Source: Utricularia gibba (lineage: Eukaryota > Plantae > Magnoliophyta). Taken from it: a stretch of 64,000 nucleotides of DNA. Under the pieces are notes generated by a model, which searched no databases, was not told the origin of the DNA, and saw only the letters and a list, made by a program, of their open reading frames with translations. Every line of letters begins with the position of its first letter. Within the stretch, counting starts at the first letter, position 1. Positions 1 through 64,000 of the stretch are shown here, piece by piece. The DNA lies in the NCBI GenBank assembly GCA_002189035.1, contig NEEC01000004.1:186001-250000 (forward strand), written 5' to 3'. The position numbers and the translations under genes are program-made.

Positions 1-58
1 TAAAGCACCATGGGGCGTGTAATCCAAAAAACTGAAGAAGCACCAAAATCAATCTTAC

Positions 59-1234
59 ACTTGGACGTCCATTTCTGTTGAAATGAACTGCATAACGGAC
101 CAGCTCGCCAATCTCAGAGAAGAGCTCCTGGTTGGAAATATTTTTCAGTATGCGCCCAATACAAACCATTGCAAAAGTTGAAAACATTTGCTTAACAGGA
201 TGCTTGTACCCTTATATCTTCATTTGTAACACGCATGTCCAGATTCGAAATATGCAATTTCGTACCAACTTCTCTACCAGACAAATCAGCTGCTTTAATA
301 CTGTCTTCAACAAGACCATTATGCCAAGGCAAATTCTTGGTTGTTCGAATCGACTGATACAAGGAGACAGGGAAATCAATATACTTTACAACCAGAAAAC
401 AGCATTTCACTTTTCATGTAAATGACATATCAGAAAAGTTCCAAGATGAAGACACCCCACAGGCTCAGAAAGAATTCTAACACCACTGCAAAATGAGGTA
501 TGAAATTAGATATGACTGAGGAGATCCACTAGCAGACTGCGAGACAGCCAAACAGGCTTGGGCATTTTCAGAATGCCATTGATCCCTCAGCAAAAAAATT
601 TCTCAAATAACCAAGACATCCACCAACTCCCCTTAAAAATTAAAGAACGAAACGATAGAGAGCCATCTGCTTATAAAAGTAGTAACACCTTGTCACTTTC
701 CAGTTTTAGTTATAACAGTGAAAAGCACATCATGTGGGATCTGGGCTCTTCTAGATGTCATTCCAGATATAATCAAATCCACATTTCCATGGAAGGCATT
801 CCAGTTATGACCAATAGGCAATTCGAACTGTACAAAATGTACCATAGGAGCTGCACAACCATCATATTCCACAAGGCGGACTCACAACTAACAGATTCTC
901 TCACTGTTCACATACTGCAAGTTTCTCCATAAACCAAGGACATTCTTTTGTTTCTAATGCAACCACACAATCTTCATCGCGGTATTATAGCTTACGGATT
1001 TGTCAAGAAAATGCATAAGCTTCCATAATTCGGGCTTGCCTTGGCAATAGAAAATGCTGAAGGTCGAACATTTAGACCGAGTACATTTCTGCGTAGAGCC
1101 CCAGATACTCGGCCACCTCTCAATGCCCGTCCGCGCCCTCTTCCAAATTGAGCCCCTAAAAATGTTCTGCCTCCTCTATTAAGATTTCGCCTGTTCCTTA
1201 TCACATCATCCAAAGACACGTCCAAAGATGCCAT
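59..1234 (-). CDS. ALY: THO complex subunit 4 / ALY-family mRNA export adaptor, 5' part (continues off the left edge)
   Basis: N-terminal motif MASLDVSLDDVI, an RGG-rich segment and the RRM start (GTKLHISNLDMRVTNEDIRELFSEIGELVRYAVHFNRNGRPS). Exons 1234-1040, 353-210 and 127-59 join in phase 0. The first intron has a GC donor. Confidence 0.9.
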
Positions 1235-1641
1235 TCGCAACAAGTCTGCATTTTTTTTACATAAGAACTACTTATAAAAAAAAATAAGAGAACGAATGAC
1301 GAACAATTATTTTAATCAGAAACAATATCAACTCATCATATACATAAGGTTAAATCGCGAACCAACAAAGAAAACAAAAAAAAAGATCTAACTCAAAACA
1401 AGATAAACAGTAGAGACTAAATCACACGAATATAATTAAGAAACAAGTAAAAAGGAATTGCAAACCTGAGATTGATAAAGCAGCAGTCTATCTATCGCCT
1501 TTCGATGTTGAGGAAACCGAACCCACCGCAAAAAGGTATCAGAAAACTAGGAATTCGAAATTTCGGAAGAGGGAAACAGTGCGAACTTTAGGATCAAAGG
1601 AATTGGGTAGAAGGGGAGCTGAGCGTCTGCAATTGTAGATC

Positions 1642-1745
1642 TAGGGTTCCAAAGGTCACTCAAAAGCGCGCAATCCCGCAGAGATACTTATGGTAAAAAG
1701 TTTCTCGGTCACTGGGCTTTTCCAGCCCAATATCATTTTGGGCTT
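1642..1745. promoter_or_regulatory. Telo-box-like AACCCTA (minus strand) plus three site II (TGGGCY) motifs upstream of ALY
   Basis: tagggtt near 1642; tgggct, agccca and tgggct between 1713 and 1745. This combination is known from plant housekeeping and RNA-processing genes. Confidence 0.45.
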
Positions 1746-2273
1746 CTAAACGCCATCTAAGGGGTATATTAGTAATAAACGAACATTCACCAGCATAATA
1801 TTCTGTTAATAAAAAACATGCAATTTTTTTATTACATTTAAAAATTAAAATACTAATAATTCATAACAAGATTATCCCAAAATCAATGAGTTAATGCGCT
1901 TTTTACATCATTAATTTTGTGTTTTTATTAATTCAATAGAACATGTTTAGAATGTGTATTAGGAAGATTTAGATTATGGTACCAACTATAAAAAAGTTGA
2001 GTCCAGTTATTTTTTTAAATCTTTATTCATTTTTCAAAAGCATATTATGAAAAATTATAATTAAAATAACTTTATTATGGACCGCCTTATTGGGCCCCGC
2101 CATCGGGCCCCCCAGGTGATCGGACAGAAGCCACGTCGGACCACATTTCAGTATAAACATAACCCTCAATAAACAGCTCACCATATATAAAGTAGAGGTC
2201 ATGACCTCTATTTTTGCGGGCAAAAAAGCATATTATTTTATTTTAATAGTAAATGACGAAATCACGTTTTTAC

Positions 2274-2295
2274 ATATATATATATATATATATAT
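2274..2295. repeat. (AT)11 microsatellite
   Basis: Read directly from the sequence. Confidence 0.95.
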
Positions 2296-2453
2296 GTTGG
2301 AATTTTGGGGGAAATATTGATTTAATATTTTTAGAAAAATATCAGGTGAGGGTATATTAAAATTAAAAGATTTATTTTTGCGAGGACATTACTCTCCTAG
2401 AGCTGCATCCATAAATATCCTGTAAATGAAGCGTTGAATTGCGGATTTGTGGA

Positions 2454-3819
2454 ATGGCGAAGACACCGGAAACAGAGCACCCAGTGAAGGCTTTTGGATG
2501 GGCTGCGAGAGACACCTCTGGTCATCTCTCCCCGTTCAAATTCTCCAGAAGGTTCTTACAAAACTCTGATTGCTTCGGTTCGTTTCTCTGGTGTTTTGAC
2601 TCTATGGCTCCAGGGCAACCGGTGATCATGATGTCCAGTTTAAGGTGTTGTTTTGCGGCGTCTGCCACTCGGATCTCCACCAGATCAAGAACGATTGGGG
2701 GATGGCCGTTTACCCTATTGTTCCCGGGTAGAGTTTCTGAATCTTTGATTCAGATTGGGTTCTTCAAAGATTGGACTTTTGTTTTTCATCTGGGTGACAT
2801 CATCCATGCAGACATGAGATCGTCGGAGAAGTGACGGAGGTGGGTAGAGAAGTCAGCAAATTTAAGATCGGCGACAAAGTCGGCGTCGGATGCATCGTGG
2901 GATCATGCCGCGACTGCGAACAGTGCTATAACGATCTCGAAAACTACTGCCCGAAGACAATCCTGACTTACAGCATGACGTATTTGGACGGCACGATCAC
3001 CTATGGCGGCTACTCCAATCTCATGGTGGCCGACGAGCACTTCGTCATCCGATGGCCGGAAAATTTACCACTCGCCGCCGGCGCTCCCCTCCTCTGTGCG
3101 GGAATCACCACTTACAGCCCGATGAGATACTACGGCCTGGACAAACCCGGCCAGCACATCGGCGTCGTTGGGCTCGGCGGCCTCGGCCACGTAGCCGTGA
3201 AATTCGCCAAGGCTTTTGGTGCAAAAGTGACTGTTATCAGCACTTCTCTGAGTAAGAAGAAGGAAGCCATTGAAATCCTCGGCGCTGATGAATTTCTCGT
3301 TAGCAAAGATCCTGAGGAGATGCAGGTAACTAACTACCCGTTACGATTTTTCAGACAAAATCGCTAGAGTTAAGATTAATCGGAGGACTATTAGGCCGCA
3401 GCGTTGACGTTGGATGGAATAATCGACACGGTGTCTGCAGCTCATCAGTTGTCTCCGTTACTGAATCTGCTGAAGCCTCATGGGAAGCTGATAATGGTCG
3501 GCGCGCCGGAGAAACCAATTGAACTGTTGGCTTTTTCTATCGTCTTCTGTGAGTACCTGAACTCCCCCATTTCATCTCCTTCCGTTTTCACATTAATCCC
3601 CACAAAAATTCCGCAGCTAGAAGAATCGTGGGTGGCAGCACGATGGGAGGAATAAAAGAAACTCAGGAGATGATCGATTTCGCGGCGGCGCACAACATTC
3701 TTCCGGACGTGGAGATGATCTCCATTGACTACCTCAACACCGCCTTGGAACGTCTCGCGAAATCCGACGTCAAGTACCGTTTCGTCATCGACGTCGCCAA
3801 CACCCTCAAACCGGAATAA
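2454..3819 (+). CDS. CAD: Cinnamyl alcohol dehydrogenase-family MDR (ELI3/SAD class; 8-hydroxygeraniol dehydrogenase-like)
   Basis: Five GT-AG exons: 2454-2551, 2614-2727, 2812-3325, 3395-3548, 3617-3819. Catalytic Zn motifs CHSD and GHE, structural Zn motif CRDCEQC...YC, GLGGLG nucleotide-binding motif, C-terminal [10 protein letters not shown]. Confidence 0.95.
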
Positions 3820-4319
3820 GCGAAGCTCCGACAACCGCCGTCGGCGCTGATTGTGTCTCTTCTTTGGAATCCATACTCCCCGGCCCTAATGGACGAGGTT
3901 GTACCCCACTGTCTTGTTCGAATAAAAACATGTTTGCCTTGTATGTAATAATTTAAGTTTATATCTGGCCATTCACATTTTGTCACACAAATATAAATTC
4001 AATAAACGATTATCATACGAATAAAAATACAACAATAAAAAACCTATAGTCAGATTCTTCTTGACCGTGGAAAACAAATTGAAAGTAAAAAATCGAATAA
4101 ATCTAATTTTATTTCAATCCCAACTAATATTATTATTATTAATCCATCACCATTTAATTACGACGATACAAAATCGATTAAAAAAAGATAATTTTGTTTC
4201 GATGTATATTTAAAAAACAACTAATCAACTGAAATGAATATTTTTCATTTTTTATCTACCAACAGAAATAGCCATAAAACCCTGGTAGTGGTTCAAAACG
4301 AATTACTGGGCGGCGCCCA

Positions 4320-4395
4320 CCGGCGGCACCAAGGGAAACCGACATTTAAAATACCGGCGGCACCAAGGGAAACCGACATTTAAAATACCGGCGGC
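4320..4395. repeat. 34-bp tandem direct repeat, 2.2 copies (ccggcggcaccaagggaaaccgacatttaaaata)
   Basis: Identical units at 4320-4353 and 4354-4387, followed by a partial third unit at 4388-4395. Confidence 0.95.
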
Positions 4396-5904
4396 TGGAA
4401 TCTGGATTGAACGGGGGGCAATGCCCTTTTCCTCAAGGGGGGCTCACCATGGTGAGCCAAGTGGAAGTCGTTGTGAGCAATAATTCTTGAATCCATATTT
4501 TCTATGGGTCATTGTGACCAAGTGAGATCGATTTTATTTAGAAAAATGGACATCCTGAAACATATTTAGAAAAAATGACCATTTTTAGTATTAATTTTTT
4601 AGTTTAATATGTTAAAAAAGGAACAATAGATGACTAGAGTTTAAAATGAGTTTAAAAAGGAACAATAATTTTTTAGGGTTTATATTTTAGAAGATGAAAT
4701 TGTGCAAATTATAAAACTTGCATGGGACACGCGGCAAATACTACCTTTGTGATAACAAGCTATTAATTGTGTGTTTCATAATATTTAATATGAGTACGAT
4801 ATCAAGTTTTATTCTACTTCTCCTCCCCCACACCTTAATATTATTTAAAAATTGATATCGACAATATTTTTTAAAAACTAATCTCAACTATCTTATTTTG
4901 CACATCAAATAAATTAATAACTTTTAAAACAAATTTTAAACACCTAATTAATTCGCAAGAGAACGTGAAAAATATACTTGTATTGAACATTATTAATATA
5001 GAATGGCACTGTAATAATTGCTTTGCCATTTTTTGAGCATTAATTTCTTTTCTATTGCACACTTAATGAAATATTATGGAGTGATTTAAAAGTAATTTAT
5101 CAAATTTAAAGAATATTTATAGCGCAATGTGGGCTTGGGAGCCTGTCTATTCATTTCTCATGAAGCCCAGTTTAGGGCGTAAGGAAATGGTGGGCCCTAT
5201 CCGTATGTAATGACAAGATCAGAGCAGTGGGCCAACGCTCATCCAATGGTCCGAAACCAAGAATCGAGGTTGCAGACCCTCCTCGTACGTATTAGGGCAT
5301 CCACACCACTAAAATTTAGAATGGTTTGTGTGCTGGTAAGATTTGTGAATCACTGTTCTAAAATCGGATTGAATATATTTTATGATTCAATTCATTATAA
5401 ATATATTATAAAAAATATAAATAATTATTTATTTTTTTTATAAAAATTATTGGTGTGGATGTTTTTGTTGGCACGGGTAACCCACTCCTGAGCTCGCTCA
5501 CGGGATCCGCCTCCCAATTTTGTGCTGTAGAAAGAAGAAATGAAAATTGAATATGAGCGAGCGAGGGATTAGGGTGAAAAGTGACGTAACGTGAGATCAC
5601 AAGGAGACAAACTTGCAGTGCCTCCGCAGGTCCACGCTGCGGTTTGTCGGCTGCCATGGACTCAGATACTTACCTCCGCTCCGCTTTTTCCGTACTGTAC
5701 AAGAATACATTAACCAACACTTGTCTAGTTAAACTGGTTCCGTCTTCACTGTTCTAACATCCATTCTTCTGGGCGGTTGATGAAGATCACAAGAGCTTGT
5801 CTGTGTGTTTCTCGTGCATGAACCCAACCTCATTGCCTCCCCAAAGGGGAACTCAACCACCAACTGATTTAGATATAGATGGTCGTTGGATTTGTCGGAG
5901 CAAA

Positions 5905-6672
5905 ATGTCGGGCGATGAAGGGAAACCGGAGCAGCAGCGGAGGAAGAAAAGCGCGGCGGCGAGGGCTCAGGAGCCGTCCCTCAGGTGTCCGCGTTGCGAC
6001 TCGCCGAATACCAAGTTCTGTTACTACAACAACTACAGCCTGTCGCAGCCGAGGCACTTCTGCAAGACTTGCAGAAGGTACTGGACGAGAGGGGGCGCGT
6101 TGCGCAACGTGCCCATTGGGGGTGGCTGTCGGAAAAGCAAGAAAATGAAGGGTAGCTCGAAGGATGTCGGTGGACTGAGATTTTTTCAAGGGATTTCACC
6201 GGCTATGGATTTTCAAAGCGCCTCCCAGTTTGCGGACATCTCAAACAATCATCCCATTTTGGCAACTCCTCCTCCAAGTTTTAGTCTTGATCCGAATTAT
6301 GCAGGAACATCATTTGGTATGCCATTCAAACCAGCAAACCTTACAGCACTTTTCCAGGAACCAGGGGGTTCTTACAGAAGCCTTGCATCCTCAATTGAAT
6401 CATTGAGTTGCATGAACCAAGATTTGCACTGGAAACTGCAGCAGCAGAGACTTGCACCTAACTTCATTACCCCATCCATTGAAGCACCACCAGCAGAAAC
6501 AACAACTCTTCAAAAATGCCAACCCCTTCTGTTTCACAACTTGGAAATATCGAGCAACAAGCAGCAGCAATCAGACGATGTTCGGAATCCAACGGAATTG
6601 TTCTTCGATACCCACTACGCAACAACAGCCGCCATCTGGAGCAACATTCAATCATGGACTGACTTTCCTTGA
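5905..6672 (+). CDS. Dof zinc-finger transcription factor, DOF5.7-like (an in-frame upstream ATG at 5818 is also possible)
   Basis: Complete Dof domain [50 protein letters not shown]. The downstream [21 protein letters not shown] motif is recalled from the DOF5.7 clade. Confidence 0.92.
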
Positions 6673-8606
6673 GAGAAAAAAATAAAACAGGTAAAAGAAA
6701 AGCTGATCTGCTCACATCCTTTTTAATGTATTTTCCAGTTGATCATCATGTCCAGTTCTAGATTTTCCATCTCACATTACAAGGTTCAATTTTTATGCAA
6801 CCCATCTTCATACTTCAGGATTCATGAATGGAAATATTAAAGAGTGGTATAACAGTGAAATCTTCGATTTGTTTGGTGTTACGTCCAGTGCTGAGATCAG
6901 AACTCAGACCGTGTCTACTTTATCCTCGTCTCTCGCAAAACCGATGCTCAGTCTGTCACTCACAGAGCTTCTGACTCTACATGCTACTGGTAAAAGGCAG
7001 CAGTGCAGTAACAGTACACAGTGACACTGGATTGATCTGGTGCAAAAGGAGTAAATTGTAATTAATCTCTGTGGGGTTTATAAAGAATGGATCTTTTTCC
7101 TCTTCATGCATTGGTCCCTTGTCACGTTAATCCGCTGCTGGGATAGCTAAAAAAGTTGCATTGAATGAACGGATAAAAAAGAAACCCTAATTCCATTGCA
7201 GGAAAACCGACGAAGGTGAAAAGTGGGGATTGATGGGAAGCGTGAAGGAGACAACGGAAAACTGCAAGTGCCGACCAACAACCTCCACATCAAAACAATT
7301 TGGAATAACAACCTCTGAGAATCAAATCATCTAACGACATCTACAGATTCCGTACGTTATGTTCAAGAATAAAGCTCTCATCTTTCATTTACCCATTTGG
7401 ATTGTACGTGTGATTTTAGATCCGCTTATTGCTATGCAGAGTTCGGGGTTCGATGAGACTATCCACGCTGAAACCTGCATATAGATTAGACATACCTGAT
7501 TCAATAGAATCTCGCCTTCATAGACTCAGTTAGTGATGCTTCTTGATCTTGATATGCTCAATACTATCGCTTAGAGAGTATCGGATCGAATTGAATGAAG
7601 CCATGACGTTGAAGAAGATGACACACAGCGTGTTTGGTTTAAGTTGCTTTTGCGTTTCCATGCAACAAGGATTTCGTGAGTTGACGGGAAACCAGGGTTT
7701 TGTAAAGACGTTTAGGACAACTGATTTTGGCATTTTACGCTGCGTCGTAAACTTTAAGGGGAAAGCCCACAACACGATTGTATTACCAGAATGAATCACC
7801 AACTTTATCGTATGCTTTTGATTTTTTACAGCTCGACTTTCAATGAAGTTTGAATTGAATACAGAATCAAATCGTGTAAAAGACTACCAGAATCAAGATA
7901 AAGCTGGTATGTTTCTCATAAGATAAGAGAAAGATGAGATAGGAGAAAGATAAGAAGCAGAAGCTTATCATCTACCCATAAAAGTCTCTGCGCAAGCTTC
8001 AATCTCTTCCTACATTCCCTATTTGGGAAGATGAAACACCTGGACCATTTCAGTAGTTACGGATCTATAAGTTCTAACAAGGGCCTCCAATCATATGGGG
8101 GCAACTCAAGTTTCTGTCAGTGGGATCAGTAATGAACCACTATTCAGTAAACATAAGGATATGGCCTTTGTATATATATCCCTGCCCCTGGAATTATCGA
8201 GCTAGCTTATAGGGCTTACCTTTCAACAGAAAGTGTTAGACCTTTCAGAGTAGCCATCTTAGGACCTAGTGTTATGTCTTCGAGAATTGCGAGGGAATGG
8301 CAGTAAGGTTCGACACTGCGTTTTTTTTTTTTTTTTTTTCAGTCGGGTGATGTGTAGTGTAAATACAAGCATCCGGTGATATGAGTACAGAGAGCGCAGA
8401 AGAAGGTAACCCGCGGAAGCTGTGAAAATAGCAAACATTCCAAATATTTACAGCTTCATATTGACTAATATCAGGTTCATCAACAGCAACAGAGGGTTCG
8501 TTTACATAACATAACATCATTGAGAGAATTAACATTTTACCCAGAGATATTTACCGACACAATTGCAAGTTCCACCAAAGCTCAGCTGTAGGAGCAGAGT
8601 TTGGCT

Positions 8607-9204
8607 TCAGAAGTTCTGTTGAGTGGACAGCCACTTATTCATGTATTCCACGGCACCTGCGAATCAGATCAAGAAATTTCTTGCATTCCTCCAAACATGC
8701 AGAACGTAAGTCCCAAGAGAAGAACTTACCCGAAGGATAGTCAGGAGGGAAATTCTTAACAGTGAAGGATTGAGAACTAGACTCTTCATTTTCCTCCAAC
8801 ACCTTTTGCTTGTAGCAGGGAACCAGCACAGCAAAACTATCATCATCATCAACATTCTGGACACAAGGGGTATGTGGCTCCAGCCACCCAATCGACCAGT
8901 CCGAGTTATCCGATTCTGACCCCGATAAACAAACGCCATCAGATGGCACCAAAACTAGATCATACTCCTTATCGATCTTCCCATTTTTTTCATGCCTGCT
9001 TTTCCATTTCCCCTTCACTTTTGAAGGGGGCAGCCTCCCACTAGCACCCTTTGAAGAGTAGAACTTTAAACTTTCTGTGTCTCCTTGGAATCCTAAAACC
9101 ATCTCCCCCAAGGAATTCAATGAATTAACCAAAGGCCCGGTTGAGGCCTGCTCTTTCTCTTTCCCACTAATCCAGGGCCAAGAAAAACGAGAGAAAGGAG
9201 TCAT
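8607..9204 (-). CDS. Uncharacterised conserved plant protein (~174 aa, DKEYDxVLVPSDG...SDWSIGWLEPH...FAVLVPCY type)
   Basis: Exon 9204-8730, a 73-nt GT-AG intron, then exon 8656-8607 giving GAVEYMNKWLSTQQNF-stop in phase. The acidic motif block is recalled as a conserved plant family of unknown function. Confidence 0.8.
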
Positions 9205-10528
9205 GTTTACTATTCCAATACTTCCAAAACAGGTTTATCTAACATTTCATTCGGAGATGCTTACGATGAGCTAACGGCAAGACAACAACTTGCCCAATTA
9301 AAAACAAAGAATTCCAAAGGAATCCAAATCACACCAATGCAATCTAAACCCCAAATGAAAGCCCCTCCAAATGGAACGTAATGTAAGCATGATATCAACG
9401 AAAAGCTAAAACCATAGATATGAATTCACAAATCTAAAATAGCATCAGAAAGCTGATCGTTGCTCCAAATAGAGTACTAGATAAAATGCTTCTTCATAAA
9501 GGCGACAAAATGTTGACACGAATGAATAAGAGTGGCCGTAGATGACGGACGGTGGGCATTGTCCAAAAAACCACCACTACGCAAGAAGACAGAAATGCTC
9601 CGAATACTTGCAATATCACGGAAAAGCAGTCACTCAAAATGTTAAAGGAGAAATTTCTTCTTCCAAGAAGTAAAGGCTACGGAAATGATTGAGGAGAATA
9701 ATGATTCCTAGAAAGACCCTTTTGTCCGCCTCATCGTCCAGTCACAAAGATTCCGATTTGACTTCGGGGAACAAGATTCCTACTAGCAACATAGCCGCAG
9801 GAAACCAAATTGGCACTTTATTCGACAAAGAAGCCAAGAAGAAGCGGAAAACCAGCGACACATAAGTAAGAGTTGATATCCCAGAAAGAAAAAGCATAAT
9901 AGGAGCGGATTACTGAGAATCCCCCAGACCCAAACTCGAAGAAATCCATATTCTTCAGGATTCTGCGAAACTGCAGCTTGAAGACGCACTGTTGAGCACA
10001 CCACCATCACTGGCATGCTCGAATCCAGTTGAGGAACTGGATCTTTGGGCCAGAGAATTATTCCTTTTTAAATAGCTGCAGGAAAATGGATTGGTTTGGC
10101 CCAACTAGATTTATTTACAGCCCAATTTAATCAATACATGAATAGCTCAAACATTTTCATTGGTCAGGCCCAATAAATTTTCCATCAATTATCGAAAATT
10201 TAAATAAAAAAGAAAACAGACTCCTAAAAAAAAGAAAAAAAATACAGGCAAAAGAGAAGTTAGTACTGTTAGCGCTGAAAGCGAGCGCTCACTTCACTGG
10301 AATCAAGTACTTATTTGAGCTTAAATTTTTCGATATGTCCAAGCCAGCTAAGCACTAAGCACGCTTATGTTTCCGTCTTCAGCACTACGAATTGATTTGA
10401 ATTGGGTGGTGGTAAGGGAGAACTTGGAGGCGGGTGTTTAATGACAAGAGTTGGATATGGCGGCATGGTGAAGGAGCTTTCGTTTCTGGTGAAATTTTGA
10501 TTCTTGTTAAGTGGGGCGTAGAGTTAGA

Positions 10529-13500
10529 ATGGGGGAGAGGAGGGGAAGTGGTAATCGCTGGAGCTGGGATGTTCCAGGCTTCGAACCCAGAAAATTGTCG
10601 GAGGACCGCGATGATTATGGTAAGGCATACGTGCTACCGCCGGCGTCGCGGCGCTATTCAATGCCCGTATCTTCACTTTCCGAGCTTCCCAAGCATTCTC
10701 TGAAATCCAAGCTCACTGGGCTCAAGGACAAACTCAAGGTTTCCTTTTTTTACGGTTTGCTTATAAATCTGACATGACTGCGATGTTTGTAGACTTACTG
10801 GGGGGAGGGAGGGGGGATCGATTCTACCTTGACTGTTCATGCAAGATGCGGAACTCTAGTGTCTGATTAGCTTACGCAAATATTTTGAGTTGTTTTTTAC
10901 AGGTTTCAAAAATGTTCTAGAAATTGGTAATTCCGATGTATGGTTTTGCAGTCTACGGGTTTATTGCCCAATGTGATGAGTGCTGTATTTTTTTTTTTTT
11001 TTTTTTGACAGCTTATACGAGAAGATAACCTGCTATTGAAACAAGAAGCTTTGGAACTTCAAGAATATTCTAGCGCAAAACTTGATCGAGTGACTCGCTA
11101 TTTAGGTGTCCTTGCTGAGAAGTCTCGTGAGTTGGGTAAATTCCTTGGCTTTTGGATGAAAACACGGCTTTTAAAATCATCCATAAATTTCTAGTTTCAA
11201 GGAGTACTTAGTTAGTGTCTCTACTTCTTCCAGAACTCTGTGTTGGTCCTCATGCCATTTTTCAGAACTAGCATAAAATTTGCCGCTTTTTTGAGTTTTC
11301 AGATAAGGAATATTGACCAATATGTATTTTTGTATGAAACGAAATTGCAGATGAGGCTGTAATTGAATCGGAAGTTAGATTATCTCCTCTGATATTTGAG
11401 AAGGAAAAGCTATTCAATGATTTGTTGACTGCTGAAGGTGTGTTTTTTTTATCAAGCTTTTCTCCAGTCCCACGGAATACACATTCCACATAAAAAACTG
11501 CCTGTTTATCATCGCATGTATATGGACCTGAAACATTGCAGGAAATGTGAAGGTGTTCTGTCGCGTAAGGCCTCTTTTTGAAGATGAAGGGCCATCCATT
11601 GTTGAATTTCCTGATAATTTTACACTTCAAATAAATACTGGAGATAGTAGTCTTTCAAATCCAAAAAAGAATTTTGAGTTTGACAAGGTTTATGGGCCTC
11701 ATGTTGGACAAGGTAGAGCCTGTGAAGTATGCATATTATGGCATACTGTACTAATTTATGGACATTTTCTGTGCAGCTGACCTGTTTGCTGATATTCAGC
11801 CTTTTGTGCAATCCGCGTTTGATGGACTCAACGTGTCAATATTTGCATATGGGCAAACCGGCTCGGGGAAAACACATACTATGGTGTGTTTCTATGTCGG
11901 GAAGCCTTTCAATAATTTTGTTATTGATTCTCTTCCCTCCTTCTTTGGGACATTTAACGTGTGTTGTAAATATGCATATTTCATTCTTGCATGTATTGAT
12001 GACATACAATCTGTACCGCTACTTTTCCTTTCCCATCTTTCAATCGACAAGTTGCCCACCAAGAGTGAAGCTAGGTGCAAAATTGTCAGAAATTGTATTA
12101 TTTAGTGAGATGATTAGCTGCATTTATAATAAATTTTCATTTTCCTGCAGGAAGGATCTAGCACTGATCGTGGCATGTATTATCGTTCTATTGAGGAGCT
12201 TTTTGATCTGTATAACTCAAATGCAACTTCGACTTCTCAATATCAGTTTTATGTTTCTGTTCTTCAGCTGTCCAATGAACAGGTATCTTTTTCTAATTAT
12301 CCTCTTGGATCCTTATGCTTATTTATTCCACCCTATTAGCTTATATTTTCTGAGATTATTATCCAATGTGGAATCCCGTTTATACTTTTGCAGATAACAG
12401 ATTTGCTCATGGAATCTGGGAATAATCTGACCAAGATAAATGTTGGGTCTTTTGACCTAAGCATAGATATTTTCCAGGAAAAGGTTGAGAATCCTGTAGA
12501 GTTTACCAAAGTTCTCAAAAGAGTATTTCAGAGTCAAAAATTTGATGTGTTAAAGCTCAAGACCTCGCATCTGTATGATTTATGGCCACATCCCTATCTT
12601 TAGCCATGTAGTCTGTTTTTGTTCTCTGTTAACTCACAATCATTAAATTTCTGTATGATGTGTAGGATTGTAATGTTCCACATATACTATAAGAACTTGA
12701 TGACTGGTGATAACACTTATAGCAAGCTTTGTCTAGTTGATTTATCTGGAAGTGAAGCCATAAATGAAAACGAGGAAGGTGACAATAATGCAATGGAATT
12801 GCTGCATGCCTTGAAATCTCTGTCAGCGTAAGTTGAAGTTATTGAATTCTAGCACTCCAGCTACGATGTTATTTTTGTTCTTTTACGTGAACAAGATCGT
12901 CATAGCAATCATTTACACTACTTTGATTATCTTCCTTCAGCTATCCTGTGTGTAAATCATGCAGGCTGGGTGATGTCTTGGCATGCATAATTTCTAAGAA
13001 GGATGATATTCCATACAAACGCTCGCTGCTGACAAAACTTCTTGCAGATTCTATTGGTATCTATGTTTTATAGCTTTTATTCCTTTTTTAATGCTTCTTT
13101 TCAGTGTCAATGATTCCTGAATCTTTAGTGACTATACCATGTTATGTGCAAGTGTACATGGCTATAGCTACACTATTTTCCGCTTGAATGTAGTGTATAC
13201 ATAGTATGAAAACTATTTTTCAAGGTTAGGCTGTCATATAAATTACTCTTTGATTCTCATGTTTATATGCCTAACTCTGCTAGGTGGAAGCTCCAAAACT
13301 TTGATGCTTGTCAACATCTGTCCAAGCGTGAAAAGTTCACAAGAGAGCTTATCTTCACTTAATTTCTCTACCAGAGCACGGAACACTGTTTTTAGCATTG
13401 GGACTCGGGGTACAATTAAGAAATGGAAAGATATTGTAAGTATGCTGGGCTTCTTTAGCAGGAGTGAGAATAGACTGCAGTAACCATGATCTTTCTTCAT

Positions 13501-16500
13501 ACACTGTCTCCGTGAAGTTTTCAATTAAGTTTATCACATGACAAATAAACGTTTAACTATATATGATCCCATTACTGGATGAGCGTTTTTCAAGAATTTT
13601 CTAAATTGCTGTTTCTACGTTCATTTTAGGCCAATGATGCAAGGAAAGAATTGCTCGAAAAAGAGAAGGAAGTCAGTGACTTGAAGTTGGAAAATTTGGC
13701 AATAAAGCAAGAGTTAAAAAATGCAAATGATCAATGTGTTTTGCTCTTCAATGAAGCTCAGAAAGCCTGGAAAGTTTCATCTACTCTGCAGTCGGAATTG
13801 AAGGTTTGTGTGCTTGTTAACTTTCCATTTTCCAGTCTTTTTGCGTTTGTTTGCTAATATGGAGAAAACAGTAAGGATAATTTTTTCGGGTGTTGAATTC
13901 ATTATTTCATTAATGAGATGTCCATTTAGGATAATGTTTATGGGTGATTAAGTTTATACGATTCTAAATTTTATATGCATTGGCATTATTTCCTCGAATT
14001 GTGTCCATACCTGAGTTGTTGAGTCTTGTTCTCATGTGTTTCAAGTCAGAGCAAATGTCACTTGTTGATAAGCACAAGATAGAGAAGGAGCAAAATGTGC
14101 AACTACAAAGCCAAATTGCTCAATTACTGCAGATCGAGCAGGAACAGAAATTGCAAATTGAACAGAAAGATTCAACCATTTCGATGCTACAGGTATTCCT
14201 GATAATGCTTTTTTTGCTGGGGTGTCTGTTATCTTGTGCAGCCACGAGCTTGATGAATGCAAATTATTATGCACATCTTTTCTAATCTATATATTTTTCC
14301 CATAATTATTTTTACCTCATCTTAGGCCAAGCTGAAGAATGTGGAATCCCAATTAAGTGAATCTCGTCAATCTAATGAGACTAGGTCAACTGTCGGCGCT
14401 GTAACACAGACTACAAAAGATTCTACTGCCATGGCCATGCAGGATAGCATTGCTACTGCTGCAGTAACAAAGAAACTTGAAGATGAACTCAAGAAAAGGG
14501 ATGCACTTATTGAGGTACTTTGATGCGAGTGACATTTCTGGGTCATCGGATAGAGTACACTGTGCCTTCGAAACATTTCTGCGTTTTGTGTTTTTTACCA
14601 GGAGTTAATATTTGTTTTCTTTAACGTTGTATCATGGTTAAAGGCCATGACATTGAGCTTTTCGTGCAGAGGTTACATGAAGAGAACGAGAAACTTTTTG
14701 ACAGATTGACTGAAAAAGCTTCTTCTGCTGGGTCCCCGCAGGTCATCATTTCTTCTATTACAACTTTAGTCATAAGCCATATTATTACATTCTTTTAATT
14801 GTTTGTTGCCTTTAGGTGTCCAGTCCTTCACCAGCAGGACTACCCACCCAGTATCGTGACCCTGGCAAGTGAGTTTCCTTTCCAGAGCAACTATTCTAAT
14901 TATGTTTAGATTTTCATCCTTTTTTGCATGCGTACAATTGCTGCTTCTTAATATGTCATCACATGAATGATAGCACGAATGCCAAAGGACAAGCCGGTAA
15001 TGTTCCCGCCTCGCCAGCTGCATCTGAAAAGGCTGGTGCTTTGGTTAAATCTGGAAATGATAAAATAAGAACCCCAGCTGGTGAGTATCTCACATCTGCT
15101 CTTAGTGAGTTTGATCCTGATCAATACGACAGTCATGCTGCTATCTCGGATGGGGCCAACAAGCTTTTGATGCTGGTATTAGTTAATTATTGTGGTTAGC
15201 TTGACATCGTGATTAAGCACATGGTGTTTAGGGGGATGTTAGGACATTTTTTTAATTTCTCCTGGAAACTCATATTGCAGGTTTTGGCTGCTGTCATTAA
15301 GGCCGGTGCTTCTAGAGAGCATGAAATACTAGCTGAAATAAGAGATGCTGTTTTTGCCTTCATCCATAAAACGGAGCCAAAAAAAGTAATGGACACCATG
15401 CTTGTTTCTCGGGTCAGGATTCTCTACATACGTTCTTTGCTTGCTCGGTCACCGGAGTTGCAATCAATCAAGGTCAAACAATCTAATATTATCTAATAAA
15501 TATGCACAGTTATTGAAGTGGTTATCCTATTGTTAAAGGTACATCCTGTTGAGCGCTTTCTAGAGAAGCCTCATAGTGGGCGCAGTAGAGAGACAAGTCG
15601 GGGTAATAGCCCGGGAAGATCTCCTAGAAATTCATTGATTGAGGAGAATATTCAAGGTTTCATAGTAAATATAAAACAGGAAAGGAAGTCAAAGCTGTCA
15701 TCAGTCGTTATGAAAATGCGTGGAATTGATCAGGTGATTTGATGATATCTATACTTCCAATGGAACTTGAGAATCTCTTGGTGTATTTATTATTATAATC
15801 TTGAGCATTATAATTCCTTCGCTACACCATAATTTTGCAGGCACTCCATGCTGTAAATGCATATTTATATCATTTTTTATTGTGATGAAAAGTTGTTTAG
15901 AAGTCTACTTAAAAAATATTCAGGATACATGGAGGCATCACGTAACAGGGGGGAAACTGAGAGAAATAACTGAAGATGCAAAAATTTATGCAGTTGGAAA
16001 CAAGCATCTTGCAGCTCTCTTTGTTCATACTCCTGCTGGTGAGCTACAGCGTCAGATCAGAAACTGGCTGGCTGAGAACTATGATTTTCTTTCTGTTGCT
16101 GATGACTCTGTTGCGGGAGCAACTGGTCAATTAGAGCTTCTGTCCACTGCAATTATGGACGGCTGGATGGCTGGACTCGGAGCTGCCTATCCTCCTAGTA
16201 CTGATGCTCTTGGTCAGCTTTTGTCACAATATGCTCGACGAGTGTATACTTCACAATTGCAGCACTTGAAGGTTTGTTGTTATGGTGAAGTTGCCGGAGT
16301 TGAGAAAAGACTGTAAAACAACGTGGCTTCAGTAGATTTTCCTTAATGTATTCCATTTTACTGCCTTCCAGGATATTGCAGGTACTTTGGCAACCGAATC
16401 TGCTGAAGACCCTGCCCAAGTGTCTAAGCTACGATCGGCTCTTGAATCGGTAGACCACAAGAGAAGGAAGGTAGACGTCCTTCATGTAGAAGATTATGAT

Positions 16501-17429
16501 GACACTGGTTTCACAATGAGCTTTAATACATTCATGGTGCTCCTTGACTGGCACCTGTTCCGGTTGTTTTGACAGATTTTGCAGCAAATGAAAAGCGATG
16601 CAGTCATACTCAATTTGGAAGATGGTTCAGCTCCAATTCGAAATCCTTCTACAGCAGCTGAGGATGCAAGACTGGCATCATTGATCGCCCTGGATGGCAT
16701 ATTGAAGCAAGTCAAGGTGTGCTTTTTTGTAATTCTTTCCATATATTCTTATACGCAGGGAACCATAAATCTAGTTTCACTATTTCTTCATCAGGACTTG
16801 ATGAGACAGGCCTCTGTTAGTTCTCTCAGTAAGAATAGGAAAAGATCCATGCTTGCTTCTATTGATGAACTTTCAGAGCAAATGCCCTCTTTGCTTGACG
16901 TGGATCATCCATGTGCAACGAGACATATTGCTGAAGCTCGAACTCTTATTGAGGTATGCTTTGGAATGGTTTCTGTTTCATTATTAACTTTTCAAACCTC
17001 AAATCTTTTTACATGCAGACGGCACCCGAGGAGCCAGATTCAGCAAATGGGTTGAAGACTACCGGGGATGTGATACAGAGTGGTGAAACCGATGTTGCAC
17101 AGTGGAACGTTTTGCAGTTCAACACTGGATCAAGCTCCCCGTTCATCATCAAATGCGGGGCAAACTCAAGTTTTGAACTGGTCATCAAAGCTGATGCACG
17201 AGTACAAGAGCCAAAAGGGGGTGAGATCATTCGGGTCATTCCAAAACCATCACTTCTTGAGAGCCTGAACCTTGATGAGATCAAAGGTGTCTTCTCCGAA
17301 CTCCCTGAGGCTCTGAGTTTGCTTTCACTCGCCCGTACTGCAGACGGTACCCGTGCTCGATACTCTCGGCTGTATCGAACACTTGCAATGAGGGTGCCCG
17401 CCCTGAAAGACCTCTTGGGTGACCCTTGA
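10529..17429 (+). CDS. KCA: Kinesin-14 KCA/KAC-like protein (multi-exon)
   Basis: N-terminus [22 protein letters not shown]. Motor-domain motifs [30 protein letters not shown] and [11 protein letters not shown]-terminus [22 protein letters not shown]. Canonical splice sites between the ORF fragments. Confidence 0.93.
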
Positions 17430-17843
17430 GATTGATATTGTCTATTCCTTCCTGCTGAATCTTCGATCCCAACAGTGATCTTGGAAGAGGATCGTTTGTA
17501 TTTAATTCTTCTGTAATCATGATGCAGATACATCGACTTTCTGCTTTTTGTGATGTGATATATATACATGTTTGGTTTGTCTGTCCAGGTTTTTCAATAA
17601 GAGTGTTTGTACTACAAGAAGTACCAGAAAATCTGGTAATCTTCAGAAGTGCGTGGATTTGAAGGAAATATAAAGCATCATTGAATACATACACACGATG
17701 CAGATGATGATATCACATGATCTCTGTAAGGTCATCAACTACCAGAAACATGGAACGGTCCCAGCTCATGCAGCTTGACACTAGGAGTATTACATAAACA
17801 ACCCATAGAGTTCAACGCTCGTAACATGGAGACATCCCATGAA

Positions 17844-18236
17844 CTAGTTTGAAGGTGGAGTTTGGGAGAAGGGAAGTACAGGTATAGTAGCTGGAAGCGT
17901 TGGAATAACTGGGATCTTCGGCAGTGAAGGGATGACGTTCGCTGGAAAAATAGAAGTCGATGGTAGTGGAGGCAGAGCGGCTGCTGATGGAATAGCAGGA
18001 AGTTTGGGAAGAAATTGGCCAAATGGTAATGGTGGTAAAGCAAATGCTGGGATGGTTGGAAGTGATGGATTCTGTAGAGTCGGTAGTGTGATTGGAGGCA
18101 CCTTTGCTGCTCCTGGAAACCCCGGCAGGGTTTGCAGCAGGCTGCGAGCCGCCTGACTCGGTTGGATGCTTGAGAATGAGATGATCATCACAAACAGAGC
18201 GAAGACAAAGTGGAAGTTGGTGGTCGCAGCTGCCAT
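17844..18236 (-). CDS. Secreted proline-rich protein (PELPK / hydroxyproline-rich glycoprotein-like)
   Basis: Signal peptide ending QAAR-SLL, followed by repeated LP/IP motifs (LPKLPAIP, LPPLP, LPKIP). Single exon. Confidence 0.85.
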   Translation of the reverse strand: MAAATTNFHFVFALFVMIISFSSIQPSQAARSLLQTLPGFPGAAKVPPITLPTLQNPSLPTIPAFALPPLPFGQFLPKLPAIPSAAALPPLPSTSIFPANVIPSLPKIPVIPTLPATIPVLPFSQTPPSN

Positions 18237-18454
18237 CCCTTGACACATCCAGTAGGGGGCTTCTTGCTGTCTATGATCAAGCAAAGGTATTTATTTATAG
18301 ATTGAAGTGATAGAAAGCTTCTTCTTGTTAGCTGAAATACAGGTTGGGTAAGTAGGAAGAAGGTTGAGTGGGTGAACTTCCACAGAACCTCTGGAAAGAT
18401 AATAAGAAGCTTCTATGATCCATAGAGAAAGGGAACAGGAAGTAGTCATAATGC

Positions 18455-19271
18455 CTAAGATGGAAAGTGACGAATGCGCTTTCTGACAGGCAAAGCTTGG
18501 CCGGACTTCTCCATGACTGGTTTCAGAGCGTTTCCCAGCCTCGCGACGCCTGCATCGTCATCGGCTTGCAGTTGAACCCACAAGACGCTCATTGTCCTTC
18601 CACCTAATGTTGACATTTCTGCTCTCATCACCCTCGCTTCCGTTGACTTTAATACTTGCACCAAGTCCAGCATAATTTCTGGCCTGTCTTCACAGCACAA
18701 TGTTGCTTTAACAAGCCCGGAGGTTTCACAGTGGCAGACTACAAGCTCGTCTGTTTCTCCAGGGAAGTAGAAGTTCAATGTTGCTTCTTTTGATAGTTGA
18801 GCTGCTGCCTTTTGAAGCTCTCTCACTCTCCGTACTGCTTCTCCCAAAAGTGAAGCTTTGTCTGTCTGAGAATTGCAATTTCATACCATGTTACTGTTCC
18901 ATTTGAAGAATGACCCGATCAAAGTACACTTTTCAGAAAAATCATGTCTTGGGATGCACTACCTTGATTACATTGGGAAGAATGGATTTGAGGGTGGCGA
19001 TGTGGCTGTTAATTCGCTTTCTCCGGTGCCTTTCGGCTTCCTTATGGCTATTGCTGCTCGCCGAAGTTTCGACCATCACTCCTGGGTAGAAGCTTCTATG
19101 TTCGATTTTGCAACCATGTGAAGACATCTTCTCCTCTTCAACTGCAGACAATGAAAGAACTCATCCAGAGAGCACAATCCAAGCACTCTATCTGTAGGCA
19201 GGTGCAGGAGAGAAGAGATTTTGCTTACCTTCAAGCTTAGGAGCAGAGGGGGTGGGGATGATGAATGACAT
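18455..19271 (-). CDS. bHLH transcription factor with C-terminal ACT-like domain (bHLH106/131-like)
   Basis: HKEAERHRRKRINSH basic helix, TDKASLLGEA helix 2, and ACT-like CCEDRPEIM...AEMSTLGGR. Exons 19141-18963 and 18865-18455 are firm. A first exon 19271-19229 (MSFIIPTPSAPKLE) is in phase but less certain. Confidence 0.85.
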
Positions 19272-20870
19272 TGTAAGAGCAGATTGTCAAGACATGTTGG
19301 CGAGATGAAGTTGCAGAAGGGGAACATGAAATTCTGTCTTATTTCAATGGTGAAAGACCACTTCTCAGAAAATGACCAGTGTTTTTCACATCCTTTCTCT
19401 CCTTCTTTCGAAGGAGAATAAGACAACACAATCATCAAACATCAGGATCAAATACCAAGATGCAAAGTGAACTGCTGAGTACAGATCATACGAAACATCT
19501 TTATTGCTTCAAATCCATGTTTTTTCCAATAAATCCAAATGAAGAAAAGTTGAAGCCCGACAAAGAATGGACCCAGTACTGTTTGCTGCAAGGGATGGAT
19601 GGCTGCTTTTTGAGTGGAGGTAAAGAATTTCAAAACCGCCATGATTTTGCGGCGCAGATGGAGATACTCGCTGCAGTTTTCTGTAAAATAATAGAAAGAC
19701 ATTAATAGAGGATGAGACAAAAGAAAAAGAAACAAACAGATCATTGAAAAACGAAGGAATTTTCCTCATCTTTTCACAGTCGCCACTCGTTTTAGCTCCT
19801 TTTCACCCATCACCATTACTTAGACCAATGAATGAATGTCTTGTCTTTGGAGTTGGAGTTTAAAATTGTGTAATTGCATTAATTGTCCAAATACACTGAA
19901 AAACTATCTCCAGCTTCTGTTTGTTCGTTCATTTGAAGTAGATGCATGATCGCCGCTCTGCGCTGATGATGCAGAAGAATTTGCAAAGGGAACCCATAAA
20001 TCATATCCAGTTTCTTCTCCATTGTCTTTACGAACTTCCAAAGGCATGAAACCTGGACATCAACAACAGCTTGAGGTGGCGGAAGAACTCCAGTCGCCGC
20101 CAAGCACATCACTCTTTGCACTTTTCATTCGAACACCTCACGCCGCATACCTCAAAACCATTTCGTACACGAAAATAGTAGCAAGAAGGGTAGGATGTCC
20201 TTTCAATTATCGGTTTCTTTAACCCCTGACAAACTCCTCATCGAACATAGCATTCTTGATGGGATTCGAAAAAACTGGCAACGCCTCCGCGACCAAGAAA
20301 GATACCTCCGACGGATGTGGGCTTCGAATCTAGACTTAATAAGGGAAGAATCAGACTCGAAATACGGAGATTCAAGGTCGTGTAATAGTCGTTTCTGGGT
20401 AGAGGAGATGCTGGGGCGTAGAGCACAGAACCTATTGCCTGAATCTGAGCCGAGATGACTATCTGGGTTACTTCAGAATCTCCGGTCGGTGACCCTACTC
20501 ATGGCACTCGGCGAAGTTCCTTTGGCAGAGAGAGTACTCACCGCGTTAAGAAACCAGTTTGGTTGTTGGGTTCTCACTATTCATTGAACCTCCCGGAGGA
20601 ATACCTGATACATAAATCCCGGCGGTTGGAGGGAAAAATGCATATGTATATGCATATACACATGAAAGACTTTTTTTTCCTTTCTTACCGAATGAGGCAG
20701 TTGGCATACACAGGAGGATCGGAATGTCTGTCTGACCTCCATTTGAGTAATAACGAATTGAATGATTGGAAGAAAATTGTTGCTGTTTGGCCCATACATG
20801 GACAAGTGTAAGCCATGAGAACTGGCCTTTGATGGATTCATTGTTCTTCCCTTTAACTGTGATGATGTGG

Positions 20871-23800
20871 TTAGTAGTAGTACTTGTCTTTGTGGCTCGT
20901 GGCGTCTTTACACAGCATCGAACGAACCTCGAGGATGCAGCGTGGTAGCTCAAGATCCTTCTCCTGCAATGCATTGCCCACCAAACGCTGCATCTGGGAA
21001 GCGAAGATGTCATTGAGCACCTGGAAAGACATACAAAAATGGGCTTCAGAGCTTGCTTCTTTTTCATGTTGCCTCAATGGCTTGTTTGCCCGACTTACGG
21101 TGACTGCCACTCGTGCGGCTTTGTACCATGACTGGTTCTCCTTTCTGTCCTCGAGGAACTTCATCATATCCTGCCATCAAGAGTTCGTTTGTTATTGATA
21201 ATGAGCGGCAGGGTTAGAAATAGAAGCTAAATCATTTCTAAAAATGCTTCCTTTCAGCAGATACCTGACCCATTCTGCCCCAAAAACTACGGCATACGAA
21301 TATAAACACTTGGGTGTTAAGAGTGGCATGCAGTTGATCAATGGTTTTGGTGAGCATATCCTTCAGAGGTTGCATCCGATGGCGTATATCGGATTCCAGC
21401 CCGTTCTCCTTGGAGTCTTGAATGATCTTCTTTAGCTTTGTGGCGTTGTGCAGCTTCGTCTGCATGTAATAAATAACAATGGTGAGGGATGAAAAAGGGA
21501 TTGAAGCAAAAGAATTCCCTTGTTGAATCCTGACTCACATTCTCCACTATTTTCTCCACAACTGATTGCACATAAGATCTGAACTTGGATCTGATCATCA
21601 CAGTTACTTCACCGAGGCATTCTCCAGGGCCCATGTTCCCAGATTCCGGCATGCACGAACACCATGACTTCAACTGGGATTCTATCGGAGGTTGAAGCGT
21701 ATCAAGCATCCTCGTCATTGAATTCAAAAGAACTCCCAACTGGGAAAAAGAAGCCATCAATTTGATGCAGTGAATGTGTTTTTTTACGGAAAAATGAATT
21801 GTACCTCGACAGAGACAGTGTACATGGGAGCGTTCCCCTTGGTTAACTTCTGCATATACTTCAGGCCGAGTTTCATGGGCTTGGGATTCTCCTTCAATGG
21901 CGACAAAACATCCACAAATTGTCTCTCCAACCTCTCCATCATAGCCTTCTCTACATCGGCGATCGCCTTTCAACCACAAGTAGAGCTGATTAATCTTAGC
22001 TGAAGAACACCACACAGAGCGGAGGAGGCTGCATACCTTCTCCAATGGAAATGTATATTCTGGCCAACGGCTGATTATCACATCATAATCCATGAGTGTC
22101 TCCCTTAACCGGCCATAGATTTCATTGATGAAAGAAGTAGCAGAGAATTGTGCTGCCATGCTAGCACCTTTTACCTGGTAATGTCAATCGCCATAAAGGT
22201 TCTCCGCACATATGGAAAACTGTGAACTTCTGATCAATGTTATTACCTTGTCGACCTTGCAAAGTTCGAGTAACGCTAGCCGTCTTTCTTGAATCCAACG
22301 TGCTATATACACATGGAACAACTCTTTTGCATCAACCCCTCCTTTTATGCTGAAAGGATTTACAGAATGAGATGCGCTCTATAATCAGGCAAGGACAAGC
22401 CAATTCCAAGCACTAAGAAAGTATTCAAAGCAAGTATCTTTCAAACCTGATACCCCACAAAGAAAGATCTCTCTGAAAGTCAGCAGTAGCCATGATCAGT
22501 TCAACTACTGGTGGCGTGGGTCCATGAGGTGGGCATGCGACAAGAAATGCCCGTAGTCTGCTAAACAATTCTGTACAATATATAGAGGAAGACAGATTTG
22601 GAAGATCGATGAAGCTGCACAAAAAATAGGAGATAACAGAAAGTGAGGAAATATTCAGCAGGTCCCTGGATTTGAAATCAGTATCATGAAACACCCCAGA
22701 TTACCTAGGAAGAATATTCTGGTTGTGGATTTCAATGTCGGTCGAAATTTCGTTTCTGATATTCAGACAAAGAGTCTTCATCTTCCTGTAAGCCATTGAA
22801 AGGGCTGCTGGATTCATCATTACGTTGTCAGTGTTGTTGGGTGCATACTCATCTGTTTCAGACAAGTGCCTTCTAGACCTCTTTTTTGTAGCATTCTACA
22901 CAAAAGCAGAAAGCACAAATATGATCATGGCCTCAGATAGCCAATGGCGTACAGAATTGGCACCATGTTCATTATAAGAATTTCTGACCTGAAAACATTT
23001 GCTTAACCTTGACTGCACGTCTGCCGAAAGTATGTCATGCAGAAGCTCGTAAAGTTTCAAAGCAGATGCAAGGGCAGGTGCTGCTTTCCCAGAAGCAGGT
23101 GCAAACTCTTCAACAATTCCCGAGGGTGATGATTCATCAAGGGACTTGTAATTCTCAAACACTAAAGTATGTATCTTGTCAATCTCATTGCAAATTTCTC
23201 CCAGAATACGAGCCTATTGTTTCAAAAGAGACCTATAAGTCAGTCATATCCAATCAAAAACTCAATTGTCATAGTCTTTACCAACCTCTTGATGACTCAG
23301 AGTGTTCTTATTTTTGCCCTTGATTATCACAGGCTGAAGCAAATCATTCACTAAATTTAGACAATCCGACGTTGGAGTAGCAACATCCATAACGTACGAA
23401 AGATATCTGTAAAGAAAAAGTTATATTGGATTCCAATATTCAAGACAGGGGCACAAGCAGAACAATGCTAAGAGCTCTTCAACAAGATAGAGATATGAAG
23501 TGTGTCTATGCAACAAGCATGTTGGACACAAACAAGAAATGGCCGTCTAGGTTAGCCAAGAGATGGCTATCGGTTCAAGAACATAAGTTTGATAAGCTCC
23601 AGTTGAAAAAGAACATGGTATAAATACCTCAGTTTCGTGTATGCATCAGAAACTCCATAGTAAGATGCAAACTCAGCCGTCAACCACTTCCAAGAACCAT
23701 GCAGTGACAAGTTTCTCTGCCGGAACTGTTGGATTTTCATTGCAGCCTCCAACACGCAGTCATAGGCAATGGTTTCAGCCACGGGTGTACACTGTTATAT

Positions 23801-25004
23801 AATTACAGCATTTCAAAGTACACTAAATGAAGGATCTTTTATAAATCAATAAGGTTGAAATATCAGGAAAATCTAGAATACAACTTGTGCATACCTTGTG
23901 GCTGTTTTCATCTGGAGTTGTTGAATAACTGATCGATAATTGGATTCTTCCAACTTGCTCATGCTCCGGTTCATGGTATAGGAAGCATGTACGTAGCTTC
24001 TCACCCTGCATTAGATTTACAGTTAAGGAAAAACTCCCTCCTATTAATGATAAAAAAAAATGGACTTGATCCTGATTTCCTACCGATTCATCAACAATAT
24101 CAGCCACCTGAACCACTGCATGACCACAGTACTTTCCTTTTGAATCATTAACCTCGATCAAAATGTCATCTCCAAGTCCATCCGGCAGGCTACATGAGAG
24201 CAGAAGTAATATTAACTCCGCACAGCTAACTACAAGATGAAGAAGGAAAAAAGATATACATACAGCATTCGGCTTTCTCCTGATCCTGGCTGCATTCTCA
24301 CAGGATCCTCTTCTTGAGAGCTTTTTAGCCGTAATAGACAGGAATATGATTCTGCAGCAAATTAAAATATAATACTTGGGGCATTCGATATTCATCAACA
24401 AAAATATGTAAAGCATGATACCTGGTACCACTTCGTAAGATGGTGAGCTGCCCCTCCAAGCATTGACCCCGACTTTGATGAGCTCTGGAACTTCTCTCAA
24501 ACAACGATGAGTTTCATCGAGGATACGGACCATGCTTTTTTGAAACATTGAGCCGTTTACAGGAATGACTGGAGGTTCACGTTCCCTTTTCAATGCTTTC
24601 TTCTCTGAAGAGACAACTGATTTCACATTTGACATCCGATGCTGAAATGATTCCAACTTCACAATTGATTGAGACTTGAAAGATGTAAATGTACACCCAG
24701 CAGGTGGTTCCATTCCCATTTTCACCTTTCGAACTGCAGAATAACCATTTTATTGAAGAATTTAGGCTCAATAGACCAATAGACTAGTTTGGAATGAGTC
24801 CATGAATATACAGAAACATGTTACCTTGAACTTTAATTTTTCCAATGGTTTTCTTCGTCTTTACAGAAGCTCCTTCACTGACAAGCTTGCTGTCATTGTT
24901 CTGCATGAGCTCTTCCTCCGGTTGTAGCAATATATATTTAAGCCTAGAAAACGAAGGTAAAGGAATTTTAACAGGTGAATTATGCAGCAAAGTACCTGTA
25001 GTAA

Positions 25005-25035
<31 letters not shown>

Positions 25036-26228
25036 TATGTTTGTGAATAATAGTAATTACCCAAAAGCATCCCTCAGCAATGCACATTCGTTTTCCAAAA
25101 ACACAGGTGCTTCCATGCAGCCCCTGGCCCAGGAATGAAGACACAGCCGGACGCATGCATCATATGAAAGAACGGCATACCAATAACCTAGCCCACTGTA
25201 ATATACACGTATAATCAGCAATAATGTACTAGATGAATATACAAAATTCATAGAAAGAATCCTATAGAGAACTGAAATGCACAGTAACAACCTATTAGAT
25301 CATAAGATATTCAACTTGTAAAACAATCAAACTCGTGAGATTACCTTGCATGAAAAGTAGGGTATCGAGCAGGTACAGCACGATATGATGTAGCACCAGC
25401 CCTGTGAAGCAAGCAGATCACCATTTGTTTGAATAATGGAATCTTCTACTAGGAAGACCACGTCTTGGGTTGAAAGGATCATGGGACACAAAATATACCT
25501 GATAGTTTCGCCAGACTTGTTGGCTTCAGTAGGCTCTACTTTTTTGTGACAATGGGTGTCTTCCTCAACCTCAGATGCGAAACCTTTAGATCTGGCAGGA
25601 AGGTTAGAATCAGCCGTCCACTGAGGAGTTTCAGAAGCTTGATTGGCAAATCCACCACCTAGCGGAGGTGCACTTGGGCTATCTTCATGGACGTTTATCT
25701 GATTTCTGGAATTCAAAGAATCCTAGAAACAACAGTAGCATGTTAAAAATATAGGCATCATCAAGCGAATTTTCCAGTAAATGCGACTGAAAGATGATCT
25801 GAAAAACAGGAGTAATTGATTTGTTTATCAGAAAATAGAACCTTTACTGCATGCCCATTGGTCACTTCTGGGCGCCTCACTTGTGTTGAACTCATCTCTG
25901 AACTCGACACGGATTCTGAAGATTCCTCAATTGAATCACCTTTATATATGGATGAACCTCTTACAGAAAATTCCCGCCTTTCCATGTAATTTCCTCCATT
26001 TGTTTGCCTCGTGCTGCCATTGAGAATTTTATCATCATCATCAAGAGAGTATCGAGCACCGTGGGAATCACCCTCAGAACCAGAACAGGTATCCACATCT
26101 GATTCCGACAAATAGTCAGTTACCCTGCCCGGATTCATCCCTGCAGGAAGATAACCACTACGAAATCTGGATACAGAAGGCAATCCAGGACTGGCCGCCC
26201 TATATCTCGCAGCAACATTGCCCGACAT
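20871..26228 (-). CDS. Large multi-exon plant protein of unknown function (At4g24610/At5g65440-like)
   Basis: Recalled family motifs SRFRSGYLP, EDSPSAPP, ARYPTFHAS-GLGYWYAVLSYDACVRLCLHSWARGCMEAPVFLENECALLRDAFG and WLTAEFASYYGVSDAYTKLRYL; ends HKDKYYY-stop. Many canonical introns; not every junction was checked. Confidence 0.82.
25013..25038. repeat. Intronic (AT)13 microsatellite following a poly-A run
   Basis: Read directly from the sequence. Confidence 0.9.
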
Positions 26229-28529
26229 CTTCGTTCTCAACTACCTACAGTATTTCAAATTTTGAGTGGGAACAGAAAACAAAAAGTGGAATCTCAAAAG
26301 ATGTAACCTTTGCATAAAAAAATGCTCGCAGAAATCAATCATGAGCAACTTGGATTTGCGAAACTCGGATCGAATTATCAAAATACAGCCTCTTTTCATC
26401 AACGCTGCTCGCAGCAACGCATCAGAGAGACGGACATTACTATTCACGAAGTTCCAAACCTCAATACAAGAAAAATCCAACGCCCATTATTAAAAAAGAC
26501 TAATTTTGAGTAAGTGGGTATCCGTGATACAGCGCATCACAGATCCTTCTCACCGAAAATTCGAAACCCAGAAAAAAAAAAAAAAAAAAAACCACTACAT
26601 ACACACAGCACCCTACTCACACTTTTCCTTGAACTTCACCCAGTAGATTCCACAGCGTCCCTTTCAATGCCTTCTCAGCGACGCCTCCCAGTATTGCCTA
26701 CACTACTTGAAAACCTGAAAGTCGTGCAGAAACCGGAAGATGCACTTTTTCAATGAGCAAAAGAATAAAAGAAAAAAAGGCCAAAAAAAGAGACGTTGGG
26801 GAATTGAAAATGAGGGAGAGATGCGTGGGGGACGTGGACTCCTATCTTAGTGGTGGATGGATCGCTAGGTTTGAATCCATTGATTGACCTCAACTTTAAC
26901 GGTCGGTCGTTCACCAGCGCCCCGATTCCTCCTCTCCCCGAGCACATGTATTACAGATTTTAGATTTTGAATTCGAGCTTTTCATTTCTTTATTACTTTG
27001 GTAGTTTCTTGCAAATTGTTGAAACTTTAAGAATAAAAGGCAGGAGTCAAGTTTCGTTCAACTACCAAAATTCTGTAAGAATCCACATGTTAATGAAATC
27101 TACCAACTCCTTACCATTATTATCAGTTTGCGTAGGCTGAAAATATGCAAGAATATAGTAGCTAGTGCAGATTATGCGAATCCTTCACTGAACTATTTAA
27201 GTATAATTATGATTCTAATCTACCTAAATTCTTTTAAAAAACAATATTAAATTGGATAACTAACATTCTTTACCACACATATCTATTGCTGATTGGGCCT
27301 CCGTTTGGGCCTTCAAACCAGCATAAGACAGCAATTCCCACGGTAAATTGGGCCTCTTGATGCTTTTTGGTTGCAGCTTGGATTACCCAGGCCTAAACTA
27401 TTGGGCCCCTTGGATGGCCATTTTCGGCCCAATTATTTTGAATACCGCGTCATTATGTGAAAAAAAAAAATATTTTGCTTCTATTATTTATAAAATAAGA
27501 AGCGCGGATCAAAATCTGTATTTCAAGAATATGTTGAACCAATTTAATTCGTTTCGGTTTCGATTATCAGTTTATACACTTATTTGATTATCGGTTCAGT
27601 TAACCCTAATAGTCATCCCTACATTTGACTGTCTTTGCTTATTTCTATTAGATGAATAATTGCATACAAATTAATTTTAACAACATATTTATTTAAATCC
27701 AGTATTGGCGGCTTTAATCCATACAAGTTGTAAATAAAATAAGTATTTATAATTATTTTATTTCTTTAAATAAAAAAAAACTCTTTCTCTAAGTGACTAT
27801 CTAAGAAAAAGAAAAAATATAACTTAAATATTACAGAAAAGAAATCTTACACCCACTTACGAAAACATCTGAAAAAGGGATAAAATCGTTAATTACAAAA
27901 ATAAAACCATTCTATACAGTTCAGCAAGCAACGTTTGGAAATATGTAAAATTAATTCTATTTTTATAGAAGTGATTATTTTTTTAAAACTAAAAAATAAT
28001 TAAATTTTACAGTAATAATTTTTAAATATTCTGTTAGAGTAATTTTTTTACAAACATAGCTTCATAATTTAAATACACTCACCCTTACGTGTTGACGGAG
28101 AGTGGATTGCATCCTCAAAGCAAAAGATGCCCCTAATCTTGCGTGCATCCAAATGCACTCCACTCGACATTACTGCAAAGGTGGAATAAAGGGACCGACA
28201 CCCTTGTGAATGCAACCTTTGGTTACATTGCATGTCTTTCTGTTTCAATATTTCAAGAATTCAACAAAAGGAATGAATACAAAAAAGTGGTTTTCTCCTT
28301 GATCACAACGCATGTTTCTATACATGAATTTACTAACTATAATTATGAAAAAGATCTATATTATGCAAACCTATATTATGGTAATGTACCATATATAATA
28401 CCTACTATGTACTCTTAACATATATTATAGTATGTACCATATATACTAGATATCATATTTATGGTAATACATATCATAACCTATAAATACTTGGTAATCA
28501 TCCATTGCAAACACAACTCGAGGAGCGCC

Positions 28530-28778
28530 ATGGCGGGTACCTATGATTTCGAGATGAAGCGCATCGAATCTGAACTCAGACGGATCCAAGCAAAGAAGGC
28601 GGAGACCCAGTCCCGTATTGAGTTCTTGAGCCAGAACCCCCGTTCCGATCCATGTGGGCGGATAGCGGAATCGCTGATGACAGAATTGCAGAAACACGCC
28701 GCGGCTGAAAGGAAATTGCTTGCTGAAAAGGATGCGCGTATATGGAACTATGCCCAGTTTATGTCATCCACACCATGA
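28530..28778 (+). CDS. Orphan small helical protein, copy A (82 aa)
   Basis: ATG in gccATGG context, TATAAAT at 28482, intact ORF and a paralog at 29850. No family recognised. Confidence 0.65.
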   Translation: MAGTYDFEMKRIESELRRIQAKKAETQSRIEFLSQNPRSDPCGRIAESLMTELQKHAAAERKLLAEKDARIWNYAQFMSSTP

Positions 28779-29849
28779 CCGTAGTTACGCAGTAAGGGGG
28801 AAGAAGCTATCGATCGCCATTTTAGTAGTGTCATGCTTGTTGTGTTTCGTTATTATATTAGTAGGCATAAGTCATGGTTGTGAAGATGCAGAACCGCTAG
28901 GTTCGCTTTATCGAGTATAAGTAATGCATCTGTTTATCTATATACTAAATATTAAAGAAACAGCAGAATGAAAGAAAAAGTTCCAATAGTAGTTGCAGGA
29001 GAAAGCAATTCCCCCACCACAATAAGACACCAATTCCTATAGTACATTGGGCCTCTTGATGCTTTTGGGTTGCTACTTGGATTACCCAGGCCTAAAGTAT
29101 CGGGCCCCCTTGGATGGCCATTTTCGGCCCAATTATTACGAATACCGCGTCATTATGTTAAAAAATGTAATTTGTTTCTATTAATTTATAAAATAAGAAG
29201 TGCGGATCGAAATCAGTATTTTAGGAATACGTCGAACCAATTTATTTCGTTTCCGTTTCGATTATCAGTTTATCGGAAATATGAAATGATAAATTATTTG
29301 CAATAGTTTATTTTTGATAAATGATTTTAAAATTTAATTTACATTTTTTATAAATAATTACAATTAATATCATTTTAGATTATTGAAATAAAGTAATTTT
29401 TAATATAAATTTATTTAAATTAAAATAACACGAAATATAATTTATAAATTTTTATAATATAATTATTTATAGAATATGATATTTTTAATTTATAGATTTA
29501 CAAAATATAATTATTAATAACTATGTCATTTAATTCTAAAAGTTAATTTCTATTTTTTAAATCTACAAAATAAATAATTTTACAATAATAACTTTTAAAT
29601 ATTCTGTTAGAATAATTTCTTACAAACATGCCTCTTACGTGCATGATAACCCTAATCTTGCGAAACTACATGTGCATGATTCCAAATGCATTCCACTCAA
29701 CATTATTACAAATTCTGGAATAAAGCGGGCGACACCGTTGTGAATGCAACTTTCATTACAATGCATGCTTTTCTGTTTCAGTGTTCCAGCAGGCAGCAGC
29801 TATAAATACATGGTAATCTTCCATTGTAGCACACAACTCAAGGAGCACC

Positions 29850-30086
29850 ATGGCGGGTACCCATGATTTCGAGATGAACCGCATCGAATCTGAACTCTTA
29901 CGGATCCAAGCAAAAAAGACAGAGGCCCAGACCCGTCTTGAGTACTTGAGCCGGAACCCCGGTTCCGATTCATCTGGGTGGATAGCGCAGTCGCTGATGA
30001 AAAGATTGCAGAAATACGACAAGGCTGAAAGGAAATTGCTTGGTGAAAAGAATGCGCGTCTATGGAGCTATGCCCCCTCACCATGA
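29850..30086 (+). CDS. Orphan small helical protein, copy B (78 aa)
   Basis: ATG in accATGG context, TATAAAT at 29801, intact ORF. Differs from copy A by substitutions and one 12-nt in-frame indel near the stop. Confidence 0.65.
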   Translation: MAGTHDFEMNRIESELLRIQAKKTEAQTRLEYLSRNPGSDSSGWIAQSLMKRLQKYDKAERKLLGEKNARLWSYAPSP

Positions 30087-30542
30087 CCGCAGTTATGCCT
30101 CCTCGCAGTAAGGGGAAGAAGCTATCGATCACCGTTTTAGTTGTGTCATGTTTGTTGGGTATCGTCATTATATTGATAGGGAAGTGTGTGTCATGCTTGT
30201 GAAGATGAAGAACCAGGTTCGGTTTATTGAGTATAAGTAATGTATCTCTTTATTTATAGAGTACTAAATATTAAATAAGCAGCAGAATGAAATAACAATT
30301 TTCTCTCATCATCAACTCAAATTTTGCGGCCCCTATTATTAGAATAATTAATTCTACGTACATAAATGAAAATGAAATAATTACTAGGAATTCATTGTAT
30401 CTAATCTTTTTTAATATAATTTATATTTATTATACACTTAAAATTTATGTATTCTTCATTCGATATTTAATTTCGATACTTATAGTAATTGCAGAAGAAA
30501 GCCTACAAAAAAACGCATAAAAATGCTATTTTATGAATTCCA

Positions 30543-30575
<33 letters not shown>
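30543..30575. repeat. Compound (TC)7(TA)9 microsatellite just upstream of the dirigent ORF
   Basis: Read directly from the sequence. Confidence 0.9.
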
Positions 30576-30612
30576 GGTGATATCGCTCTCTTTGGCTCAA
30601 TCAATGCTCATC

Positions 30613-31235
30613 ATGGCGAGTGTCTCATACTCCATACTTCTCCTCCAGCTGCTACTCTTCTCCACGGCTGCTTCGGATCCACAACTTGATGCCAAAATCA
30701 AGGAAATGGATCAATATTTTCAAGGACTCATCACCACCAACCCACACTTGTTCCTCACAAAGTTCCAAGTTTACCTCCAAGCCTACTTCTCATCCTCCGT
30801 CTCCCACAATCAAACCATCTACGCAGTCGCCGAGTCCGAGCTCACCTCCACTTCCCCCACCAGCTTCGGCCGCGTCATCGTCCTCGACAACCCCGCAGCG
30901 GCTTCCCCGGAAATTGACTCTCCGGCGAACCTGGACGGTACCAAGGGGTGAATGCCTACTCCGATCTCGGTGAAATTGCGCTTGACATGAATATGAATAT
31001 GGTGTTCAGCGCAGGCAAGTACAACGGGAGCACCATCACCATCATCGGGAGACAGCCTGCAAACCAACCTGTTAGGGTTTTATCTGTGGTGGGTGGCACG
31101 GGGGCGTTTCGTTTCGGGCGAGGGATCGCGCTGGCGAGCACTTATTCTGCGGACCCGGTTACCAAGTCCGGCACTTATTTATATGTTGTGTACGTGGTTA
31201 CCCCTGCCGGCGCCGCCGTCTCGCCGCTGCAGTAG
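30613..31235 (+). CDS. Dirigent-like protein, interrupted by a one-base frameshift at ~30931-30934
   Basis: Signal peptide and SPTSFGRVIVLDNP in one frame; GRYQG...MNMNMVFSAGKYNGSTITIIGR...VVGGTGAFRFGRG in the next frame. No intron signals at the break. Confidence 0.85.
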
Positions 31236-31779
31236 ATGATGTTCCTCAAATGATGTTTGTTTCATTTTCCGACACTTCAAATCCTTAATAAAAGCGAAAG
31301 CTTTCTTGTTTCCGCATCATGATACTTGTATAATCTCTATAATCTCTATGCTCACAATTTCCAGGTTATCTATTATATTAGTGGTCAATGTATTAAAAAA
31401 ATATCAATAATCTTAAAAAAAAGTGTCTTTTGTAAAGTGACACCCCGAGGTTCACGAGCAGCCATTAGGGGTCGACATTTTAAGACAAAAGCAAGCCACG
31501 TGTGTCAAGGATGTGTGCATGTACAACTCGAGCGCATGCAAGAATCTGGAAATACAAATTGTCGGGTAGGTTTGTTTTGTGTTTTCCAAAATTAGAGGTG
31601 TAATAAACTAAAATAAAATTAATGTGCTTCGATGATGTCATTTTTATATCAATGGTGATCATTTCTTTGTGGGTTAGTTGAGTCACGTGGGTTTCAATTT
31701 GGGCATTTTATTACACATTCATAGAATTAATAACGAGGACTCCCCAAACTAGTGACACCATGGGAACAAACGAGGACAT

Positions 31780-32216
31780 TTAAGGAGAAGCATGGGAGCC
31801 CGGAAACTGCTGCTCCGCCCTTTCCTTGATCTCCCGGGCCTTTCCCGCCAGCCTCTCTTGGGCAGTATCCAGCTGCACCGACCCCGGGGGTGTTTTCCTG
31901 TGACGTATCGATAAATCCACGACAGAACACTGAGAGACGCCACCCCGAACCCGCCGGAAGCCAGAAACCCGGAGCAAATGAGGAAAATGGCTATCACCGC
32001 CGGCACGATAACGGGACTGAAGATCACCAATAGCGGGGTGGCGATGGTGAGCGCCACCACGGTTCCGGCCAAAGTCAGGCTCGAGAGGATCAAAAGTGAG
32101 CCAGCAGCAGTTAACCCCGTCGCCGCTTTCACTAGAAGGTGGCTCCGAGGCTGTGGCTGTGGCTGCTGGGCCGCCGTCGCCGACACCAGCCTTCCGGTGG
32201 GATACTGCTCGGTCAT
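31780..32216 (-). CDS. OLE: Oleosin, with a one-base frameshift at 31886-31890
   Basis: Long hydrophobic hairpin with the proline knot [12 protein letters not shown]. The canonical C-terminus ([28 protein letters not shown]) lies in the adjacent frame. Confidence 0.92.
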
Positions 32217-35200
32217 GTTTTCCGTGGATTAGAGAAAGGTGTAAAATGAGAAAATTTAAAGGCATGTGGAGAGGTGTTACGTGTTGATGGGTGATCATGC
32301 ATTGGTGAATTCACCGGTGGGGGTTTTCGTTCTTAGACACGTAGTTTATTTTCTAATTTTCCTGTAATAAATTTTCACCAAAATGTTTAATCATGACTTA
32401 ATTTGCACCCCCTTCGCAATATGGGCCCAAGATGCCAACGTCAGCCCATATTTTCAGGCCTGGAATTCCAGGTCTAGCCCACTTTTGCCGTGCTCCATCA
32501 GTAGCCACTAGCCATTGACTTGGCCTTCCCGAGGTTAGTATACCACTCCTACTTTTCAACTTGTTCTTACATTCTTTTAATATTTTTTTTCAAGACATGA
32601 ATCATTTTGAGCTGACGAGCTTTAGAGCCGCATAATGTTAATCATCATAGCATTTTTTTTTTCCAAGTTCTCATCGTGGATATAATATCAGTTTTGATCA
32701 CATAGCAGCGTTTTCTACTTTTAAAAGTATCCATTCTTACAGAATTTTTCTTGATAGAGATGCAAACCGTACTTCCATGTCATATTGCATTTGAGTGCAG
32801 CCCATGGCGTCACCTCTTGATCACTCAAGTGAGACCCTTGAGTCGGAGGAATGTTGGAAGATTGCTGTAGCAGTCAGCGTTGAATGTATTCCAATTGCTG
32901 CACGATTATCAGAAACAATCATCAGGAATACTCATGTAGGCTTCTGCATCTCACATATCTCTTGTACACTGTTGTCCAAATGGTTAGGATATGACACCCC
33001 TTTTCACAAATCCTTATCCAGCAGAGCCGGGTTTTGTTTGATCTCCAGCTTTTATGGTAATGCATGACCCCCCGGACTCGATGACAGGCTTGCATTCACA
33101 ACGCTTCCTCATTTGTTGAACTTTCTGCTGCTTCTTTAGATTCCTAATCTCTGGGAGCCGCACCAGATACTAACAAAAAAACATGAATCAACATGGTGCC
33201 TCGATTACCTCCTCAATACGATAGTTGCAGGATTATCCAGTGCCACTCCGTCGGTTGAAATGTATGTAAGAACAGTCACCAACATCATAAATGCTGGAAT
33301 ACAGCGCACGTGAAAGCGCCCGGGTGGGTCTAAGTCAAGATTATGTTTTGGATTCCCGTTGATGAATCCCCGGTAGACATTTCTACGACAAATCTGAACA
33401 CACCCTTTATTAATTTTGTAAACAAAATCGTAATCTGAACACTTGACCAGTACTGCATCCCGAATTGCACGGTTGACGAAAGGTCAAGGTTACACCTTGC
33501 TCGGTTGAAGACAGGAGTTGAATACTGTTTTGTTTTTCATGCTCCACTTGACGTGCCAAAAATCGATAGCCCCTCCCTGTTTCGGGCTCACCCACTCGAT
33601 AGCAACAGTGATCCCCTCCAGGATCAAACACTGAAATAATATTAATTATTATTATTAATTATTTGCCAAAAAGAAACATTATTCTCTCGTATTTCTTTCC
33701 GCCGAAATATTTGATCTTGAAAAGTATAAAGATTTTTTAAGAACGTAAACAAAAGACTTGATCCGGTAAACGTAACTTAACAAAAGAATCGAATTTTTTA
33801 ATTCTACTTTTAATTTCAATACTCTTTTTTAAAATTTAAAATGATTTCATATTAGAGCCGAATCGAACGCTGCCCACTTCTAACTAAAATGATGATCATT
33901 TGTATGATGTCTGTAAATTATTAGAACAAATAATTTCATATCAGATTTTAAAAATAAAATAATCAAATATATAGTAAATTTTATATCACTAGTAATTGAT
34001 TATGTTTAACGTTTTCAACATAAAGTATGTTTGATAACGAAGAAAATTTGAACATGAAGATGGAGAAGAAGACATGGAGGGATTTAGGGTTAGAGAGATG
34101 ACGTACCAAAACGAGAGAGCTGCTCTATAGACGTTTACTCAACTTGAACACGATGATAATATTGCATTGATTAGGGGCCGGGTAAGGCCCCCATGGCCAC
34201 AGTCAGTCTGGAGAGTAAGAATCCCCAAGGACAAGAATTCCTATGGCATATCCTCCCACGTCACTGCTACAGAAGTCCACGTGGTCAAGTGTGGTTCGCA
34301 TGTAATTGTTAGAATGTAACTCCAAGACTTGTATTACAACAACGGATGACGGCGACTCGTGACGCCGAATAGTCCAGTCGTACGGTCACCGGCGTCCTCT
34401 TACAGCTGCCACGATAGCACCCCATGCCAACGAGCCCCTCCCTCCTTGCAAAACTACAAGAAAAAACATGAAGCACCTGGTTCGAATCCAAACCATGAAA
34501 CTCCGAATCCGGAGCTGTTGGTTTCCAAAGCGGCAGCAACTTGTACTGTCAATATGAAGATATTGATTTTATTTGTCTTATAATCATCGTATTCGATGGT
34601 TTTTCAATAAATTTTATGGCAAACGTTGTCCTCCTACTCCCCACACCTGTACAATTCAGACACAGGTGGCGGGGAGAGAATCAGACCTGGGATTGGGGCA
34701 CATGGTTCTGTAATATTGCACGTTGATGAGGAAGCAGCCACCCTGTAAAAACTTCCACTTGCATCAGGAATCATGGAATATGTGCATCAAACTGATACCC
34801 TGCGTGCGCTCTAATTGATCTATGGATCCATTGATGCGTTTCATTCATCATGCTCATCAACACAAATATAATAATTAATTCCTTAATCCGTATATAATAT
34901 GATTTCAAAAAAACTTTTTTAAATATTTTCAATTTTAATATTGGTATTAGTGGGCCAAAAACTTAGATATGTTAAAAAATGGGCGTTTTAATTAAAAAAA
35001 AACTTTGTGGATGGCTGAAACCGTTTTTGAAGCACACTGAATGTAAATGAGTTGGGCTTTTGGATATGCATGACATAGGGACAAAAGGAGTTAAAAGGGA
35101 ATTCACACTATTAAATTGTTTTCGTAGTGTGGGCCCCACATGACCCCACATATTAATTTGTGAAATAAAAAAAGGAGAGGATAATTATCAATCATTATTC

Positions 35201-35403
35201 TAAGGCACGCACCACGGTACCAGTCAATCTTCACGTTGCTTCTGGCCTCTTTCCCTTCCATGGAACCATCTCAGGAAGCATCCTGATGTCCAATACTTTA
35301 TATATCGCAGCACCTTCACTTCCATTTTCCACTCCACCAAGAACCCCAAGTTTCGATCTTTTTCTTATCTTTGTTTACCTGAAGGAGCAGAAGAAGGATA
35401 GCA

Positions 35404-36221
35404 ATGGAGTCCCCTGATGAGACTTCGTCTGTATTGGAGAGAATTCGCCAGCATCTTCTTGATGATTCTGCTTTCATGGAGACGTACTCTTCCTTTTCAA
35501 TCGACTCCCAATTCTCAAGAAGCAGTAGCGATGCGAGTTCGGTTGTTTCGGATTTCACTTTCACTTCTTCCCCCGTGTCGGCCGATATGGGGGTTTCCCC
35601 TTTTCTGATGGATTTCGCCGCTCCGGAGGCGCAGTTCCTCGATTGTGAAACCAAACCCGTGGTTGGGAAGCAGAACAAGAAGCGTAAGCCTGAAATCAGC
35701 GTGACGATTCCGTCGGCGGAGCCGGAGAGGAAGGTGGATTGGGTTTTCAGTTCAGAGACCGCGGCAGTGGAGGATCGTCGACATTACAGGGGGTGAGGCA
35801 GCGACCGTGGGGGAAATTCGCGGCGGAGATACGGAACCCTAATAAAAAGGGTAGCCGTATCTGGCTGGGGACATACGATACCCCCGCAGAGGCGGCGCGT
35901 GCGTATGACCGGGCGGCGTTCGGGTTGAGGGGTAGCAAAGCGATACTCAATTTCCCTCTCGAAATCGGAAATTCCATGGCGGCAGCGGTGGATGATAGGA
36001 ATCTGAAGAGGAAAGTCGAAAGCATCGAAACCACTAAAGTGGCTGCCGAAGTGAAGACAGAGGTAGCGCAAGCCGAGTGCAGTGGCACCATGCCGATGCC
36101 TCTTACACCCTCAAATTGGACGGCGGTTTGGGATTGTGGCAACGGAATATTCGAGATCCCGCCGCTATCGCCGTTATCCCCTCATCCTAGCTTCGGGTTC
36201 CCCGGGGTGATAGTCGTCTGA
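35404..36221 (+). CDS. AP2/ERF transcription factor, ERF5/6-like (group IX), with a one-base frameshift at 35789-35793
   Basis: HYRG | [14 protein letters not shown]...[21 protein letters not shown]...AILNFP is split across two frames. C-terminal [10 protein letters not shown] motif. Confidence 0.92.
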
Positions 36222-37309
36222 ACTTGATCGGCAGTTTGCAGTTTGGAAGGCAAAAAACAGCACCTGAATGAGAATTTCTGGGGTGATCAACAAGGACAAT
36301 AAAGCGCGCCTATGTAAAAACTAGAGTGTCTTTCAATGTGTGTTGCGCAACCAGCAAAGCTCAAGATCTCATCTCCCAATGCAACACCATTAGAATTAAG
36401 ATAAAAAAAAAGAATTACATTGATAATAATGAGACACTTTATTCATCAATCAATTATTTAATAATGCGGTGTGAAAAGCACATGTATCGTATGTTATAAA
36501 CTCACTTGGGCCATACAATCGGCCCAGACAGAAGTATGTGCAACAAGCCCAGCTATGTGCCCAATATCCCCTACCTCCTGGGGAGGGGGGGAGGTATAGG
36601 GGACCCGACCTTATTCACTACCGCCGCATATTTTAATCAATTAATACATAAATTCGTGGAATATTTAAAAGTTCAACAAACATGATTATATTATTTTTAT
36701 TAAAAGTAGGAAAATTATGTTGTTATAAATTTATTATAAAAGATAATATGTAAAAACACCTTACAAAATAAAAATATTTTTTTCAAGATCAGAATCATCC
36801 AAATGTGAAGTAACTTGAAATATTTCCAAAAAAAGAATAGAAAAACTTGAGATAAACATCTTACTGTATCATAAAAAAACATAACGGCATACCCATAACG
36901 CCTGTGTTGTGTTCCATGCCCAGCATGGAGCAATATAATTGGGAAAGATAAACTCGTATTAAATTTGAAAATAAAATAATTAAATATATAAAAAATTATA
37001 AATTATTAGTCATGTAATGAATTTAATCTTTTAAATATCATCTACGTTAATTGTGTATTTAAACTTAATGTATGCTAATCCTATTCATAAAATATTTAAT
37101 TTCAACATGCCCAAACATATGCAAATGGAATTCTATTTTGCGAATTTAATATCTCAGCCGCCGGCCCCATATATTTAATATTTGATAGGAACCTGTAGGA
37201 ATGATTTATGTTGAAGGTAGATTCATGGGAGCCGCCGGATCCATGATCTCCATGTTGGGGCTTCCGTTCTATAAATGGTGAAGATGGAGCTTCCTTGAAA
37301 CCAAAGAAA

Positions 37310-37537
37310 ATGGGTTCCAAAAGAGTAGTCTTGGCTGGGTTTGTATTACTTGCTGCTTTCCTCATTTCCTGTGAAGTTGCTTCCTCGTGTAAATTTTTTA
37401 GCTCTCTTGAACGCGGAGGATCCAAAGGTGCCGACGACGCATCCGTGCCCTATCCCGAGAGCGAACCCAGATCTCGTCCTCATTTCCACCACGATTTCGC
37501 TCCTCCTCCTCCTGATGATGATTCCAACCAGTTCTAG
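37310..37537 (+). CDS. Small secreted protein (75 aa) with a GRP-type signal leader and a His/Pro/Asp-rich tail
   Basis: TATAAAT at 37270; hydrophobic leader MGSKRVVLAGFVLLAAFLISCEVAS; single open exon. Confidence 0.6.
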   Translation: MGSKRVVLAGFVLLAAFLISCEVASSCKFFSSLERGGSKGADDASVPYPESEPRSRPHFHHDFAPPPPDDDSNQF

Positions 37538-38388
37538 CTGGTGCAGGTTTCTTCAACTTATGCTTCTTCTACCTATCTGGTGTGCCTAGTCTTGTACTCC
37601 AATTAAAAAAGCATAAGAACTTGTCGGTGTGTCGCACTTCTATCATGATGAAATTAACGTTATTGCAAACTTAATTTCACTGCGGCAAACAGTCCATGGG
37701 AGAGGGCTTGTGAATGTGTTGTGTGGTGTGGGAATCTTACTTATCAGCCAGATGTTAAGTAGATTCACCTCTCAATATGGCTAGCACTCCTATTCATTTT
37801 TTTCGTTTTATAGTAAAGAGGAGATTGAGGGGAAAATGTTGAAATTAAAGATATTATGGATCGGATGAATATGTATGTGAAATTCAACTATATCTAAAAA
37901 TGTGAATTATATTAAATTAATTAAACATAATCAATTATTAATGAATTATAATATTTTATATATTTGATCACATCATTTTAGTTGGATAAGAGATTTAATT
38001 TAATGTCCCCTCCCCCTCCCTTGTCAACTGACATTGCTCCGATTAAGAAGTTTTATGTCATTATAATTAATGATTGAGTCATAATTTAATTTTTTTTTTA
38101 TTGAAACTCACACCAACACAAATATATTTTTGCTATTGAAATCCCGACAAATGTATATAAAAAAAAACGTAAATTATATTTAAAAATATTAGATTAAAAA
38201 GATTAATTAATTATGATTTTTTATATGAATTTATTTTATTCTAATGAAAACAGTTAAAAACGAAGGTAAAAAACTGTATAGTTATCAGTCCGGGATTTCG
38301 GTTATTTCATGGACTAATTTACATCGTCCACAGGGAGACCAGCAAACACTTGAGTTTCGGACACGTCCGGAAATCGAGGACGCTAGTG

Positions 38389-40145
38389 CTAGTGCGAGTT
38401 CTCGTCCACGAACTTCTTCCAGTACCAGTGCCGTCTCCAGATCTTGTCCATCTTCTCAATCGGCACGCCCTTCGTCTCCGGCAACAAGAAGAATACGAAC
38501 GCCGTCATCACCGCGATCCACGCCCCGAAGAAGAAGAACACCCCGGATTTCATCTTGCAGAGCATCGCTAGGAACGCCTGTGCGATCACGAAGGACATCA
38601 TAAGGTTTATGGATGCGGCTATGCTCAGCCCTGCCGATCGAATTTCCAGCGGGATGACCTCGCTCGGAATCAAGATGCCCAGCACTCCCACGACAGCCGA
38701 ATGCGGCCACGAAGATGCATATCAGGACCAGAAGAGCTATGGAGTAGGGTTTGCTCAGCGCCCCGTGGTCTCCCAGTTTAGCAGCCATCAGTGATCCTAC
38801 GATCATCTGTCAAACACACGTGATCGGATTCTGAGAAGTGAGTCATCTGCAATTTCAACCATTATATTGACAGAGAAGAGGGCGAGGCGTTACCTCGCAT
38901 ATGAGCATGATGATCCCGCCTATGAGGAAGAGCTTTCGCCGGCCAACCCTGTCGACCATCAGCAATGAGGCAATTGAAGATAGGATGACTCCGAGCCCAA
39001 TGATGACGGAGTTAAACAAGGCGGCTTTCACGTTGGAGCCGAAGGTTCGAAAGAGGAGCGGCGCGTAGAATCCGAGGACGTTTATGCCGGTGAACTGTAG
39101 GAAAAACGGCATGGTGATGGCCATCACCAACTGCGGTCGGTACTTCCGTTGGAAAATGCTCTTGAAGGGGTGCTTAACGGCGGCAGACACTTGGCTGGCC
39201 GCGATGATGTCCTCTAATTCCGCGGTTACGTCTTCGATTCCACGAATTTTCTGCAACAATTTCGTCGCGTTTTCTCGAGTCTCCCCGTTTTCAATGACGT
39301 TGTTCGGAGTCTCCGTGAGAAACAGACCACCTATCATGATCAGCACCGCCGGAGACGCCGCCATTGCCAGTGAAACCCGCCACCCCATCCTTCTTTAATG
39401 CTGTTAGTGAAGTAGTTGATGACGTTTGAAGCCAAAACTCCGATGGCAATACAGAGAAAGAAAACAGAATTCAACGCTCCCCTGTACTTCGCGGGTGCCA
39501 TTTCAGACAAATACAAAGGCGCAGACTGCAGAAGCATAAAGTCGATTAGCCATAGTTGTTTTGTATAAACCCATAGGAGACAAGCAACAGAGCATCAAGT
39601 ACCCACCTGACTTGTAAAACCAATGCCAACTCCCAACATCGCACGCCCAATTATGAGCATGTAAATGTTGACGGCGGCGCCGCAGAGGGCGGCTCCGATG
39701 AGAAAACAAAACCCCCCTATAAGGATCGAGATTTTCCGGCCCAGTTTTCGGGTCACTGGCGAAGCGAAGAAGGAAGAAATGAGGCCCGATAGGTAAAGCG
39801 TAGAAGTGAAAAGAGTGAGAACTTGGCTATCAAATAAGCAGTAGTTGCTGGCCTCTTTGTCTCCCAGAATCTGCTTGAAGATACTCGGAAAGAATTTCTC
39901 CAAAAATGGCACCATTGCAGACACCCCACCTACTCCAAAATTTCTCAGCTTCATCAAATCAATCATAACAAAAACACATGATGACACTTCTGCTTTTCAG
40001 ACAGCATACCCGTTACTCCGAGGTCGTAGCCAAATATGAGGCCGCCGGAGCCAGCCACGACGCAAGAAAGCAACACCATCCCCGTGATCTTGCCTCCATA
40101 CTCGACCCCATCAGCTGCACCAGCGATCGCTACTCCAACAGCCAT
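38389..40145 (-). CDS. Sugar transport protein, STP3/HEX6-like, divergent copy 1 (4 exons, three one-base frameshifts)
   Basis: Exons 40145-40010, 39929-39607, 39525-38894 and 38806-38389. MFS motifs [23 protein letters not shown] and [10 protein letters not shown]. Frame breaks at 39383-39386, 38696 and 38687-38689. Confidence 0.9.
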
Positions 40146-41511
40146 GAGCGATGCCTAGTCCTAGGCTCGGGCTGAGCTGCAACATGCCACACTAACCATA
40201 GACGACTCCATATTTATAAAGTGACATCAACTGCACGTTATTACACAAGGTCAACTTACGCTAATTTAATTCGCTAGGCATATGCATTCCTACACTATTA
40301 ACACTCCTTGACTTTATGAAGAGGCACCCACCCCCTTGTCTTAAATTTTAATGTCCGTTTTCATTACATGTGCATCAGTTGCCATTTTTCCAACTCTTGA
40401 TCTCAGAGTTAATCCCTATGGGAAATGATCAGCAGACAATCCCATGCTTTTTCTTCTTACAGCGGACCATAACTTCGTGCCTCCTATTCCACTATTACTG
40501 AGAGTTGTCGAAAAGAAATTGTGTTCTTCATTTAAAGGGAAAAATGCATTACGTGTACTCTACGACTCAACTAGAGACGATGCCGTGGGGATAAGGCAAT
40601 TAGAGCCATTGGTGATGTCCATTAATGATGCTATCTTTTTTGTTATATTTTTGGCTGAAGCTATGACTTTGCTTCTTCTTTTGAGGTATAAAAGAACTTG
40701 TGTCATGCGACATACGGTGATTGACTTTGTTTTACTCTTAGGAAGTCATTACATTCGACATGTTTATTATGTATGGTTAAGAAAAAGGTTAGGGAATTAA
40801 AGCACTTAAGGGGAATGAGGTTAAAAGTGGCATTTTAAGACACAGGGTTGGCCCTCGGCACAAATCCAAGTTGCAAGTCAAATTTGACGAGTTAGGATAA
40901 AATATAACTCGTTGAATCACGGATTGGATACCAAAACTCGAATCACACAATGAATTAACCTGAATTGAATGATTAAAATACAAGTATTGTATTTATTCTA
41001 ACTAGTACTTATTATAATTTGCGAAGTAAAACAGCATCACAATTAACACAATACAATCTCTACACTTAATTGATGATGGTCATAACTTATAAGTAAATAA
41101 ATATGAGTTGATTGAGATCAAATTTGAATAAAAAAAATATAATACAATTCGTACTCATTAAGTACGAATACGAGTCATTCGGTCAACTTGTACTTGGGCC
41201 GAGGGGTACATGATAAAGAAGAAAGGTAAAAAATTGCATTTCATGTTGGTTTTGTACCTACACTGGGCCTGGTACCTTGGAGTTTGAAGCCTTTGAAGGG
41301 AACTGGTACTGGGCCAATTCATGGCTGAATAGCTAACAACCAAAAGCTCAACAAGACGGCCCAGACATTCTAAACCTTTTTATTACTACAACTGGTCTGT
41401 CTGCACTCTGCATCGCCTATCGGATCAGTGTGAGTTATTAGAAATTTGAAGAGAACGACACACAAGCAACAAAGGCATCAATCGCCATTCTCGGGTAACT
41501 CGCCGGAGAAA

Positions 41512-43211
41512 TCACGTTGCTTCGGACTTCTTACCGTCCTCCAGTATCTCGTTGCCGCCGAGTACTCGTTTCCAGAAAAAATGCTCCCTCCAGATCTTGT
41601 CCATCTTTTCAATGGGGATCCCCTTCGTCTCCGGCAACAAAAAGTAGACAAATATCGACATCAGCAGAACCCACGACGCGAAGAAGAAGAAAATCCCGGA
41701 CTTGAAATGGCACAGCATCGCCAGGAAAGCCTGGGCAATTACAAACGTCATCCACAGATTCACCGCCACCACGATACTCTGCGCCGCAGATCGGATTTCC
41801 AACGGGAAAATCTCGCTCGTCACCACCCACGCCAGCGGACCCCATGAGAGCCCGAATCCGGCGATGTAAATGCACGTCAGAATTACTACGACTAAGGCGT
41901 ACCCTTTATCCATCATTCCATGGTCGCTCAATTTGATCCCCATTAATACTCCCACAAGCGATTGGCAGACAAGCATTTGAATTCCTCCGATGTGGAACAG
42001 CATCCTTCTTCCCAACCTATCCACGAGAATCACGGTGATCAGAGTGAACGTAGAACCGATGATTCCGGTGACGGTGGCGGCTAGAAGAGACGTGCTTTCT
42101 CCGCTTCCGAGTGTGAGGAATAGGATCGGGGCGTAGAAGGCGATGACGTTGATTCCGGTGATTTGCTGGAAGAATGGCATCAGTACGGACATCACCAGCT
42201 GGGGTCTGTATTTCCTCTGCATCAGATTCTTGAATGGTTTTTTAATGGCTTTAGAAGCGTAGCTGGCTGCTATTAGATCTTTTAGTTCTTCGTCTACATC
42301 ATCTGTTCCTCGGATTTTGCGTAACACTTCCTTTGCTTTGTTGTTATCTTTCCCCTGTTCGATCAAGCTGTTGGGTGTCTCTGGCACGAACAAAGCACCG
42401 AATGCGAGAATCAGAGCCGGTACTCCGGCCATCCCTAACGACACCCGCCACCCCCAGCCCCCGCGGATCCTCACCGTGCCGTAGTTTATCAGCGTCGCTA
42501 AATTGTACCCTATGCTCACACATATCTGAAACGCCACGTTGAACGCTCCTCTGTATTTCGACGGCGCCATTTCCGAGAGATACAGTGGTACTGACTGCAG
42601 GGTGGTGACAACAATTAGAGGAGGCGGATAATATAACTTATTTCAACCTGCAAGCTACTGGAAAGGTGATGAGTTTGAGTTGGTCACCAACCTGATTGGT
42701 GAAACCGAGGCCAACACCCAGAAGAATACGACCAAGAATGAGCATGTAAATATTGAGAGCTGCTCCGCCGAAGGCGGCGCCGAACATGTAAGCGATGCCA
42801 CCGATGATGATCGAGATCCGGCGACCGTAGTTTCGGGTCACCGGAGCTGCGAAGAAGGATGAAATAAGGCCGGCGATGTAAAGCGAGGAGGTGAAGCACG
42901 TCAGAAGCTGGCTGTCGAACTTGCAGTAGTTGCTTATCCTCTTGTCCTGTTTCATGTTTCTATAAACTCCCGGAAAAAATTTCTGAAGAAATGGATCCAT
43001 GGAGGTCACTCCCCCTGCAACCACAAATTAACTAAATCATCCCCATGCACAAATCAAGTATAACGAACAGAAAAAGCCCACCCGACACTCCGACGTCGTA
43101 ACCGAAGATTATCCCACCGGAGGCGGCGATCATGCACGACAGGAGCACGAACCATGTGATTCTGCCGTTGTACTGCCGGTCGTCGGCGTTAACGGAGATT
43201 CCCACCGGCAT
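41512..43211 (-). CDS. Sugar transport protein, STP3/HEX6-like, intact copy 2 (3 exons)
   Basis: Exons 43211-43082, 43014-42692 and 42594-41512 are in phase. Motifs FGYDVG, SNYCKFDSQ, FFQQITGIN, SWGPLAW and LPETKG. Confidence 0.95.
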
Positions 43212-45242
43212 CTTTTTTCCGGCGCCGCAAGGTATTTTTCACAAGAAATGTGGAATTTTTACGCTCAATAGAAGGTCGAAACAGCGGGTGAATTTATAGC
43301 AAATTGTCGGACGCCACGTCTGAATTTATGCTTGAATATTATTTTACATATATCACATGGGCTTGGGCCTCAATATATCGAAATAATTAAATGGGCAAAT
43401 AAATATTTACCTTTTAGACCCTTACCCAAAGCGTCCTCTTGGTACGAGGAGTGTATCTCGTTGTCAATGTTTATTGGAAAATAAAAAAAAGTATTTGTAT
43501 AATATTTGTTGTGGAAGCATAAAGTGTTGTAAACAAATCCTAAGAAGGTCTCAATCCTCGATGATTCCAAAGGGATTATTGCTTCTCATTAACAAAATCA
43601 ATGGGATTATTATCTTTTCCAAGTCCTCTTTTTGGATTCCTCAAGCTTTCCCATTCCCGTAGTCATCTCTATTGCGTGCGTTTCTGTCACTTCTTGATGG
43701 CATGCTTTTGATCTCCTGATTTCAATGCGTACTACAGTTTAAAAAGGAATGTGGGTTAGTAGAAATAAGCTTGATTTTTGTATAACTTGTACACTAGAGA
43801 TTCACGTGCATGAATTTCAACAGATTGTGATTGTTTGAAGTGGATCCTAAGCTGAGTTCTCCCTAGAAGAACGAATATTTGTAGCAGTTTTCAATGCTGA
43901 TCAACGTCTCTATTTGCAGGATGGCATCGTGCTTGTTAGAGCCTCCATCTCTCAATGCACAACAGACATGGAAAGAGTGCCTCCTTTTTGTGTTGAGTGT
44001 TGTTGATGGGAAGCTGTGTGCTCAGATTTAGTCCTATTCCATGCGTTTCTCTCCCACACGGATAAAGCAGTGCAGAGGCTGGGGACTACCCCATTACAGC
44101 GAAGTGCATTTCAGGGTTAACCGTCTGGTTCATGGAGAATATATGCTATGCTATGCTTTCTAGATGATGAAAAGTATTCTTTCCCAGAAAAGAGAAGTTG
44201 GGGTCTCACGACTTCTCCTAGCAGTGCTCTTCATTGCATCCACCAATCACGACTTGAGTGAACCATTAGAATTTGGTCTGGTCTGGCTTCATCGTACCAG
44301 AGCATGATCATGGAAACGGACTCCTCTCTGTACCCAGTACGAGCCATGAACTCTGAAAGGTACCCCGCATCTGGGATTGAAGACGAAAGGCCAAGTGGTC
44401 AAAGGCAAAGCACAACAGATTCTGAGAATTTAATTAATGGCTAATATCCCATGGATGGAAAGGAGGAAAAAGTAAAGCACATGCTTCCAGATTCCAATTA
44501 TAATCACTCCCTCCCAAAGCTCTTTAATGTTACCTGTTAATCACTAAAAGGTAGGTAATTATGCCAGAGCTAAAGCTGACTCAAATCTAGGGTTTTCTTA
44601 TCATCTCAGCTCGTCATACCCAGTCTAGGGTTTACTCCCATTCGAGGCATGATTCACTTGATATAGTTAAAGTATGATTTACTTGGTTTATAGGAAAAAA
44701 AACTAAAGATGATAAGCAAACATAATTTGCTGAGATCCAAGAGCTTATTAAAATCACACCACCAAACATTTTGGTATTTGATACTACATCTTTTTTGTGT
44801 GTTTATGGTGCAAATCATTTGTGAATGGCATATGTTCTAACTTTCCCAGTATGAGACATTTGTGTCGTAAACTTTATTCAGACATACGCTTTCTGCATGT
44901 GGATGGGAGCCCCAAACGGCAATCTGGGTTCATTCTGATATCTAAATCAAACCGATAGTATGCTTTCCATCCAGCCGCTTGGTACTTTTGGTTGAACGAA
45001 TTACTGGACATGGGTGTGGATGATGGTGCAGAGGGCCCATACAATTTGGGAGATTTTTAACTCATGTTATCTTCGAAAGGGTATCTGCATCCTTGTCCCA
45101 GTTGAACATCTGAGCTGCACCTCCAGTTTTTCTACATTTGAAATGGATCAAGAAACCAACTTTTTACTCAGCAAAATTGTGCTTTACGGTACTGAAAAAT
45201 GAAGTAGCCATGACAACGTTGTTTAGAAAGGAATGAATCAAA

Positions 45243-47916
45243 CTAAAGTCTTGGATGGCAGTTTGGTTCAGCATTCTGAGAGGAGACCACCCACTCCTTT
45301 AGCGCGCTCGTCAGCTTTCTAAGGTCCGCGCTGGTGTGCGCTGCGCTTAGAGTTACTCGCAGCCTGAAGTGAAGTGATGCCAAAACAAAAACAAATCAAG
45401 ACCCTGATGAGAATACAGGAACACGGGATCCAACGGATGGGGAAGAAGACCCGTTAACCACATTAAAAATTTCGTTCTAGAATATCTCATCTCATGTGTG
45501 GGAGTATTCCTTGTCTCATAAGGAGATAAAGTGTTCAAACTTCAGGGGTAGCTCATGCAATTTGGTATGAAGGTGTATTGGGACAAACCTGCAGGAGTTT
45601 GGCGGTACAGTTGGGGGTCTTATAGCAGTGACATGAAATCCTGATTTGAGAAGGTACCTGTGTTCATGAGATGATGTTAGAATCAATCATGATATCTATC
45701 TTCTCAAAGACAGGGTGCGGAGATGAAATGCAGGGGTAAGAAGATAACTGGCTGGCTTGCAGGGCCTTTTCTTCACTCCCTACAACCATGGAGATGATGT
45801 GGCTTTGCACACGAATTCCAGTCAAGATATGGAATTCCTTTACGCGTTTCCATATTTCATTTCGACGCCATGCTTCCTTCTTTGATACCATGATCGCAGC
45901 TGCATTAGCATACACTAAGGAAACATGGGTACTGTTCTGATCTTGCAAACAATTGTGATAAGAGAATTCTCTAAACTGACCAAGAGATGCAGCAGCAACG
46001 GGAACTGTTGTCGAGGTTGAGAATATGAAAGATCGCCCACGGGATTGGATCAGCAGCTTCCATTTCTTGCTAGAAATCGACAGAATCAAGTAATCACAAA
46101 CAAGTTCATAGTTCGTTGCTCCTTTAATCACATAAATGTTGCCTTTTCAAGAACATTGAAGCAAAAGGACTTTGCATCATAAAAACAGTACACACCTGCA
46201 AGCAATGAAACCACCATGGCACCCAGCAGCTTTACTGAGGGTGCCAACGCAAATGTCTACATCGTTCTCACAGTTGAACATCTCAGCCGCACCTCCGCCA
46301 CTTTCTCCACAAACAAATGTCGCGTGGGCCTACATATTTTAAATGAAAAAGCATTGTAGATTCCGTATGTGCATTAAGAGCCATAGAAGCACCGTAACAG
46401 AATCTCAAAAAACTCACATCATCAATCACAAATAGAAAGCCATGCTTCCTCCGGAGTTTCACAAGTTCAGACATTGGGGCAAAGTCACCATCCATGCTAA
46501 ACAGACTAGCAACAAAGAAAACTGGTCTTAAGCTAGTAAAATTTTTCAAGAAAACGGAATGTAGTGAGCATGAAGTTAAAAAATCACCCATCCATTCTAA
46601 AAGGTGCAAGAACTAACAATTGGCCATTAAGCCTTTGAACTGCCATGAAATGAATGGAGACAAATCTAACCTATCTGTGACAACAACTTTTTTCTTCAAC
46701 GGACATCCCAACCTGTCAAGATTTCAAAACCCAAGTAATAGGTGGAAGTAAACATTAAACTTAATCAAGAAGCACATAATAGGAGATAGCCTACAGTAGA
46801 ACATCAAGATGGTTCATATCGCAATGCTTGTAGACAAAAGTCACTACATTTCCTTGTTTCTCAGCAAGACGAAGCCCATCAATAATTGATGCATGGTTCA
46901 AGGAATCGGAAAAGATAGCCACTCGATCATCTTTTGAAGGTTTTCCATCTGTTAGGAGAGAAGCAACACTTCCTATCGCAGTCATCACAGCCATGTTGGC
47001 TGAAAAGCCGGTTGGACAAAGAAGGCAATCCTAAAAACTAGCATTAGAACGATGATGAAATCAACATGGGATAGCGGGATGCAGATGAATTTAGTAATTT
47101 GGTAAGGAATAAGGTCGAGCACTTGCATTATTCATACTGATTGGCACCGCTATTCTCAAATGATTGGTACCTCTTTTCTTTTCAAATCAGCCAAGCATGA
47201 TTCCAGTAGCCTATGATGATTTGTATATCCACAGATTAAAGCTGAACCTCGTGGACCCATTCCATATTGTTGAGCTGCCTGTATCCAACACAAAGAAGGA
47301 TAAACCATGAATTCTGCATTAGAAGAATGCGCCCTTTCTCATTAAAATCACTCAAGATCAAAAATTTTGCATGCCTTGCTAGCTGCACTACAAATCACTG
47401 GATGCGAGCTCAGTGATAAGTAATCATTTCCAGAGAAAATGATTAGTTTTCTAAGCTTTCCATGAGTTAAACCACCTTCTAAATCATCCGTTCCATTCAC
47501 CTTCACGAAATCGTTGTCATCCCCTGCAACCAAAACTCGGATTCTCAAATTAAGAGCACCATGCAGGAACATTAAACCAAAAATTTGCATTTCTGTCCAA
47601 ACGAAATATCCAAATAGACAAAAAAAAAAATGCAACAACAAAAAATCAAACCTGAACTGGGTACATCATGCAGCCATTTCTGGAACGTGGATTCTGAAAC
47701 CATCACTTCGACGGAGTTCCTATCCCACTTTCGGGGACCATCAAAGAACTGGAGATGTTCACCGTGCTCCAATGGATAGCTTCCAGCGGGAAATGATTCC
47801 GCCTTCCCGGGATTCTGGAGGCAAATGGGGCGAAGTGAGCGCAGAAGTTTGAAACTTTGGAGCTTTGAGATGGCACCATCGAGCCAGTCTTCCCATCGAA
47901 AGTCAGCTGGCTCCAT
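45243..47916 (-). CDS. BIOF: 8-amino-7-oxononanoate synthase (biotin biosynthesis, PLP-dependent)
   Basis: Motifs FSGNDYLSLSSHP, GMGPRGSALICGY, FSDSLNHASIIDG, SLFSMDGDFAP, GFHVTAIRPPTVP and RLRVTLSAAHT. The last exon ends CHPRL-stop at 45243. Confidence 0.93.
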
Positions 47917-49368
47917 CGTCACTCACAAGTCACAACACACCCAATGAGGCAGCAGCCGTACTCTTCACCACGAACACCAATTTTGGGTTCGTTCAGTTCA
48001 AGGCGGTTTTCATCTCTTTTTTATTCTATTTTCTGGTTAAAAAAATTACGCTTTCCATTTTGTTTGTTTTTTTTCCTGTGGGCTCTGCCCTTCAGGATAC
48101 GTTGTCCTCCCGGCCCCGATCAAACACTGTGGCCCAAATATTCTAAATTGGGCTTACAACTTTTCCCTTCTCTAGTAAGTGGCATGAGGCTTTTCCCCTT
48201 CACTTAAAAATACATTAAGCTTATTCATGTTTGGGGTCCTGTCCCACATCATTTCATGAAGCTTGATCTTTATGTGGCATCAGGAGACTGACGTTGCTGT
48301 CTAAGACTGAAAAATGGAGCTTGTTCTTGAATCACTTGTTGTCTCTTTGAACGAGCTTCAGTGCCTGACAATTAATTCTTGCAACAACATGAAGGATTCT
48401 CAAGTGACTCCAACGTTGAAAGACTTGAAAATGGAACCCGTATAAGAAGTTCGTACATCCGTCTAATCTTCAAGGATCCAGCATGGAGGAGGGTTGTAAG
48501 CTCTTCAAGTATTGTTTCAAAACGATGCAGCTGTTCTGATGGACAGAGAATCTTTTGTTCTTTTCTGAAGATCATACAACAAAAAGTGATCAGGCTGCGT
48601 TAAGTCTTGTTCTTTGGTTTAGCGTGCTTCATGGTTTCAAAGCAAGTTTTCCTCCCTGTAGTGCGGAGCAACACAGCTTGATACCTGCTTACAAACTAAA
48701 GCATCACACTACAGAAACACATACTTCTTTTAACAATAAAAAGAGTTGCATATCTGCTTCTTCCTCACCCATACAATTAAGATATGGAATTCCCCCCCAG
48801 TAAATGCCTGGTTTAACATTCACATGACCAGAGTTGAAGCGAGTCATGATGTCAACAAACTGCTTTCATGAAACCGGATAAGTTTGACATACTATACAAC
48901 ACAGAAATCTTTCAGAAATGGTAGCTTGATTGCTCGAAAGATTCTCAAACCCGTAGTTGAGGACACGGAATCAAAAGGTCATCACAACATTGGAAAAAAA
49001 AAACGAACCTTGGAATGCATCAGAAAGCTAATCTAATAGGAAAAAAATGGGGGAAAAGTTTAGAAACTGGAATATGAATTAAGTCCCTAACGAGTAACAA
49101 CTACAATTATCATGATCAAAAAAGTATACAGGCCTCAATCAACGATGTTGTCCTCAAATTATACTCAGATTAACCAGTCAATTATGTGTAACACCTAGTG
49201 TGCACTCAAATCCTTCATCATCCAATGAAGAATCAAGCGAAAAATGAAACTGCCAGCATGCAACAGGGCATGAATATTAATCCACGGCACAATGAACAAA
49301 CTTCATGGACAAAACCTGCTGCAAACGCCTGAAATCAACGGCGCTAAATCAACAGCGGCTGATAATGA

Positions 49369-49542
49369 TCAGGAATCTTCCCCCGACTTTCCGGGCTTTC
49401 GGTATTTTTCTTCCACCTGCTTCGCGCTGAAGAGAAGTTCATTAACGGTCTTCTTGATGTTGGGGATTTTGTAGGTCTGGGCTATGTAAATACCGCAGAC
49501 AGTTCCCGAAATGAACCAGAAACTGCTCCGGATTATGCCCAT
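49369..49542 (-). CDS. DUF4535 / STMP1-like short transmembrane protein (57 aa)
   Basis: Hand translation gives MGIIRSSFWFISGTVCGIYIAQTYKIPNIKKTVNELLFSAKQVEEKYRKPGKSGEDS-stop, matching the recalled family pattern GxxxGIYxAQxYxxPN...EExYRKP. It falls below the ORF track length cutoff. Confidence 0.85.
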   Translation of the reverse strand: MGIIRSSFWFISGTVCGIYIAQTYKIPNIKKTVNELLFSAKQVEEKYRKPGKSGEDS

Positions 49543-49844
49543 TTCTGAAACAAACGTCTCAAATTGTTTCTCCGATCACCACGAACTGAATCAAGTCAAG
49601 AGCGATTAGGGTTTGCTGCTCTTCTCCGTTGAGAGTTATCCCTTTCATTTCGAAAATTAAATATTTTTTAATCCTTTTGAATTTGGTTATTAATTAAAAA
49701 TAAAAACCATGGGCTGGATTTTCTTTATTACAAGCTCATTATTTTTTTCTGCGCCCGAGTGACAAACAGTTACCCCTTCGGCGGCGGGAGTTTCAAAGGA
49801 AATGCCTAAATTAGCGCCATTTTTTGAACCCTAAATGTGCGCAA
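49543..49844. promoter_or_regulatory. Compact bidirectional promoter / 5' region between the DUF4535 gene and thymidylate kinase
   Basis: Divergent ATGs 302 bp apart. Telo-box motifs tagggttt (49607-49614) and aaccctaa (~49827), and a TGGGCT site II motif near 49710. Confidence 0.5.
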
Positions 49845-51767
49845 ATGCTTCGTTACCAGACAAGCCAGGTCATCAAGAGGGTCCGTTTGCGCGACTCCGC
49901 TTCCCGCGGCTGCGCCAATTTGAAGAAATTTGGAGGTAGCGCGCATTCTTCTTCGGTTCAAATTCTTCGACCCGCGAATTTGAAATTTGAAGTCTTTAAC
50001 GGACCTCCACTGTGCTCTCTGAAAGCAAACCCCCTCTGTGTCAGGTAACTGGAATGTTCTGTACTACTTTTTTCTTTTCCATTCTGTCTCTCTGAGTGAA
50101 TTGGTTGATGTAATCGTCTGGGGTTTTTTAAGATTGTTGTTGTTGGGGATTTTGGTAATGGAAAGTTATTCGCACGCCCCGGTGTTGAGGTTTCTTTTTC
50201 TTTTGTATAGAGTCTGTTTTATTTCTTATTTTGTTTTTGCATGCCGCGCTGTTTTGCGCTCACTAGATGCTCGATGAAATGCTGTTAATGATCGGTTGCA
50301 TAAATGGATTATTGATGGGATGTTGCATTTTGATGTATTTTTGCATTGTTTGTTAGTGTCGAGAGATCTGAATAAAAATGCTACGCTTCCATGTTTATTC
50401 AGAAATTTCATTTCAACGATTGCAAAGAAATCCTTTTTCCCCGACAAAGAGTTGAAGCTTCGATTCAAGTGCTCAGCCAAGACAGTTCACATGGAAGGCA
50501 AACCAAGGGGTGCGTTAATTGTTCTTGAAGGCCTTGATCGCTGTGGGAAAACCTCTCAGTGCAACAGGCTATTCTCGTACCTCCAAGAATCCGGGAAATC
50601 AGTTGAATCATGGAGATTCCCTGATCGAAATACAGGGGTTGGCCAGATGATATCTTCTTATCTTGCAAACAAGTCAGATTTGGATGACCGTACAATCCAT
50701 CTTCTCTTCAGTGCCAATCGTTGGGAGAAAAGGTTACATTGTGCTCTTGATGTTATTTCATCTGAAGGTTTTTTCTTTATCACATGGTACTCGAAATTCC
50801 ACCCTTGCATTTGCAATTTTAGATCACTCATGGAGTCAAAGCTAATGGATGGAACTACATTGATTGTTGACCGTTATTCATTCTCTGGGGTCGCGTTTTC
50901 TTCTGCCAAAGGACTTGATCTCGAGTGGTGTAAGGTTGAATTGCTATCTAAGAGCCATCTTCCTACCAGCAATGAATCACTTTCTGACTTCGATGGTGTA
51001 TAATTTTGCAGGCGCCAGAGGCAGGATTGATAGCACCTGATTTAGTGATATACCTTGATATATCACCAGAGGTTTGTGAATTCTAATGACGCACTTTTAT
51101 CTTAGAACAACAAATCAATTGCATAGGTCCTGCTGATGCATCAGTTTCTCAAGTACTCGAATATTTATTAATAATGATTACCATTCGTTTTTTTCTGTTT
51201 CTTATTGTTCTAAAACACATTGTAGCACATCTTAGGATAACCTTCTTCATATTCTGAAATAAACCTATATGGGCAAACTTTCAGAAAGCGTCTGAAAGGG
51301 GTGGTTATGGAGATGAGAGGTATGAGCACCTTGAATTTCAGAAGAAAGTTGCCTCATCCTATTCAAAGTTATGGGATGCAACTTGGAAGGTAATCAACAT
51401 TCTCAATGCTCAGTCTATTGAATTGGAAAGTGAACGCAAAAAGTGGCAGATGAAAACATGTTGTGTAGCAAAGTTGTTTCCATGAGAAGCAGAGTTATTC
51501 TTTGGTATCTTCATCTGCTGTTGATGTTGTGTTTACATTATCCGTCATAGATTTGTCTCTACTACATGCTTATTTCAAGGAGGTTTACAAAGGAAAAGCA
51601 TGGTAGATTAGAGAAGTTTTTCAAGAATTTGATCCCGGACTGTCATGCAGATTGTGAATGCTTCCCTGGCAGTGGAGGAAGTCGAGAGCTTGCTGAAGGA
51701 AGCTGTTGATGACTGTGTGCAGATGTGCCAAAAGGGGAAGCCTCTCTCATACATGTGGCGTGACTGA
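49845..51767 (+). CDS. TMPK: Thymidylate kinase with a spliced N-terminal extension (second ATG at 50491)
   Basis: P-loop LEGLDRCGKTSQ, LLFSANRWE, DRYSFSG and GEERYE-type motifs. Exons 49845-50044, 50403-50732, 50823-50934, 51012-51071, 51285-51389 and 51651-51767. Confidence 0.92.
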
Positions 51768-52128
51768 GTTTTCTCCATTAGACGCTCCCCTGTGCCTGGC
51801 CTGACCCTACTCCTGTTCTTTTTCTTCTGTTGTGCTGTGGGGTTTGAAGCCTTGGTGAAAGCATATGCCTTGGTCAAATATGAAACCATATAATATTTAT
51901 AAACTTTATAAAAAGATATTGAATTGAAACAGAATGAGTATCTGGTCGTACATACGTTTATTTTCTTTACAATTCTTTTAAGTCGACAAATTGACTAAAC
52001 TAAATAGACAAAAATTAAACCTTTCTCTAATAACGGAGACTGTACGACTAGTTTTAAGCAATCAATTTGATTAAGGAACAATTAAACCGATTGTTTAACT
52101 GACGGTTGAATAACCAACTTGTAGCCAC

Positions 52129-52863
52129 CTAATTACGCCATCCACGTGAAGTTGGAGCCAGACACAGCGCAGTTTCCACGTCCATTCTGCATGCAAACCA
52201 CAGGGACTCCATCCGCCACACATCGCACGCAAATACTTTATTCCAGTTGTGCCCACGCTTCGTACACTGACTCATCCTCGCCATGCATGTAAAGCCAGGG
52301 GTGTTCTCGGGAAGCTCTTTTTTAACTATCAGCGACACCCTTCCCTCCCCCACCGTTCTCCGGTACGCTTCGTTAACCCACACCACGTTGTACATGCCGT
52401 CCGATACGAATCCCGGACACGTGTCGGTATCCAGATTCCGCATCCTATCCGTGTCCGGAATCCCTGCTCCACCCCCCTCAAACTTGTCCCCCACGCCTTC
52501 CACGATTATCGTCGTTTCGATTACTCCACCCGTATCCGACTTCTCACCGTAAATGACGGCCTCGTTTTCGTCGTTCACAGACGCCGCGGCGCTTGGTTTT
52601 GTCTCCAGTCTCTCCGGTAACAACTGAAGCGTCCCTCGCGGCTGCAACCGGTCGGTCCTTTCCGATCTACCGACACCGGTCATCGTCCGCGGCCTTCCGC
52701 GTTTCCTACTGCTGCCGCATCCGCTATCAACCGTCCGTTGAAGTCTCAATTCATCGTGGATCGGGTGGTGTACTCCGGCCGGCTTCGGCGCGATCGGGCG
52801 GAATCTGAGCATGATGCGGTCTGGTCCAGGGACGGAGTCAGTAATATTTTGAATTTTCCCCAT
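52129..52863 (-). CDS. Plant-specific MLRFRPIAPKP protein (AITR/DIG-related as recalled)
   Basis: Intronless 244-aa ORF with RFRPIAPKP, CPGFVSD...WVNEAYRR and CDVWRM...RMDVETALCL motifs. Confidence 0.75.
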   Translation of the reverse strand: MGKIQNITDSVPGPDRIMLRFRPIAPKPAGVHHPIHDELRLQRTVDSGCGSSRKRGRPRTMTGVGRSERTDRLQPRGTLQLLPERLETKPSAAASVNDENEAVIYGEKSDTGGVIETTIIVEGVGDKFEGGGAGIPDTDRMRNLDTDTCPGFVSDGMYNVVWVNEAYRRTVGEGRVSLIVKKELPENTPGFTCMARMSQCTKRGHNWNKVFACDVWRMESLWFACRMDVETALCLAPTSRGWRN

Positions 52864-52973
52864 CGGGAAGTGAGGGATTTCAGCGAGATTTGCGGCGGGA
52901 CGTTGTGACGGGAAGCGAGAATGTAGTGTAAATAAAGCACAAGGGTGTGGAGATCAACGGAGCGGAGAGCGCA

Positions 52974-53415
52974 ACGTGGCAAGATCCGCGGTTGGGTGCG
53001 GAGACACCTTGCCTTCATGCCCCTATTTTTGGACGGATGATGATGGGAGTTAGTGGAGGAGTCGAGTAGAAGGATACGAGATCGCCGACACGGGGACACG
53101 TGGGTCGTATATTCGGGTGAAAGAATTCGACCCGCACATGTTCAACAAAAGCGTTCTCAACCGCCACTAAAACTTTATAACCAGCCAATTCGGAAACTCC
53201 TCTCGTGCTCGTAACACAAAGCTCATTTTGGATAAAGCTGGTGAAATGTGATTGGTGGGAATAAATAAGTGGGCCCCGTGAAGATAAAAAGTAGATCTCG
53301 CGAATGGGACGTCATTCCAGTCAGCCAATGGGAGACAACCACATCGCCTTCGTCACGTGGAATGGGCCCACCCATAAAATATAATCTCAGTGACTCTATC
53401 GCGTCGCGACGCGTG
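52974..53415. promoter_or_regulatory. ABRE/G-box cluster upstream of the MLRFRPIAPKP gene
   Basis: ACGTGGC at 52974, CACGTG at 53097 and 53354, ACGCGTG at 53409. Confidence 0.5.
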
Positions 53416-54575
53416 GCGATCGACTTCAGTATCAGGTTTTGAAATTGATGCATTCCTGGTGATGACTGATAAATTCTATAATCTCTAGGATAATATATAT
53501 AAATTCAGCTAGCAATTATTATCAATAATTTAATTTCAGAAGAAATTTGAAAATTTTGAAATATCAACTAATTTGAGCCACGGTCCTCTTCCTCCTCTTC
53601 ACCCTCTCTCCCCAGTAACCAACTCAAGAGCGACACAATAATTAATAAAAAAATTACAATAATATGGTTATTTATTTCATATATTATCTGACAAATGGTC
53701 AATTTCATAATTCACACTGGTTATGCCTTGTTTGTTGTGCTGTTATGATAGATAAATTCAGCAAGTGATATATATTTTCCTCCTTTTTTTATTCTTATTA
53801 TGTTGGAAGAGCTTTACAATTCTTGTAAGAATAGGTTGGTTTTCTTGGGTGATTCATCTTGTCTCCATCGGGGTTTAATGCATAGATATGATGATTGGAT
53901 CCCGATTTTGGAAGGGTGCAATCAAGGGGCGATTGGTAATGGCGAATTCGCCATCGATCCCAATTTCCATTATATAAAATCCTTGTTCCAGCCCACCGAC
54001 GACAGATCTGCTGTCTGCGGGGCCCATGGTGCTCTGGAGCCCACCCTGCTGTCTCACCTCTCACTTTCTCTCTCGCTCGGTGTGCGAGTTTTATGTTTAC
54101 GTGAGTTTCACTCACTACGCTTCCACAAAACCAACCGTTACACCGCCTTCGGACCCTTCTCTATTCAAATCAACTGTGCATACTGGGCATCAGTGTATTT
54201 ATCTATGTACGTATTCCGAATTCTGATCGGCAATTATTGCGAAACTGTCTAGTAACCAGTCGGTACATGTGCAGGCTGAACGGTGCTGCTGGACTTCTGT
54301 CCACTAAATGGAGCCAGTTTTCGGAGTCTGCTTCTTGATGGAGGAAGAAAGAAAGAAAGAAAGAAACTTCAAGAGACCCATTACGAAATAGTGCATGTGG
54401 CGTCTTCTTTTGCCTTTAGTTTTTCCGATTAGATAAGACTGGGTCCTTTATTGAATGCTGATTCTACTGTTCAACTGCCTCCATTATTCGCCTTTCTTTT
54501 TGTTGTCTTTCTTGTGAAGTTGATTTTCATCATTTTTGGCGCGGGGACAAGGAGAAGAAGGTATGCCACGGAGTT

Positions 54576-57423
54576 ATGCAAATGGGGTTATCAAGTACTT
54601 TGGTCTCGGTGTTTCTTTCGTGGGTCTTCTTTGCTTCAGTCACTCATCAGTTGAAAAACTACGAAACCCAGGTTCTTTTGCAGTTGAGAAAGCATTTGGA
54701 GTACCCTGTGTTCTTGAGTGTTTGGGAAAATTACACTGCTGATTTATGTTTGGTGGACTCTCCGCCTAATCTGAGCATCAAGTGTGAGAACGAATCTGTT
54801 GTTGAACTCAGAATTGTAGGAAACCAGTCATCAATGATCCAGGAGTTTGTGGGATATGCTGTTCCGAATCAAACGTTGTCCCCAGGTTTCTCCATTGATT
54901 CTTTTATTACCACGTTGACAAGGTTGTCTAGCTTAAAGGTCATCAGCTTAGTGTCTCTAGGAATCTGGGGACCACTTCCTGCAAAAATTCATCGCCTCTA
55001 TTCACTCGAAGCTTTAGATATGAGTTCAAATTTCATGTTTGGTTCAATTCCACCTGAAATGTCGAGGATGGTAGAGCTACGGAGTTTGATATTTGATGGG
55101 AACTTCTTCAATGGTACGGTTCCTGACTGGTTGCCTTCGTTGAAAAACCTCACAATATTGAACTTGAAGAACAACAGGTTTAAGGGTCAAGTTCCTAATT
55201 CAGTGTCAAGCACTAAAGCTCTGAATGAACTTGTGTTGTCCCATAATTTTCTCTCAGGAAAGTTGCCTGATCTGAGGAGCCTATGTGACTTGCAGCTGGT
55301 AGATTTGAGGGATAACAAGCTGCACTCTATCCTCCCTCCTCTGCCAAAGGGGCTTTCAAATCTTTTTCTCAGCAACAATTCCTTTTCTGGGAGTATACCT
55401 GAACAACTTGGTGAACTAAAGATGCTTCAGCATCTTGATTTATCAGTGAATAATCTCAGTGGAACGCCACCTACGATACTCTTCTCTTTACCCAATCTTA
55501 GTTACTTGAATTTGTCCACCAATTCTCTCACGGGATCACTTTCTAAGCATTTGCATTGTGGAGATGCACTTAGTCTGGTTGATATTTCAAATAACAGATT
55601 ACTAGGCCAGCTTCCTAAATGTTTGGATACTGATGCCGATAACAGAATGGTGACTATTGGCAGGAATTGCTTCTCTGTTAATGCAAGGGGTCAGCTTCCG
55701 GAAGCACATTGTGAGCAGAATGTTAATCGAAAAGGAAACAAGATCAGGAAAATAGCTATTATGGCTTCTGTGATTGTGGGTGCTGTACTTGCTGCGGCCA
55801 TCATCATTGTTGCTGCAATCCTACTTTTTAGAAGATATTGTGGGCGGGAGCCTGTTGTTCAGCATGCCCCATCCAAAAATCAGCAAGACGATCCACCATC
55901 GGCAATTTCCTCTGATTTACTAGCAAGTGCCAGTATGTTGTGTTCATAAGCTATCAAGAAAAAGTAACGGTTCTCTAGGAAAAGTGTTGATTTTTTTTTT
56001 TCTTTTTTCAGGGTTCATTTCAGAGGTAGCAAAGGTGGGGGAAATCAAGGAGCTCCATCATACAATGTTTTCTCCATTGAACAACTCGATGAAGCTACAA
56101 AACACTTTGATGAATCCAATTTTCTGGGAGCAGGCTCACTTGGAAAGGTATCTATCTAAGCAATGTAGAATGTATTTCTTATTCAATGGCTTTCTTCTTA
56201 TTTTTTTTGGACATTGAGGATGGATTAAGGATATCAATCCTCTTCTCGGAGTTGCAGTTTGTTTTTGGCTTCCATAAGATATTGCATGCATTTCTATAGG
56301 TCTACAAGGGAAAGCTGGACAATAACACCACGATTGTTGTGAGAGAGATTGTTCTGTATAAAAAGTATTCCATTCGGAACCTGAAGCTGCGGCTTAATTT
56401 GTTCTCCAAGCTCCGCCACCCACACTTGGTTGACCTTCTTGGATTTTGCATTGATGAAAGAAAACAAGATGAACCAATCAGTAGACTCTTGCTTGTGCAG
56501 GAGTTTGTCTCAAATGGAAATTACCGCTCACGTCTTGCAGGTACCAACTCTACTCATATTAACTGCCCGTGTATCATGAGAATGATTTGCCCTTGAAAAT
56601 CAAATCATTTTGAAAACGAGTCTGTTTAAGGCTTGGTGCTGAATTTCAACGTTCATCTGCAGAAACATCACCAGAGAAGCTCCTTAAATGGTCAGACAGA
56701 TTATCTATTCTAATTGGTGTAGCCAAGGCCGTTCTTTTCCTGCATACTGGGGTCATCCCTCCTTCTCTAGACAATCGTCTGAAGACGAATAATATACTGA
56801 TTGATGAGCATGGAATTGCAAAGCTTGGTGACTATGGAATGTCCATTCTTGCTGAGGAAATTGAGAAACCTGAGGTAGTGCCTCCATCTATCCCTTTTAG
56901 CATCAGACACAACAGTGATGTCCACCCTGCACCTAACTCGAGTTCCATTGTGTTTTGCAGGTGAAGAGTGATGCAGGAAAATTTGGGTAAGAAGTAAAAT
57001 CCGAAACGTGTCCCCCTCCCACTGAAATTTGCCGCTTATTCCTCCAATACATTATATAATTGCCCTTTCAGGTATATAGTGGAGAGGGACGATGTCTATG
57101 ACTTTGGATTCATTTTGCTTGAATCCCTTGTTGGCTCTGGCAAAGGACAAGTACTGCTGCCAAATGAAACGGCAGTGCATGCATTTGCATCCCTGAGCAG
57201 CCATGATTGGTGGCAGAAAATCGCAGATCCTTGCATTGTAGCCTCGAGCTGTGAGGAGTCACTGTCCATTGTCGTATCGATCACCAAGAAATGCATGTCC
57301 CCTGAAGCGATGGCTCGCCCTTCCTGGGAAGACATCCTCTGGAACCTCCAGTACGCAGCTCAAGTCCAGGCCACGGCTGAGGCAGAGCGTCCAGAAATCA
57401 GACAAGACACTAGAAGAAGCTGA
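54576..57423 (+). CDS. LRR receptor-like kinase, subfamily VI, probably catalytically inactive; one-base frameshift at 56037-56041
   Basis: Signal peptide, plant extracellular LRRs (LxxLxLxxNxLSG), a TM helix, and a kinase-like domain with NRLKTNNILID in place of HRDxKxxN and KLGDYG in place of DFG. Confidence 0.92.
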
Positions 57424-58795
57424 TCGCAAATTGTAATATAGAATGCCTCTCCTCTCTCTCTCTTTCCTTCACACACACCATTCTCTAGCTTGATTGCTTT
57501 GCTGTCTCTCTCTCCGTTTGTCAAATTTTGGGTCGATTATGCTGAATGCAGTCTGCGTACATTTGTATAGTCCTTGATGATGCTTCTTCCTTTGAACTTT
57601 TGCCTTTCTTGTTGATTTGGAAGACTACGTTCAGCTGAACACCACGTGTCCAATCCTTGTTAAGTGGGCCTACGAATCTGCTTATAAAAATAATACGTAT
57701 CATTAGGAGTGTCATCATTACTGTTATTAGGACCATGAAGCATCTAATCCTACGATTACGAAGGGTATTTAACTGCTGTGGACCCCACAGGTCTATTGCT
57801 TTCGCTTTGACGCCTATATTTTCAGCCGCGGCCTACGCTCTAATTTTAGCTGTCTGAAATTTATAATTAGTATTTAATTCAAATTTATGAGCTGAAGTAA
57901 TTAAATTGTTGTGGTTGTTTGATGATTTTTTTGTTTTTTTTAATAAATGGAAAAACGCAGCATTTTTTAGATTCGCCGATGGTTGTACCGTACCACCAGC
58001 CTGTACTAGAAGTTGGAACAAAGAAAACGAAAGAAGTGGTGTTCTGGCGCGGTGTTTCACCTGGTGGCTGCCACCGGCAGGAGCATCTCTCTGATGAGAT
58101 GCGTGAAGGAAAAATGTCTCATGTATGCCGATGCCTGAGGTGAGGTATTTCTCTCCGTGCTTCCGACGCTTATATCCGGCTCTCACACCTGTTGTTGGCA
58201 GTCTTTTTCTTACTTGATCTGACATTGGGAGTTGCTTTCTGTTTTTTTTTTCAATTTCCTGCTTATTTCTCGATTTTGTGACGGTGGTTTCTTTTTTTTT
58301 TGGGTTTTAGTATTTTGATAGGATTTTAGCTAATTGTGTCTGCCGTAGGACAATTAGAAGGTGATTGCTTTATGGCGGTGAGTGGGTGCAAGAGTGGTTA
58401 GATCTAGGCTGCTGTTTTATAATCTGATTGACTATCTGCCGTTTGTTTCCTTCCTGCTTTCTGATTCCTGGATGCTTCTCAATTTTTTTTTCTCATTTGG
58501 TGGAATTTATCACACTTCATCCATGTGTATTTAACTGCATAAGAGATCAAGCATATACTGTGTAGTCGTTGTGGATTCATGGTGGGCTGTTCTGGGGAAT
58601 GGGATTGCACGCTTACCTGCGCGTTTGTCCGTGTGGATTGTCCAAGTCGTTATTCTGTGTCATATAATGCTTTGTCGTAGTTTTATTGGCAGAAACGACC
58701 CTTCACTCTAAGTTTCCTAAATAGTTCGTTGTTTGAGCTGATTATTGTATGAAGTGCCTGCCAAGCAGCGCATTGATGTGACAATCGTCACATCC

Positions 58796-61700
58796 ATGAG
58801 GGCCACAGATGCAAAAGGCGCCGTGGTTCAGTTGGACTACATTATTCGTATCCAGGAGATCAAGCCGTGGCCACCTTCTCAGTCACTTAAGACACTTCGT
58901 TCCGTTCTAATTCAGTGGGAATATGGACCTAGAAAGTCCGGATCTACCAGTCAAGTTGTGCCCTTACTTGGGACTGGGTCTAGTGCTGGTGATGGAAGAA
59001 TTGAATTCAATGAATCCTTCAGGCTTCCAGTGGTTCTCACGCGGGAAAAATCAAACAAAACCAGGAAAGGAGAATACTTTGTGAAGAACTGCATTGAGTT
59101 CAATCTGTATGAACCACGAAGAGACCAAACCGTGAAAGGTCAACTTCTTGGAACTGCTGTCTTGGACTTCGCTGAGTATGGAGTCATTAAACAAAATTTG
59201 GATATTACTGTTTCCATTAATTGCAAGAGGGCATATGGTAATACCGTACAACCTCTTCTATTCCTTAGTCTACAGCGTTATAGAAGTCAGACAAATCTCA
59301 CGAGCAATAGTGTTTTAAGAGAACCTTCAAATGAAGGGAAACATGGGGTAAGTGCTCCTTTTATGGTGAATGAAGAATGTGGGGATGAAGCTGAGAGTGG
59401 CTCACTCACTACAGATGATGATATTTCCTCGCACTCATCACTTGCTGTTGCTTCTTCAACAGCCGGCTCAAATGGCTCTTCTTCCCCTCAAAATAAACAT
59501 GTAAGATGCTTGCTCTGTTACCTCTTTTTTAATTTTCAGGAATTAGTTTTACATTAAACAGTAGCTTTAAACTCTAAGCGCTTTAAATACCAGCTTATTA
59601 TATATTTTTGAATGTAAAGCATGTCAACTGATGCATGCCTTTTCATATCACTGGAAACTCCTTTACAGGATGAAGCTGTGACCGCAAATTGTATTGTTGA
59701 AGTTGTGGAAAATGAAGAAGAATTAGATAAACATGATTCAAAAACAGATGAGGTGCAAACCGCTGCCTCAGATGTGCCTTCTGGGGTATGCTCATCAAAA
59801 TCCTCTTCAATTAATGTGTCTTCAGATATGGCATGGATCTCAAGAAGAATCACATCTCAAAGCAAGGACCCCTTCACAAAGGAAGAGGAAGGGGATGATT
59901 CGTGTGCAAAAAAAAATGAGTATGATATTGAAAGGCAGTCCCCTCGATCAAATGTTGGAAGTGCTGAAAATATGGAGAGTGATCATGGTACTAAAGAGGA
60001 TGTTGGAATTAGTAGTCCCTTTGTTAGAGAATCCACTTTGGAGCATATTGTTCCATTTACTGATGCAAGTGATCTTGTTGGAGGCATAAAAGCATCAACA
60101 ATTAGGGATGATATTGTAGGTAAACAAGAGGCTCAACCACAAGGAATAATATTAGAGCAGGAAGAACATAAGGTCGGCGCTGTGGTTTCAGGTGATATTT
60201 CAAAGGTGCAGATAAAGTTGGAAACTAAGTCTTCCAACGATGAAAGTGCTGCAGTGCCTCACGAGAATTCAAATGTTGACAAATCAAAAAATGGAAAGTC
60301 AGTTCGATCATTGGACTCAAGTAGGAGTCATGCTTCTCCACGTAGCAATTATGTTCCTTCCCCAGATGCTGTTCAAGGTTCCATGAACAGTAACCCTACA
60401 GACAACAAATATTGTAGCGATGATAAAGAAATTAGAATCCAGCATTTGGAACTTAGAATGAAGGATTTGGAGGCAGAGCTGAGGGAAATGGCTGCCATTG
60501 AGGCTAGCATTTATTCTGTTGTTGCTGAACATCGAAGTTCAACAAATAAAGTCCATGCTCCAGCCAGACGCCTCTGGCGGTTCTATTCCCATGCCAGTAA
60601 GCAATATGGAAAATCATCATTGGCGTCCGCAGCTAGAAGTGTTGTGGCTGGATTAGTTTTGGCTGCTAGGGCGTGTGGCAGTGACGTCCCTAGGTATGCA
60701 GTTTAATGAACCTGGCTTGATTATTCGGTGCAGGATTTGTTTATCCTATCATCATAATGCATCTTCTTAAAAAGGTCTCTGCCTCAAAATAAGGAACATT
60801 ATGAAGGACTTCCAAAAAGAACAATATTTCTTTCCCTGATTCATTGTGTTTTCAGGCGTTTATAGTGAGTAGGTCTTATTGAATTATAAAATTGCCATGT
60901 TCCTGTTGAATTTTTTGCCCATGTTCTTTCCCTGTCTGATTCTGGCTTAGATTTCTTGTGTATCTCCTCTTACGGACATTCAAATTAATCGTACAGATTA
61001 ACATTTTGGCTCTCAAACTCCGTAGTGCTGAGAGTGATAGTGAATATGTCTATGGTGGAAAATCAGTTTTCTGATTATCCTGGACCTGGTATCCGAAAAG
61101 CAGATGCCCTTAGCGAAAAGAAGCAACCATCAGCTTTTAAATGGGAAACCTTACCCCGGAAAAGTGTAAGCAATCGCACTTTACATCTTTCTGGTGACTG
61201 GGCCAATCCCTCAACGTTTGCAGCTGCACTGGAAAAGGTTGAGTCATGGATATTTTCTGGAATTATTGAATCGCTTTGGTCTCAGGTAGTAGCAGATCTT
61301 CTTGGGATTTCCTTTCGTTCATTGGAGACAATATAGTGAATCCATACATCTCTATGCTTCATTTTGATATCCAGCATCGTGAATGTTTTTGTTTCCTGTT
61401 ACAGACTTTTACTCCACATATGCAATCTGGTGCAGCCAAAGGTGTCTGCAGAAGTAAGGATTTAGAATCTAGCAAAACATGTGGAAGAAGCATAGATTCA
61501 ACTGAGGGGCAGCAAGCAAATTTTTCTGTTGAACTCTGGAAAAGGGCTTTCAGGGATACGTGTGAAAGGATATGCCCTATTCGTGCTGAAGGACACAACT
61601 GTGGTTGCTTGCCTGTGCTCTTAAAGCTGGTAATTCCTCATTGCCTCACCTATCACGCACACAAATTGAAAGCTCATTCCTAAATGCTGATTTATCTGAT

Positions 61701-62929
61701 TATGTTGTATTGTAATTTAAATGTGATATGAATTATGATTTCCATTTGAATTATCAGATAATGGAGCAATTAATTTCTCGGCTTGATGTGGCTATGTTCA
61801 ATGCTATCCTTCGAGAGCCATCCAATGAAACTCCGACAGATCCTGCCGCGGATCCCATCAATGATGCTCGAGTTCTCCCTATCCCAACAGGGAAAACTAG
61901 CTTTGGTGCTGGCGCTCAACTGAAAAATGCTGTCAGTATTTTCTTTTGTACTTGTTTCGTTATGACCAAATATTGGAATGCTGAGGCTTGTCTTTGCTTG
62001 CTACACATGAAAGCTCGGTAGCTGGTCCAGATTGCTCACAGATCTCATTGACATTGATGATGGTACCAATTCTCCTAAAAATGATAGCAGCTCAGAAATG
62101 GCTGATGATGATGAGAGAATGGGTTCTACTGAAATTTCGAAGTCATTTCATCTTCTTAATGCACTCAGTGATCTGATGATGCTCCCAAAGGACATGCTAC
62201 TTAGCCAGACAATTAGACGAGAGGTTAAAGCTTATCCCTTAAACTCCTTGCGAAAGCCGCAATTATTTCTTTTCTCACGCAACCATCTTGTTGACTTCGC
62301 TACCCCAGGTTTGTCCATCGTTTGCTCCACCTTTGATTACAAGGATTCTTAGCTCTTTCGTTCCGGACGAGTTCTGCGCTGACCCTATTCCAAGAGTTGT
62401 ATTTGAAGCCTTGAACTCAGAGGTTGGTTTAGTTTTTTGCTGCTTTCCTGCCATGAAAATACGTGTTCTCTTGCTGCCTCTTTACCTATGATTTTGCATC
62501 GCCGTCTGTGACAAATCCTACAACCCGTTTTAAGGTTTAAGGAGAAAAGGAACCACCATCTGTTGCCCGGCTGAACATCTATTGGCTCTGCTTTTACAGG
62601 ATCCTTTCCATGCCGAAGGAGAATCAATCATGAGCATACCATGTGCAGCCAAACCGATAGTGTATCAGGCGCCATCATCTGCTTCAGTAAGCATATTCGC
62701 AGAGACAGGCAAACATCCTGAACTATCTCGTACCGCATCTTCACTACTTCGCAAGTCGCAAACGAGTGACGATGAACTTGATGAACTCGATGACCCCCTG
62801 AGCGCCGATATCACCGGAGGAAGTGGCGTTGTTTCTCCTTCAACTAAGCTCCCCTGGAGCTCAAACACGGGTAGCCGGAGCACAGCGAGGCACCATCTCC
62901 TTCGCGAGGTATGGCTAAACAGACCATGA
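58796..62929 (+). CDS. NT-C2 (EEIG1/EHBP1 N-terminal) domain protein with coiled-coil and C-terminal dilute-like region
   Basis: IQEIKPWPPSQSLKTLRSVLIQWEYG, CIEFNLYEPRRD, ELREMAAIEASIYSVVAEH, RLTFWLSN, RLDVAMFNAILRE and FGAGAQLKNA motifs; ends LLREVWLNRP-stop. Confidence 0.88.
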
Positions 62930-63853
62930 GCAGACTCTACACGCTGTTCATAAGAAGATTTCTAAACATCCAGTACACCGTGGAGACTCCATATTGGGGT
63001 GGCACAAACTCAACAGCTTGTAACATTCTTTCAGAGGCTTCTCTGAGATATGAACAAGAATCACAACATCATGGAATCTAAGGCAGATTCCTTACATGTC
63101 TTTCTTTGTATAGATTTTTAGTATTTTTTTGTTCATGAAGGGGATGTCTGATGGAGGAGGAGGTACCTGTGTCAGCAGCATGTATGCGAAGTTCTCCATC
63201 CAAACAGCAGCCATTTTGGCTTGAGAATGAGACCCGCAGCAGCAGCAATTGACTGGAACCCGTCGGCAGAAAAACTTGCGTCATCACAGACGTGTCTTAA
63301 GCCCACGAAGCAGCCACGGCATTCACAACACCAACTGAAATCCGGGGATAAATATGATCAATTTAGTGAATTTATAATTAAATATAAATATAATATATTT
63401 TCCAAATATCAACACAAAATGTTTTTTTAAAAAAGATTATCATAAAAATAATTATTAAACATGATTTAAAGTTTCTAAATATATCTAGCATTCAAAAAAG
63501 TAGAAAATAAAAAAATAATATTTTCAACAGTATTTAAAACCCTTGTATTATTCCATTTGAATTTTGTATGAAAAATGAATACGATACCTTCGAGAAAATT
63601 GAAGATGTTACCTGCAATTTCTCTCCGTACACTTGTGGGCCCATTGGAATCCGTGTTACGCAATGGGCCCCACCTACGGTTGTCTCATCCACAACTTCCC
63701 GTACGCGCTTTTAGTGTACAAAATCAAAAACGGCTTTTGTTTTTTTATTTAAACAGCAGCTTCGTAGCGCTTTCGCGGTCTTTCTTCTTTATATAGCAAT
63801 CAACGGAAACGACCATCTGGCACCACAAAATCTCACATTCGCAGCCGATAACC

Positions 63854-64000
63854 ATGGATAAACAGCAACAGGAGCTGTACTCGCGAGTCTTCTCTCGGTT
63901 CGACGAGGACGGGGACGGGAGAATAAGCCCGGATGAGTTAAGAAGATGCATCGAGTCGATGGGGTGCGGCGGAGAAATGACAGAGGCGGAAGCGGAGGAG
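63854..64000 (+). CDS. Calmodulin-like EF-hand protein (CML37/38-like), 5' part, truncated by the window end
   Basis: MDKQQQELYSRVFSRFDEDGDGRISPDELRRCIESMG... contains a canonical EF-hand loop DEDGDGRISPDE. TATA-like tttatata at ~63789. Confidence 0.88.
   Translation, partial: MDKQQQELYSRVFSRFDEDGDGRISPDELRRCIESMGCGGEMTEAEAEE

Follow-up and report, generated by a model that had tools for sequence, protein, structure and literature searches.

The question raised by this locus is whether two short, adjacent open reading frames (ORFs) in a compact plant genome (order Lamiales) are real genes and, if so, what kind of product they would make. A preliminary description of the 64-kb window (the whole stretch of DNA that was analysed) had presented them as a tandem pair of orphan micro-genes, possibly encoding coiled-coil microProteins, and as the best candidate there for an undescribed lineage-specific system. 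The last of these phrases overstates the case. Here, we argue that the ORFs may represent a small gene restricted to this lineage, present as two tandem paralogs that would encode a soluble hairpin and that diverged mainly by amino-acid-changing substitutions; we give this reading an even chance. What we demonstrate is that the units are duplicated, that the ORFs are intact and lack relatives in the searches, that a fold is predicted for them and that their substitution pattern is frame-aware; expression and translation, oligomerisation and any biological role for the pair are what we infer.

ORF A (28530–28778, plus strand, 82 amino acids) and ORF B (29850–30086, plus strand, 78 amino acids) lie where they had been placed. 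They are 87.3% identical in nucleotides and their proteins 68–69% identical. Each sits within a larger repeated unit (unit A, approximately 27317–28972; unit B, approximately 29016–30291), and these two adjacent copies are the only ones in the window. An alignment of A against B bore out the collinear upstream blocks and the collinear 3' flank that had been claimed. At the far end, the 5' block of unit A (27317–27575, plus strand) is 88.7% identical to its duplicate in unit B (29016–29273, plus strand). Five TGGGCC/GGCCCA (site II-type) motifs cluster at 27294–27431, in the 5' block of unit A, and two of the five are retained in unit B; the window holds 43 such motifs vs 14.8 expected from shuffles. 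The unit A block probably belongs to the promoter of the adjacent minus-strand gene. A structured RNA was rejected because Rfam covariance models run over 26800–30600 gave no match at E <= 1; the same holds for snoRNAs and snRNAs at the 5' block.

Closer to the ORFs, the distal promoter blocks (27979–28258 in copy A and 29553–29788 in copy B, both plus strand) are ~69–83% identical with many small indels (82.5% over the alignable piece). They share the motifs ACGTG (28087 in A; 29637 in B) and TGCATG (28229 in A; 29640, 29673 and 29762 in B). Copy A alone carries, 3' of this shared block and 5' of its TATA box, an AT-rich stretch of ~214 nt (28259–28472, plus strand), which appears as a gap in copy B (alignment columns 962–1175). 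A TATAAAT element follows on the plus strand at 28482–28488 in A and at 29801–29807 in B, 48 and 49 nt 5' of the ATG, respectively, exactly the spacing reported before. The start context (GCC/ACC-ATGG) is good in both copies, in keeping with the strong ATG of the preliminary description. Downstream, the 3' flanks (28779–28972 in A and 30087–30291 in B, plus strand), which are putative 3' untranslated regions, are 88.4% identical with 5 gap events. The phrase ‘duplicated with their whole regulatory context’ is therefore apt as a description. As a sign of regulatory constraint it fails: all blocks diverge at about the ORF rate, so the conservation of the flanks is no evidence of such constraint.

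DNA contigs from another sequencing run match the window exactly over 28767–29137 (the A/B junction) and 29757–30124 (all of ORF B), so neither the tandem arrangement nor ORF B is an assembly artefact. DNA-run depth over the ORF pair is single-copy-like, and nearby AT-rich repeats reach 5–14 times that depth. A contig from run X8 spanning 29108–30431 represents a diverged haplotype, with 25 base differences and 4 indels. As many as 10 of the substitutions and 2 of the indels fall within 29735–29847; the single change listed in ORF B is synonymous (30077 C>T, CCC>CCT), where about 5.2 events would be expected (P(<=1) ~0.03, our own calculation). The assembly itself loses bases in G/C runs (independent reads carry an extra G at 31885, 30932, 28096 and 28179). 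Two neighbouring ‘broken’ genes, one of them the adjacent oleosin, are artefacts of such dropped bases; the stop of ORF B is real. Apparent frame breaks in this assembly thus need checking against reads.

Neither ORF matches a known family, as had been stated. Searches of Pfam (hmmscan), PDB sequences, Rfam, and viral and metagenome contigs returned no relatives of A or B. Two very large protein libraries were also blank (a 5.8-billion word search and a 1.84-billion phmmer search), and exact-protein look-ups of A and B in public assemblies gave no record. The neighbouring oleosin, used as a positive control, finds 249 plant proteins, so the library does contain plant proteomes. In a language-model atlas, a 92-amino acid Streptophyta cluster scores 0.84–0.85 with both proteins, which is the chance range. 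Judged by the protein libraries, Pfam, and viral and metagenome contigs, the ORFs would appear to lack a detectable homolog outside the lineage, and without a homolog there is no outgroup.

Several lines of evidence suggest that the reading frame has been kept. Both frames are open, and A and B have the start and stop codons in common. Their length difference is, as claimed, an in-frame 12-nt indel near the C-terminus, the sole gap in the ORF alignment. When 31 random substitutions were simulated, such an ORF stayed open only 18% of the time. Moreover, the 249 ORF columns hold one gap event (the 12-nt indel) and the 711 flank columns hold 19; the number expected for the ORF is ~6.6 (Poisson P(<=1) ~0.01, our own calculation). 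The differences between A and B number 16, 10 and 3 at codon positions 1, 2 and 3, respectively (P(third position <=3) = 0.002), and comprise 3 synonymous vs 26 non-synonymous changes (P(syn <=3) = 0.04; dN/dS ~2.8). GC content is 0.52–0.56 in the ORFs vs 7–30% in intergenic DNA, and for ORF A it is 0.53–0.56 vs 0.16–0.30 in the flanks; in this the ORFs resemble the neighbouring real genes. Two other frames of the same DNA were considered and rejected. The antisense frame is open in A (83 amino acids) and has a purifying-looking phase pattern, but it contains three stops in B and its AlphaFold model, run as a control, reaches a pLDDT of 38. The sense +1 frame has a purifying-looking ratio, but carries five stops common to both copies.

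Taken from the alignments, the open frame in two paralogs and one more haplotype, the avoidance of indels and the codon-phase bias offer moderate support for an ORF maintained beyond chance. The effect sizes rest on ~30 differences, so the evidence for selection is only moderate. ORF nucleotide divergence (12.7%) equals that of the flanks (11–17%); on the scale of the whole sequence, purifying selection is therefore absent. The excess of dN/dS over 1 is only marginally significant, which leaves neutral decay in contention.

Neutral decay is the core of the strongest rival reading, in which an older gene, perhaps for a tail-anchored coiled-coil protein, was frameshifted before the duplication and both copies have since drifted with no protein made. 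We consider this unlikely, though a serious contender. Its starting point is a transmembrane (TM)-like stretch just 3' of the stop in both copies (~28800–28865 in A and ~30115–30180 in B), preceded by Lys/Arg and lying in a different frame from the ORF (+1 in A, +2 in B), a feature missing from the preliminary description. The stop codon common to A and B fits a break older than the duplication, and divergence at the flank rate, a dN/dS not below 1 and the blank homology searches are all compatible with a relic. So is the RNA evidence: contigs of the listed RNA runs covered neither ORF, and did cover the dirigent and oleosin genes 0.5–2 kb away. With RNA sets so small and so few, the missing coverage is weak negative evidence. 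The ORFs are a credible orphan gene pair whose expression is unproven. Against the relic, three observations are not what neutral drift predicts: the 16/10/3 pattern, an ORF free of frameshifting indels, and the scarcity of X8 changes in ORF B. In addition, inert DNA would be expected to be short-lived in a compact genome. Altogether, chance seems a poorer account of the pair than a real young gene that is changing fast.

The TM-like stretch also admits a history that joins decay and selection. Specifically, in a miniaturised genome of the carnivorous-plant type, a tail-anchored coiled-coil ancestor may have lost its anchor and become a soluble hairpin; after duplication, positive selection would have driven the copies apart, perhaps as co-evolving partners (binder and target, or an A/B heterodimer). 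This sequence of events is a long shot. If true, it would offer a small, tractable case of gene remodelling before adaptive divergence.

Alternatively, the anchor may still be in use: if splicing of a small or unusual intron fused the ORF to the TM frame, or if the assembly were wrong at the break, the product would be a tail-anchored membrane protein of ~100–120 amino acids. We find this quite improbable. In its favour, an open TM frame overlaps the main ORF at its end in each copy. The copies differ at 9 sites of the 69-nt TM block, of which 4 are synonymous, 5 are conservative and none falls on a second codon position; the synonymous excess, however, is not significant (P ~0.18, our own calculation). 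Dropped G/C-run bases, known here from independent reads, could in principle hide the anchor. In copy B, an extra C in the C5 run at 30073–30077 would fuse the frames, but X8 reads C4T with no indel. The gapless independent contig over 29757–30124 and the indel-free X8 haplotype thus make the stop and frame of copy B real. For copy A, an assembly error is very unlikely, since two added bases or one removed base would be needed and the match to an independent contig is exact from 28767 on; the C-terminal tail of A depends on a short run of C at ~28753–28755, just 5' of that match. The frame offset, moreover, is unequal in the two copies.

An intron fares little better. GT..AG pairs that restore the frame exist, but enumeration of all GT/GC..AG pairs yielded candidates that are GC-rich (39–55% A+T), none of them at homologous sites in both copies, and a small intron from the ORF to the TM frame is not supported. 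The shortest plant introns are about 70 nt. Both AU-rich sequence and a minimum length are reportedly required (Goodall and Filipowicz 1989 and 1990, listed among the references of PMC3371709). With assembly error excluded for copy B by independent reads, the products are not tail-anchored proteins today. Of the features of that class, an N-terminal cytosolic helical domain is present as the hairpin predicted by AlphaFold, and an in-frame C-terminal TM helix is absent. The earlier observation that neither a signal peptide nor a TM segment lies inside the ORF holds for the ORF as it stands.

A microProtein requires a larger, evolutionarily related partner protein (PMC9638782). In this strict sense, the ORFs would each be a stand-alone interaction domain derived from such a protein, inhibiting it through a non-productive dimer. 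The small size (82 and 78 amino acids, under the 20 kDa limit) and the single predicted helical hairpin with no other feature would suit the class. But Pfam, PDB, the two protein libraries and the 64-kb window contain no larger related protein, so the microProtein suggested in the preliminary description is not supported in the strict sense, a reading that is very improbable. Least probable of all, a transposable element or endogenous virus fragment carrying a chance ORF would account for the orphan status and the local duplication, but it was rejected on copy number (two adjacent copies only within 64 kb, at single-copy-like DNA depth), on termini (the only terminal inverted repeats being AT-rich matches expected by chance) and on the lack of any TE or viral Pfam domain or viral-contig match.

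We therefore return to two paralogs encoding a soluble hairpin and to what such a protein might do. For ORF A, AlphaFold predicts a helical hairpin with long helices at residues 2–35 and 44–79 (pLDDT 92, pTM 0.73), with a loop between them at the NP(R/G)SD motif, as had been proposed from the sequence. ORFs rich in Glu, Lys, Arg and Ala are readily predicted to be helical, so this result is supportive rather than decisive. The suggestion that both helices are amphipathic survives only in part: by hydrophobic moment, helix 2 is marginal (P 0.06–0.08) and helix 1 is not significant. Likewise, in a core-versus-surface substitution test, conservation of the hydrophobic core was no better than in simulation (P ~0.3).

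In the scheme that we favour, each copy would have a TATA-box promoter of its own and, once transcribed and translated, would yield a protein of ~80 residues that is soluble and slightly basic. Its predicted fold is a single antiparallel coiled-coil hairpin (helix, NP(R/G)SD loop, helix). After the duplication, the copies would have diverged mainly through amino-acid-changing substitutions under positive or strongly relaxed selection, with frame, start and stop kept. Such a hairpin lacks a catalytic site, so binding is the most likely mode of action: the protein may self-associate, pair as A/B in a four-helix bundle or dock on a different helical protein.

On present evidence, the pair opens no long-standing question. 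If expressed, it would be another taxonomically restricted small protein gene, and an experimentally easy one (two intronless paralogs of ~80 amino acids whose fold is predicted with confidence). A hint of adaptive divergence straight after duplication comes from the substitution pattern. The locus may also offer a small model of orphan-gene survival under aggressive DNA deletion by the host genome.

Among known systems, three comparisons can be drawn. By language-model features, the nearest Pfam-bearing clusters are of the CCDC167 type and the Bap31 C-terminal region (0.75–0.79), which resemble this locus in that a TM-like stretch comes after a coiled coil. These scores lie in the chance range, however, hmmscan is blank and the TM-like stretch here is out of frame. 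Closer in shape are the antiparallel coiled-coil hairpins of solved or predicted structures, such as the N-terminal arm of seryl-tRNA synthetase, Kif21A (5nfd), the designed protein 5j0k and CT398-like proteins. They have the same fold as predicted here, with TM-scores by query of 0.8–0.9 over 72–82 residues; the best Foldseek E-values are only 0.08–0.3 at 11–23% identity, and the matches appear to reflect generic shape, with no sign of common descent or common function. Finally, the bare zipper or coiled-coil microProteins of the LITTLE ZIPPER/ZPR type are recognisably related to a larger multidomain target, whereas the searches returned no such relative for ORFs A and B. Yet, like the products proposed here, they are under 20 kDa and consist of one helical interaction-type domain alone (PMC9638782), and by analogy action through binding or titration is plausible for ORFs A and B.

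Two small orphan ORFs of this plant DNA, ORF A (28530-28778, plus strand, 82 aa) and ORF B (29850-30086, plus strand, 78 aa), lie in the tandem units A (about 27317-28972) and B (about 29016-30291), and on their position in a tandem duplication the preliminary description was correct in every particular. Each unit runs from a 5' block of ~255 nt through an AT-rich spacer, where the copies now align poorly, to a distal promoter block, TATAAAT, the ATG, the ORF and a 3' flank of ~200 nt. Alignment of the units bears out the collinear upstream blocks and 3' flank, the TATAAAT 48 nt (copy A) or 49 nt (copy B) upstream of a strong ATG in good context, and the single in-frame 12-nt indel that accounts for the difference in ORF length. 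The tandem arrangement is not an assembly artefact, since contigs of an independent DNA run (X9) are identical to the window from unit A into unit B (28767-29137) and over the whole of ORF B (29757-30124).

Other features of the units concern their finer structure. Copy A alone has an AT-rich stretch of ~214 nt (28259-28472) between promoter block and TATA box, in which a unit like GGTAAT..ACCATATATA, similar to TATA-proximal sequence, recurs; it may reflect local tandem growth or else sequence lost from copy B. Another X9 contig (27996-28243) has one extra G at each of two short G runs (2 to 3) in copy A's promoter block, 28096 and 28179, which are either assembly undercalls or strain differences. 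In a second DNA run (X8), a 2973-nt contig aligns with the start of unit A (27300-27431) at only 93% identity, its 132 aligned nt containing 9 differences plus one insertion, and extends 2.8 kb leftward of that start. ORF A has zero X8 depth at the 90% threshold, holes in contig coverage being no proof of absence; the X8 strain may carry a diverged copy A or may lack it.

The ORFs match no known family, as had been proposed. Pfam matches stayed at noise level (best E 0.03, nowhere near the cut-offs), and no relative was found among PDB sequences, in Rfam over 26800-30600, in metagenome and viral contigs, in a word-indexed search of 5.8 billion proteins (queries ORF A and a profile of both proteins), or in an exhaustive phmmer search of 1.84 billion cluster representatives, with zero proteins at E <= 0.001. 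Among the gene calls on record for public assemblies neither protein appears, and the window holds neither a third copy nor a parent gene. As a positive control, the neighbouring oleosin gene (31749-32216, minus strand) retrieved 249 plant proteins from the same library, which is thus rich in plant proteomes; the best matches were Lamiales proteins at 82-84% identity and none was identical, so the species' own proteome is missing from it. Plant coverage here means protein libraries, not unannotated genomic DNA. In a protein of 80 residues that changes so fast, homology would in any case be difficult to recognise outside the genus or family.

We give about an even chance to the reading that the pair are real intronless genes, restricted to this lineage, whose product is a soluble coiled-coil hairpin and works by binding, whether through self-association, association of A with B, or docking onto another helical protein. 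From the alignment of the two proteins, AlphaFold2 predicts two helices (residues 2-35 and 44-79) connected by a loop at the NP(R/G)SD motif (mean pLDDT 92, pTM 0.73), against pLDDT 38 and pTM 0.23 for a control, an 83-aa opposite-strand ORF of the same DNA. The model thus agrees with the two helices and turn of the preliminary description. Their amphipathic character fared less well: in helical hydrophobic moment helix 2 is marginal (P 0.06-0.08) and helix 1 does not stand out, and large hydrophobic positions are not retained significantly above simulated divergence (P about 0.3). The GC content of the ORFs (0.52-0.56, versus 7-30% in intergenic DNA) resembles that of adjacent real genes.

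The claim that the ORFs were duplicated with their whole regulatory context holds in that the blocks are present and collinear, but not as a sign of constraint. Identity between copies is 87.3% in the ORF, 88.7% in the 5' block, 88.4% in the 3' flank and about 83% in the promoter; because all alignable blocks diverge alike, the shared context reads as the default result of a fairly recent duplication and is no evidence of regulatory constraint. TGGGCC/GGCCCA (site II-type) motifs number 43 in the window versus about 15 expected, and their densest cluster lies in the 5' block of unit A (five in ~135 nt, 27294-27431), of which the unit B copy retains two; others lie at 10046-10167, 41195-41358, 53270-53365 and 63636-63664. 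The clusters probably belong to the core promoters of housekeeping-type genes. The 5' block of unit A is probably the neighbouring gene's promoter DNA, taken along in the duplication.

The main rival, tentative but possible, is an unexpressed relic that has been drifting neutrally. Divergence within the ORF does not look neutral. In simulation, only 18% of such ORFs survive 31 random substitutions. The 29 differences in 225 ungapped nucleotides are distributed 16/10/3 over codon positions 1/2/3 (P = 0.002 for three or fewer at third positions; about 0.006 allowing any phase), with 3 synonymous differences observed versus about 7 expected (P 0.04; dN/dS about 2.8). The ORF has one indel event, in frame, in 249 columns, versus 19 in 711 columns of flank (Poisson P about 0.01). 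In run X8, unit B (29108-30431) is present as a diverged haplotype (25 substitutions, 4 indels). Only one of its 23 listed substitutions, the synonymous 30077 C>T (CCC to CCT), falls in the 237-nt ORF B; about 5 changes were expected (P about 0.03), and the actual number is at most 3, two of the 25 substitutions being unlisted. Within the same haplotype, the 113 nt around TATA box and 5' UTR, immediately before ORF B (29735-29847), carry 10 of the 23 along with two indels (7 nt deleted, 1 nt inserted), a sharp local contrast with the ORF. On the whole, the pattern speaks for an ORF that is translated, has diverged between the paralogs through amino-acid change and is now conserved within the species; this evidence is moderate, as each test draws on some 30 differences.

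Other frames were considered as coding. The exact antisense and sense +1 frames give purifying-looking ratios, but stops break each in one or both copies. The 83-aa ORF with pLDDT 38 (28446-28697, minus strand) lies opposite ORF A with its codons in register; it is open in copy A only, with three stops in copy B, and exists because the sense frame is poor in stops.

As regards expression, none of the listed RNA runs matches 28400-30300, and over 27300-32300 the RNA contigs of two runs cover the dirigent (30585-31386) and oleosin (31749-32201) genes, not the ORFs. Expression is therefore unproven rather than disproven: there are few RNA sets, all of them small (contigs of 9-86 million letters), and a contig can show that a transcript is present but not that it is absent. 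The promoter blocks share one ACGTG and one TGCATG; such motifs are found in ABA- and seed-regulated plant promoters. We give them little weight, because no ORF transcript is seen in an RNA run with oleosin expression.

The neighbouring genes reveal how the assembly errs. Upstream lies a large minus-strand gene with several exons (21338 to 26240) and no Pfam match among the pieces tried. Downstream, a transcribed dirigent-family gene (30523-31235, plus strand; Pfam PF03018), with a (CT)n(TA)n microsatellite at its 5' end (30542-30584; left out of contig mapping as a repeat), is split into two ORFs that match positions 2-55 and 67-147 of the profile. An extra G after 30932 is present in one DNA run and two RNA runs, so the split reflects a base dropped by the assembly in a G run. 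The oleosin gene, transcribed in RNA runs X1 and X2, has an apparent frameshift after ...TGKHP; one extra G/C at 31885 in DNA (X9) and RNA (X2) contigs restores the usual C-terminus, so this is no pseudogene: the frame was broken by the assembly, in a C5 run.

Such errors matter for the idea of a tail-anchored protein. Right after the shared stop, both copies have a transmembrane-like run that would read as two or three Lys/Arg and then ~20 hydrophobic residues, in frame +1 (copy A) or +2 (copy B). The 9 differences in 69 ungapped nucleotides of this block (4 synonymous, 5 conservative, none at second codon positions) are suggestive, though not significant. Because one C added to the C5 run 30073-30077 would join ORF B to this frame, and the assembly drops G/C bases (31885 and 30932 in DNA and RNA contigs, 28096 and 28179 in DNA contigs), an assembly error might have masked a tail anchor. 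The reads confirm the sequence and the frame break is real: in copy B the independent contig spanning 29757-30124 is an exact, gapless match and the X8 haplotype is free of indels at that place, while copy A, confirmed from 28767 onward, needs two added bases or one removed. A spliced tail-anchored product is on balance improbable. The minimum length of a plant intron is about 70 nt. Goodall & Filipowicz (1989 and 1990, listed among the references of PMC3371709) reportedly found that splicing in plants depends on introns being AU-rich and above a minimum length. Among all GT/GC..AG pairs able to join ORF and hydrophobic frame, none occurs at homologous sites in both copies, and all candidates are 39-55% A+T versus 70-90% in local real non-coding DNA. 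On the simplest reading the stop, being common to both copies, predates the duplication, and the hydrophobic run is chance in a T-rich 3' UTR or a relic of an older anchor.

The preliminary description had suggested a possible microProtein; in the strict sense of the term this is very improbable. MicroProteins are related to the larger proteins that they regulate (PMC9638782), whereas no search found such a relative of ORF A or B, and membership in the class therefore fails. This weakens the label, not the possible action of the hairpin, which may still titrate a partner. Least probable of all is a transposable-element or viral fragment, given the absence of relatives noted among viral contigs.

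In shape, the predicted hairpin has familiar company. Structure searches gave best E-values of 0.08-0.3, none reaching 0.001, and the matches of the ORF model (the seryl-tRNA synthetase arm, Kif21A, designed hairpins and a CT398-like hairpin) share with it the generic shape of an antiparallel coiled-coil hairpin.

What the first reader, a model, noticed from the sequence alone, without database searches (positions are those of the whole stretch)
38389..40145. STP paralog keeps proton-coupling residues but has a remodelled, more hydrophobic sugar pocket
Using recalled AtSTP10 numbering, copy 1 keeps Asp42 (FGYDLG), Arg142 (IGRAMLG), both lid cysteines (SNYCLF, MLCKM), Gln296, Asn301 and Asn433. 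It replaces Gln177 with Phe (NSVFFLC, codon 39457-39459), Gln295 with Leu (FFLQFTG, 39098-39100) and Trp410 with Ile (GVLGILIP, 38674-38676). The adjacent copy 2 retains all three (FQIC, FFQQIT, GPLAW). Targeted loss of glucose-contacting residues with intact coupling machinery suggests a neofunctionalised H+ symporter for a non-hexose substrate, or a sensor. Relaxed selection in a dying copy is the alternative.
Basis: partly seen in the sequence, partly recalled or inferred. Interest (0 to 1): 0.75.

Follow-up and report, generated by a model that had tools for sequence, protein, structure and literature searches.

The report
Sugar transporter paralog with rebuilt pocket
One of two neighbouring sugar-transporter genes in this small plant genome (order Lamiales) is intact and transcribed and keeps its proton-driven transport machinery, but it has replaced several residues that normally grip the sugar, so it probably no longer carries ordinary sugars well, and what it carries instead is unknown.

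Summary
Copy 1 (38389-40145, minus strand) keeps Asp42, Arg142, both lid cysteines, Gln296, Asn301 and Asn433.

The frameshifts are assembly errors. Read contigs add one base after 39382 and two more within 38493-38711. A 1643-nt spliced RNA contig covers the whole gene and removes three introns exactly. The gene is therefore alive and expressed.

It is the very fast-evolving member 'B' of an A-then-B tandem pair of HEX6-type STP genes, found in the same order in Paulownia. Its end branch is 5-9 times that of copy 2. Its changes mostly avoid conserved columns (14% changed, against 57-72% at variable ones). Radical changes concentrate on sugar ligands (3 of 8 ligand columns against 4 of 189 others, p 0.0014).

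Two results weaken the adaptive reading. A divergent accession still has Gln295. Recent pN/pS is about 0.64, which cannot be told apart from neutrality.

Best reading: a retained proton-coupled carrier with lost or shifted sugar specificity under relaxed constraint. Slow decay remains a serious rival. No ortholog sharing the changes was found.

The parts
38290..40176 (-). Copy 1 transcript as seen in RNA-derived contig X5 record 11 (1643 nt, three introns removed)
   Evidence: tables 5 and 8
40010..40145 (-). Copy 1 exon 1 coding part (ATG at 40145). Holds Phe39, Asp42 (codon 40023-40025) and Leu43.
   Evidence: The joint 39927/40008 (cut +2) fits.
39930..40009 (-). Copy 1 intron 1 (80 nt, GT..AG)
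   Evidence: table 5
39607..39929 (-). Copy 1 exon 2: lid domain with Cys77, K78L (39835-39837) and the aromatic cluster, plus Arg142 (39643-39645)
39526..39606 (-). Copy 1 intron 2 (81 nt)
   Evidence: table 5
38894..39525 (-). Copy 1 exon 3: Q177F (39457-39459), Q295L (39098-39100), Gln296, Asn301 and Val332 (38987-38989)
39382..39383 (.). Assembly undercall. Reads add one C (+ strand) between these places, making a C4 run into C5, which removes the exon 3 frameshift.
   Evidence: table 4 (X8 and X5)
38807..38893 (-). Copy 1 intron 3 (87 nt, GT..AG). Spliced in X5. Absent from copy 2 and from both Paulownia genes.
   Evidence: table 5
38389..38806 (-). Copy 1 exon 4 with stop at 38389-38391: Phe401, Gly406, P407V (38683-38685), W410I (38674-38676), Q426L (38626-38628), Asn433 and Cys449
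38686..38696 (.). Two further single-base undercalls must lie here. Reads hold two more letters within 38493-38711. Homology runs in one frame up to 38696 and in another from 38688. The third frame between them reads Ser-Trp, as in the family motif. The letters themselves were not shown.
   Evidence: table 8 (X16 record 4, X5 record 11); reading
41512..43211 (-). Copy 2: ordinary HEX6-type STP with two introns (42595-42691, 43014-43080). Keeps Gln177, Gln295 and Trp410. Transcribed.

Best explanation
Copy 1 is a living gene. It is the Lentibulariaceae-lineage descendant of member 'B' of a Lamiales-wide head-to-tail pair (A then B) of HEX6-type Sugar Transport Protein genes.

Shown here:
- It is transcribed and spliced at three introns, and its frame is open over 504 codons once three single-base assembly undercalls are allowed for.
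- It keeps every residue known to drive the STP transport cycle: the proton pair Asp42/Arg142, the lid disulfide, the lid aromatic cluster, the gate tyrosines and the cytosolic salt-bridge networks.
- It has lost three of the eight family-invariant sugar ligands (Q177F, Q295L, W410I). It has also changed residues beside them (Val332, P407V, I297F, and K78L at the lid entrance).

Inferred:
- It still works as a proton-coupled rocker-switch carrier.
- The polar cradle for a monosaccharide has become half hydrophobic, so high-affinity sugar binding is lost. Q177A alone raises the Km of STP10 37-fold.
- The gene is kept under weakened constraint for a different, broader or low-affinity substrate.
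- The order of events appears to be Phe177 and Val332 first, and Q295L last, because a divergent accession (X8) keeps those two but has Gln295. Codon 410 was not covered in X8, so the timing of W410I is unknown. In GLUT1 the equivalents of Gln295 and Trp410 hydrogen-bond to each other, so loss of the Trp could have freed the Gln.
For: - Spliced 1643-nt contig with 0 other letters, and three read-supported single-base additions.
- Machinery residues all kept. Ligand list and Asp42/Arg142 role from PMC6345825. Q177A 37-fold Km effect from bioRxiv 10.1101/2020.11.05.369397. Same ligand set in STP6.
- Changes avoid conserved columns: 14% changed at columns at least 95% conserved, against 57-72% at variable ones (Mann-Whitney p 2.5e-25). 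Of 7 radical changes at conserved columns, 3 fall in the 8 conserved ligand columns (Fisher p 0.0014).
- Against Paulownia, pN is 0.235 while pS is 0.79 and saturated.
- If the excess change at conserved columns came from a neutral phase, the chance of no stop is about 0.09 and of no frameshift 0.002-0.04 (the indel rate is assumed).
- Placement in clade B: 96/85 and 97 support. Same A-then-B order on one strand in Paulownia.
- GLUT9 precedent for replacing the Trp, and the Q282-W388 bond in GLUT1 (PMC12171873).
Against: - Recent divergence from run X8 gives 8 non-synonymous to 4 synonymous changes in exons 2-3 (pN/pS 0.64). This does not differ from 1 and rejects 0.15. Both lineages have hit conserved positions: Q295L in the window, M163I in X8.
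- Q295L is therefore polymorphic or very young.
- No ortholog sharing the changes was found, so there is no test of selection on the changed sites.
- The exon 4b tree is unresolved, and copy 1 is a long branch in every tree.
- The letters of the two exon 4 additions were not displayed.
- No transport datum exists, and no candidate substrate can be named from sequence.
Confidence: 0.5

Rival explanations
1. The gene is on its way out. After the A/B duplication, copy 1 became redundant in this lineage. Constraint on sugar binding lapsed and the pocket drifts toward the hydrophobic residues typical of membrane helices. The gene is still expressed and open only because it has not yet been hit.
For: - Recent pN/pS of 0.64 is compatible with 1.
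- Q295L is not shared by X8, and X8 has its own change in the conserved SEMAP motif.
- 27 of 197 conserved columns are changed, against 4 of 199 in copy 2.
- The end branch is 5-9 times that of copy 2.
- Other clade-B paralogs in Lamiales also lose key residues, including Asp42.
Against: - No stop and no real frameshift in 504 codons.
- Changes strongly avoid conserved columns, and all cycle and coupling residues are kept.
- A neutral phase long enough to explain the conserved-site changes would probably have broken the frame.
- The gene is retained and transcribed in a very compact genome.
Confidence: 0.3
2. It is still a sugar carrier, but a low-affinity one or one with shifted sugar preference (for example pentoses or deoxy-sugars). 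Gln296, Asn301, Asn433, Ser437 and Phe401 would suffice to bind the ring.
For: - Five of the C-domain ligands and Phe39/Leu43 remain.
- Q177A STP10 still transports, with a Km of 737 uM.
- Single methyl-group changes shift STP specificity.
- Gln295 is Val or Ile in Oleaceae HEX6-type proteins that otherwise look normal.
- The clade has Gly332, which removes the contact to the C6 hydroxyl.
Against: Three hydrogen-bonding ligands are lost together and bulk is added (Phe177, Phe297, Val332). Gln177 and Trp410 are kept in 98-99% of 127 relatives.
Confidence: 0.12
3. It is a sensor (transceptor) that signals without transporting.
For: None specific. Only the general precedent of non-transporting sugar-porter sensors in yeast (from memory).
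Against: There is no added cytosolic tail: the C-terminus ends as in the family. Full conservation of proton-coupling and gating residues is what a working carrier needs.
Confidence: 0.05
4. It is a true pseudogene with real frameshifts.
For: The window sequence itself shifts frame at 39382 and near 38690.
Against: Two independent runs add the missing base at 39382. Two runs add two letters in exon 4. The corrected lengths (136+323+633+420 = 1512) are a whole number of codons. A fourth undercall of the same kind lies outside the coding sequence at 41322, seen in three runs.
Confidence: 0.03

Closest known systems
Arabidopsis STP10 (PDB 6H7D, 7AAQ, 7AAR), a high-affinity glucose/H+ symporter
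   Same: Sugar_tr fold, lid domain with the Cys77-Cys449 bridge, Asp42/Arg142 proton pair, aromatic lid cluster, salt-bridge networks, and ligands Phe39, Leu43, Gln296, Asn301, Phe401, Gly406 and Asn433
   Different: Gln177, Gln295, Asn332 and Trp410 are replaced by Phe, Leu, Val and Ile. Also P407V, Q426L and K78L. The pieces are about 50% identical to STP10 by eye.
HEX6-type STPs of Lamiales, clade B (Paulownia Pfo_014994, Rehmannia DH2020_034043, Striga 'STP3', Erythranthe)
   Same: Nearest relatives: 61-63.5% identity and the same starred clade in the exon 2 and exon 3b trees. Same position downstream of the clade-A gene on the same strand in Paulownia. Shared Ile328.
   Different: They keep Gln177, Gln295, Trp410, Pro407 and Gln426, and have Thr43, Gly433 and Ile437 where copy 1 has Leu, Asn and Ser. 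They have Gly332. They have no intron at the copy 1 intron 3 site.
Copy 2 in the same window, with its orthologs (Paulownia Pfo_014993, Genlisea aurea M569_14469)
   Same: Tandem neighbour, same strand, same first two intron positions, 57% identical
   Different: Ordinary. It departs from the family at 4 of 199 conserved columns, all ligands are of the family type, and its branch is short.
Human GLUT9 (SLC2A9), a urate carrier in the sugar-porter fold
   Same: A sugar-porter member that changed substrate class. The Trp equivalent to GLUT1 W388 (STP10 W410) is replaced (F435 in GLUT9; PMC12171873).
   Different: A facilitator, not a proton symporter. Only distantly related. It is a precedent for the idea, not evidence for it.
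Arabidopsis STP7, a pentose-specific STP (Rottmann 2018, cited in PMC12054785; not readable here)
   Same: Some HEX6-type hits carry the automatic name 'Sugar transport protein 7'. The clade's Gly332 would fit a substrate without a C6 hydroxyl (inference).
   Different: Whether the HEX6 clade is orthologous to AtSTP7 was not tested here.

Membership tests
Sugar porter family (Pfam PF00083 Sugar_tr) within MFS | Profile match above the curated cut-off | tested here: met
   Exon pieces score 59.1, 118.7 and 65.5 bits against a cut-off of 22.3
Plant Sugar Transport Protein (STP) subfamily | Lid domain with the Cys77-Cys449 pair and the aromatic cluster Phe55/59/60/79/87 and Trp202 | tested here: met
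   All present. Definition from PMC6345825.
Plant Sugar Transport Protein (STP) subfamily | Proton donor/acceptor pair Asp42/Arg142 and conserved cytosolic salt-bridge networks | tested here: met
   D42, R142, R111, E162, R169, E225 (Asp in STP10, Glu in the clade), T226, D344, E415 and R422 are present (for the networks)
Plant Sugar Transport Protein (STP) subfamily | Conserved polar monosaccharide ligands Gln177, Gln295, Gln296, Asn301, Trp410, Asn433, Thr437 | tested here: not met
   Phe177, Leu295 and Ile410 replace three of them. Gln296, Asn301 and Asn433 are kept, and Thr437 is Ser.
Plant Sugar Transport Protein (STP) subfamily | Proton-coupled monosaccharide uptake | not testable with these tools
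   Needs uptake assays
HEX6-type STP clade, Lamiales subclade B | Groups with clade B in trees | tested here: met
   Exon 3b tree: 15-row set at 96/85. Exon 2 tree: 15-row set at 97. Exon 4b tree unresolved. Copy 1 is a long branch, so placement carries that caveat.
HEX6-type STP clade, Lamiales subclade B | Position in the tandem array: B lies downstream of A on the same strand | tested here: met
   In Paulownia, Pfo_014993 precedes Pfo_014994 on the same strand by overlap of L001 and L002. In the window, copy 2 precedes copy 1 on the minus strand.
HEX6-type STP clade, Lamiales subclade B | Clade-typical pocket states Gly332, Thr43, Gly433 | tested here: not met
   Copy 1 has Val332, Leu43 and Asn433
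Unitary pseudogene | Real frameshifts or stops, no intact transcript | tested here: not met
   Reads remove all three frameshifts. A spliced full-length contig exists.
Unitary pseudogene | Substitutions blind to site conservation; pN close to pS | tested here: inconclusive
   Long term: not met. Recent: pN/pS 0.64 on 12 changes cannot be told from 1.

The most novel reading that the evidence does not exclude
Copy 1 is the first STP-family carrier to have left sugars altogether. It would be a proton symporter for an amphipathic or hydrophobic small molecule, with the polar half of the old sugar site (Gln296, Asn301, Asn433, Ser437) facing a new hydrophobic wall (Phe177, Leu295, Phe297, Val332, Val407, Ile410). 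It would have been recruited in a bladderwort-family plant.
Probability: 0.15. Interest if true: 0.75.

Novelty: new variant of a known kind. Interest (0 to 1): 0.42.

Why it matters
STPs are the plant cell's main monosaccharide importers, and their ligand residues are almost invariant from bacteria to humans. A natural, expressed STP that keeps the proton engine but has swapped three or four of those ligands is a ready-made experiment. It can show which residues set substrate class, as opposed to affinity, in the sugar-porter fold. It could also reveal a non-sugar substrate for this family.

It is a practical warning as well. In this assembly, single-base undercalls (at least four in 5.1 kb here) make live genes look like pseudogenes.

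Tried and rejected
1. Searching for orthologs that share the changes:
- The 163-aa exon 3b piece found only fragments of at most 55% identity, and the length limit shuts out full-length proteins.
- The copy 2 query and a profile of Paulownia_14994 plus three copy 1 pieces gave 209 proteins. None was closer than 63.5% to copy 1, and its own full-length product was not among them.
- A first alignment (A1) misplaced the last piece onto the internal repeat and was dropped.

2. Codon-level dN/dS against Paulownia: synonymous sites are saturated (pS 0.78-0.83), so no ratio can be given.

3. The Genlisea aurea contig carrying the copy 2 ortholog. I hoped to find a copy 1 ortholog downstream. The neighbours are unrelated genes that match nothing in the window.

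4. Literature. No paper held both 'STP7' and 'HEX6', the STP7 paper is not held, and nothing relevant was found on sugar transporters of Utricularia.

5. Not used: the large representative search. Clusters at 50% identity would hide an ortholog that is about 60% identical to ordinary STPs.

6. Rejected: a real pseudogene, and a third STP copy in the window.

7. Run X1 held 95% of the sampled words but laid no contig on copy 1. Run X8 left codon 410 uncovered.

Full report
WHAT IS THERE

The window holds two sugar-transporter genes head to tail on the minus strand. Copy 2 lies at 41512-43211 and copy 1 at 38389-40145. All pieces match Pfam Sugar_tr far above the cut-off. Their best solved relatives are Arabidopsis STP10 and STP6.

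My gene model for copy 1:
- exon 1: 40145-40010
- intron 1: 40009-39930
- exon 2: 39929-39607
- intron 2: 39606-39526
- exon 3: 39525-38894
- intron 3: 38893-38807
- exon 4: 38806-38389

In the window the frame breaks after 39382 and again near 38690.

THE FRAMESHIFTS ARE ASSEMBLY ERRORS AND THE GENE IS EXPRESSED

I laid contigs of four public runs on 38250-43350.
- Run X5 has one 1643-nt contig running from 40176 to 38290. It skips exactly my three introns (CT..AC on the + strand, which is GT..AG on the gene strand). It has 0 other letters, one extra letter in exon 3 and two in exon 4.
- The exon 3 addition is a C after 39382. It is also present in X8, a DNA run from another study. It lengthens a C4 run to C5.
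- X16 independently shows two extra letters within 38493-38711.
- Homology runs in one frame up to 38696 and in another from 38688, and the third frame between them reads Ser-Trp as in the family motif. Both additions must therefore sit in 38686-38696. Their letters were not displayed, so residue 403 is unknown.

With the additions the exons are 136+323+633+420 = 1512 nt, or 504 codons.

A fourth undercall of the same kind lies at 41322 in the copy 2 3' region, seen in three runs. The assembly is simply indel-prone here.

Copy 2 is also represented by a spliced contig.

THE RESIDUES

The 7aaq_A chain carries native STP10 numbering.

Kept: D42, R142, C77, C449, Q296, N301, N433, F39, L43, F401 and G406.
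Changed: Q177F, Q295L and W410I.

The ligand list comes from the STP10 structure paper (PMC6345825), and STP6 uses the same set (PMC12054785).

- Val at 332 (Asn in STP10, where it contacts the C6 hydroxyl)
- P407V, next to Gly406
- Q426L
- K78L, beside the lid cysteine
- I297F, T437S, G193F and P224T

Also kept are the lid aromatic cluster, the gate tyrosines 76 and 306, and every cytosolic salt-bridge residue named in the second STP10 paper.

WHICH FAMILY, AND HOW UNUSUAL

Copy 2 is up to 80% identical over its 352-aa ORF (81.5% summed over all three pieces) to Lamiales proteins annotated HEX6. Copy 1 reaches only 63.5% to anything. Its best matches are Rehmannia 34043, Paulownia 14994 and Buddleja 134000/133900. 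It is 57% identical to copy 2.

- Exon 3b puts copy 1 in a 15-row Lamiales clade 'B' with those proteins (96/85, starred). Copy 2 falls in clade 'A' (100/98) next to Paulownia 14993 and Genlisea M569_14469.
- Exon 2 agrees (97). Exon 4b is unresolved.
- The end branch of copy 1 is 1.14-1.44 changes per column, against 0.16-0.23 for copy 2.

In Paulownia the A gene lies upstream of the B gene on the same strand, as in the window.

The whole clade has Gly, not Asn, at 332, so its ancestral substrate need not be glucose. Some members carry the automatic name STP7. Arabidopsis STP7 is reported as pentose-specific, but I could not read that paper or test orthology.

CONSTRAINT

Against 127 full-length family members:
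- Copy 1 differs from the majority at 14% of columns that are at least 95% conserved, at 40% and 57% of intermediate columns, and at 72% of the most variable ones (Mann-Whitney p 2.5e-25). Most of its history was therefore under purifying selection.
- Even so, 27 of 197 conserved columns are changed, against 4 of 199 in copy 2.
- Seven of those changes are radical (BLOSUM62 of -2 or lower). Three of the seven fall in the 8 conserved ligand columns and four in the other 189 (Fisher p 0.0014). Of those four, P407V sits beside a ligand and K78L beside the lid cysteine.

Against the Paulownia orthologs, synonymous sites are saturated (pS 0.79). pN is 0.235 for copy 1 and 0.124 for copy 2.

A simulation asked what would happen if the excess change at conserved columns came from a neutral phase. 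The chance of no stop is about 0.09. The chance of no frameshift is 0.002-0.04, under an assumed indel-to-substitution ratio of 0.05-0.1.

RECENT HISTORY

Run X8 is a divergent accession or sibling taxon. It differs by about 1.3% in copy 1 exons and by about 13% plus indels in the spacer. In exons 2-3 it differs from the window by 8 non-synonymous and 4 synonymous letters. That gives pN/pS 0.64, which rejects 0.15 (p 0.014) but not 1. By hand, exon 1 adds 2 non-synonymous and 1 synonymous change.

One difference turns the Leu295 codon CTA into CAA, which is Gln, the ancestral state. Q295L is therefore young or polymorphic.

No X8 difference is listed at codon 177 or 332; one of the contig's 14 differences is not shown in the table. 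Codon 410 was not covered.

X8 has its own change at a conserved site, M163I in the SEMAP motif.

In GLUT1 the equivalents of Gln295 and Trp410 (Q282 and W388) hydrogen-bond, and in the urate carrier GLUT9 that Trp is Phe (PMC12171873). I infer that loss of the Trp may have freed Gln295.

READING

Best reading (0.5): a retained, proton-coupled rocker-switch carrier whose monosaccharide cradle has become half hydrophobic. High-affinity sugar binding is very probably lost, since Q177A alone costs STP10 37-fold in Km. The gene now evolves under weak constraint for a different, broader or low-affinity substrate.

Rivals:
- slow decay of a redundant copy (0.3)
- a low-affinity or shifted sugar carrier (0.12)
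- a sensor (0.05)
- a true pseudogene (0.03)

No substrate can be named from sequence.

LIMITS
- No ortholog with the same changes was found.
There is therefore no full-length search, tree or fold of copy 1.
- Run and organism names are coded. A bladderwort is my guess only.

Noticed in passing
window 39382, 38686-38696, 41322: The assembly is one base short at these four places relative to read contigs of two or three independent runs. At 39382 and 41322, where the added letter is known, it lengthens a run of one letter. Three of the four fall in the copy 1 coding sequence and mimic a pseudogene.
   Followed up: yes
window 38807-38893: Copy 1 has a third, 87-nt GT..AG intron that is spliced in RNA. 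It is absent at the same place from copy 2 and from both Paulownia genes (A and B), with no residues missing around it. This looks like a lineage-specific intron gain. It has no repeat elsewhere in the window.
   Followed up: partly
proteins P0156, P0159 (Paulownia 14998, 14996), P0162, P0163, P0166 (Sesamum), P0154 (Buddleja 133400): Several clade-B HEX6-type STPs of other Lamiales have Val, Ala or Gly in place of the proton-site Asp42 while keeping Arg142 and the sugar ligands. They may be uncoupled or inactive paralogs in the same tandem arrays.
   Followed up: no
proteins P0055 (Forsythia), P0076 and P0141 (Olea): Oleaceae HEX6-type STPs carry Val or Ile at Gln295. A hydrophobic residue at this ligand position has therefore arisen independently elsewhere.
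   Followed up: no
L003 2659-4149 (Genlisea aurea KE534278.1): The Genlisea relative of copy 2 is intronless (1491 nt for 497 residues). It sits between an Autophagy_act_C gene and a DAGK_cat gene, neither of which matches anything in the window. It may be a retrocopy or a relocated gene.
   Followed up: partly
window 40410-41249: Run X8, labelled as the same organism, differs by 82 letters and 15 gaps in 635 bases of the spacer between the two genes. It replaces 204 bases (41045-41248) by 305 other letters. It also shows two contig variants over 39919-40062. It is a divergent accession, haplotype or sibling taxon.
   Followed up: partly
window 38418-38500 and 41669-41777: Contigs of X8, X5 and X16 match only the conserved C-terminal stretch, then run on into unlike sequence or jump between copy 1 and copy 2. 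They are most likely other STP paralogs elsewhere in the genome, or assembly chimeras.
   Followed up: no
window 35739-36221 (+) and about 45200-47900 (-): Flanking genes. One ORF has an AP2/ERF-type DNA-binding motif. A multi-exon gene has translated pieces that look like a class-II aminotransferase of the 8-amino-7-oxononanoate synthase kind. Both were identified by eye only.
   Followed up: no
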